DNA of 42,003 nucleotides from a virus. Lineage: Duplodnaviria; Caudoviricetes. The stretch lies in IMG/VR virus record IMGVR_UViG_3300032250_000163, positions 1-42,003 of that record; one strand, 5' to 3'. Below the pieces are notes generated by a model that did not search any database, was not told the DNA's origin, and saw only the letters and a list, made by a program, of their open reading frames with translations. Position 1 is the stretch's first letter, and each line of letters starts with the position of its first letter. The position numbers and the translations under genes are program-made. Positions 1-42,003 of this stretch are shown here, in pieces.

Positions 1-489
1 ACTTGTTTCACCAAAGATTCTAAGGTTTTCTGTATTTAAAAATTGTAAATCAGTTGAATCTAATTTAAGACTTTTGGCCACATACCATTTACCGGCTGAA
101 GCACGAAACACCGCATCTTTGGTATAGAAAAACTCAACATCAGAATTGAATAGTGTTTTAAATAGAAACTTAAATGATGCCTGAGTACCTTTTGATTGAT
201 ACAACTGTCGAGCAATCTTGGCAACTTTTACTTTGTCTGCCAGTATTTCTTGTGGAAAATAAGGTAAGAATTCATTGTAAAAATAATCTAAAAATTCAGC
301 CGAGGTTTTATCGATGTCAACATAGTTTAATATGTTTTTGCTTCGGTCTGTTACTTGACCTGTAGTTTCCATCCATTCATAGTATGCCTTTAGAAACAAT
401 ACAAAATTGGCATATGCGGGATCATCCCGAACGAATTCAGGAAGTTGTGATGGTATTAATAGTGAGGTTTTTTGACCTGATTCTATCAT
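1..489 (-). CDS. Baseplate wedge protein, gp7-like (5' part only; runs off the window, not in the ORF track)
   Basis: The ATG at 489 overlaps the gp6 TGA (ATGA). My translation MIESGQKTSLLIPSQLPEFVRDDPAYANFVLFLKAYYEWME...LYQSKGTQASFKFLFKTLF resembles the N-terminus of the large wedge protein that follows gp6 in T4-like phages. Confidence 0.75.
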   Translation of the reverse strand, partial: MIESGQKTSLLIPSQLPEFVRDDPAYANFVLFLKAYYEWMETTGQVTDRSKNILNYVDIDKTSAEFLDYFYNEFLPYFPQEILADKVKVAKIARQLYQSKGTQASFKFLFKTLFNSDVEFFYTKDAVFRASAGKWYVAKSLKLDSTDLQFLNTENLRIFGETS

Positions 490-2561
490 GTTCTAGCCGT
501 AACGTTAACTGTGATTGCTGTTACATCATATGGATCAATTGTAATGATTCGATTGTATGTAGATGAAACAATAGAAGTGGTTGGTGTTGTGGTTACTGTG
601 AATTGTCCCAAATCATTATCAACTTGAATAGGACTAAATGAATCTAATGTAATAACACCTTCTTGGTAATCAATCGTACCAATATTAGAATTGAAAATGG
701 TCTTTACATTATTACTGTCAAAATAATAAGTTCTTAATGTACCATAACGACCCTCCAGATTCACGATGGCTGCACCAAGTTGACCAGTTGTGTCGCCATC
801 GACTGGTGTTATCATAGCCACAGCACTAGTATAACCACTACCCACACTATCAACCACGATGCGTTGAATTGTTCCGCCAGATATGACGGCTGTTGCGGTT
901 GCACCGACACCATCACCCATTATAGTGACTGTTGGTGGTGATTGATAACCAAAACCCGGATTTAGAACAGATAAACTCTCAACACCATTGGTTGATGAAG
1001 GAACTTCTTCAATGTAAATTTCATCAATGATGTTTGCAAGATTGGTTGGATCTCTGAACTGTAATGCTGGTGAACTACTTGTACCAGACAAATATCTTCC
1101 TGCTTGCAATGAAGAATTATAATACAGTTTATAGGTTGTTGGTGTAGTTAAGTTAGGTAAAAACTTCTTCTGCAATTTTAAATCAAACTCACTGGTAATC
1201 ACAGCAGAACTATAGTTTTGTACTGTGTTCAACAAATCGTATGTGTTGAATGTTGAATTGAATGTGTTTAATGTATTGTTACCAAAAGTTTGAACGGCTG
1301 ATTTGATACCAGCAGCCAATTGTGTGGCTGTCTGTGTTGTCTTGGTTGGATCATAGATTACATTTAAATTTAATTGTAAGTATGTGTAATCAGGATCAAC
1401 AATTGTAGGAGTAACAGTCAATACAGAGATAGGTTTTAAAATATCTTCTATGATTCTTTGTTTCTGTGTCTGAGTAAGACTAAATGCACCAGTTGGTTTC
1501 AAAGAAACAAATACTTGACCATAAACGGGTGGAACATTTTCTTCACCACCCCATACATTGACCGCATCAAACTGAATACCTAAATCGTTTTGTTGAATGG
1601 CTGTAATATAATCGTTCTTATTAACTGCACGATTCTGTGCTGAGTATGACTTTGGTGCTTGAAACTTAATCGACTCAATGGTTTCTCTTTCATTACCTGA
1701 TGTGGCAGAAGTTACAGGAAACACCGTGGTGTTTGCGTAACCAACAATCGTGTCCATCAATACAAAGTTATTTGCTTGTGCAGCTGCCGTACCTGATGTA
1801 ACAACATAAGAAACATTTACAATATTACCATCAGTTAATTTTTTACCAATGACATTATCACCAAAGTAAATCTCATAAGTGTTGTTTAAACTCTCTTGTA
1901 AGAAATATACCTTTGAATCACTTGTCAATGAAAGATAATTGGTGGCCAGAGAATATACATCTGAAGCTGCATTAGAAGAAGATTGTTGAACAGTTACCAC
2001 AATAGTAGAAGTGTCCACATTCTCATCAGGAATTTCAAATGTGTAAGAAGGATTATTAATCGAATCAACCGTGAAATCTAATGTCGTTGCCAAACCTTGT
2101 TTCAAAGTAACATTAGTAAAATTGACCACACCACCAACAGTATTCTCTGTATAGGCATCAGAAGTGACAAAGTTATAGTTTACTCCATCAATTGCTTCTG
2201 ACATGAAAGAGGTGAATTTTGGTAATGTTAATGAAGATTGTACCACGCCATTCACTTGCAAATTGATTGTTGCTGTTGGTGCTATCGATGACCGTGGTGT
2301 ATAGTTTAACATCTTTGCCTGAGATACAACCGAACCTCTTTGAATGGCTGTATCTAAGAACATTTCATTGCCTATTTGATTTAAATAATACGCATTATAT
2401 TGTGTATTATAGGCAAGAATGTCTAAAAGTGTAGAAAGAGCAGAACCTTCATAGTTGTAATCTTTGAGTGTATCTTGAGATTGTAAATATGTTTTAAGAT
2501 TGTTCTTAATTGTATTAAAATCCAAATCAGTCATTTGGATATTTGAGTTAGCTCCTGCCAA
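486..2561 (-). CDS. gp6: Baseplate wedge subunit gp6
   Basis: The N-terminus DLDFNTIKNNLKTYL...DYNYEGSALSTLLDILAYNTQYNAYY and the motif APKSYSAQNRAV..DY are typical of T4-like gp6. TTG start with AGGAG upstream. Confidence 0.93.
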   Translation of the reverse strand: MAGANSNIQMTDLDFNTIKNNLKTYLQSQDTLKDYNYEGSALSTLLDILAYNTQYNAYYLNQIGNEMFLDTAIQRGSVVSQAKMLNYTPRSSIAPTATINLQVNGVVQSSLTLPKFTSFMSEAIDGVNYNFVTSDAYTENTVGGVVNFTNVTLKQGLATTLDFTVDSINNPSYTFEIPDENVDTSTIVVTVQQSSSNAASDVYSLATNYLSLTSDSKVYFLQESLNNTYEIYFGDNVIGKKLTDGNIVNVSYVVTSGTAAAQANNFVLMDTIVGYANTTVFPVTSATSGNERETIESIKFQAPKSYSAQNRAVNKNDYITAIQQNDLGIQFDAVNVWGGEENVPPVYGQVFVSLKPTGAFSLTQTQKQRIIEDILKPISVLTVTPTIVDPDYTYLQLNLNVIYDPTKTTQTATQLAAGIKSAVQTFGNNTLNTFNSTFNTYDLLNTVQNYSSAVITSEFDLKLQKKFLPNLTTPTTYKLYYNSSLQAGRYLSGTSSSPALQFRDPTNLANIIDEIYIEEVPSSTNGVESLSVLNPGFGYQSPPTVTIMGDGVGATATAVISGGTIQRIVVDSVGSGYTSAVAMITPVDGDTTGQLGAAIVNLEGRYGTLRTYYFDSNNVKTIFNSNIGTIDYQEGVITLDSFSPIQVDNDLGQFTVTTTPTTSIVSSTYNRIITIDPYDVTAITVNVTART

Positions 2562-3198
2562 AATTATTCTCCTCTAGGACTTTACATACCCATCCTTTAT
2601 GTGTTTTATTTTTTCCTTGTGCAACAGCTGACATGTTGCCTTGATTTAAACCATGAAACTTGCAAAATTCAGATAAATTGTGAGTATGGTGTGTATTATT
2701 ATTTGGATCCGTAATAAACCAATTTTTCATATTTTTTAATGAATGTTTTGGTATTTTTCCTTTTAATGTTTCTGATAACTTCTTTGTTTGTTCTGGAGTC
2801 ATTTTTTTATTTTTGTTCCAAGGAATATTTCCTTTTTTTACACCACCTATACCAGGTCTTTTTATTCCTTTGTTTGGTGGAATTTTACCCATCATTGCAA
2901 TACTCTTTTTCTTTCTTTGTTCTTCGGTATGTTTATAACCAGAAACGCCATCACCACCCTCAGTTTTATTTAATAATATACCCGTATCTAAATCTTTTCT
3001 ACCATACCAACGAATATATCTTTTTTCTAACGCTAGAGCGCCGATTTCTGTTAAATTCTTTTCCATTATTACAATTTTATTATGATCTTTTGGTACTGAA
3101 ACTCCTTGGTGTTTCATCCATGCTCGTTGGCCTTTACCTTTACCAATATAGTATGGTGAACCATCACTTTTTCGTATGTATGCATAGACATAATACAT
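2548..3198 (-). mobile_element. Free-standing GIY-YIG homing endonuclease with NUMOD3-like basic repeats
   Basis: YVYAYIRK..PYYIGKG..R motif, NKTEGGDG, HTEEQRKKKS and PWNK repeats. It sits between gp25 and gp6 and overlaps both. Confidence 0.8.
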
Positions 3199-3590
3199 TA
3201 TCTATTTCTCTCTAGTAGTAAAGTTACAGTAGTTGGTAACGTTGCATTTTCAATATAAAAACTTAAATTCACATTATATGCGTTTTGGTCTGGTAAAGGT
3301 GTCACAACAATCTCATTTACTTGAGCTCTTGGTTCGTAGTTATCAATCATCGTTGCAATCTCTCGTTCTAAAGATGCAGCCGATAAAGGAGAAACCATCT
3401 CAAATAGGATTGCATTTAAGTTTGAACCCAAATCTGGATTGAATGGCCGTTCAAAGTGATTAGTCGATAATAGGTTGCGAATCGAACGGATAACCGCCTG
3501 GTCATCAAAACTCAGAGCCACATCACCTGTTACCGGTTTCTTGGTAAATGTGAAATCTATATCGGAGTATATTTTGCTTAAGGTTGCCAT
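3198..3590 (-). CDS. gp25: Baseplate wedge subunit gp25
   Basis: YSDIDFTF..., AVIRSIRNLLST..ERPFNPDLGS and YEPR motifs; adjacent to gp6. Confidence 0.92.
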   Translation of the reverse strand: MATLSKIYSDIDFTFTKKPVTGDVALSFDDQAVIRSIRNLLSTNHFERPFNPDLGSNLNAILFEMVSPLSAASLEREIATMIDNYEPRAQVNEIVVTPLPDQNAYNVNLSFYIENATLPTTVTLLLERNR

Positions 3591-3609
3591 GTATTATTTA
3601 TTATGGTTA

Positions 3610-3909
3610 TTATAGAGTATTTGTTGTATTTGATAATGAATTTTCTGTGTTTGCTGTAATCCAACTTTCAATTGCTGTATTTGCTGTAATCCAACTTTCA
3701 ATCGCTGTATTTGCCCATTCAGGTAAAATATCAATCATATCGTTATTTTGTTTGTTTCCGTTAGAATCCTCAGAATATTCAATCCAACCTTTATTGTTAT
3801 TCCATTGTAAAGCGTGAACATTTGATGGAACGAATGATAAATCTAGATTTCGATAAGAAATTCTGTCTTGGTACACCGCACCATCTTCTCGAATAATTGT
3901 TAATTTCAT
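3610..3909 (-). CDS. Hypothetical protein (possible tail fibre accessory protein)
   Basis: 99-aa ORF downstream of the tail fibre; VHALQW...GWIEY motif; carries a 10-aa tandem duplication. Confidence 0.6.
   Translation of the reverse strand: MKLTIIREDGAVYQDRISYRNLDLSFVPSNVHALQWNNNKGWIEYSEDSNGNKQNNDMIDILPEWANTAIESWITANTAIESWITANTENSLSNTTNTL
3651..3714. repeat. 30-nt tandem direct repeat (2 copies plus a partial copy)
   Basis: ttgctgtaatccaactttcaat(t/c)gctgtat at 3651-3680 and 3681-3710, one mismatch; encodes TAIESWITAN twice. Confidence 0.95.
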
Positions 3910-4217
3910 TTTTCATCCATTATTAAAGTTTGTTGTGTTTGTGATACGCCAGCTGTGGCCAATAATACTCTTTGACTAACTTCATTAGCTTTAACCATTT
4001 CATTCCTAAATGATTCAACGGCTGCACCGGTACTTCTTTGTTGTTGACTATTTTCAATCATCAATACTGGCATCCAAGCCACAGCACAACCCCATTCATC
4101 AATATCTTTACCTGTATTTGAATCCATACCTCTTATTTTCATAAACCATGCACAATCTAATTGCCTGCAAGGATTAAAATTATCGAGTGGACAGCCGTGT
4201 TTTCCTTTTAATTCCAT
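3906..4217 (-). CDS. Conserved-looking hypothetical protein with a Cys cluster
   Basis: CPL..C..LDCAWF...WGCA followed by AAVESFRNEMVKAN; coupled to the neighbouring genes. Confidence 0.65.
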   Translation of the reverse strand: MELKGKHGCPLDNFNPCRQLDCAWFMKIRGMDSNTGKDIDEWGCAVAWMPVLMIENSQQQRSTGAAVESFRNEMVKANEVSQRVLLATAGVSQTQQTLIMDEK

Positions 4218-4229
4218 TATAAACTCCTA

Positions 4230-6491
4230 TCAATTTTTAGTTGCAATAATAACATCAACATAATTTACTGCTAAATTAATTGCCGTGCCACTAAATCCGT
4301 GAGTGTGTGAACCTCCGCCGCCGGTGTTATTTGTGGCATTACTCAAACCAAAAGCACTATTATCAAAATCGTTACCTTGATTCGAACCAGCCAAACCACT
4401 TGAATAACTTCCACCAACTTCAGCAAAATAATAGTCTGTGAATGAGTGACTGTGGCCAGGTATTTGAGATTCTGAGAGTGTTGTTGCACCTACGGATCCT
4501 GAAACTGATTGTGAAGCAAATGCTGCCGAGAAGGCTACAGAACCGCCAGTACCTACTGTACCACTCACAAGTCTTAACGCTTTATCGTTGTGTGTTGTTA
4601 CTTTGGTCCAACCGGTTGGTGCAGCCGTTTGTTGGAATAACAATGCGGTACCTGCTGGAAAACTGGCATTAGATGCATTAGTGGTGGCAGTATTTGCTTG
4701 ATTGTAAGCACTTTGTACATACGGTACAATGTCAATACCATTCAAAATGGCGTTATTCGCTCTCATAATCCCATTTACTTCTAAAGCACTTTGTGGATTA
4801 GTTGTATTAATACCTACGCTACCATTTAAAAAGGCGCTATTCGCTTTAATATTCCCATTTACTTCCAAAGCAACGGTTGGATTAGTTGTCTTAATACCAA
4901 CATTACCAGCAGAAGTAATACGCATCCGTTCTGGAGTTATGTCTTGAGCATCGTTTACAGCACTTCCAACACCAAAAGCCAAATACTGAGTACCCCAGTT
5001 TCCACCGTTGAATCCAGACCAAACGTCTGCTGCTCGTCTTGGTCCGTTATCGCCAGTACCAACAAATGTAGGGTAAAAAGAAACGCCAGCTAATTGGCCT
5101 TGAGCACTGCCAATAGCATGAGTCGATAATCCTGCACCAGCAGAATTAGCAAGGTTTTGCGTTCCTGTAATTCTTCCAACTACTTGCAGTTGACTATTTG
5201 GAGATGCTGTACCAATACCAACTAAGCCAGCAGCAGTAATACGCATCCGTTCTGCTTCACTAGATGTACCAGTAAAAAATCTTAAATCACCAGTATTGTT
5301 AATAGCAACTGTAGCAGTAGAAACTTGTGTTCCGCTACTTAATACATTTAAAAATATACCAGCACCGGGAGCAGCATTAGCTGTATTTGTAATTTGAACT
5401 CTTGTAGCTGCGCTTGCATCTCTTACATCTAGTCTAAAAGCAGGACTACTTATACCAATACCTACATTGCCACCTTGTGTAATTCTTACTAACTCTGTGG
5501 CACCAGAACCAAAAGCCATTCCATAAGCACCGTTTGGAGGATTAAATTCGATGTAACCTTGGTCTGTTACATCAATTCTTTGTTGTATTTTTGTTGAAGC
5601 CGTAGTCCAATTAGAACCGTCAGCCCAACGATATCCATATGTTCTAAGATATGATCCGTTACCATTACTATAAGTTGCCGAATACATATCATATGTGGAA
5701 TTTCCTGCATAAATTCCTAAAGTGTTGCCAGTAACAGTCAAAGTTCCTGTTATTGATCCACCAGAAGTTGTAATTGCAGTGTTTGCTTTATTAAATCCTG
5801 CTTGAGCCAAAGCTGTAGCGGAGTTAGCGGTAGTTCTTGCAAAAGAATCTATTGATGTTCCAGAACCAGAAATAGTATTTGCATAATTAAAAGCTGATTG
5901 AGCTAAAACTGTACCTGTGTTAGCTTGATTATAAGCTGATTGTGTAAATTGATTTACTGTCGTAATAGCGGTATTTTGGTTAATGTTAATTGTTTCGATT
6001 GAATTTAATCTGGTGTTTTGTGTATTATCTACACCTTGAATAATGAAGATACTGGTATTCTGATTGGTATTAATTGTTTCAATAGAAGAAATTCTGGTGT
6101 TTTGAGTTGCATTATTGGTGCTAATCCATGTATTTTGAGTGAGATTCACACCTTGAATTAGAATTGTGTTTGCTTGTGCTGACAAAGCAATTTGTCTTGC
6201 CACATTATCAACCGCAGCACCACCTTGAATTGTATTCGCATAGTCGTATACAATTTGTGCTAAAGTCGTTGCAGTATTGGCTTGATTATAACTTGAGGTA
6301 GCAATGCCTGTGGCCACATTGGCCTGTTGATATGCAGGATCATTTACAGGTGGTAAAGGAGGATATGATGATGTAATTGTAACGGTGCCGTTGGCTACCG
6401 CAACACCACCAGATACAGATGTAATTGATGGTATTCCGTATGTTAATACCTTTTGTATTGAAGATGATGGTACGGCTATTGTATAACTCAT
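4230..6491 (-). CDS. Tail fibre protein
   Basis: Coiled-coil A/N/T-rich repeats (QSAYNQANT), repeated ERMRIT..GNVGIG..P beta-repeats, and a C-terminal collar/tip-like region (FPAGTALLFQQTAAPTGW...SQIPGHSH...SHTH). Confidence 0.88.
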   Translation of the reverse strand: MSYTIAVPSSSIQKVLTYGIPSITSVSGGVAVANGTVTITSSYPPLPPVNDPAYQQANVATGIATSSYNQANTATTLAQIVYDYANTIQGGAAVDNVARQIALSAQANTILIQGVNLTQNTWISTNNATQNTRISSIETINTNQNTSIFIIQGVDNTQNTRLNSIETININQNTAITTVNQFTQSAYNQANTGTVLAQSAFNYANTISGSGTSIDSFARTTANSATALAQAGFNKANTAITTSGGSITGTLTVTGNTLGIYAGNSTYDMYSATYSNGNGSYLRTYGYRWADGSNWTTASTKIQQRIDVTDQGYIEFNPPNGAYGMAFGSGATELVRITQGGNVGIGISSPAFRLDVRDASAATRVQITNTANAAPGAGIFLNVLSSGTQVSTATVAINNTGDLRFFTGTSSEAERMRITAAGLVGIGTASPNSQLQVVGRITGTQNLANSAGAGLSTHAIGSAQGQLAGVSFYPTFVGTGDNGPRRAADVWSGFNGGNWGTQYLAFGVGSAVNDAQDITPERMRITSAGNVGIKTTNPTVALEVNGNIKANSAFLNGSVGINTTNPQSALEVNGIMRANNAILNGIDIVPYVQSAYNQANTATTNASNASFPAGTALLFQQTAAPTGWTKVTTHNDKALRLVSGTVGTGGSVAFSAAFASQSVSGSVGATTLSESQIPGHSHSFTDYYFAEVGGSYSSGLAGSNQGNDFDNSAFGLSNATNNTGGGGSHTHGFSGTAINLAVNYVDVIIATKN

Positions 6492-7288
6492 AACGTTATT
6501 CCTAAATCATCTTTAAGTTTATCTGTGCCAACAATCTCAATTAAGTTGTTTTGTGTTGCACCTAAATTTGAGAACTGAGAAATATAATTATATTCGTTGA
6601 CAATTTCATATGAATTGGTATAGAATGTTATATCATCACTCACACGAGCATTAACTGTATTTGAGAAGAATTGTATATCAGATATAATGGTATTCATTGC
6701 TGAGTTTGAAATATTACTGTTGGCACCAGAGAATGAATTAGCCAATGTAATATAGTCATTGCGTATTGCTGTGGTAGAATCAGTAATCGTATTGGCAATA
6801 TACAAACTGGTAAAGTTACCAAGAATAGGCACATTGTTTTGTACGCCATCACTCTTATTAACAATCTGTAATATCTGACGACCAATACTTAATGCGGAAT
6901 TATAATCAGGAAATGCAGCCGTGTTAGATGAATCAGTTACACCAGACAGATTGTTGGTGTGATTTGTAAAGTTGATGAGTGCCGTTTGTGCCGAAGATGC
7001 AGCCAACAACATTGTATTGGCCAAATCTGGATTATCATATCCATATGCTTCTGTATTGGCATACGCTTCAATACCTGTAATAAACACCGACAATTCACCA
7101 AGATTATCATTATAAGGATTCTCATAGTAACCACCAACAGCTGTATTGGCGATATCGTCTATTTGCCATTCTGATAAGTTAATAGATGAATTACTGAGAT
7201 AATTTATAACGCCAGGTGATAAGACATCATCACCACCAAAATTGGCGGTGTTAAAATCAAATCCTAAACGACCGTATATACTTCCCAT
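6488..7288 (-). CDS. Hypothetical virion or baseplate protein
   Basis: 266-aa N/S/D-rich ORF translationally coupled between the gp5 C-terminal gene and the tail fibre. Confidence 0.6.
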   Translation of the reverse strand: MGSIYGRLGFDFNTANFGGDDVLSPGVINYLSNSSINLSEWQIDDIANTAVGGYYENPYNDNLGELSVFITGIEAYANTEAYGYDNPDLANTMLLAASSAQTALINFTNHTNNLSGVTDSSNTAAFPDYNSALSIGRQILQIVNKSDGVQNNVPILGNFTSLYIANTITDSTTAIRNDYITLANSFSGANSNISNSAMNTIISDIQFFSNTVNARVSDDITFYTNSYEIVNEYNYISQFSNLGATQNNLIEIVGTDKLKDDLGITL

Positions 7289-8031
7289 TATGCCTCCATT
7301 GGTCTAGTAGGTGGTGATGTTGGAAAACCTTTATTACCAATATGAACGTGTTGGTTAACCTTCATTCTAAACATTTGCATTGATCCAAATAAGTCTGATA
7401 CTGTTGGACCAAACACAGAAACGCCAGCATCGATTGTAGTGCCAGCAATCATATAACCAATCGTTTCAACTGATTTAGTTGCTGACAATGAAATCTTTGC
7501 GGTAATATTGCCGTCAGCCTGAATGGACTGTGAACATCCAATGTCACCACGAACCATCAAGTCAGCGTTGATGTTAACTGTTGCTGCACCAAGATTGATG
7601 TCACCAGACGAATCAATATCGATATCACCATTGACAATCAAACGAGAATCTCCTTGCACCACTTGTTTAACATTACCTTTGATGTTTTCATAGGCGTCAC
7701 CATCAATCTGTGTGTATGCATCACCTTGCACATTAAGAACAGAATCACCTTGTATAGTGATATTACAAATGCCTTTAATCAATACATCTTTATCGGAGGC
7801 AATGATTTCATAACCTTTACCAATAATTTTGTGTACCTCATCACCATTTGGGTGCATTTCAATAAAAGAACCAGAACGGTGTTGTAACCGCACCCGTTCA
7901 CGAGTTGGTGTATCATCCATTTCAAAAGAATGACCACTTTCAGTTTGTTGAATTGTGTTATACGGATATATCGGTTGATAATCGGTATTAGCTGCTGATT
8001 CAGGTTCAGTCCATGCGTATATTGTCATCAA
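7288..8031 (-). CDS. Baseplate spike protein, gp5 C-terminal (beta-helix) part
   Basis: YPYN..TESGHSFEMDDTP..ERVRLQHRSGSFIE motif of gp5, VxGD beta-helix repeats, C-terminal HVH motif. Confidence 0.85.
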   Translation of the reverse strand: MMTIYAWTEPESAANTDYQPIYPYNTIQQTESGHSFEMDDTPTRERVRLQHRSGSFIEMHPNGDEVHKIIGKGYEIIASDKDVLIKGICNITIQGDSVLNVQGDAYTQIDGDAYENIKGNVKQVVQGDSRLIVNGDIDIDSSGDINLGAATVNINADLMVRGDIGCSQSIQADGNITAKISLSATKSVETIGYMIAGTTIDAGVSVFGPTVSDLFGSMQMFRMKVNQHVHIGNKGFPTSPPTRPMEA

Positions 8032-8957
8032 GGTCTCTCAAAATTATTTGCAGTTGTAGGCACTTTTTCATTTTCAATAGACAACTGTTTATCTAGAAGA
8101 ACCGCTAATTGGTCTTGACGAACACCTTCAATCTCTTGAGCAATATCTTTACCAACATTAATTGCATCAGAAATGCCTTGTGTAGCGGCACTCAAACATT
8201 CACTTAGAAACTTTGCAATTCGTGCTGGTAGTGTAGCAATATATTGTATTAATTCTTGTAGTGATTGTATAAACTCTTGTATATCATTCAATGGTTCTAA
8301 TTGATCACGAATAAACTTCTGTATTTGTTTTATTTTTTCTTTGATTGTTTTAATGGCAATACGAATTTCATCAGCAAAAGGTGAAGAAGTTGAACTTGCC
8401 CACAATGCTTCTATTTCAGTTCTGAGTGTATTAATGAACCCACTTACAGATATGGTTAGTTTTGCAATCTCAAACTTAATACCAGCAGGTATATCACACA
8501 CATGAGCCAAATTAGAATTCGACTGTGAGATTGCAGTATTGGCCACAACACCTCGTGCTAATGGTGCCAATGTTGGTTGACCCACTTGATATTGTATTTG
8601 ACCTGCTGGTGGTATTGCTTGCTTTAAATTACTTTGTGGTGAGAAACCTTTTGATTTATCATAAGATGCTTCAAAACCAGGAAACACACCCATAATGACT
8701 GGTGCCTGTGCGGATTCTCCGTCAGAGAAGAATCCCATAACATAGTCACCTAATCGTGGTGGACTAAATGTTTTAGAATTACTTGGTGATAAAGATGGTT
8801 GAGCCCATGGCAAATCTTTAGTTGGCAACTCTTGCAGATTGTCGGTGTGATAACCAAATATACGAACACGCACACGGCCAGTCTTTAAAGGATCAGCATT
8901 GTCCTCTACGACACCGTACCACCAATTGAATCCGTCTTTACCTAAAAAATTATTCAT
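8028..8957 (-). CDS. gp5: Baseplate hub gp5, N-terminal OB-fold part
   Basis: FNWWYGVVEDNADPLKTGRVRVRIFGYH...LPTKDLPWA...VMGFFSDGESAQAPVIMG is the gp5 OB-fold signature; no lysozyme domain is visible. Confidence 0.88.
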   Translation of the reverse strand: MNNFLGKDGFNWWYGVVEDNADPLKTGRVRVRIFGYHTDNLQELPTKDLPWAQPSLSPSNSKTFSPPRLGDYVMGFFSDGESAQAPVIMGVFPGFEASYDKSKGFSPQSNLKQAIPPAGQIQYQVGQPTLAPLARGVVANTAISQSNSNLAHVCDIPAGIKFEIAKLTISVSGFINTLRTEIEALWASSTSSPFADEIRIAIKTIKEKIKQIQKFIRDQLEPLNDIQEFIQSLQELIQYIATLPARIAKFLSECLSAATQGISDAINVGKDIAQEIEGVRQDQLAVLLDKQLSIENEKVPTTANNFERP

Positions 8958-10338
8958 TGACTGCTTCTCTAAATTCAGGACTATTGTTATTGACTTGTGA
9001 GTATGCCGTTGGTGAACTATCTTTAGTTATCTCTAAAACGGTTTGATACACACCACCTGAACTGATAATGTGTCGCACAGCACTCACCAAATATGTTCCA
9101 GAATAATATCTATCCAAGTCTTTTTTCGTGTTAGAAGGCTTCAATGTTAATAGATTAAACTCAATCGTTCTGCCAGCCGTAATACCAGGATCACCAGGTA
9201 TTGTAATTTTGACAATCGTATGATTTGCCAGACCTAACTGTGCTGTTCGTAAAGGAATATAGTTCTCGATTGAAATGTCTTTTGCAACCGAACCAGGAAT
9301 ATCTTTAACATACTGCAATTGATTCTGTGATGCATTGGATGTTGATACTTTAATACGAGAATCTGAGGATTCATTCTGTGTTTTACCTAAACGATTCTTT
9401 AATGGTACCAATACACTATTTTGATTTAATGAAGATGTTTTCTTTTCTTCAAAGTAGGTGTTGTAATTGAATTCAACAGTTTTATATGTTCTTGCCAATG
9501 GATCAATTGAAATCAGTTTATTGGCAAACGCACCAGAATTAATATCATTCAAAGCATCGTATGTCTTTACAAATTCATAATCCAATACGGTGATTGTTTT
9601 CTCTTGAAAGTCCTGAATCGCATCATCAATATTCTTGGCCTGATAACGGTATGTACCATAGATAGGTTCTTTAAACATTGATTGCAAAGAACGATAATTA
9701 AATCCATTCTTCGTTTCAAAAAATAACATATCTGCGCCAACAGTACCGGTAGACTTAGGTCTCGCATAAGTGGACAACCAACTGATTGCTTCAAATGGCT
9801 TTAATCTTGGTATTACAAAATCATAAAGACCGATTGTTTCTTCAATCTTTTGTATGTTGGTCTTTTTAACTTTTAATTTATCGATTAGAATACTTTCAAC
9901 CATACTTGATATTTTTGTGCCTGAATATGATTTACTAATTTTGGTTTGTTCTGACAATAACAATTCTTCCGAACAGAAGTATAATGTGTATACCTCACTA
10001 TTCAGATTACCACTAGGTTTTCTATCACTTGTCTTGTAGATACGGAACAACTGGTCGGTAGAATTTGTGCCTGTTCTTATCTTACCAAAGTTAATCTCAA
10101 TGAATTCATTACCAGTCAATTGAAACATCTCTAAAAAACCTTGAGCATCAACGATTGTGATATAACCAGATGTTACAAAACTATAAATGTCCTCATAGTA
10201 CGACAGTTCAACCAATAACCTTTTTAACTCAAATCTCTGCCCACTACTCATGAGCAGGTTTAATGTTTGAATCGAAAAATCTTGTGGATAATACGCACCA
10301 GGAGATTCAACGACAGATGTTGGTTGATTGTTTTCCAT
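8950..10338 (-). CDS. Baseplate hub/tail protein (gp27-like position)
   Basis: 462 aa between gp53 and gp5; YYEDIYS..SG.I...D, FFETKNGFNYRSL and IPGDPGITAG...SGTYLVSAVRH are typical of hub proteins. Confidence 0.7.
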   Translation of the reverse strand: MENNQPTSVVESPGAYYPQDFSIQTLNLLMSSGQRFELKRLLVELSYYEDIYSFVTSGYITIVDAQGFLEMFQLTGNEFIEINFGKIRTGTNSTDQLFRIYKTSDRKPSGNLNSEVYTLYFCSEELLLSEQTKISKSYSGTKISSMVESILIDKLKVKKTNIQKIEETIGLYDFVIPRLKPFEAISWLSTYARPKSTGTVGADMLFFETKNGFNYRSLQSMFKEPIYGTYRYQAKNIDDAIQDFQEKTITVLDYEFVKTYDALNDINSGAFANKLISIDPLARTYKTVEFNYNTYFEEKKTSSLNQNSVLVPLKNRLGKTQNESSDSRIKVSTSNASQNQLQYVKDIPGSVAKDISIENYIPLRTAQLGLANHTIVKITIPGDPGITAGRTIEFNLLTLKPSNTKKDLDRYYSGTYLVSAVRHIISSGGVYQTVLEITKDSSPTAYSQVNNNSPEFREAVNE

Positions 10339-10339
10339 A

Positions 10340-10936
10340 TTATGACATTAATGATTTAAACTGTTGTTCCATTTGGTCAACATAAACCGAATTCAAAATG
10401 TTTATCTTTCTTTTAGATTCATTCAACTCATACTCATAGTCATATATTGTCACAATTCTTTTTGTGGTTTCAACTGTAACCGATGTATTACCTATCGTGT
10501 ATGTTTGTTTGTTTTGAACGAGTATATTGTATTCTTGTTCATTAATATCAATAGTGTTAATGGTTATCTTGTTGGTACCATTATCTGTTTGTGTGAGTTT
10601 TTTCTCGTAACTATACACCGTTGTGGTAGTATTACCTGATGGGTACTTCTCTGCCATATAATTTTTAAATACAGTAGAACTCATTGGCCAAGACCATTGT
10701 GGGTCTAACAGTTCATTTGCAAACAATACAATCCAATACCGATACGAATCACCATAGTACTTGTATGCAACGATTTCTGGTGTGTCGCCTTCTTGAATAT
10801 CATAAGAGTAATATACCAAAGGATTCTTTAATACATCTGGTATAACACTAGCACGAGCCAGTAGATTGGTGAATACACGAGAAACACCAACATTATCGGT
10901 TTGAATTATTTTTGGTAGTGTGTCAAAGTATTGCAT
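10340..10936 (-). CDS. gp53: Baseplate wedge subunit gp53
   Basis: MQYFDTLPKI, YDIQEGDTPEIVAYKYYGDSYRYWIVLFAN..DPQWSWP and YEYELNESKRKI. Confidence 0.9.
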   Translation of the reverse strand: MQYFDTLPKIIQTDNVGVSRVFTNLLARASVIPDVLKNPLVYYSYDIQEGDTPEIVAYKYYGDSYRYWIVLFANELLDPQWSWPMSSTVFKNYMAEKYPSGNTTTTVYSYEKKLTQTDNGTNKITINTIDINEQEYNILVQNKQTYTIGNTSVTVETTKRIVTIYDYEYELNESKRKINILNSVYVDQMEQQFKSLMS

Positions 10937-10938
10937 TT

Positions 10939-11880
10939 TTAATATCCAGCCTGAATTTTATCTTTATCAACGAGTTCAATCTCTTTGAAGTTGATTGTGA
11001 GTGTGGTTTGAACAGGTGCACCATCATCATGTGCAGCCCAACCGTTAGGTGCATAGTTTACATCAATATTCTCAATCACGCTTTCTGTTACTTTAGTTAC
11101 ATTGGTATTGCGTTGACCATTGAACAAAAAGTCTAAATTGAATGTCGATGGAGGTACAAAAAACATACCCGCAGCCGAAGTAGTAATTTGTGGTGCTGCA
11201 TGGTAACGAAATAGTTTAATAATTTCTTTCACAGTTTCAGCCTCTTGCCGTGAATATGGTGTGAAAGTAAATGCCATTTGATAGGTTCTAAAGTCAATAC
11301 CATCAAATAATAATTGTTGTTGTGGGTTGATTGCAAGGCCTTGTGTTGAGAGTGCCAATCGTGCTGCATTGGATTGTGCTGCACTAAGACCTAATGTTCC
11401 CATATTGGCTAGTGTTCCCATTATAGGAACATTTTTTAATGCCGAAGCCGCAGTACCAGCTACTTCATTTGCAACCTGTTGTAAACTTAAATTGCCATAT
11501 CCTGCATTGTATTGAAAATTCAATGTGTCTGGAATATATAAAGAGATGGTCGCAACTTTTCGTTTGTTCTTTGGTTTAAAATTCAATGTCTTTTGTGCAT
11601 CACCAGAAAAGAAGTTTTTAACTGAATTGAATTGTTCTTTTAAACCTTCAACCGATGTGCCTTTACTTATAAACGATTTGGCTTCTTCATAAGTAACAGG
11701 TGAAATCTCATTGATTGAAAACTGAACAATGTGACCTTTTGTTGCTGAACCTAAATTTCTTGGATATTGATAACTATTCACACCAAATTTATTACCAAAC
11801 AACGCACCTAGTGGTCCGTTGATAAGATTGCCTGGTATTGATACACCACCGATTGAGGTTGGTATGGAAATGATGGCCAT
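10939..11880 (-). CDS. gp48: Baseplate tail tube cap gp48
   Basis: YQYP, INPQQQLLFDGIDFRTYQMAFTFTP.S..EAE.VKEIIK.F and PVQTTLTINFKEIE. Confidence 0.85.
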   Translation of the reverse strand: MAIISIPTSIGGVSIPGNLINGPLGALFGNKFGVNSYQYPRNLGSATKGHIVQFSINEISPVTYEEAKSFISKGTSVEGLKEQFNSVKNFFSGDAQKTLNFKPKNKRKVATISLYIPDTLNFQYNAGYGNLSLQQVANEVAGTAASALKNVPIMGTLANMGTLGLSAAQSNAARLALSTQGLAINPQQQLLFDGIDFRTYQMAFTFTPYSRQEAETVKEIIKLFRYHAAPQITTSAAGMFFVPPSTFNLDFLFNGQRNTNVTKVTESVIENIDVNYAPNGWAAHDDGAPVQTTLTINFKEIELVDKDKIQAGY

Positions 11881-11917
11881 TTAAAATCTCTTTTAATGTG
11901 TTGAATATATATTATTT

Positions 11918-12352
11918 ATGGCTTATTCCGGACGATTTACACCTCGAAATCCTCAAAAATACATTGGGGATTATAAAAATATCATTTACCGCTCTTCGTG
12001 GGAGTGCAAGATGATGGATTGGCTCGATAGAAATCCCAATATCATCTCTTGGGCTTCTGAGGAATTGATCATACCATACCTTTCTCCTGTAGATGGCCGC
12101 TGGCACCGGTACTTTCCTGACTTTCTTGTGAAGATGAGAACGAAAGATGGTAAGTTAAAAACCATGTTGCTTGAAGTCAAACCAAAAAAACAATCTCAAC
12201 CACCAGAACCACAGAAAAGAGTGACTAAACGATACATCAATGAGGTTGTAACTTATGGAGTAAACCAGTCCAAATGGAAAGCCGCAACAGAATACTGTCT
12301 AGACCGTGGTTGGGAGTTTCAAGTTATCACGGAAGACCACTTGGGACTGTAA
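11918..12352 (+). CDS. gp4: Head completion protein gp4 (TnsA-like nuclease fold)
   Basis: MAYSGRFTPRNPQKYIGD..IIYRSSWE, WASEE..IPY.SP.D...HRYFPDF, EVKP and NQSKWKAA. Confidence 0.9.
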   Translation: MAYSGRFTPRNPQKYIGDYKNIIYRSSWECKMMDWLDRNPNIISWASEELIIPYLSPVDGRWHRYFPDFLVKMRTKDGKLKTMLLEVKPKKQSQPPEPQKRVTKRYINEVVTYGVNQSKWKAATEYCLDRGWEFQVITEDHLGL

Positions 12353-12364
12353 CTAAATAATCTA

Positions 12365-12958
12365 ATGGCATATACATCTAAACTCACCACCTTAGCGAAA
12401 CAAAAGACGGCAGCGCAATTACAAACTGCCAGTCGTGATTCGTATCGTTGGTTAATGAAGAAGATTGGTGAATTGAACAATCCAACAAGCATTGCTTCGG
12501 TGATTGCTCGTGAAGATAGAGGCAACCGATTCATTAATGGTGGATTATACTATTTCTATTATGATCCAAAAGGTAAGGCTGATTTACCATATTATGATCG
12601 TTTTCCTTTGGTATTGGTATTAGAGATATACAAAGATGGTTTTCTAGGTCTGAACCTGCATTATTTGCCAATTCGTCAACGAATCGGTCTTTTGGATAAT
12701 TTGATGGAATACGCTGACCTAGACAAAAACAAAGATATTCTGCGTATGCGTGTCACCTATGACATATTAAACGCCTCCAAGCGTTTTAAAGAGTTCAAAC
12801 CGTGTCTTAAAAAGTATTTGTTCGGCCATGTCCAGTCAAAGATACTTGCCGTTCAGCCAAATGAGTGGGACATTGCGGCATTCTTGCCAATTCAGCAATT
12901 CAGAAAAGCCACCACATCAGAAGTGTGGCAAGATTCACTAGAAGAAATAAGGAAATAA
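12365..12958 (+). CDS. gp2: DNA end protector protein gp2
   Basis: YYDPKGK..LPYYDRFPLV...GFLGLNLHYLP and KPCLKKYL..HV.S. Confidence 0.9.
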   Translation: MAYTSKLTTLAKQKTAAQLQTASRDSYRWLMKKIGELNNPTSIASVIAREDRGNRFINGGLYYFYYDPKGKADLPYYDRFPLVLVLEIYKDGFLGLNLHYLPIRQRIGLLDNLMEYADLDKNKDILRMRVTYDILNASKRFKEFKPCLKKYLFGHVQSKILAVQPNEWDIAAFLPIQQFRKATTSEVWQDSLEEIRK

Positions 12959-12959
12959 A

Positions 12960-13625
12960 ATGGCAGGTAATATTAACGATTTCAAAGCCAGTTTTCAAAA
13001 AGATTTATCCCGTCCACATAAATTCGATGTGAATATTCCTATTCCATTGACATTGATACCTTATATTAGTTCTGCAAAATCTCTCAACTATCGTTGTGAA
13101 AATGCACAACTTCCTGGTAGAACATTTGCAACAGCCGAACAAAAGACATACGGACCTGTAGAAAAATATCCATACCTAAACACATACACCGATATTGATT
13201 TGACATTTATTGTCGATGATGATATGTCACAGAAGATATTCTTTGATGCGTGGATGAATTTTATCAACCCTTTGTATAACAATAATATGCGATATAAAGG
13301 TGATTACTCAACCGTTCTTACTGTAAACCAATATGATGTTACAAACAATATTTCTTATTCTTGTAATCTATATGATGCTTATCCTATTTCCATGAATCAA
13401 ATGGATTTAGATTGGGGTGCAGATGGGTACCATAAACTGAATGTAACCTTCGCCTACACATACTGGCAGAACAACTCATTGCAGGCTCTTGGTATGGAGT
13501 TTGTCGATGCAGGTATCAATGCAGTAAACAATATTGTTGGTGGCCTTGGCGGCAATGCCGTTGGTGCTGCTGGCACTGGAGTAAATAACTTTATCAATGA
13601 TATAGCGTCTACTTTCCGTAGATAA
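12960..13625 (+). CDS. gp54: Tail tube initiator gp54 (gp19-like fold)
   Basis: CENAQLPGR, LTFIVDDDM..K.FFDAW, LYDAYP.S...LDW and KLNVTFAY; located between gp2 and gp26. Confidence 0.75.
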   Translation: MAGNINDFKASFQKDLSRPHKFDVNIPIPLTLIPYISSAKSLNYRCENAQLPGRTFATAEQKTYGPVEKYPYLNTYTDIDLTFIVDDDMSQKIFFDAWMNFINPLYNNNMRYKGDYSTVLTVNQYDVTNNISYSCNLYDAYPISMNQMDLDWGADGYHKLNVTFAYTYWQNNSLQALGMEFVDAGINAVNNIVGGLGGNAVGAAGTGVNNFINDIASTFRR

Positions 13626-13647
13626 TTTTTAATGGAGTGAAAATAAG

Positions 13648-14373
13648 ATGGCATTACCAAAACTTGATGTACCAACATATGAAATAGAATTGCCGGTATC
13701 AAAGAAAAGGATCAAATATAGACCTTTTCTTGTGAAAGAACAAAAGAATCTTTTGATGGCAATCGAATCAAATGAATCTAAAACGATTCAACAGAATGTA
13801 AAAGACATTCTTTATAATTGCACCTTAACAGAAGGTGTTGATATTGAGAAACTGCCTATCATTGATGTAGAATACTACTTTATCAATCTTCGTGCCAAGT
13901 CGGTAGGTGAATCGGTACAATCTCGATATCGTTGCAACAATGAGGTTGATGGTAAAGAGTGTGGCAACATCATGGAAAAAGATATTAATCTGTTAGAACT
14001 AAAGGTGCAGATTGATCCTTCTGTTAATCCTGAAATTCAACTCACCAATACTGTATCAATCAAAATGAAATATCCAGAGTTTGGTATGGTACAAGATTCA
14101 TTGAACTATGATGACATTACTGATATCACATTCAATATGATTGCTAATAGTATAGAATACATTTATGATGGCGAACAGTTCTATTATGGATACGAAGCTC
14201 AGCCAGGTGAGATGTTAGAGTTTGTAGAAGGTATGAATCAAGAACAGTTTGCTAAGGTGGAAGAATTCTTTAACAAACTACCAAAGTTAAAAGAAACATT
14301 AGATATTAAATGTGGTAAGTGTGGTTTCCAACACAATATTGAAGTAGAAGGACTTGAAAGTTTTTTCGGTTAA
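13648..14373 (+). CDS. gp26: Baseplate hub assembly protein gp26
   Basis: MALPKLDVPTYEIELP, YRPFLVKEQK.LLMA, DVEYYFINLRAKSVGE and a C-terminal CxxC...EGLESFF. Confidence 0.9.
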   Translation: MALPKLDVPTYEIELPVSKKRIKYRPFLVKEQKNLLMAIESNESKTIQQNVKDILYNCTLTEGVDIEKLPIIDVEYYFINLRAKSVGESVQSRYRCNNEVDGKECGNIMEKDINLLELKVQIDPSVNPEIQLTNTVSIKMKYPEFGMVQDSLNYDDITDITFNMIANSIEYIYDGEQFYYGYEAQPGEMLEFVEGMNQEQFAKVEEFFNKLPKLKETLDIKCGKCGFQHNIEVEGLESFFG

Positions 14374-14423
14374 CATTTCGTCATGACAATTTAAAGAATT
14401 ACTATAAAACGAATTTTTCGTTG

Positions 14424-14555
14424 ATGCAGCACCATAAGTATAGCTTGACCGAACTTGAAAACATGATACCTTGGGAAAGAGACGTTTACATTTCCTTGTT
14501 GATTTCGTACATTGAAGAAGAAAACCAGAAAATACGAGAAAGACAAAAGAGATAG
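14424..14555 (+). CDS. gp51: Baseplate hub assembly protein gp51 (43 aa from the first ATG; probably also or only made as a gp26-gp51 frameshift product; not in the ORF track)
   Basis: MQHHKYSLTELENMIPWERDVYISLLISYIEEENQKIRERQKR is the gp51 signature of T4-like cyanophages. The frame stays open upstream through 14361 with no ATG. Confidence 0.85.
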   Translation: MQHHKYSLTELENMIPWERDVYISLLISYIEEENQKIRERQKR

Positions 14556-14558
14556 TAA

Positions 14559-16073
14559 ATGGATTACGACAAGGCTGAAGAACTACGAAAGAAATCTTTC
14601 GGTTCACTATTGGGTGAACAAGAAGGTGGCCTTGGCGCATCTTTAAAATCTGCAATCTCCCAAAAAACACAAGCAAAAATCACTGGCATCAAAGAGAAAT
14701 TTGATCCTATGAATATTGCTCGAGCTGTTGGTGGTAAAACTGGTGCTGCCGTTTATGGTAAAGTATTTGGTCGTGACCAAAAGTCTATGGAAAGATTTGC
14801 TGGTACAAGAAAGAAAAGAATATCAGCAACTGATAATGTTGGTAAAGCTTCTGGTGATTCTTCTCCTGCTGATGTACTTGGTTTAATTTATAGAATGATG
14901 TTGCGTAATGCAGAAGATGCTAAATTACAAAATGAGTTAAAACAAAACAAAAGAGAAGAAGAAGATAAAGAAGAAAAGGATCGTAATCAACAATTGATAC
15001 GAGCCCTTACTGGTAGAAAAAAAGAACCCACAAGAAAAGAAAAGAAGGCTGAAAGAAGAGCTGAGCGTAAAGAAGAAAAAAAAGTTGAAGCTAAAGCTAA
15101 AGAAGAAGCCAAACCAAAGGTAAAACCTGCAAAAGAAGAAGCACCAAAAGCACCAGCTAAGGCGCCAGAAATAAAGCCAAAAGTTGAAAAAGCACCACCA
15201 GTAAAAGAAGCGCCAAAACCAACAGCCAAACCATCCGCTCCAACACCTACTGCTAAACCACCTACGGCTGCAAAAGTTCCGCCGGTTATGATAGGTGGTT
15301 CCAAAGGACTTGTATTGAGTGCATTAGTTGCTGCTGGATACTCAAAATCAGCACAGGCCAATATGATGGCCAACGTTGAAAAAGAATCAAATTTTAATCC
15401 ACGAAGTGAAGAAGTTCCAAAACCAGAAAAAATATTTTCAATGTTTGGTCCTCCTGGTGTAAAAGGTGGACAACCAGAAAATGGAAAAAATAAAGTTAGG
15501 TTTCAAACACTACAAGATGCTCAAGATATCGTAGCTGCTGGACCAGAAGCATACTTTAATAAAGTCTATGATGGCCGAATGGGTAATACATCTCCAGGCG
15601 ATGGTTACAAATATCGTGGCAGAGGATTTATACAAATCACAGGAAAAGATATGTATAATCGTGTTGGTAAAATGATTGGTGAAGATTTAGTTAGTAATCC
15701 TGATTCGGCTAATAAACCTGAAATAGCTGCAAAAATTATTCCAGCTTTCTTTCAATTAAAATTAAAAGAAAGAAAACTTAATGCTGAAGATTATAATGAT
15801 ATAAATGTTGTAAACACGGTGGTTGGCGGTGCTGATATGAAATCCAGAGAGCAAAGAAAGACTTTGGCTGCTGCATATGCAAATGAATTAAATATTGGTA
15901 ATCAAATAGATTCTTCTTCCAAAGAAAATAAAGATTTGAAAGTTAAACCGAATGATAGTGCATCACCAGTTATAATTAACAATACAACCAGCACACAACA
16001 AACAACCAAAACAACACCAAAACCACAAGGTGGTGATGATAGAAGTGCTTATCAAAAAAAGAACCAGGGATAA
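14559..16073 (+). CDS. Tape-measure-like tail protein with a GH19 (chitinase/lysozyme class) muramidase domain
   Basis: Helical charged N-terminus, K/P/A-rich linker, then EKESNF...YDGRMGNTSPGDGYKYRGRGFIQITGKDMY (GH19 motif); follows gp26/gp51. Confidence 0.75.
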   Translation: MDYDKAEELRKKSFGSLLGEQEGGLGASLKSAISQKTQAKITGIKEKFDPMNIARAVGGKTGAAVYGKVFGRDQKSMERFAGTRKKRISATDNVGKASGDSSPADVLGLIYRMMLRNAEDAKLQNELKQNKREEEDKEEKDRNQQLIRALTGRKKEPTRKEKKAERRAERKEEKKVEAKAKEEAKPKVKPAKEEAPKAPAKAPEIKPKVEKAPPVKEAPKPTAKPSAPTPTAKPPTAAKVPPVMIGGSKGLVLSALVAAGYSKSAQANMMANVEKESNFNPRSEEVPKPEKIFSMFGPPGVKGGQPENGKNKVRFQTLQDAQDIVAAGPEAYFNKVYDGRMGNTSPGDGYKYRGRGFIQITGKDMYNRVGKMIGEDLVSNPDSANKPEIAAKIIPAFFQLKLKERKLNAEDYNDINVVNTVVGGADMKSREQRKTLAAAYANELNIGNQIDSSSKENKDLKVKPNDSASPVIINNTTSTQQTTKTTPKPQGGDDRSAYQKKNQG

Positions 16074-16076
16074 CAA

Positions 16077-17357
16077 ATGGAAATGACCTATCAACAAGCT
16101 GAAAGACTGAGAGGTAAATCTTTTGGTTCTCTTTTAGGTGAACAAGAAGGTGGCTTAGGCGAATCTTTAAGAAAAACTCTGTCATTAAAAAGTAAAGCAA
16201 GAATGACTGGTATCAAAGAAAGATTTGATCCTTTGAATATTGCCAAGTTTTTAACTGGTGGATCCAATTTTGCACCGGCTGCATTAGGTAAGTTATTTGG
16301 TCGTAGTAAAGAAGATATTTCTCGGTTCTCTGGATCAAAATTAAGAGATGTATCTGGTACAGCAACTAAAATAGGATCATTAGAAAGTGAAAATGAAACT
16401 TTAAGTATATTATTAAAAATATATGAGTTGATGAGAAAATCAAATGAAGATAAAATTGCACAACGAGATGCAGAAAATGCGTTTGCTGAAGAAAACAAAT
16501 TAGAAAAAGATAGGCAACATAAAGCCTTAATTGCGGCAATTACAGGTAAACCATACGCCGGTGATTTAAATAAATCCACAGCATCAAAAGTAACAGACAC
16601 ACCAAGTCCTAATTTATTTGGTGATTTGTTGGATGTTTTTGGTCTTGGTCGTGATGCTTTATCAATATTAAAAACTGTAGGTAAAATGGCATTGTTTTTT
16701 ACTGGACCTGTTGGTGCAGCCATTCTTGGTGCCACAGCTGTTGGTGCATTAGTGTATGGTTTATATAAAATGTTTAGTAACAAAGAATCCTTTGAAGATC
16801 CAACTTCAGAAGTGAATAAAGGATTGGATCAGGCTAGAGAAATGGGTGGTCTTGCAGGTGTTAAAGATGAAGCAGAACGCCGTAAGAAATTACCAGAATA
16901 TGAAAGAACAATGGCTGAAATTCAAGATTTTCAGCAATATCAAAACGAAGGCGATAAACTTAACGACCAACAACTACAAGGCTTTGCTAAACGAGGACCT
17001 GGTGCTTTAGAAGCCGTTGAAGATTATAAAAAACAAAGAGATACTTACGAAAAAATTTCTGGTATAAAGACACCAGAACCAATCACATCATCTCCAAGTT
17101 CTGCACCAGCGCCAAGTTCTCCTATGAGTGAACCACCAGCAGTTGAGAGTTCATCTACAGGACAAGCACTAAGTGCTGCACAAAGTCAAAACTTGGATTT
17201 AAATATACCCGAAAGTAATACTGATCCCGCTACTGTTGTAAACAATAATTCAGTCAAGAGTTACGATAAGACTGGTACAAAAATTCCTATGCCTTCTGTA
17301 AGGAATCAAGAACCTACTTTTGCCAATATGATATTATACAGTACAAGAGTTGTATAA
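16077..17357 (+). CDS. Tape-measure-like tail protein, paralog of the upstream gene
   Basis: The N-terminal ~165 aa are clearly similar to 14559..16073 (identical SFGSLLGEQEGGLG block); central hydrophobic Gly/Ala segment. Confidence 0.6.
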   Translation: MEMTYQQAERLRGKSFGSLLGEQEGGLGESLRKTLSLKSKARMTGIKERFDPLNIAKFLTGGSNFAPAALGKLFGRSKEDISRFSGSKLRDVSGTATKIGSLESENETLSILLKIYELMRKSNEDKIAQRDAENAFAEENKLEKDRQHKALIAAITGKPYAGDLNKSTASKVTDTPSPNLFGDLLDVFGLGRDALSILKTVGKMALFFTGPVGAAILGATAVGALVYGLYKMFSNKESFEDPTSEVNKGLDQAREMGGLAGVKDEAERRKKLPEYERTMAEIQDFQQYQNEGDKLNDQQLQGFAKRGPGALEAVEDYKKQRDTYEKISGIKTPEPITSSPSSAPAPSSPMSEPPAVESSSTGQALSAAQSQNLDLNIPESNTDPATVVNNNSVKSYDKTGTKIPMPSVRNQEPTFANMILYSTRVV

Positions 17358-17361
17358 TAAC

Positions 17362-17388
17362 CAATAAAAAACCCCGCCGTAGCGGGGT
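17362..17388 (-). terminator. Rho-independent terminator downstream of gp32 (possibly bidirectional)
   Basis: The minus strand reads ACCCCGC-TACG-GCGGGGT followed by TTTTT; it lies between convergent genes. Confidence 0.85.
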
Positions 17389-17408
17389 CTAAACCAAGGG
17401 GTTAAGGT

Positions 17409-18296
17409 TTAATCTTCTTCAGCTAACTTGGCAAAATACGCCATGTCATCTTCATCTTCACCAAGACTAGGTTCAACATCTACTGCCTTCTTAGGTGCAG
17501 CAAACTCTTTTGCCTTTACTTGTTCTACGGTTGTGCGTGGTGCTTCACCATTCAAACCAAGAACCTTATCAAGGCGTTGTTTCAGAGCATCATACGACTT
17601 GAACTCTTTATCAGCAATTAATTCTTGTAGTGAGAAAGAATCTTTCCAGATTTGTTCTAACTTGGCATCATCGTCAGACAATGCAGATGGTGATTCAAAT
17701 TCAGACTTGTCATAGTTCTGATAGCCTTCAACTTTACGAATCTTCAACTTAAAGTTAGCACCTTTCCACATATCAAATGGGTTGATTGCTTCTTCGTCAG
17801 CGAACTGTGGGTTCATTGCTTCAGAAATCTTATCGAAAATCTTCTTGCCGAACTTAAACAATTTAATCTTGCCTTCGTTCTCAGGATGCTTAGGATCAGA
17901 TACGATATAAACATTGGCGATGTAATTCAATTTACGCTTTTGCTTACGAACTACATCTTTGTTGGCTTCGATGCCAGAATTCCATAATGTAGAATTGTGT
18001 TCACATACTGGACATTGTTGGTTCTTTGTGGTCAAACAGTTATCAATTAACCAACCGCCAGGTCCTTGAAAACCGTGGGAGAAAATCTTGACCCATGGCA
18101 GTCCATCGTCACCATCTTTTTCAGATGCTGGCAAGAAACGGATTGTTGCCATACCATTGCCTGATTTGTCTACTTCGGGACGCCAATAGTTATCGGACTT
18201 ATCCGATCCTTCGGTTGAAGTGTTTAGTGCTTCGATTGCTTTGGAGAGTTTGTCGAGATTGCCAGATTGGCGTTTTAGATTTGCAAATGAACTCAT
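17409..18296 (-). CDS. gp32: Single-stranded DNA-binding protein gp32
   Basis: DKSGNG.ATIRFLP, HGFQGPGGWLIDNCLTT...CPVCE, FGKKIFDKI, GANFKLKIRKVEGYQNYDKSEF and an acidic tail. Confidence 0.96.
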   Translation of the reverse strand: MSSFANLKRQSGNLDKLSKAIEALNTSTEGSDKSDNYWRPEVDKSGNGMATIRFLPASEKDGDDGLPWVKIFSHGFQGPGGWLIDNCLTTKNQQCPVCEHNSTLWNSGIEANKDVVRKQKRKLNYIANVYIVSDPKHPENEGKIKLFKFGKKIFDKISEAMNPQFADEEAINPFDMWKGANFKLKIRKVEGYQNYDKSEFESPSALSDDDAKLEQIWKDSFSLQELIADKEFKSYDALKQRLDKVLGLNGEAPRTTVEQVKAKEFAAPKKAVDVEPSLGEDEDDMAYFAKLAEED

Positions 18297-18369
18297 TGTG
18301 TTGCCTTTCGTATTAAACGGAGTATTAACGGAATATAAACTACTTTCAAATTACTTCTCATAATCAACT

Positions 18370-18398
18370 ACTATATCATAATATTTATGCTTTGTCAA
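18370..18398 (-). promoter_or_regulatory. Sigma70-type promoter for gp32, with a late-promoter-like CATAAATA in the spacer
   Basis: TTGACA (18398-18393), a 17-nt spacer, then TATAGT (18375-18370). Confidence 0.7.
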
Positions 18399-18907
18399 AC
18401 GTACATCTTCAAAATACCTAAGGTTGTTACCCAATCGGTGTGAAGAATACCAATACCACCAGCTTTACGCCAGTCATCAATAACACTTGGTGTATCATCA
18501 ATAATAATCTTATCTGGCCCAGCAAACTTCCATTTGTGTCGTTTACCTGGAACAAAGTTTGGTGTGAATGTGATGCCGTGAGTTTGCAACCAAATCATCT
18601 TTTGTTTTGAAATCTCATCGTACCGTTCTTCATTGGCAGTAGATGTTAAAATCTGTGTTGGTACAGTTAGGTGTTTACGCAAGAATGTCAAACCATCCAT
18701 GGCACCAGGCATTAGGTCTAGAGTTTCAAATTGTTTTGTTGCAATGAATTCATCAAAGAACTTATTGAATTCCTTTTTCTTTTCTGCATCTCTCGGTTCC
18801 ATGTGGTACTGTTCTTTGTATCGTTTAACGAAATCAGCCACCACACCATCTAAATCTAGGTATATCATACTTATTTTTGGTTTTTGCATAACATTCCTTG
18901 TTTCCAT
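18395..18907 (-). CDS. HAD-superfamily 5'(3')-deoxyribonucleotidase-like phosphatase (true start probably near 18889)
   Basis: IYLDLDGVVADF (motif I), ILTS, K..WL and IIIDDTP. Confidence 0.85.
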   Translation of the reverse strand: METRNVMQKPKISMIYLDLDGVVADFVKRYKEQYHMEPRDAEKKKEFNKFFDEFIATKQFETLDLMPGAMDGLTFLRKHLTVPTQILTSTANEERYDEISKQKMIWLQTHGITFTPNFVPGKRHKWKFAGPDKIIIDDTPSVIDDWRKAGGIGILHTDWVTTLGILKMYV

Positions 18908-19425
18908 CCTACTGGAGGATTCTTTGTTAATAATTGTTCGATACCATTATTGTACCATTTATTTCCTTTTGTTGTTGGCTTTTGATATAATCTTCCTAAA
19001 GTCCAACCTTTTCCTGGGTTTTCAATAGATAAAGTGTTTTCTTTTCCATTATTATACCATCTACTTTTTTTATTAGCTTCACTTCTTCTTAATGATTGTT
19101 CTATTTTATTTTTATCCGATTGCAATTTTCCAGGAGAACCTTCACCCCCAATCGTTTGATTGTAACCATTCTTAAAAGAATTATATTCTTCTATAAAAAT
19201 ACATTCGATATATTTTAAATGATTATAATCTGAAGTTTGATAAATTATTTGCCAATCAAAATTATCCCAACCATACTTTCGGATTGCTTTATGTAACAAA
19301 AATCCATCACTTAATTTGGATTTTGATTTGTGTGCGTACCTTCGAGTAGGCCAATTTTTATCAATACCAATATACACTTTATTGTTTATTTTATTTGTTG
19401 CTTTATAGACAGAATAAATATTCAT
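18871..19425 (-). mobile_element. Free-standing GIY-YIG (Seg-like) homing endonuclease
   Basis: IYSVYKATNKINNKVYIG...R...H, AIRKYG, GYNQTIGGEG and two WYNNG...GW..G repeats. Confidence 0.85.
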
Positions 19426-19491
19426 GCTGATATTCCTTTACAATATTAGAGTAGGTGGGAACGCCAATTCCGTGACCTACACCTATTTATA
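19426..19491 (-). ncRNA. Structured cis-regulatory leader (late promoter plus two hairpins), copy A
   Basis: 66 nt, 57/66 identical to 40612-40677 with compensatory substitutions; starts with TATAAATA and ends at the endonuclease ATG. Confidence 0.75.
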
Positions 19492-20097
19492 TCAGGCATA
19501 TTCTTTAATCTTTTCTTTCAATATATTTTTAAATTTCTTCTTATCATAATTAATAAACGGAGTGTACTTTATACACTTCATTTTAAAATTTGGCCAAACA
19601 ATATCATCATCTATTTTTTTATCCCACATCGGAATAAAATTGAGTATATCGTTTAGTATAACAAGTGTTTCTAATGAGACCTGTTTTAACTGTACCAGAT
19701 TCATCAATATCGGATATGAATTAGGTTTAACTTCTAGCATCTCATCAGGTGAACCACCATTTGCCATGAGATACATTATATCATTCTCAAAGGTATATGT
19801 CAAGCTTTGTTGGGTTTTTTGCCACTTTCTGTATACCTCTTCACCATCTGCGTTGGCCATCTCACCAACCCATTTATCACCATCGAGAAAGTTGGCAACA
19901 TAGAAATCTCTCAATTCTTCCAGACTATACTTTCTACTTAAACGATAGAATGTATATTTGTCTTTGCGCTTGAGAAATGTTACCGAACTGACATTGGTTT
20001 TGCCATGGTATTTAAAGTAATCATAACTAACGGATGTGAAATGTAACTTTAAACTATTATACATGGCAAACGCTGCATAGCCTGTATTTTCTGTCAT
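19492..20097 (-). CDS. gp59: Helicase loader gp59
   Basis: YNSLKLHFT...YDYFKYHGK, F.KRKDKY.F.RLSRKY, VSLETLVIL and KYTPF. Confidence 0.85.
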   Translation of the reverse strand: MTENTGYAAFAMYNSLKLHFTSVSYDYFKYHGKTNVSSVTFLKRKDKYTFYRLSRKYSLEELRDFYVANFLDGDKWVGEMANADGEEVYRKWQKTQQSLTYTFENDIMYLMANGGSPDEMLEVKPNSYPILMNLVQLKQVSLETLVILNDILNFIPMWDKKIDDDIVWPNFKMKCIKYTPFINYDKKKFKNILKEKIKEYA

Positions 20098-20330
20098 TTT
20101 CGTGTACTTACACCAATACCAATACCAACATTACCATTAGAGTCAATACGCATGGCTTCTCTACCCATACCAGTATTAAAATGTCCTGTAGTGTTGCATT
20201 GAAGTGCTGTGATGCCAACAAAAGGATTTGCTGTGGGGATTATTGGTGTTAATGTTTCAATTTTGGCAAATACTGGTGTTGCAACCAGTGCTGGCACCGA
20301 TAATAAAAACTTTCTTCTGTTCATAATCAA
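20094..20330 (-). CDS. Small protein with a twin-arginine-like signal peptide
   Basis: MNRRKFLLSVPALVATPVFA; the C-terminus EAMRIDSNGNVGIG resembles a tail fibre repeat. Confidence 0.55.
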   Translation of the reverse strand: MIMNRRKFLLSVPALVATPVFAKIETLTPIIPTANPFVGITALQCNTTGHFNTGMGREAMRIDSNGNVGIGIGVSTRK

Positions 20331-20548
20331 ATAGGTAGTTTCGAACTTTTCTTAATCAGGTTTAATTCTTGTGCTTCGTCACGAATCTTTGCTTTGAGTG
20401 CGGAAGAAATCAAAGTGGATGCCACCTCAACTTCTAATCCTGTTTCTTTACAATGGTGAAGAATGGCATCCATTCTGTTACATCTGAGTCTGAATGCCAT
20501 TTCTTCTATCAACATACTAAAATCACGAATTTCATCTTTTGTAGGCAT
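20327..20548 (-). CDS. gp33: Late transcription coactivator gp33
   Basis: FSMLIEE...MDAILHHC.E.GLEVEVAS.LIS..LKAKI..EA..LNLIK...KLP; start moved to the ATG at 20548 (MPTKDEI). Confidence 0.85.
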   Translation of the reverse strand: MPTKDEIRDFSMLIEEMAFRLRCNRMDAILHHCKETGLEVEVASTLISSALKAKIRDEAQELNLIKKSSKLPI

Positions 20549-20549
20549 A

Positions 20550-21092
20550 TCAAATCTTATTTTTTTCTTTATAGAATATGTGTGAACCAATCTGTGTAAT
20601 ACGAGGTAAGTTCCAACCTGGATTTACATAATTGGCATGGAAATACATTGCTTTTTCTTTGTGCAGTATATCATGTGCATATTCGTTTGTCAAGGCTTTC
20701 TTTGCAACTAATACCGATTCTTCCCATTGGTATTTGTTACGAACTAAACTGTAAGCCTGATTACAGAACCAAGAGAACTGGCAGACCATTCTACCATTGA
20801 TTTCATCTTTCTGTTTTACGACACCACATACTGTGGATGGAAATTTACCGGAGTTTACACGGTTGATTGTAACTTGTGCTACAGCCAATTTACCTTCGAA
20901 TGTTTGGTTGCCTGATTCGTAGTATACATTTTCAGCAAGGCATTGAACTTCTTGGTTGAAATGCTGACTGGCAACTTTAATAGTTTTCTTTTCTACTTGT
21001 GCTTTGGCAACAGGTACGAGTAAATTGATTGTGATTAAAAATATTGAACCAGCAATTAAAAATTTGTTGGTAGTTTTTTTGTTGAAATACAT
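20550..21092 (-). CDS. Cell wall hydrolase (SleB/Hydrolase_2 family) with an N-terminal signal/TM segment
   Basis: CLAENVYYES..Q...GKLAVAQVTINRV....FPSTVCGVV, CQFSW, YFHA.YV.P.W and IGSHIFY. Confidence 0.9.
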   Translation of the reverse strand: MYFNKKTTNKFLIAGSIFLITINLLVPVAKAQVEKKTIKVASQHFNQEVQCLAENVYYESGNQTFEGKLAVAQVTINRVNSGKFPSTVCGVVKQKDEINGRMVCQFSWFCNQAYSLVRNKYQWEESVLVAKKALTNEYAHDILHKEKAMYFHANYVNPGWNLPRITQIGSHIFYKEKNKI

Positions 21093-21148
21093 CTTTCTTC
21101 CTTTTTGATGTTCTGGCCACCAAACATCAGGCGGCCAGATTTCTCCAA

Positions 21149-21427
21149 TTACGAATTCGTTTTCTTAGTAATTTTTATTTCAGGTGGTGGAGTGGTTTGC
21201 GAAACGAAATTGTTAAGAGCTTCTGCTTTTGTTACAATATCTGTTTCTGTGGGAAATGGCGGCAGAGCAGGATGCTCAGGTGAAGTGGTGCCAGCAATTT
21301 GAGATGCCGATACCTGTGTTTGCCATTGATTTGTTACAATTTCCTTGTGAGCATAAAAATCTTCTGTCAAAAGGTCTTTGGCCATTTTTAAGAGTTCTAG
21401 CCGTATCTCGTATGGTGTCATACTCAT
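21149..21427 (-). CDS. Conserved hypothetical phage protein
   Basis: MTPYEIRLELLKMAKDLL...FPTETDIVTKAEALNNFVS; strong AGGAG RBS and its own promoter. Confidence 0.75.
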   Translation of the reverse strand: MSMTPYEIRLELLKMAKDLLTEDFYAHKEIVTNQWQTQVSASQIAGTTSPEHPALPPFPTETDIVTKAEALNNFVSQTTPPPEIKITKKTNS

Positions 21428-21518
21428 TTACTTCTCCTTGTGTGTGTCTATGTGTGATATACCAGCGGTTTGTGTGTTGCTGGTAATTTATTTATGTTGA
21501 ATTAATCTATATTCTTAG

Positions 21519-21547
21519 AGTATATACTAATACAACATAAATGTCAA
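21519..21547 (-). promoter_or_regulatory. Sigma70-type promoter
   Basis: TTGACA (21547-21542), a 17-nt spacer, then TATACT (21524-21519). Confidence 0.75.
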
Positions 21548-21585
21548 GCGGTTACTGCAATTATTTTATAATGTGAAACTGGTAA

Positions 21586-21705
21586 TTAACCAAATAGGTA
21601 AAATACCGTAAAAAGAATAGTCAAACCGCATGCTAGCACTAGCAATGCACCTAATCTTTGTTCAATTTTTTCTTCCGAATAGTTTTCGAAGCTATCTTTA
21701 CTCAT
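21586..21705 (-). CDS. 39-aa single-TM membrane protein (not in the ORF track)
   Basis: MSKDSFENYSEEKIEQRLGALLVLACGLTILFTVFYLFG; AGGAG RBS and TATAAATA at 21746-21739. Confidence 0.6.
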   Translation of the reverse strand: MSKDSFENYSEEKIEQRLGALLVLACGLTILFTVFYLFG

Positions 21706-21738
21706 TTTATTCTCCTGTATTAGTGTTTGTACTATTAG

Positions 21739-21746
21739 TATTTATA
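21739..21746 (-). promoter_or_regulatory. T4-type late promoter TATAAATA
   Basis: Exact consensus in intergenic DNA upstream of the 39-aa ORF. Confidence 0.7.
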
Positions 21747-21755
21747 CTTAGAGAA

Positions 21756-22412
21756 TCACCACTTTTGATCATTATAGAACTTAATTGCCTTAACTAGGCC
21801 TTCGATATGGTCTTCCGTTTTCTCTTGGAATACCAATGGTTGTTCATCTTCTACCGCCATGATAATTACCAGGTTGTGTATAGGTGTACCAATCATTTCT
21901 TCGTACATCAAACTATATGCGGCCGTTTGCCAAAAGTAATCTTCAATCTGTGCTTTGGTTTTAATCTTCTTGGATGTTTTGAAATCGATTACTGATAGTT
22001 GACCATCGAATTCACCAATCACATCTACACGACCTGCCATACCCAATTGTTTCGACCACAATGCACACTCTTGATAATGAATGTTGTTGATACGATTTAA
22101 TAGTGGTTTGAGTGATATAAACATCTCCAAGGCGTCTGGCATGACCAGACCTAGACCTTCATTGTTCAGATATCGTTCACACAAGGTATGCACATTGGTG
22201 CCTCTTCCTGTAGCCTTCTTTGAGATTGCATTGGCTACATCTTCACCTACTCTCTTTCGCCATGCCATAATGGCATCTTTCTTTTGGGCGCCAAGAACAG
22301 TCGTTACCGATGGTAGTTTGGTGCCATCAGGTAGAGTATAGAATCGACCACTGGATAATGTTTCTGATTGTAAATCTTCAAGTGGTATTGGTGGGCAGAA
22401 TGTAAATGTCAT
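21756..22412 (-). CDS. PD-(D/E)XK exonuclease
   Basis: LPSVTTVL, RGTNVH..CE, E..LWS....AGRVD, VIDFKTS and Q..AY..M.EE. Confidence 0.88.
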   Translation of the reverse strand: MTFTFCPPIPLEDLQSETLSSGRFYTLPDGTKLPSVTTVLGAQKKDAIMAWRKRVGEDVANAISKKATGRGTNVHTLCERYLNNEGLGLVMPDALEMFISLKPLLNRINNIHYQECALWSKQLGMAGRVDVIGEFDGQLSVIDFKTSKKIKTKAQIEDYFWQTAAYSLMYEEMIGTPIHNLVIIMAVEDEQPLVFQEKTEDHIEGLVKAIKFYNDQKW

Positions 22413-23188
22413 TTTTTAGTCACAAATTTTTGTTTTATTATTTTGAAAAATTCTATATCACTTGGTGTAAGATCAACCGCATCAATATTTTTTCTATACT
22501 CTTTAGCCTGATTTTGTAATTGTGCAAAATCACCCATATACTTGAAATGTTTTGTAATTCTATTTGTATCGTAAGCATCCATGATAATATGATGCCTATC
22601 TTTATCGGAATCGTTACGAATTTGATGCCAGACATTCACCCATAAAATATAAACTGAACCATCAGCTGGCATATGTAAGTTTTGTCCATCACACATATGT
22701 ACACACTTTTCATTTGTTATGAGTGGTATGTGTATGCGAGCCATATAGTTATTCGATACAGAATCTCTATGCACTAATGATTTTGAGTGTGCTTGCAAAC
22801 AAGAAACTCTAGCTCGCCTAGGATAAAAGCCTAATCGTTCCAAATCGTTCAAAACTTCTGCAATATATCCTACGCAAGCTGGAGTTGGTTTATCATGTTC
22901 CAATCCAGAATCGTGTGATACATTTAAAAATTTCATTGCTTTATAATTATATTGGCCGTTAGGAAAGAACAGGTCATTTGTTTCTTTATCATCGGAATGA
23001 TATACTTCCCATCCATCATGCCAATCACCAGTTCTGGTCAATAAACTCCAACCACCAAAACCTTGATATTGTTCAGTTTCATATTCTTCACCTTGAATAA
23101 CTTGTGGACCTAAAGAAAATACATTATCTTCCACTTCTTTTCGTAGTCGGTTAATATCAACTTTATAATCTAATTTTTCATACCACAT
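22409..23188 (-). CDS. Aspartyl/asparaginyl beta-hydroxylase-like Fe(II)/2OG oxygenase
   Basis: RARVS.L......HRD.....RIHIPLITN...HMPADGSVY...WH...N.SDKDRHHIIMD: an HxD...H triad with an AspH-family layout. Confidence 0.75.
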   Translation of the reverse strand: MWYEKLDYKVDINRLRKEVEDNVFSLGPQVIQGEEYETEQYQGFGGWSLLTRTGDWHDGWEVYHSDDKETNDLFFPNGQYNYKAMKFLNVSHDSGLEHDKPTPACVGYIAEVLNDLERLGFYPRRARVSCLQAHSKSLVHRDSVSNNYMARIHIPLITNEKCVHMCDGQNLHMPADGSVYILWVNVWHQIRNDSDKDRHHIIMDAYDTNRITKHFKYMGDFAQLQNQAKEYRKNIDAVDLTPSDIEFFKIIKQKFVTKK

Positions 23189-23715
23189 TATAGGTGGCCT
23201 CCATCTTTTAATATGTCATATACAACATTATACTCTAAAGATGAACCAATGGCAACAGCCATTCTATCACTAAATTCACCTTGTGGTGTGACTGAGTGTG
23301 GTAAACTCACATTTAATAACCATGCTTCGTTAGGTTTGGCTATAAATGAATGGGTCTTTTTCAAATCCGGTTCACCAAATATAAAACCATCAGTTTGATT
23401 ATCCACCTGTTCGAATTTAGGTGTATCATTTTTGAATTTATAAAATTGAGTTAAACAATTATCCGTTTTTAGATATATGTTTATGGTTGATTTGATACCA
23501 CTATCTGTGTGTGGTGGTATAGTTGTATTGATGTGCATTAGAGTGACAAAAAAATAATCTTTATATTTTTCTGGTATAATATCAAACATATTGAATTTGC
23601 CAAAATTAACATAATGATAGGCAATACCTTTGTCACCTTTCATGAATGACATTTGAACATCTAGAATGTTGTAATCATCAATCACAAACTCATTATTTAA
23701 TTTGCAGAATTCCAT
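23188..23715 (-). CDS. Fe(II)/2OG-type (DSBH) oxygenase-like protein
   Basis: IPPHTDSG..STINIY...AWLLNVSLPHSV......R: an HxD...H...R pattern. Confidence 0.65.
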   Translation of the reverse strand: MEFCKLNNEFVIDDYNILDVQMSFMKGDKGIAYHYVNFGKFNMFDIIPEKYKDYFFVTLMHINTTIPPHTDSGIKSTINIYLKTDNCLTQFYKFKNDTPKFEQVDNQTDGFIFGEPDLKKTHSFIAKPNEAWLLNVSLPHSVTPQGEFSDRMAVAIGSSLEYNVVYDILKDGGHL

Positions 23716-24395
23716 TCTCTCACTTTCATCATATCATTACACCAACTTTTTAGTACCAATGCATTTTTAGCTGATTCGTCAACAATTTGAAAATAATCAG
23801 CTGATATTGATATTCTTAAATCTTTTGATGTATTAACTTCAACTTCGTGCAACATATAAAAAGGTAAAATAACAATTAAACCGGTTTCTATTTTAATTCT
23901 CTCGACACAACCATCTTGTACATGACAAAGAAGATCACCAGAATTTTTTGGTGTTTGTACATAATAAGTTACCGCAAAAGAGGTATCAGGATGAGCATGA
24001 TTATCAATATTTAATCCAGGTGACCTAACATTTGGCCAACCCATAATTGATTCAAATTTTAATTTTAAATCTTTTAGTTCTGGTATAGTATATGCCGATG
24101 TTGTTACATAATAATCAAAAGTTTTTTTGAGTATTTGTAAGTTAGGCCTAGGGTAATCCCATAAACTATTTTTAGGATTAGGAGAAGTAGAAATCTCTTT
24201 AGCGATAGAGTATAATTCGTCTAATAAATTTTCATTAAAATCATTATCAAAATCTGTTTTTACTGTCCAAATAGGATAATTCCATAAAGGATTACTGTTT
24301 GGATTTTTTCCACTCTTTGTATTCTTTAACGATATCACATTCATATTCCCAATTAATTCCATCATGTGGTTCTTGTTTAGCAAAGTATTGTTCAT
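23697..24395 (-). CDS. Fe(II)/2OG oxygenase (TIGR02466-like); true start may be slightly downstream
   Basis: HAHP.T..AVTYYV..P.NSGDL...LIVILP..MLHEVEVN.S...RISIS. Confidence 0.75.
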   Translation of the reverse strand: MNNTLLNKNHMMELIGNMNVISLKNTKSGKNPNSNPLWNYPIWTVKTDFDNDFNENLLDELYSIAKEISTSPNPKNSLWDYPRPNLQILKKTFDYYVTTSAYTIPELKDLKLKFESIMGWPNVRSPGLNIDNHAHPDTSFAVTYYVQTPKNSGDLLCHVQDGCVERIKIETGLIVILPFYMLHEVEVNTSKDLRISISADYFQIVDESAKNALVLKSWCNDMMKVREWNSAN

Positions 24396-24660
24396 CTCCG
24401 TAAATTATGTATTCAAAAAGATTATTACCTTTGTGGAACAATTTCATGAAAATGTCAGCATATTCATCAGCCATTTGAAAAAATCTAGATTTATCTTCCG
24501 GTGATAGATTCAAAATATCATTCTTTAATTGACTGTCAAAATAATGTATGACGTGTTTCCTATACAATGCAAGTTCTTCTTCTGATATAACACCATCTCG
24601 ATTTAGGTCAGCATCAGCAAACCCATCGTTGTTTAAATCAAGTTGCTCTGGATTGTTCAT
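24292..24660 (-). CDS. Small EF-hand-like acidic protein
   Basis: DLNRDGVISEEE is a canonical 12-residue EF-hand loop, preceded by a degenerate DLNNDG; the ATG overlaps the stop of the Cys-rich gene. Confidence 0.55.
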   Translation of the reverse strand: MNNPEQLDLNNDGFADADLNRDGVISEEELALYRKHVIHYFDSQLKNDILNLSPEDKSRFFQMADEYADIFMKLFHKGNNLFEYIIYGDEQYFAKQEPHDGINWEYECDIVKEYKEWKKSKQ

Positions 24661-25559
24661 TTTGATATTCCTTGAAATACATTAAATATTTTTAATGATT
24701 TTATTTTTTTATTTAAACGAGAAAGTTTTACAACACCCTCAGATGCGTAGTGACTCATGAAGAACATCGACCACATTAACCAAGTTGTTATTGTTCCTGG
24801 GTTTGCTCTCTTAGGTAACATATTAACAAACTTACAAATAGGTCTACCTATGGTCATAATCACACGACCTTTAAGGTTATCGTTTGGTAAAGCGCCCATC
24901 AAGAAGGCCATATGTTCTGCCCATGGTGTACCAATCTTTTGAGCCCATTCCGTAGAGGTTCTCTTTTGTTCTGAAGATCGCAATTCTTTATCTTTAATCC
25001 AAATCAGGTAATCTGGACCGTTTCCGTCCATCCATGAGGTAACAATCTTCGCCCATTTAATATAACCTTTGTATACTGAACGGTCATGTTTTTTCAGCCA
25101 CTCTCCATACTGTTGATCTGCTGACCACACACGATAATCCATCATTCCAAATTCGTATAATTTAGCACAGATAATCTTTGAACAGTTACAGGCACAATTG
25201 CAGTTATATGAGGTTTCTGCTGTTGAACAATTATAGGAGCAAGCACAGTTACAGTTTGCCTGCAGAAAGCTGCTTCCGTCACAGTTTGCACAATTTACAC
25301 CACCAGAAATAACACAGTTGTTACATTGTATGTTACCACAGTTACAGTTTGATGTACAGTTTCCGTTGTTACAGTTACCTTGTGTGGTGTTCTGAAAATA
25401 CGCTTTACTATAGAAATTACTCATGGCTGGGGTTTCAGGCCTTTGGGCTGGCACTATAACATTATTCAAGAATTGTAAACTGGACGAATAGGTTGTAGGT
25501 AGCCCTATCTCAACATTGATGTCTGCATTACTAATTGGTCCTGATGCTGGTAGTGTCAT
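24657..25559 (-). CDS. Asn/Cys-rich protein (candidate substrate of the neighbouring modification enzymes)
   Basis: 16 Cys in residues 63-126, 13 of them as Asn-Cys; N-terminal MTLPASGPISNADINVEIG; distinct C-terminal domain starting KIICAKL. Confidence 0.8.
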   Translation of the reverse strand: MTLPASGPISNADINVEIGLPTTYSSSLQFLNNVIVPAQRPETPAMSNFYSKAYFQNTTQGNCNNGNCTSNCNCGNIQCNNCVISGGVNCANCDGSSFLQANCNCACSYNCSTAETSYNCNCACNCSKIICAKLYEFGMMDYRVWSADQQYGEWLKKHDRSVYKGYIKWAKIVTSWMDGNGPDYLIWIKDKELRSSEQKRTSTEWAQKIGTPWAEHMAFLMGALPNDNLKGRVIMTIGRPICKFVNMLPKRANPGTITTWLMWSMFFMSHYASEGVVKLSRLNKKIKSLKIFNVFQGISK

Positions 25560-25586
25560 GATTATACTCTTTAATTGTTATGTTAC

Positions 25587-25594
25587 TATTTATA
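25587..25594 (-). promoter_or_regulatory. T4-type late promoter TATAAATA driving the Cys-rich gene and the downstream oxygenases
   Basis: Exact TATAAATA immediately after the desaturase TAA, 27 nt upstream of the ATG at 25559. Confidence 0.75.
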
Positions 25595-26299
25595 TTAGGT
25601 GTTAAACTTAACTAGTCCAAAAAAACTGAATATTCTAAGGTATAGGTAACCAATATCAAATTCATACCATTTTCTTTTAAGGTTAGTATTCATAGGTTGT
25701 GTGTGGTGATTATGGTGCATTTCTTCACCAGCAGCAATCAAACCAATAGGAAATAGATTCCTACTATTATCCGACCGTTTACCACGATATCCAATTAAGT
25801 GGCCACCAATGGCAATAATAACAGTCATACAGACAGTCACCCATGAGATTTGAATCAACCAGACAACGATTCCAACCCATCCAAACAGATACAGGTTCAA
25901 CGCTAATATAATGTATGTTCCAAGTCTTAGGTGACGGTCAATCCAACCATGTGGCACATGGCTTACTTTACTCATTTGGTTATCATTGGCAAACCCACGA
26001 TAACCATTAACAATACAACCAAAACAAATTTTAATAGTAGATTTAATCCTTTGTATTGGTGTACCGTCATAAAATACAAAATGTGGATCGTTTGGTGTAT
26101 CCGCATATGTATGGTGTTCACGATGTATTGCAGTCCATTCTTTTACACCAGTACCATCAAATAACCATAACCAATATCTCATAAAATTAGCCAATACAGG
26201 ATGCATAGTATACTGTTGATGTGCCATTCCTCTATGCACATACAAACTAAAACAAACAATCGTAATGTGCATGGTAATCAATGTGTACCATACTATCAT
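25595..26299 (-). CDS. Membrane fatty-acid desaturase (delta-9-like family), copy 2
   Basis: His boxes HRGMAH, HREHH (followed by DPH) and GEEMHHNHH; WYEFDIG; TM segments. Confidence 0.9.
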   Translation of the reverse strand: MIVWYTLITMHITIVCFSLYVHRGMAHQQYTMHPVLANFMRYWLWLFDGTGVKEWTAIHREHHTYADTPNDPHFVFYDGTPIQRIKSTIKICFGCIVNGYRGFANDNQMSKVSHVPHGWIDRHLRLGTYIILALNLYLFGWVGIVVWLIQISWVTVCMTVIIAIGGHLIGYRGKRSDNSRNLFPIGLIAAGEEMHHNHHTQPMNTNLKRKWYEFDIGYLYLRIFSFFGLVKFNT

Positions 26300-27024
26300 T
26301 TTAGTTTCAATAGTCCTAGTTTTTGAAATATTCTAAGATACAGGTAACCTATATCAAATTCAAACCAGCGGTGTGCAAAATTAGGATTGGATGGATCTCT
26401 GTGATGGTTATTGTGTAGTTCATCTCCGGATATCATTATGCCAATAGGAAACAAATTTTTACTATTATCTTTAGAATCAGGATGTCTATAACCGAACCAG
26501 TGAGCAAAACCTGAAATGCAGGCAGTAGACCAAAACGGCACAAAAAATATATGAAATATCCATACTGCTAGGCCTATCCAAAAACCAAACAACAATATAT
26601 CAACAAATAAAAATAATATCAATCCGAGTCTTGGAAATTTAGCATAAACATTTTTTTCCAACCAGTCTGATGGAGTTCCTCTTCCATAGTGTTCTAGTGC
26701 CCAATCAGTATCAAAATACTGATACAATCGAATAAAATTAGGCACCATGCATTGCAAAGTGACCGACCAATTACCGTATAGTTTTGGAGAATGTGGATCA
26801 CCATGAACATCAGTATATTTGTGGTGTTTACGGTGTTGAGCTACCCAAGGTTTTGAAATTACTCCATCCGAGAACCAAAGCCAAAATCTCATGATGTGTT
26901 CTAATGCACGATTTAAAGTGAATTGACTGTGAGTTAAGTATCTATGTAAATATAATGATACACACACAATCGTAATGTGAGTTGTTATGAATGAGTATAA
27001 AGCTATCTCACCAAAGGTCATCAT
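26296..27024 (-). CDS. Membrane fatty-acid desaturase (delta-9-like family), copy 1
   Basis: His boxes HRYLTH, HRKHH (followed by DPHSP) and GDELHNNHH; WFEFDIG; TM segments. Confidence 0.92.
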   Translation of the reverse strand: MMTFGEIALYSFITTHITIVCVSLYLHRYLTHSQFTLNRALEHIMRFWLWFSDGVISKPWVAQHRKHHKYTDVHGDPHSPKLYGNWSVTLQCMVPNFIRLYQYFDTDWALEHYGRGTPSDWLEKNVYAKFPRLGLILFLFVDILLFGFWIGLAVWIFHIFFVPFWSTACISGFAHWFGYRHPDSKDNSKNLFPIGIMISGDELHNNHHRDPSNPNFAHRWFEFDIGYLYLRIFQKLGLLKLK

Positions 27025-28460
27025 TCTACCCTTGATTTACCATATACTTGAACACCTTCAATTTCACCGATCACTTCACTCACAACTTTAATAGGAATAA
27101 TTTTCTTCGATGGCTTTTCTTTGTGTTCAAAGATTGAACCAAAAATGTCTTGGCGTTCGAGAGGCAACTCATCATTTTTAATTAGTGTTGGAATATAACC
27201 TGTGATTGCCTGAATTGCTAAAGCAAACAAAGCAACATTGTCGGAATATGAATTTGCACAAGAAATTTCCCAAAACTTTTCATCCAAGAACATACATGCA
27301 CCTTTACAGATATGTAAAACTGGACATCCAGAGCATTCTTTGCGTTTAGACCAATGTGTAGATGATGTAATTTTTACGTTACCATAATCATCTAGTGTAC
27401 CACCCAAATGTGGTTCGTGATTCTTTGAAATTTCTAATGAAGAAACATTTTGACAAGTCATTACGTTACCACGAAGATCAACAGCAAGCGTGTGTTCATC
27501 GTCCATACCACACTTTTGTCCTAGATATTTTGCTGGATAGTGTGATAGTATCTTAGCAACCAAATCATCAATCTTATTTAATTGACCAGTGAAACCGATC
27601 CGACCTTGTGTGGAAAAAATATCAGCAAAAGCAATTTTACGATACTCAAAATGTTCTTGTAATGTTTGTAATGAATTGGTCACGCCATCTTCATCATATG
27701 CATCAACGATACCACCTTCACCCAGTTGAACATTGGGATCACCAGTTAGTTCGACAAACCACTCGTAAATGGCTTTGCGACTTTTGTTTTTAGAGTTCAT
27801 CATTGGATTAAAACTAAAACCTTTTTTCAATCTAGTCATCATACGATAGAATCCTAAGATTCTTTCTTTGGCTTCAGGATCATCAAAAGGATCTGGTCCA
27901 CGGACAGATTGGCCAGGACCATCATGAGAGATTGATACAGTAAAATTCATCATCATCAACCAATCAATAATCTGATCCGTTAAGATAGAACCATTGGTGA
28001 TGATTGAGAAGTGTGGTTGTCGTTTCCATCCAGAGAATCTATCTCTGATGGCTTCTGCCAATGGCTTGAGTGTTTTCCAATAAACTAATGGTTCACCACC
28101 CCAAAACTCAATGTGCAATCCTTTTTCTTCTTCAAACCGCAATACATCCAATTTCTCTAAGAAGGCATCAATATCTTTCTTAGAGGTTTCTGGTGCTCGT
28201 TCAACAAACTTCTGTGAACAGTAATCACAGGAATAGTTACAAGATAATCCTAATTGAATTTTCAGATGTGTAATGAGTTCAGATTTGATTAGTGGGTTTT
28301 CTTTATCAAAGGACTTATATTCTTTCTGATCGGAATAATCTGGTCGTTGAGGCCATTCATAAATGTTGCCGTCAGCATCCTTTAAGATATTGGCCATATT
28401 ATCATAATAAAAGACCTTCTTATCATTGATATTTTTTTCACCGTGTATTTCAAAAATCAT
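27021..28460 (-). CDS. Radical SAM enzyme with a C-terminal SPASM domain
   Basis: CNYSCDYC (CxxxCxxC), FWGGEPL, ITNG and SISHDGP; SPASM cysteines KCG..., MTC, CSGCPVLHICKGAC and a final C. Confidence 0.92.
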   Translation of the reverse strand: MIFEIHGEKNINDKKVFYYDNMANILKDADGNIYEWPQRPDYSDQKEYKSFDKENPLIKSELITHLKIQLGLSCNYSCDYCSQKFVERAPETSKKDIDAFLEKLDVLRFEEEKGLHIEFWGGEPLVYWKTLKPLAEAIRDRFSGWKRQPHFSIITNGSILTDQIIDWLMMMNFTVSISHDGPGQSVRGPDPFDDPEAKERILGFYRMMTRLKKGFSFNPMMNSKNKSRKAIYEWFVELTGDPNVQLGEGGIVDAYDEDGVTNSLQTLQEHFEYRKIAFADIFSTQGRIGFTGQLNKIDDLVAKILSHYPAKYLGQKCGMDDEHTLAVDLRGNVMTCQNVSSLEISKNHEPHLGGTLDDYGNVKITSSTHWSKRKECSGCPVLHICKGACMFLDEKFWEISCANSYSDNVALFALAIQAITGYIPTLIKNDELPLERQDIFGSIFEHKEKPSKKIIPIKVVSEVIGEIEGVQVYGKSRVE

Positions 28461-28463
28461 TTT

Positions 28464-29222
28464 TTATTCTCTATCTTCAATTTTTAATTTTGCTAATATG
28501 TATTCTTTTACCAAACTACTACGAACAATATCATCCGCAGTAAATTCAATCTTGGTAAAGGCATTCATGTGCATGGCAATATCAAAGAATCTTAATATGC
28601 CTGACATATCATTCTTGCGTTTATTTAGATCAGTCTGGCGGTAATCACCACACCACAATATCTTCGACCTGTAACCTACCCGTGTCATTACAGTATCAAT
28701 TTCTTCAAAGGTTAAGTTCTGCATCTCATCTACAATAATAATGGCATCATCGAATGACATACCACGAATGAATGATGTAGAGATAAACTCAATGTGACCT
28801 TGTTCAGTTAATCTCTGATACGCATCTTTACGACCAAAGAGTGTTTCACAAATCTGTTGGTAAGGCTGTTGAAAGATTTCCATCTTTTCAGATACATCAC
28901 CTGGTAAATGGCCAATCTCTCTTGATTGTACGGCAGACCGAACAATAATAATCTTATTGAATGGATTGGATTTATCCAATACTTCTTCTAATGCTTTGTA
29001 TAAGGCACAGAATGTTTTACCTGTACCTGCAACACCGTGTAATGCAACAAAGTAATCACCTTGTTTGTATGCATCAAAGAAAATCTTTTGATTCTCAGTT
29101 AAAGGTTGAAAGGTCTTTAAATCATCAATGCGGACTCTTAATGCGTTTGTCTGCTTGTTGTGTGGTTCTTTGTCATGCGGTGTTGTCACATCAGGTAGAA
29201 CTCTTTTTTTGGTTACCATCAA
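28464..29222 (-). CDS. phoH: PhoH-like ATPase
   Basis: GVAGTGKT, IGHLPG, FIRGMSF, IIVDEMQN, TRVG and CGDYRQTDL. Confidence 0.93.
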   Translation of the reverse strand: MMVTKKRVLPDVTTPHDKEPHNKQTNALRVRIDDLKTFQPLTENQKIFFDAYKQGDYFVALHGVAGTGKTFCALYKALEEVLDKSNPFNKIIIVRSAVQSREIGHLPGDVSEKMEIFQQPYQQICETLFGRKDAYQRLTEQGHIEFISTSFIRGMSFDDAIIIVDEMQNLTFEEIDTVMTRVGYRSKILWCGDYRQTDLNKRKNDMSGILRFFDIAMHMNAFTKIEFTADDIVRSSLVKEYILAKLKIEDRE

Positions 29223-29246
29223 ACTTCCTTTGTTGTTAGAAATTGT

Positions 29247-29525
29247 TTACCACTCCCTAGGCTTCTTTGTCTTGTGACCAGACATTGTATTACCTGGAAT
29301 TGTTTCTTTCATTCTCTGGATTACACCAGATTCGAATGCTGCATGGGGTTGACCAATACCGGGAACCGACATACGAGTGCCATCACCAAAGATAGGTAAA
29401 TTCTTTGCGGAGATATATCGTTCTAGGTGTGGATTGTCCAACTTGAATTGGTCATACAGAGTGTAACTCATCACATGAGTTTCAATTTCATCTGTATCTT
29501 TATTTAAGAATTCATATGCAGGCAT
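29247..29525 (-). CDS. Conserved hypothetical phage protein
   Basis: MPAYEFLNKDTDE...NPHLE; start moved to the ATG at 29525, which overlaps the upstream stop. Confidence 0.65.
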   Translation of the reverse strand: MPAYEFLNKDTDEIETHVMSYTLYDQFKLDNPHLERYISAKNLPIFGDGTRMSVPGIGQPHAAFESGVIQRMKETIPGNTMSGHKTKKPREW

Positions 29526-30094
29526 TATGCGGCTTTCTTCATGATCATATCGGTTAACCATTTAGGTTCTGGTCTACTATTTATCTTGCCTTTCCATGAC
29601 CACATACGTTGTTTTTCATTAAAGTAATAGTTATGGTACGACTGTAATGAATTACCTGGTACTTTGCAATAGTCTGGCATGGCAGGTGTAGGACCAGTAA
29701 AGTTTTTGGAAGGTATATTTGTAGGTAGAACACCAAGGTCTGGTATCAATCGAGCACAGGCATGAACCTTACCATAACGATAGGTAAACTCACTCAATAG
29801 TTCACACCACATATTATATAACCACAGATAGTTTTTGTCTGATTGGCGCACCCATATGGCGGATGGGTGGTTCATCATTGTAGGCTTCATGAGGCGTTCT
29901 TCACGACCATCAGGCAGTCGCCATGCCTTGATTGAACGGTTATTGGCAGAGAGTCTGCGGTATTCTTCACCGTCAAGAACACGGTGCGTAGTGGAAAGTA
30001 ACTGAGCATACTCAATTACCATCTTGCAGACGTGTTTGTCGAGGTGCATTTCAGCACAAATTTTGGGATCATTATCTAGATAAAAAATATTCAT
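29525..30094 (-). CDS. Pyrimidine dimer DNA glycosylase (DenV-like family)
   Basis: MNIFYLD..P..CA..H.DKHV.KM..EYAQLLST.H, NHPSAIWVR, EFTYRYGKVH and AMPDYCK. Confidence 0.8.
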   Translation of the reverse strand: MNIFYLDNDPKICAEMHLDKHVCKMVIEYAQLLSTTHRVLDGEEYRRLSANNRSIKAWRLPDGREERLMKPTMMNHPSAIWVRQSDKNYLWLYNMWCELLSEFTYRYGKVHACARLIPDLGVLPTNIPSKNFTGPTPAMPDYCKVPGNSLQSYHNYYFNEKQRMWSWKGKINSRPEPKWLTDMIMKKAA

Positions 30095-30384
30095 AACATT
30101 CTTATTAAACCAACAATATCAATCGTAGTAAGTAACAAATAATTAGCCAACATACCAAATGACTTACGGGTGACCGCAGCCCAAGCATACATGGCGCAAC
30201 CAGCAATCCAAATAGGATATAAAATTAAAAGAGGAGGATTAGGAACAGTAGCGGCCATGGCAATGGCACAACCAATAGAGATTGCCCACGCCACACATTC
30301 TACAATAAAACGAACACGGCCAGATTTCCAATCATCATGAATCCAATTAAAACCCCTAAGGACCAAATCATTCATCATCAACAT
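30091..30384 (-). CDS. Small integral membrane protein
   Basis: Three hydrophobic segments in 97 aa. Confidence 0.7.
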   Translation of the reverse strand: MLMMNDLVLRGFNWIHDDWKSGRVRFIVECVAWAISIGCAIAMAATVPNPPLLILYPIWIAGCAMYAWAAVTRKSFGMLANYLLLTTIDIVGLIRML

Positions 30385-30388
30385 CTAC

Positions 30389-30667
30389 TCATAGTTTAGG
30401 AACATCTTCTGCTGAGATTGCTGCTTTTGGTGGACGACCACGACCTTTGATTGCTTCGATACGATTAGCAATATCATCAGCTGATACTTGTTGCATGGCG
30501 AATTGCTTGAACAGTTCATATGAATCTTTTACTTTGTAGATTCTGCCATCATTCAAAAACAAATGGCAACCACCTGTTGAGAACGGAGCAATTTCACTCA
30601 CCGTATCCAAATTCAAAATCACTTTACAATTCTTTTCTACTGAATCAACTTCGACAAATAACGACAT
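30389..30667 (-). CDS. Hypothetical protein
   Basis: Start moved to MSLFVEVDS at 30667, which has an AAGGAGAG RBS. Confidence 0.7.
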   Translation of the reverse strand: MSLFVEVDSVEKNCKVILNLDTVSEIAPFSTGGCHLFLNDGRIYKVKDSYELFKQFAMQQVSADDIANRIEAIKGRGRPPKAAISAEDVPKL

Positions 30668-30668
30668 T

Positions 30669-30830
30669 TTACTCTCCTTTAGGTTCACGAACTTTTGCAA
30701 GCTTGGCCATTTTTTCGGACAACTCTGCTTGAATATATAGTTTTTTCCACAGCGACTTTTGTTCACCCGTTTTGCTAGCCAACAATCGTTTTGCACTCTT
30801 ACTCAATTTAAAATCTTTATTTGGTTTCAT
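30669..30830 (-). CDS. 53-aa basic hypothetical protein (not in the ORF track)
   Basis: MKPNKDFKLSKSAKRLLASKTGEQKSLWKKLYIQAELSEKMAKLAKVREPKGE fills the gap exactly, with an ATGA overlap. Confidence 0.65.
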   Translation of the reverse strand: MKPNKDFKLSKSAKRLLASKTGEQKSLWKKLYIQAELSEKMAKLAKVREPKGE

Positions 30831-31078
30831 TTCTTATCACAATCTTGAACACGGATTAAATATACAGTTTCAGTCGAATAGGGACGGACAAAGTAACATT
30901 CGCCTTTGGTCGACCAAACTAGATGATGTTGAATACTACCTTGCACAACTTCAATCAATGCAGGTTTACGAACCACATCAACCAAATTGTAAATGGCAAT
31001 AGCAGATGATACAAGTGCCAAGAATATCACAATATTGATTGTGTTCTTGCCTACCCACACATATAACTTATCAAACAT
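30827..31078 (-). CDS. Hypothetical membrane-anchored protein
   Basis: N-terminal TM segment and two C-terminal Cys. Confidence 0.65.
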   Translation of the reverse strand: MFDKLYVWVGKNTINIVIFLALVSSAIAIYNLVDVVRKPALIEVVQGSIQHHLVWSTKGECYFVRPYSTETVYLIRVQDCDKK

Positions 31079-31313
31079 TTATTACTCCATTAGTATATAA
31101 CAGGTACAGTATAACACCAATTGAGAGAACTGTCAATAGTATTATGGTAAAACTTCGTGATGATTGGCGGTAATATTCCACTTCCAACTCTAACATATCA
31201 CGCTGTCCGAGTAGCATAGGTTGACATTCATCCTCGCCACCCATCAACTCAATGGTCTTTTTGGCGTTCATCAGGCGCTGTTTGGCCTCATGGAGATAGT
31301 AGTATGGTATCAT
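31071..31313 (-). CDS. Hypothetical membrane protein
   Basis: C-terminal TM segment; coupled ORF. Confidence 0.65.
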   Translation of the reverse strand: MIPYYYLHEAKQRLMNAKKTIELMGGEDECQPMLLGQRDMLELEVEYYRQSSRSFTIILLTVLSIGVILYLLYTNGVINV

Positions 31314-31813
31314 ATTAGTCCTTCCTCAGTTTGTGGTGGTGCTGGTGGTGTGGCATCTGAATATCGGTATACTTCCACTCGTTCGCCTGGAATATATGGG
31401 AAAGTTACCGGTGTGTGGCAACCACCATTGGTGTAGTACGACTTGTATGGTTCACCGGTTGATTGACTTACATTCCATTCCCAAAATACTTTACCATCAA
31501 TATCCCACGCACCATCTTTATCTTTGAATACTGAACTGCATCGTTTATTCTGTAACATACCATGGCCAGTATCACTCCATTCCCAATCTTCACCTGTAAT
31601 CGGTGCAATTGGTTTGAAATTGGCCAGTTTAGTAAATAGATTAATCATGTAAGGTGCGGATGAACCTGAGTGTCCTTGTTTCTCAAATACATTCAATAAG
31701 TCCAATACGCCAGCACAAATCATGGCCTGCATTTCATCCTTGATATCACCAGTTTCATCTGTCCAACCGGCTGCACGAAATTCTTCCCTTGCAAACTTTT
31801 CATATACATTCAT
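31310..31813 (-). CDS. Hypothetical phage protein
   Basis: QGHSGSSA...PITGEDWEW...QNKRCSSVFK motif; coupled ORF. Confidence 0.7.
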   Translation of the reverse strand: MNVYEKFAREEFRAAGWTDETGDIKDEMQAMICAGVLDLLNVFEKQGHSGSSAPYMINLFTKLANFKPIAPITGEDWEWSDTGHGMLQNKRCSSVFKDKDGAWDIDGKVFWEWNVSQSTGEPYKSYYTNGGCHTPVTFPYIPGERVEVYRYSDATPPAPPQTEEGLI

Positions 31814-32193
31814 AATGTAATTCTGCGTCTAATTAAATTAACTCTGTTGGTGAGTTCATCAATCAAATCTGCTGCATGAGCAATTCGATAAGTTAAATTA
31901 GAATTGGAAACTCTAGGACCTGGTCTTGGTTCGCATTGAGTTTCGTTCACCTCAGTTAAGACATAATCAATCTGTGCAAATAAACCGGAAGTTTCCATTT
32001 CCAACAATTCAATTGATTTGAATAAGTCATCCAACAATTCTGTTGCGGTACAAGGCCTTGATGTTACTTGTTCAGGTTCAAGTTCTCTCAGCGTAGTTTT
32101 TGGTGTCACACCCATTGTCATCGATTCTCTGATATAATTAACATCATTCACTGGTCTGCCCATCTTAGGGCTATATGTTCCATTTGGACTCAT
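31810..32193 (-). CDS. Hypothetical protein
   Basis: Coupled ORF in the minus-strand run. Confidence 0.6.
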   Translation of the reverse strand: MSPNGTYSPKMGRPVNDVNYIRESMTMGVTPKTTLRELEPEQVTSRPCTATELLDDLFKSIELLEMETSGLFAQIDYVLTEVNETQCEPRPGPRVSNSNLTYRIAHAADLIDELTNRVNLIRRRITL

Positions 32194-32531
32194 TATATTA
32201 CTCCATTCACTCTTAAAATTCTAACATGGTCGTCAGGGGTTACAAAAATTCTTGCTCTTAATTCTACTTGATTTGGTGTATGTGCTTCAACTTGTGAGGT
32301 AAACTCAATATGATTATTTTTCATGAGTTCTTGAACGAGAAGTTTCACCATATCCATCTTTATCACATCATGTGGAAGATCCTGCCACATTTCAAGTGTA
32401 ATGATTTTTGACACCTTAAAACAATCACCTTTAATTGGATGTTGATATTGATTTAAAGATACAGAACCAGAAATTGTTGGTGCTGGGTATAGTGTTGGAT
32501 TGGGTACAGTAAAATTCATAATTAATCCCAC
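32193..32531 (-). CDS. Hypothetical protein
   Basis: Coupled ORF; the start may be the ATG near 32519. Confidence 0.6.
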   Translation of the reverse strand: MGLIMNFTVPNPTLYPAPTISGSVSLNQYQHPIKGDCFKVSKIITLEMWQDLPHDVIKMDMVKLLVQELMKNNHIEFTSQVEAHTPNQVELRARIFVTPDDHVRILRVNGVI

Positions 32532-33238
32532 AGGCCTTCAAAGTACAAACCAAACAATCTAAATCCATTGGCCTTCCGTTCTTGGTGTGCCTTTAATCCA
32601 TCCCAATCGACTTTCAATTTACTTTTACCTTCAGACATATCTTTGAACCAAGTATCGTGGTTGGTTTTACCTTCTTCTTTGTATGCAGAGTGGTCAAAGA
32701 ATTGTGATTCATCATCATCTTTCATCTTCTGTTCAAATGCCCAAATCATTTCACCAAGTACCCATTCCCATTTCTGGTGTACAAGTGTGTGTTCATCTTC
32801 AAGGTCAATTGAATGTACCTGTAGAGTACCACGAACATCATTCTTTTTTCTTTTAGGTTTCTTTGCTTCACGCAATTCAACCGGCACATCTTCATCATCA
32901 ACCATTGCTGAACCATGTTTAGATTCTTGCAACTGTTTCAGCATCGGTAGAATGATGTGAGCCAAGGTATGATCCATTGACCAAGTATCCCATCGGTCTA
33001 GTTTCACATACATGATTCGTGGGTGTACCAAGTTTAATACCCATTGAATTGCAACACTCAATGGATTCAGATAGTCTGCGGCCTTGGCAACCCATTTTGG
33101 ATGGTCAACCCATTCTCCATCATCAACAATACGTTTCTGGCGACTGCATTTACTCCAGTCAGTCCAGAAAAACACACGGTCGATAATGGTGTATGGAGAA
33201 ATCCAATGATTGCGGTAATTACTTAATATTACTTTCAC
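32522..33238 (-). CDS. Conserved hypothetical phage protein
   Basis: WDTWSMDHTLAHIILPMLKQL, W.WVLGEMIWAF and GFRLFG.YFEGLWD. Confidence 0.75.
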   Translation of the reverse strand: MKVILSNYRNHWISPYTIIDRVFFWTDWSKCSRQKRIVDDGEWVDHPKWVAKAADYLNPLSVAIQWVLNLVHPRIMYVKLDRWDTWSMDHTLAHIILPMLKQLQESKHGSAMVDDEDVPVELREAKKPKRKKNDVRGTLQVHSIDLEDEHTLVHQKWEWVLGEMIWAFEQKMKDDDESQFFDHSAYKEEGKTNHDTWFKDMSEGKSKLKVDWDGLKAHQERKANGFRLFGLYFEGLWD

Positions 33239-33756
33239 TTATTATCTCCTGTTGGGAATGGCCATGCAGCAGGTGCCAATCCTTTAATATGATTGTCAAG
33301 TTCACTTCGTTCAATCGGTTTGAAATATCTCTCATGCAAACCTTCCATGATAGTCATTACTTGTTCAGTATTTAATTCTGTATCTCTTAGGCGGTCTTCC
33401 AAATCTAGGATTTCCCAATCATCATTTTCTACATCATGCCATGCGTAGATACAAACCTCTTCACTTGGTCTGTGTATCAAAGCCCATGGTGTCATATCAT
33501 GTTCAGGAAATACAAAGCCATCAGTCAATGCATCTTTGTGAATGAAGATAGCAAACGATTCCATGTTCTTATTGCCACCTTCAATGTAATCATCATCTGT
33601 TTCAAGGTCACCATAACCATCAAAAATGATTTTTACTTCTCTGATGCTTGAAATATCTTCACCGATATCCGATCCTTCATCTGAATCGTGGTACATCTCG
33701 TCTAGATGTTGTTGTAACAATTCATCAAAGCGTTCATAATCATATTCGAATGTCAT
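33235..33756 (-). CDS. Acidic hypothetical protein
   Basis: D/E-rich 173-aa coupled ORF. Confidence 0.7.
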   Translation of the reverse strand: MTFEYDYERFDELLQQHLDEMYHDSDEGSDIGEDISSIREVKIIFDGYGDLETDDDYIEGGNKNMESFAIFIHKDALTDGFVFPEHDMTPWALIHRPSEEVCIYAWHDVENDDWEILDLEDRLRDTELNTEQVMTIMEGLHERYFKPIERSELDNHIKGLAPAAWPFPTGDNK

Positions 33757-34595
33757 TTTATTTCCAATAGTTGTGGTAATGTATAAGTGGAATCCATGTA
33801 AGACGATACATCATCTAATACACTATATTCTAAATCACCTTCACGCCTTTGGCAATACTTAATTTCAAAATCACACTTGTTTACCTCTTTGAATACTTCT
33901 ACCATTTGTTTGACTGTGTGACCTTTACCATGACCTAGGTTTTGTAGTGAGTTGGCAGGTGTTTCTATTGCCTTTTTGATTGAGTGGCAGATTTCATTCA
34001 CATGAACATAATCTCTAACAGGTGTGCCATCGATTGTATTGTAATCATTACCATATAGATTGAATGTGCCTGTTTCTTTGGCCTTCATTAAGTTAAACAT
34101 CAATCCATCCATATTGGTTGGAGGGATCCCATCAGACCCAATCACATTATAAAATCTGAATGAGGTGAAAGTCTTTGTATTTTCAATGCAATATCTTTCG
34201 ACCACATCTTCAGCACTTCTCTTACTCAAAGCATATGGGTTGATGGGATTAGCGGCTGTGCCTGTCGAAGCAAACACAAAATTCTTGTATTGTAACTTCT
34301 TCAGTACATTGATTGTACCAAATAGGTTTGTATTGTAATATTGGATTGGTTTTAAAACGGACTCATTGACCTTTACTAATGCAGCCAAATGAACTACTGT
34401 ATCATACTCCCACGGAAGGTCATTCAGAGTGAACTCAAACTCCTTCAATTCACTCCGAATGTCCAAGTTAATTATATTGATTGTGTTGAATGGCATTGTG
34501 TTATCGATACCATACACCTCATAATCATTCTTCAATAATTTGGCCAAGTGTAGACCGATATAACCATTACAACCAGTAATCAATACTCTTTTCAT
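33753..34595 (-). CDS. NAD-dependent epimerase/dehydratase (UDP-glucose 4-epimerase-like)
   Basis: LITGCNGYIG, HLAA, YALSK (YxxxK), FRFYNV, DGTPVRDYVHV and RREGD. Confidence 0.9.
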   Translation of the reverse strand: MKRVLITGCNGYIGLHLAKLLKNDYEVYGIDNTMPFNTINIINLDIRSELKEFEFTLNDLPWEYDTVVHLAALVKVNESVLKPIQYYNTNLFGTINVLKKLQYKNFVFASTGTAANPINPYALSKRSAEDVVERYCIENTKTFTSFRFYNVIGSDGIPPTNMDGLMFNLMKAKETGTFNLYGNDYNTIDGTPVRDYVHVNEICHSIKKAIETPANSLQNLGHGKGHTVKQMVEVFKEVNKCDFEIKYCQRREGDLEYSVLDDVSSYMDSTYTLPQLLEIK

Positions 34596-34599
34596 TAAC

Positions 34600-34731
34600 C
34601 TATTCCGTTACTAACTCATAATCTGATTTACTTACACCACATTCAGGACAATTTACATCATCAGGTAAACTATTGTAATCTTCTACCGATAGAATGTGTC
34701 CACAAACAACGCATCTGTAATATGTATTCAT
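34600..34731 (-). CDS. Rubredoxin (43 aa; not in the ORF track)
   Basis: MNTYYRCVVCGHIL...LPDDVNCPECGVSKSDYE has two CxxCG knuckles and is coupled to the rubrerythrin stop. Confidence 0.85.
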   Translation of the reverse strand: MNTYYRCVVCGHILSVEDYNSLPDDVNCPECGVSKSDYELVTE

Positions 34732-35180
34732 TATAGTCCTCCCAAAACTTGTTTGTATGCATTAGCATGACGCTCTTCTACTTTCTTCAAAGCATTAAAA
34801 CGTTTCTCTGCCTTCAATAATACCGCCTTGAATTGTTCGGCGTGTTCTTTCGATTCTTCAATCTGATGCTGAGCTTCGATAGCAGCCTGTTGATTGCCTT
34901 CTTCGATTGCTTCTGCTTGCATCGTTGGGTACATATGTGTGTACTCCTCGGTTTCACCATCAATCGCCAATTGCAAACACTCTTTAGTAGAAGGTTTACC
35001 AATCAACAACTCAAGGTGTCCCCACGCATGGAGAATTTCTTGGTCAGCAGTATGCTCAAAATGTTTGGCTACATCCTCGTAACCTTCTTCACGAGCAATC
35101 TTGGCGAAATAACGGTACTTGATGTGTGCTTGTGATTCGCCAGCCAATGCACTTTCAAGGTTCTTAATTGTAATACTCAT
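34731..35180 (-). CDS. Rubrerythrin (ferritin-like di-iron domain only)
   Basis: NLESALAGESQAHIKYRYFAKIAREEG, QEILHA, AIDGETEEYTHMYP, ESKEHA and EERHA. Confidence 0.9.
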   Translation of the reverse strand: MSITIKNLESALAGESQAHIKYRYFAKIAREEGYEDVAKHFEHTADQEILHAWGHLELLIGKPSTKECLQLAIDGETEEYTHMYPTMQAEAIEEGNQQAAIEAQHQIEESKEHAEQFKAVLLKAEKRFNALKKVEERHANAYKQVLGGL

Positions 35181-35262
35181 AACATCTCCTATAAAATTAA
35201 ACTAACAGCAATTACTTATCGATAGTTTAACTCAATTGTGCATATTTGTCTAATGATATTTT

Positions 35263-35598
35263 TTAATCTTGGTTATCGATTTTTTTAATCCTCAAAAGTT
35301 TGCCATCCATAAACAATGCTGAGTATTCTATCCATGTTTTGTGGTTATCTTCGGATCGGTAGAAACGAATGTTGCCATCAAATTCATGGCAACACACCCA
35401 TCGTTCATTAAACTGCCTGATAGAACCACCAAATAGGCCTCCACCTTCTATCCATTCAGCATCATAGTCTTGATGCCATAGGTAAGAGTGACCATCATCT
35501 TGATTAACTTCAATCTTGTAATTATCTAATGTTTGGTTAGGAGTATCTTTCGTCTGATACTTCTGACCCTCATAATTAATGTAATCAAACATTCCCAT
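35263..35598 (-). CDS. Hypothetical phage protein
   Basis: MGMFDYI..QTKD...FY...WIEY.ALF.DGKL. Confidence 0.7.
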   Translation of the reverse strand: MGMFDYINYEGQKYQTKDTPNQTLDNYKIEVNQDDGHSYLWHQDYDAEWIEGGGLFGGSIRQFNERWVCCHEFDGNIRFYRSEDNHKTWIEYSALFMDGKLLRIKKIDNQD

Positions 35599-36495
35599 TT
35601 AAACCTCCAAATATTGCAGTTCAAATTCATTGGCTCGTTGCTCATACTTAATGTAACCACGAGGATTACATACCACTCTGGTATCACCAATACTATAATC
35701 AGATTGGTTGTGCATATGACCATGAGTCCACAATTTAATCTGTGGCCTATCCATGATAAACTCCGATAACTCGGATGCATACGCACCATTCATTAGTGTA
35801 TCGTGTTTAAACCACTCAGCAATACTTTGGTGTGTAGGTGCATGATGCGTTACAACCACATACTTCTTCGACTTGTCATCAACGGCATGGTTAATATAGT
35901 TAAGCATTCTATCGTGGTCTTGAATAGAATCTTCTACCGACCACTTTGATGGTTTCTCATAATGGTCAATGCGTTCAACCACCAGATTACCCTCAGCATC
36001 TTTCAGGTGCATACCAGAACCATCAGGATTCTTGGCATAAACTTTGTTGGTGTGGTGTGTCATACGATTACTATTCGTGATTAACTTAAAGTCATTCATA
36101 CGCTGGCCACAATGCCATTTGGTCAATGCATCGTCTTTGTTCATATTCGTCCACAATGTACCACCAACGAAAGTAATATCACCATGTTCCCATGTTTCTT
36201 TTTCGAGTAGGTGAATATTCTCCTGCGGTAATAACTCATGCTTCAAGCGGTCATAGGTGTGGCGAATATCAAAATCATAATGCTCATGGTTACCCATCAC
36301 ATATACAACATGAGGAAATTGAAATGAACACCGACTAAAGAAATCACGAACCAATGCTCGTTCTTTTGGTTTTTTTGTAAACACTTTTGCTGTACAAATG
36401 TCACCACTCAAAATGAGAACGTCAGCATTTTCCTCATTCTTTAGAAAGAGGTCGCCAAACTCAAGGTGAATATCTGAAGCCAATGCAATTTTCAT
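35599..36495 (-). CDS. Calcineurin-like metallophosphoesterase
   Basis: SDIHLE, SGDI, GNHEHY, THHAP, HGHMH and NPRGY. Confidence 0.92.
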   Translation of the reverse strand: MKIALASDIHLEFGDLFLKNEENADVLILSGDICTAKVFTKKPKERALVRDFFSRCSFQFPHVVYVMGNHEHYDFDIRHTYDRLKHELLPQENIHLLEKETWEHGDITFVGGTLWTNMNKDDALTKWHCGQRMNDFKLITNSNRMTHHTNKVYAKNPDGSGMHLKDAEGNLVVERIDHYEKPSKWSVEDSIQDHDRMLNYINHAVDDKSKKYVVVTHHAPTHQSIAEWFKHDTLMNGAYASELSEFIMDRPQIKLWTHGHMHNQSDYSIGDTRVVCNPRGYIKYEQRANEFELQYLEV

Positions 36496-36726
36496 TTAAT
36501 GTAATATATCTTTCTTATCATCTTGGTAAATAATATCTTTTGGATGTTCCAAAAGTTTTATGTAATCATCTTCGGTGCCTGTTTCTTTGGCCATTCGTGT
36601 GAGTCTTGCCAATATAATCGCAGTCAAATTCAATGGGTGTAAATCATAAGTTTGTACCCATTCTAATAATGCACCATCAATCTCTTCCGACAAATCAAGC
36701 AACAGGCCATCATCTTCTAAATTCAT
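36496..36726 (-). CDS. Hypothetical protein
   Basis: Coupled 76-aa ORF. Confidence 0.6.
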   Translation of the reverse strand: MNLEDDGLLLDLSEEIDGALLEWVQTYDLHPLNLTAIILARLTRMAKETGTEDDYIKLLEHPKDIIYQDDKKDILH

Positions 36727-36929
36727 TATTTCTTTTCCATAATGTGTTTGATTACGGTATTTGCTTCTGATAAATTAGATTTTAACACGGCCTCATCAAT
36801 AAAAGCAAGCTGCTTACTGGCAAGCATTTGACACTCAAGAAAACTCAATAAAAATTTGTGTGCGTCAGTCTTTTCGGTAAACGTTTTGATTGGTCGGCCT
36901 TGGTATCGAACAGTGTATTGTATATTCAT
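36726..36929 (-). CDS. Hypothetical protein
   Basis: Coupled 67-aa ORF with an AGGAG RBS. Confidence 0.6.
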   Translation of the reverse strand: MNIQYTVRYQGRPIKTFTEKTDAHKFLLSFLECQMLASKQLAFIDEAVLKSNLSEANTVIKHIMEKK

Positions 36930-36932
36930 AAT

Positions 36933-37109
36933 TTAAACTCCTACGCAAGTATATCGAATTGATTTGAGTGTACCATTAGCCATCTTCGTTACCTTATCAC
37001 CTGCAGCCTTACAGGCATTTTCGGTTTGAAAACTATTAACAGTAGTCAAGGCCACGGAATCGGTGTTACTCATACCACCAGCAAACGCAAACACAATTAA
37101 TACCCACAT
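36933..37109 (-). CDS. 58-aa exported-looking two-Cys protein (not in the ORF track)
   Basis: MWVLIVFAFAGGMSNTDSVALTTVNSFQTENACKAAGDKVTKMANGTLKSIRYTCVGV fills the gap exactly. Confidence 0.65.
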   Translation of the reverse strand: MWVLIVFAFAGGMSNTDSVALTTVNSFQTENACKAAGDKVTKMANGTLKSIRYTCVGV

Positions 37110-37110
37110 A

Positions 37111-37530
37111 TTATTTCTTCTTCTTTGTTTTAATTACTGCCATTCGTGCTTCTTCTTTGGTGAAACTATCTGGCGGAAAAGGAGGATCCTGAATTTGTGG
37201 CCGGTCATGGTCATCTCTGTATCCTTGGCCGTCATATGCATCACTTAACTGATTACGCAATGCAGCACATTCTTCATTCAGCATACGATTCTCACGAACC
37301 AATGTCATATGCACATCTTCAAATAGTTCCCACAATTTATTGAATCGAATCTCATTAATCTCTTTCAAACCAAATAACACATTGGTAATTTGGTCGTGAC
37401 TTAAATCACGTTCAAGAATGGCCTCAGACAAATCATAAATGTCGTCCGTAACCAACCAGCACTTTTGAATCTGTTGTTCAAAATCAAATCCATCACTCAT
37501 ATTATTCCCATATCCTATGTTTTTCTGCAA
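37111..37530 (-). CDS. Hypothetical protein (start probably at MSDGFDFE, 37500)
   Basis: FDFEQQIQKCWLVTDDI...F.KLWELFE. Confidence 0.65.
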   Translation of the reverse strand: MQKNIGYGNNMSDGFDFEQQIQKCWLVTDDIYDLSEAILERDLSHDQITNVLFGLKEINEIRFNKLWELFEDVHMTLVRENRMLNEECAALRNQLSDAYDGQGYRDDHDRPQIQDPPFPPDSFTKEEARMAVIKTKKKK

Positions 37531-37924
37531 CCCATTCTAAACCATCATATTCTTCAATCGTCCATTGGACATCAATTGGAATATCCACAATCTTTAATTG
37601 TGAATACTGACTATTAGCTTCTTCGCCCATTTCTTTTATCACTTGGACTAAAATGGGATCATTACGAGCAATGTCACGATAAGAAAAGTTCTGCTCACTC
37701 CATGTTTCATTGTAAGTTTTCTTTTCTTCATCGGTCATTGACCAAAAATCAGATTCACGATTAACCACACGCTCTTCTTTTGGTACTAACCAATAATTGA
37801 AATGGCCTTCCCAATCTTCATCTTCTTCAACCCAAACTTTTTTACCTTTGAGTTCAAGGTAACGCACAATGGCGGGCATTGATAAACCAAAGCCACCATG
37901 GCAACGATTGATAACAACTTTCAT
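37502..37924 (-). CDS. Conserved hypothetical phage protein
   Basis: KVVINRCHGGFGLS, RNDPILVQVI and IEEYDGLEWVAEKH. Confidence 0.75.
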   Translation of the reverse strand: MKVVINRCHGGFGLSMPAIVRYLELKGKKVWVEEDEDWEGHFNYWLVPKEERVVNRESDFWSMTDEEKKTYNETWSEQNFSYRDIARNDPILVQVIKEMGEEANSQYSQLKIVDIPIDVQWTIEEYDGLEWVAEKHRIWE

Positions 37925-38658
37925 TAAATCTCCACACTCTTAATAGAATCCCAACGGAATGACCGCCAGCCTTGTGCTTCAACATCATATACAGGTAAAG
38001 AATCAACAGCAACAGCACGAACCTTCTTCACATTCTCACTCACAACCTGAGGCACAATCTCTTTCGATAAAGTGCATTTCATGGTACGCTCGGTGCCATC
38101 ATTCTTTTCAAATACTACGGTTGCAATACCATCACGCAATACTGATTTCAACCAATCTTGGCCAACCTGACTGCCATCAAATACAGTCTTTGGTGGATTA
38201 ATTTCTACCTTGTCATACATTTCAGCAGCACAATACTTTTTGAATTGTCCAAGAGTACCTTCAAATAACGGTGCGTAGGTATCATCTTGGGTCATACCAA
38301 ACATATTACAACCACAATCCATAATTTTGATTCTCAACTCACCATCAATATTATAAACATGGTACTCATAATCTTGGCCACAATCTTCTGCTGAGGTAGG
38401 ATACAAATAGAAACCGCCTGATTCATTTTTGAAATGAGCCACTAATTGTGCAGCCAAGCAACCCATGCCATTAAACTGTAAATCTTTGCCAATGCCATCA
38501 AGGCCATTCACTACACGACCAGAATTTAAAAACTCTGCCAACTCTGAACCGTGACCGGTTGGATAACCATCGAATTGACGGTACATATTGATAATGGCTT
38601 CTGGTTTTTCACCAGTTTTTGATTCTTCGTAAACGAAAGTAAGTGCTCTTGTTCCCAT
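37924..38658 (-). CDS. Two-domain protein: unknown N-domain plus a C-terminal SH3/WYL-like beta-barrel (DUF2693-like)
   Basis: N-domain MGTR...YRQFDGYP.GHG; C-domain VVFEKNDGTERTMKCTL...VYDVEAQGWRSFRWD. Confidence 0.65.
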   Translation of the reverse strand: MGTRALTFVYEESKTGEKPEAIINMYRQFDGYPTGHGSELAEFLNSGRVVNGLDGIGKDLQFNGMGCLAAQLVAHFKNESGGFYLYPTSAEDCGQDYEYHVYNIDGELRIKIMDCGCNMFGMTQDDTYAPLFEGTLGQFKKYCAAEMYDKVEINPPKTVFDGSQVGQDWLKSVLRDGIATVVFEKNDGTERTMKCTLSKEIVPQVVSENVKKVRAVAVDSLPVYDVEAQGWRSFRWDSIKSVEI

Positions 38659-38670
38659 AATATATTTTCC

Positions 38671-38931
38671 TTAATCCAATAATGTCATGTATGCTTGTGC
38701 ATTGTTGTTGATAAACCAATTAAGACATTTACGCAAATTCTTATGGTCACCAATTAACTCACAACCTTTTAAATAATCATATACAGCAACTTCAACGGGA
38801 GACAGAATACACGATTCACCACTAAATGGGTTTTGCACAATAACTGGTTCATTATCTAAAATCATAATGCCAGGAAAAATATCTTGAATCGATTTGTTTA
38901 CTGTTTTTTTCATATTAAAATTCCTTCTCAA
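38671..38931 (-). CDS. Hypothetical protein
   Basis: NPFSGE...L.P.EVAVYD...G.E...AYMTLLD; directly downstream of a promoter. Confidence 0.65.
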   Translation of the reverse strand: MRRNFNMKKTVNKSIQDIFPGIMILDNEPVIVQNPFSGESCILSPVEVAVYDYLKGCELIGDHKNLRKCLNWFINNNAQAYMTLLD

Positions 38932-38942
38932 ATTGAACTACC

Positions 38943-39004
38943 ATTATAACATAACCATAGGGAATTGCAAGAGAAATATGCTGAAATGTTGCTTGGAAAC
39001 AACA
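38943..39004 (-). promoter_or_regulatory. Early sigma70-type promoter with an upstream TGTTG-N8-CAACA box
   Basis: TTGCAA (38970-38965), 16 nt, TATAAT (38948-38943); palindrome at 38987-39004. Confidence 0.7.
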
Positions 39005-39008
39005 GATT

Positions 39009-39188
39009 TTAGTCGATTAGGAGCGCCTCTGGAGAGAGGACGCCAATGAGTATGAGACCTAGTATAACCGAACAAACCAGAAGCATTCCAAGCGCTTCTG
39101 GTGAGTGGTCCAAGGTGTTTCGGCACTCATACTCCCTACCTGCGGAGAAGGCACAACCGATACAAAATGCTAATAAAATTAATGCCAT
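39009..39188 (-). CDS. 59-aa protein with two hydrophobic segments (not in the ORF track)
   Basis: MALILLAFCIGCAFSAGREYECRNTLDHSPEALGMLLVCSVILGLILIGVLSPEALLID ends just before the promoter box. Confidence 0.5.
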   Translation of the reverse strand: MALILLAFCIGCAFSAGREYECRNTLDHSPEALGMLLVCSVILGLILIGVLSPEALLID

Positions 39189-39195
39189 TTAGCCA

Positions 39196-39441
39196 TCATC
39201 TCACCGTATAAGTTTTATACACCAATTTATTTTGGTTCTTTGCGTACTGTTTAAATTCGATTGGTTTACAGGCAGGCACCAACTTGGTATCTACCTTATC
39301 AAACACACCGCTGTAATAGGTTTGTTTAACGAGGCAATCGTCTTTTGTCTGGTACTCCGAATGAACCTGATAGTTTAACGGAGTATTCAGATAGAATATT
39401 AAAATCCATTTCATAATATATCCTTCACCATATTGAAACAC
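39196..39441 (-). CDS. Small two-Cys hypothetical protein (start probably at MKWILIF, 39414)
   Basis: Hydrophobic N-terminus; YQTKDDC...AC pattern similar to 36933..37109. Confidence 0.6.
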   Translation of the reverse strand: MFQYGEGYIMKWILIFYLNTPLNYQVHSEYQTKDDCLVKQTYYSGVFDKVDTKLVPACKPIEFKQYAKNQNKLVYKTYTVR

Positions 39442-39580
39442 ATTGGTATCTCGGAGTGTATATGCAGAGCAGTCCGGCCGGTTCTCTCTACTTCAACTCC
39501 CCATTGAATCATGATCTAAATTCAACTCAATGTGTTTCAATATGGCGGCCTCTCCCGAGGAGCCATATTTGATTCTACGA

Positions 39581-39928
39581 TTAGGCTGCTACTTCAGCAG
39601 GTTGAGATTGGTCAACTGCTTTGCCAGCTTTTGCAACTGGTGCAGCTGCTGCCTTGGTGGCGCCTTTGAATCGACCATTAGCATCGAACTCGGTAAAGTT
39701 TACGAGCTGATAACCTGTCACCTTACGGCCAGATTTAATCACTTTGACGATGCCGCCATCTTTACGAATGTTGTAGATGTTGGTAGAGAGGCGATATAGA
39801 ACCGCTTCTTGGTCGGTGCCTTGAAATACGGCAGCAATCTCGTCAGGTGATACTGGTTTGCCACTCAATAATACCTGAGTGATTTTCTCGTGCCTATTGA
39901 TTTTTCCCTTGCGGATAGTTAATGCCAT
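39581..39928 (-). CDS. Basic hypothetical protein, possible winged-helix DNA-binding protein
   Basis: Helical N-part, RLSTNIYNIRKDGGIVK...GYQLVN and an Ala/Lys-rich tail; first gene after an early promoter. Confidence 0.6.
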   Translation of the reverse strand: MALTIRKGKINRHEKITQVLLSGKPVSPDEIAAVFQGTDQEAVLYRLSTNIYNIRKDGGIVKVIKSGRKVTGYQLVNFTEFDANGRFKGATKAAAAPVAKAGKAVDQSQPAEVAA

Positions 39929-39990
39929 GATGTAATTCCTTCTTCAATTAAATTAATATAAAATGATACTTCTCACATACTACACCAACC

Positions 39991-40042
39991 ATTATACAGG
40001 TTCTGGTTTGGTTGGCAACCAGTTTGTTGTACCTAAACAACA
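39991..40042 (-). promoter_or_regulatory. Early sigma70-type promoter with an upstream TGTTG-N8-CAACA box
   Basis: TTGCCA (40018-40013), 16 nt, TATAAT (39996-39991); palindrome at 40025-40042. Confidence 0.7.
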
Positions 40043-40611
40043 AGTTTACCACTTTTTTTCTGCCACTTTATACCTTTGTTCCACGGTATTCTTTTACTGG
40101 AAGCCTCACCAATTTTTTTCTTGGTTTCTTCCGAATGTTTTTTACCAGTAGCGGACAAACTCATTTTCTTTTTTGTTTCTTCGCTACGTTTTTGTCCTAT
40201 TTTGGATTGGGACATTTTTCGTTTGGATTCTTCACTAAATTTATAACCCAATAAATTTTTGTTACCTTTAACACCTTCTGATATTTTCTTTTTATCTTCT
40301 TCAGTAAAAACATATCCTCTTAAACCTTCACCACCAATTGTAGAATTATATCCTTCATTATAACTGTTATACTCTTGAATAAAATGTGGTTCCATTATTT
40401 TCAACGTATGGTCAGCATCACATGATTGGTATATTAATTGCCATTCAAAATTATTCCATCCGTGTTTACGAATTGCTCTGTAAAATTTATTATCTTCCGT
40501 TTTATAACAACATTTATGACCATTCTTTCTTTTTGGCCAATGGGTTGCAAAACCAATATAACATTTACCGTTTATTTTATTTGTTGCTTTGTAGATAGAA
40601 TATATACTCAT
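40033..40611 (-). mobile_element. Free-standing GIY-YIG (Seg-like) homing endonuclease with NUMOD3 repeats
   Basis: IYSIYKATNKINGKCYIG, AIRKHG, GYNSTIGGEG and four (H/F)SEETKKK(M/I)S-type repeats. Confidence 0.87.
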
Positions 40612-40677
40612 GCTGGCATTCCTTTACAATGTTAGGGTGGGTGGGAGCTCCAACTCCGTGACCCACACCTATTTATA
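40612..40677 (-). ncRNA. Structured cis-regulatory leader (late promoter plus two hairpins), copy B
   Basis: Colinear, gap-free homolog of 19426-19491 with compensatory base changes. Confidence 0.75.
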
Positions 40678-41895
40678 TCAGAATGGTACCTCTTGATTCA
40701 ACATCTCGGTAGCCGTTGCTAATGGACTCGTATTCGCTGGTGATTCTACTGAAGCATCCACTTTAGAATACAAATCTAAAAATGCCATTTTTGTTTCGGC
40801 ATCAAAACGATTCACACAAAGCTCAATCGCTTTCATGCGGTCTTTGAAAATCTCATACGCTTTGGCAATGTGTACCAAACGGCGAGTGGAGATAATTTCA
40901 TCAACTGCACCTTGGTCAAATGTTTGGCGAACCACATCTGCCCATTGGCACAAATTCTCTACAAAATCCTTATCGTCAATCAATGGCGTAAGAATCTTTC
41001 TCTCGGTCTTGGCATCAGGATATTCCTGTTCTACCGTAATCGGGAATCGTTCAAGGAAGGCATCGTCAAGCACTTGTGATAAGTAACGACCTTCTTCACT
41101 ACCACGACCTTTGGTATTGGCGGTGGCAATCACGGTGAAGCCATTGGTTGGCACTACAACTTCGCCAGTCTTTTTGTTGTAGTATGGTTTGCCTTCTAAG
41201 ATGCCTTGCAAACACATCAACTTATTAGAACCACGGTCTACTTCGTCAATCAATAACACGGCGCCTTTCTTCATTGCCTGCAATACAGGACCATCACGAT
41301 TCACCACATTACCATTGATAAGAGTAGGACCACCAAGTAAATCGGTTTCATCGGTCTCAATAGAAATGTTTACACGAATACATTCACGCTTGAGTTCAGC
41401 ACACACTTGCTCAACCATCAAGGTCTTGCCGTTGCCTGATAAACCAGTCACGAATACAGGATAAAATGATTTCGATTTAATGATACCAAGCAAATCTTTG
41501 TAGAAACCAAACGGCACATAATCAGGCCATTTTGTAGGAATGGCCGAATCAGATTCATCAATCATTTTTGGTTGACGGAACTCAAGCACTTGTGCTGTCT
41601 GAGCATGAAGCGCAACTTCTAATTCTGGCTCAGGAAAATCAATTGGATCTTTTCCGCCAGTCATATGGACTTTTTTGATTTTCAAACCTGAAGGTGGAAC
41701 TTTGTATTGACCACGGTCATAGCGATACTCCGCTTTAGTCACTAGCCAATACGGCATAGGACAACCAGATTCATTTACAATTTTTTGTATATCTTCTCTG
41801 GTGATAATAGCCTCAGAGCCAAACTTTTGCTCACAAGCGGTTACAAAAGCCAAACCGTTTTTGTTTAATTTATTCACATAAACTCCCATAATCAA
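40678..41895 (-). CDS. MoxR/CbbQ-type AAA+ ATPase (the 'CobS-like' protein of T4-like phages)
   Basis: GLSGNGKT (Walker A), LLIDEVD (Walker B), ATANTKGRG, AFLERF and ISTRRLVHI. Confidence 0.9.
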   Translation of the reverse strand: MIMGVYVNKLNKNGLAFVTACEQKFGSEAIITREDIQKIVNESGCPMPYWLVTKAEYRYDRGQYKVPPSGLKIKKVHMTGGKDPIDFPEPELEVALHAQTAQVLEFRQPKMIDESDSAIPTKWPDYVPFGFYKDLLGIIKSKSFYPVFVTGLSGNGKTLMVEQVCAELKRECIRVNISIETDETDLLGGPTLINGNVVNRDGPVLQAMKKGAVLLIDEVDRGSNKLMCLQGILEGKPYYNKKTGEVVVPTNGFTVIATANTKGRGSEEGRYLSQVLDDAFLERFPITVEQEYPDAKTERKILTPLIDDKDFVENLCQWADVVRQTFDQGAVDEIISTRRLVHIAKAYEIFKDRMKAIELCVNRFDAETKMAFLDLYSKVDASVESPANTSPLATATEMLNQEVPF

Positions 41896-41906
41896 TTAAG
41901 TGTACC

Positions 41907-41967
41907 ATTATACAGGTACCACACCATAAGTCAAGAACTATTTTCATTGTGTTGTTTTGGTACAACA
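41907..41967 (-). promoter_or_regulatory. Early sigma70-type promoter with an upstream TGTTG-N8-CAACA box
   Basis: TTGACT (41934-41929), 16 nt, TATAAT (41912-41907); palindrome at 41950-41967. Confidence 0.7.
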
Positions 41968-42003
41968 CATAGGAATATGCACTTTTATTGACAAAACCAG
42001 TCA

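What the first reader, a model, noticed from the sequence alone, without database searches (positions are those of the whole stretch)
22409..28460. Phage-encoded RiPP-like modification cluster around a late Asn-Cys-rich protein
Seen: eight co-oriented, tightly packed genes between phoH and the exonuclease. In transcription order they encode a radical SAM/SPASM enzyme, two desaturases, a 300-aa protein with 16 Cys in 64 residues (13 as Asn-Cys), an EF-hand protein, and three Fe(II)/2OG-type oxygenases, the last resembling Asp/Asn beta-hydroxylases. Established: radical SAM/SPASM enzymes next to Cys-rich peptides form Cys-to-carbon thioether crosslinks (sactipeptides, ranthipeptides), and AspH-type enzymes hydroxylate Asn/Asp in Cys-rich EGF-like domains. 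Inference: this is a dedicated post-translational tailoring system whose substrate is the Asn-Cys core, possibly producing a crosslinked, hydroxylated virion adhesin or a released peptide. I know of no characterised phage system with this set of genes.
Basis: partly seen in the sequence, partly recalled or inferred. Interest (0 to 1): 0.9.

Follow-up and report, generated by a model that had tools for sequence, protein, structure and literature searches.

The report
Enzyme cassette tailoring phage fibre tip
This T4-like phage carries a conserved gene cassette that pairs an iron-sulfur radical enzyme and three oxygenases with an asparagine-cysteine-rich protein that likely sits at a tail-fibre tip and is likely cross-linked by the enzyme, a kind of virus-particle chemistry that is untested and that I did not find in the papers I searched.

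Summary
Observation confirmed: eight genes; 16 Cys in 64 residues, 13 as Asn-Cys (0 of 200,000 shuffles). The core is a pair: a seven-cysteine SPASM radical SAM enzyme (closest fold CteB) and the Asn-Cys ladder, found together in all 76 non-redundant ladder groups and in 56 of 60 enzyme-first loci (the other four are truncated). In the isolated phages JWF and RSP15 the ladder ends a tail fibre; in T4-like relatives it has a late-promoter motif. The substrate is therefore probably a virion fibre-tip protein, not a released peptide. Its C-terminal 'KIIC' domain is an unnamed portable cap of virion proteins (1,556 clusters) in the slot of Hint or S74 domains. The AspH-type oxygenase and the small helical gene accompany KIIC-type ladders (48 of 48) across three phage backbones, but these form one enzyme clade. 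Corrections: 'EF-hand' is not conserved (12 of 99); desaturases are optional (12 of 48). Chemistry is untested; thioether cross-linking is my best guess. The scan found this system before on other DNA (e.g. e1-5364996, e1-5375245); no paper found.

The parts
27021..28460 (-). Radical SAM/SPASM enzyme (479 aa, phrog_1802); CxxxCxxC plus seven SPASM cysteines; N-terminal three-strand element
26296..27024 (-). Membrane desaturase 1 (242 aa), three His boxes; optional member of the cassette
   Evidence: PF00487 47.4 bits; His boxes; 12 of 48 complete KIIC-type cassettes carry a desaturase
25595..26299 (-). Membrane desaturase 2 (234 aa), three His boxes; optional
   Evidence: PF00487 42.5 bits
25587..25594 (-). 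T4-type late-promoter motif TATAAATA (consensus recalled) in front of the ladder gene
   Evidence: ATAAATA within 60 nt of the ladder start in 36 of 47 T4-like loci, 0 of 37 for each downstream gene, 0 of 9 podovirus-like loci
24657..25559 (-). Three-part Asn-Cys ladder protein (300 aa), the inferred substrate
25386..25559 (-). N-terminal domain (about residues 1-58), like the start of small proteins encoded directly behind S74-ended tail fibres; inferred fibre-docking domain
   Evidence: tblastn 8 of 10 records at such genes, E 0.003-0.8; hhalign 93-97% over 24-28 columns
25182..25376 (-). Asn-Cys ladder (residues 62-126)
   Evidence: 16 Cys, 13 Asn-Cys; 852 of 1,115 Cys in 70 homologous ladders follow Asn; model pLDDT mostly under 50
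24657..25181 (-). 'KIIC' C-terminal helical domain (residues 127-300), unnamed portable cap of virion proteins
   Evidence: 1,556 clusters at 50% identity; contexts; no Pfam, NCBIfam, PHROG or PDB match
24292..24660 (-). Small helical partner protein (122 aa); the EF-hand-like loop is lineage-specific
   Evidence: 48 of 48 KIIC-type, 0 of 12 other cassettes; loop in 12 of 99
23697..24395 (-). 2OG-Fe(II) oxygenase (PF13759, phrog_81); true start may lie somewhat downstream of the listed ATG
   Evidence: 40 of 48 KIIC-type, 5 of 12 other cassettes
23188..23715 (-). Unnamed 2OG-Fe(II)-type oxygenase (175 aa)
   Evidence: invariant H69, D71, H140, R151; 46 of 48 vs 1 of 12; no family or PDB hit
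22409..23188 (-). AspH-fold beta-hydroxylase-like oxygenase (259 aa)
   Evidence: PF05118 39.4 bits; invariant H140, D142, H188, R198; nearest solved chain 7V4F, E 2e-5; 48 of 48 vs 0 of 12

Best explanation
A phage radical SAM/SPASM enzyme is encoded with a late-promoter-linked Asn-Cys ladder protein that likely docks on a tail-fibre tip, and the enzyme likely staples the ladder with Cys-to-carbon thioether bonds. Steps: (1, shown) enzyme and ladder travel together in T4-like, podovirus-like and siphovirus-like contigs and in isolated phages, where the ladder is the end of a tail fibre. (2, inferred, about 0.75) in this phage the ladder protein is a separate tip protein attached through its N-terminal domain, in the manner of gp38-type adhesins. 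(3, inferred, 0.9 that the enzyme acts on the ladder, 0.65 that the product is a thioether) the three-cysteine auxiliary cluster would bind a ladder thiol while the adenosyl radical takes a hydrogen from a nearby residue, most likely Asn; the acceptor position is unresolved. (4, inferred, about 0.55) the AspH-type and the two other oxygenases, co-transcribed behind the ladder gene, would hydroxylate ladder residues such as Asn, with the small helical protein as chaperone or adaptor. (5, inferred, about 0.5) the KIIC domain would be a maturation cap that is removed, as Hint and S74 domains in the same slot are. (6) The desaturases are optional and their link to the ladder is weak (about 0.3).
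Confidence: 0.55

Rival explanations
1. The enzyme acts on the ladder of a fibre-tip protein but makes something other than thioethers (C-C cross-links, epimers, or Asn/Cys side-chain conversions); the cysteines are left for disulfides or metal.
Against: Seven-Cys SPASM with a free ligand site and a substrate whose only invariant feature is many Cys; PapB is the best NCBIfam hit; CrpC precedent (PMC13692751).
Confidence: 0.2
2. Only enzyme and ladder are a system; the oxygenases and desaturases are auxiliary metabolic genes that were captured once next to it and act on host lipids or small molecules. (Compatible with the core of the best explanation.)
For: One enzyme clade carries them; desaturases are gained or lost 9 times and their named relatives are delta-9 desaturases; phrog_81 oxygenases are common phage genes; the nearest solved AspH-like chain belongs to a caprazamycin beta-hydroxylase study; desaturase link not significant (12 of 48 vs 0 of 12, p 0.10).
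Against: AspH-type gene 48 of 48 and the 175-aa oxygenase 46 of 48 are kept through moves between three backbones, with 60% mean identity for AspH; in L122 KIIC, partner, AspH and the 175-aa gene are all missing together.
Confidence: 0.3
3. The ladder is a metal- or Fe-S-binding needle, like the His-x-His iron sites of other fibre tips (recalled), and the enzyme serves to load or build the centre.
For: Dense CxC and CxxC spacing; in JWF, RSP15 and L060 the ladder ends a fibre.
Against: Strict Asn-before-Cys preference (76%, 99% Asn/Ala/Gln/Asp) suits enzyme recognition; the fold is that of peptide maturases.
Confidence: 0.1
4. The ladder is cut out and released as a RiPP-like peptide (toxin, signal or chelator) and is not part of the virion.
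For: Some ladder proteins are only 126-138 aa; tailoring enzymes of natural-product type (halogenase, B12 radical SAM, PP-loop) occur in related cassettes.
Against: Ladders are fused to annotated fibres in isolated phages; late motif; N-terminal domain shared with proteins behind tail fibres; no protease or exporter among the 61 neighbour families listed, as far as annotated.
Confidence: 0.08

Closest known systems
CrpC/CrpA of Methanococcus voltae (PMC13692751; read: abstract, sections 12 and 14, term searches in text and 3 supplement files)
   Same: Seven-Cys SPASM radical SAM enzyme beside a Cys-rich protein of about 29 kDa; thioether cross-links on a protein, not a short peptide.
   Different: Archaeal, no phage mentioned in text or held supplements; its model TIGR04463 scores 41.7 vs cut-off 525 (that CrpC belongs to TIGR04463 is from scan note e1-6048839); different Cys motifs; no fibre context, no oxygenases.
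CteB (SCIFF/ranthipeptide maturase, PDB 5WGG), PapB, NxxcB
   Different: 17% identity; all cut-offs missed; substrates there are short leader-core peptides; RRE helices not seen in the model.
gp38-type tail-fibre adhesins of T2/T6/S16 (passages of 10.64898/2026.05.12.724579, PMC12143355, PMC9608196)
   Same: A separately encoded small protein that caps a fibre whose S74/IMC end has cleaved; small N-terminal helical docking domain plus variable distal domain; L044 has a Gly-rich insert, P0193 joins a similar N-terminus, a gp38-like body and KIIC.
   Different: No sequence match to gp38 itself; distal part is an Asn-Cys ladder needing an enzyme; extra C-terminal KIIC domain.
Peptidase_S74 intramolecular chaperones and Hint domains
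   Same: Occupy the same C-terminal slot directly behind the ladder in related loci.
   Different: KIIC is all-helical with no detectable relation to either; self-cleavage not shown; sometimes follows a Hint domain in tandem.
Asp/Asn beta-hydroxylase family PF05118; PDB 7V4F (listed in the caprazamycin Cpz10 paper PMC9814697, search listing and start of abstract only)
   Same: Facial triad and Arg conserved; Pfam cut-off met.
   Different: The family includes small-molecule hydroxylases; an EGF-like Asn substrate is not implied by membership.

Membership tests
Radical SAM/SPASM enzyme | CxxxCxxC motif and partial TIM barrel | tested here: met
   C74/C78/C81 in 48 of 48; PF04055 40.7 vs 29.5; fold search
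Radical SAM/SPASM enzyme | SPASM domain with seven Cys | tested here: met
   TIGR04085 32 vs 27 bits; C317, 336, 376, 379, 385, 389, 401 invariant
Named thioether maturase families (PapB, SCIFF/CteB, CcpM, TIGR04463) | Curated HMM cut-off | tested here: not met
   78.9/340, 51.2/425, 62.6/500, 41.7/525 bits
Ranthipeptide/sactipeptide maturase | Forms Cys-to-carbon thioether on its substrate | not testable with these tools
   needs MS and alkylation
Ranthipeptide/sactipeptide maturase | N-terminal RRE (three strands, three helices; recalled) | tested here: inconclusive
   three strands at 2-28, no helix before residue 94; alignment to CteB starts at model residue 20
RiPP cluster | Cys-rich substrate gene co-occurring with the enzyme | tested here: met
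   76 of 76 groups; 56 of 60 enzyme-first loci
RiPP cluster | Short leader-core precursor released by a protease and exported | tested here: inconclusive
   substrate is 126-364 aa or the end of a fibre; no protease or exporter among annotated neighbours, many neighbours unannotated
gp38 adhesin | Sequence or profile match to gp38 domains | tested here: not met
   no gp38 hit for 52 N-termini in Pfam or PDB; three gp38-like proteins lack this N-terminus
gp38 adhesin | Encoded by or near an S74/IMC-ended fibre | tested here: inconclusive
   met in many podovirus-like and some T4-like relatives and for the N-terminal look-alikes; not in this window, which is 24% of the genome
gp38 adhesin | Binds the trimeric fibre tip | not tested
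EF-hand protein | Conserved paired EF-hand loops | tested here: not met
   under cut-off; loop in 12 of 99 homologues
Fe(II)/2OG oxygenase (three ORFs) | HxD...H triad and Arg | tested here: met
   for the 175-aa and 259-aa ORFs; PF13759 over cut-off for the 232-aa ORF
Protein Asp/Asn beta-hydroxylase | Hydroxylates Asn/Asp in a protein | not testable with these tools
   Pfam met, substrate unknown
Membrane fatty acid desaturase | Three His boxes, PF00487 | tested here: met
DesA family (NF049918) | Curated cut-off and full length | tested here: not met
   198.8 and 271.2 vs 400 bits; cover 239 of 385 positions
CFI-box-CTERM (NF041770; accession recalled) | HMM match of the KIIC domain | tested here: not met
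   0 matches in the window, 0 of 40 KIIC proteins
Self-cleaving C-terminal domain (Hint, S74) | Autoproteolysis at the junction | not testable with these tools
   only position and an invariant Cys (C131) point to it

The most novel reading that the evidence does not exclude
Phages build their host-recognition tip like a natural product: a poly-thioether-stapled, beta-hydroxylated Asn-Cys adhesin, diversified by swappable tailoring enzymes (oxygenases and desaturases here; halogenase, B12 radical SAM, PP-loop enzyme in relatives), with KIIC as a third, undescribed self-processing domain of virion proteins that may even attach a small molecule or lipid to the new end. This would give many orphan phage oxygenases a protein substrate.
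Probability: 0.3. Interest if true: 0.92.

Novelty: new variant of a known kind. Interest (0 to 1): 0.76.

Why it matters
Receptor-binding tips set phage host range and are assumed to be plain polypeptide. A widespread enzyme (2,723 clusters at 90% identity with E up to 1e-30 among 8,000 scored; not all shown to be this family) that rewrites the tip chemically would be a new layer of host recognition, a source of multi-site cross-linking enzymes for protein substrates, and a testable role for phage 2OG oxygenases of unknown substrate. Cultured phages carrying the core pair exist, so the test is within reach. The KIIC domain is a large unnamed family in its own right.

Tried and rejected
Literature: searches (0 papers; 1, on DNA modification; 0; 20 listed of 455, none on this; 0; 0; 4; PMC12801897 read by term search: its radical SAM gene is a different, antibiotic-type cluster; 7 listed, not read). 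The library lacks most subscription papers, and the CrpC Supplemental Data set 1, which lists similar clusters 'across all domains of life', may not be among the 3 files searched. EF-hand reading rejected. gp38 membership not met. CFI-box link not found. My early note that RSP15 gp046 is AspH-like was not confirmed (probability 0.06). KIIC fold: Foldseek PDB had no match at E 0.001; BFVD gave only uncharacterised phage proteins; the wide structural search was never run, so a known fold is not excluded. Atlas: three unnamed viral clusters under 0.9 for KIIC, nothing for the N-terminus. Word-index search for longer KIIC proteins found none although HMMER found many. Genome-contig scan with the single enzyme gave 1 locus, so prophages were hardly sampled. 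Sigma-70 promoter scan at chance level (42 vs 41.9). Sequencing runs: no RNA holder listed. Fibre-tip docking prediction: tool not available, no result. Pairwise-identity correlations (ladder vs KIIC 0.63, vs AspH 0.52, vs desaturase 0.02) are not independent of kinship and are not used as evidence. The careful tree did not finish; the quick IQ-TREE tree is quoted.
Full report
Observation. The eight ORFs are present on the minus strand from 28460 to 22409, between phoH and a PD-(D/E)XK exonuclease. The window is a fragment (24% complete) of a T4-like phage (baseplate gp6, gp25, gp53, gp32). GC does not set the region apart (0.31-0.38). The 300-aa ORF has 16 Cys in residues 63-126, 13 of them after Asn; 0 of 200,000 shuffles of the core reach 13. 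Family assignments hold for the radical SAM/SPASM enzyme, both desaturases and two oxygenases; the 175-aa ORF has only the invariant HxD..H..R pattern. The EF-hand label fails: under cut-off, and the loop is in 12 of 99 homologues.

The core is a pair. A scan with the enzyme gave 60 viral loci: 55 have an Asn-Cys-x-Cys ORF within 4 kb by motif, L004 has one by BLAST, and the other four contigs end in or next to the enzyme. A scan with the ladder protein gave 80 loci (best 80 of 82), 79 with the enzyme; the miss ends 156 bases behind the gene. After collapsing 199 ladder ORFs at 90% identity, 76 of 76 groups have the enzyme within 4-5 kb. The motif is in 1 of 685 other ORFs, and that one is a fibre gene near an enzyme homologue (L060). 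In 70 ladders, 852 of 1,115 Cys follow Asn and 1,102 follow Asn, Ala, Gln or Asp.

The substrate looks like a fibre tip. Five GenBank records of three isolated phages hold the enzyme over 80% of its length at 44-46% identity. In Achromobacter phage JWF the fibre gp028 ends in a ladder followed by a Hint domain, two genes before the enzyme; in Ralstonia phage RSP15 the 'side tail fiber' gp048 ends in a short ladder three genes before it. The first 52 residues of the window's protein hit, weakly (E 0.003-0.8), 10 phage records; 8 are the starts of small genes directly behind tail fibres, 2 are thymidylate synthase; in the three fetched, the fibre ends in an S74-type domain, the arrangement described for gp38-type adhesins (passages of 10.64898/2026.05.12.724579 and PMC12143355). 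Profile comparisons support the N-terminal likeness, but those proteins were found with this query, there is no match to gp38 itself, and three gp38-like proteins lack this N-terminus. In podovirus-like contigs the cassette follows a fibre gene. In T4-like relatives ATAAATA stands within 60 nt of the ladder start in 36 of 47 loci, before none of the downstream genes (0 of 37 each) and in no podovirus-like (0 of 9) or siphovirus-like (0 of 3) locus; the enzyme gene has it in 15 of 46. So the ladder, partner and oxygenases are probably one late transcript.

The KIIC domain. Behind the ladder, relatives have KIIC (60 of 76 groups), S74 (3), Hint (1) or nothing (12). KIIC is helical in the model (pLDDT mostly 77-86), starts with invariant K-I-x-C, and is found in 1,556 clusters, at the C-terminus of proteins of up to 1,859 aa among the 150 listed, mostly behind a Gly-rich linker. 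Carriers include DUF4815 and Gly_rich_2 proteins (52 scanned), a cyanophage fibre-region protein and P0193, whose middle matches a protein annotated as gp38 adhesin. It has no family or PDB match. Removal by self-cleavage is inferred from the slot alone.

The accessory genes. Among groups with at least 4 kb downstream (48 KIIC-type, 12 others; 16 groups dropped for short flanks): helical partner 48 vs 0, AspH-type 48 vs 0, 175-aa oxygenase 46 vs 1, PF13759 oxygenase 40 vs 5, desaturase 12 vs 0 (the HMMs were built from these loci). Eleven loci with KIIC on proteins of over 1,300 residues (near-copies, 1.6-4 kb downstream) and the cyanophage locus have none of these genes, so they go with KIIC plus ladder. 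The count overstates independence: KIIC-type enzymes plus L122 form one branch (SH-aLRT 99, quick tree). What remains is retention across T4-like, podovirus-like and siphovirus-like backbones (3 changes; backbones assigned by marker BLAST) and joint absence in L122. Desaturases have intact His boxes, named relatives are delta-9 desaturases, and they need 9 changes among 58 KIIC rows; they do lie inside the cassette, at two different positions, in unrelated backbones. Other cassettes carry a halogenase, a PP-loop protein or a B12 radical SAM enzyme instead.

Mechanism. Most likely the late-made ladder protein is stapled by the enzyme through Cys-to-carbon thioethers, probably hydroxylated on Asn by the oxygenases, freed of KIIC and docked on a fibre tip, where a rigid modified surface would serve in host binding. 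Linkage, architecture and motifs are shown; all chemistry, cleavage and docking are inferred (overall 0.55).

Novelty. Enzymatic thioether cross-linking of a Cys-rich protein is known (CrpC/CrpA), so this is a new variant of a known kind; a phage virion version was not found in searches, nor in the CrpC text or its three held supplement files; subscription papers and unseen supplements may bear on this. The scan noted the same system on other DNA, which is not independent support; one such note is marked as partly fallen, without details. My reading before seeing the notes was already a fibre-tip cross-linking system; the notes gave me the CrpC paper. Added here: the split into a core pair and a KIIC-linked oxygenase module with controls and a tree, the late-motif test, the census of KIIC, and the downgrading of the EF-hand and desaturase parts.

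Noticed in passing
window 24657-25181; proteins P0121-P0270: KIIC domain: 1,556 clusters; of 135 parsed among the best 150, 91 follow a Gly-rich linker, 10 a Cys ladder, 34 other; carriers include DUF4815 and Gly_rich_2 virion-type proteins; no family name.
   Followed up: partly
P0158, P0177, P0191, P0197, P0236: Hint domain and KIIC domain in tandem, KIIC at or shortly behind the Hint His-Asn end (5 of 52 proteins scanned).
   Followed up: no
L042, L047, L051, L126, L144; L044, L048, L123, L132, L135; L014-L039: Related cassettes carry other enzymes: tryptophan-halogenase family, a PP-loop protein with a cupin, or a B12-binding radical SAM enzyme, and a different partner gene behind the enzyme.
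   Followed up: partly
L122:4321-8271: Natural swap: enzyme nested among KIIC-type siphovirus-like loci but with an S74-ended ladder, the other partner gene, and no AspH-type gene, 175-aa oxygenase or desaturase.
   Followed up: partly
L044:311-1405: Ladder protein with a long polyglycine insert between the N-terminal domain and the ladder (no Pfam hit).
   Followed up: no
L142:4114-10069 (Ralstonia phage RP12): Three radical SAM genes in a row behind virion structural genes, with no Asn-Cys ladder in the eight genes translated; a more distant system (28% identity).
   Followed up: no
window 19484-19491 and 40670-40677: Two of the four exact TATAAATA motifs lie just before the two GIY-YIG-type homing endonuclease genes (18871-19425, 40033-40611); a third NUMOD-type gene sits between gp25 and gp6 (2548-3198).
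   Followed up: no
window 4230-6491: 753-aa ORF with weak tail-fibre PHROG hits and no S74 end; a possible but untested docking partner.
   Followed up: no
L069, L079, L080, L097, L103, L107, L136, L150, L162: Fibre genes before the cassette stop just after the same short tip motif that elsewhere precedes the S74 cleavage site.
   Followed up: partly
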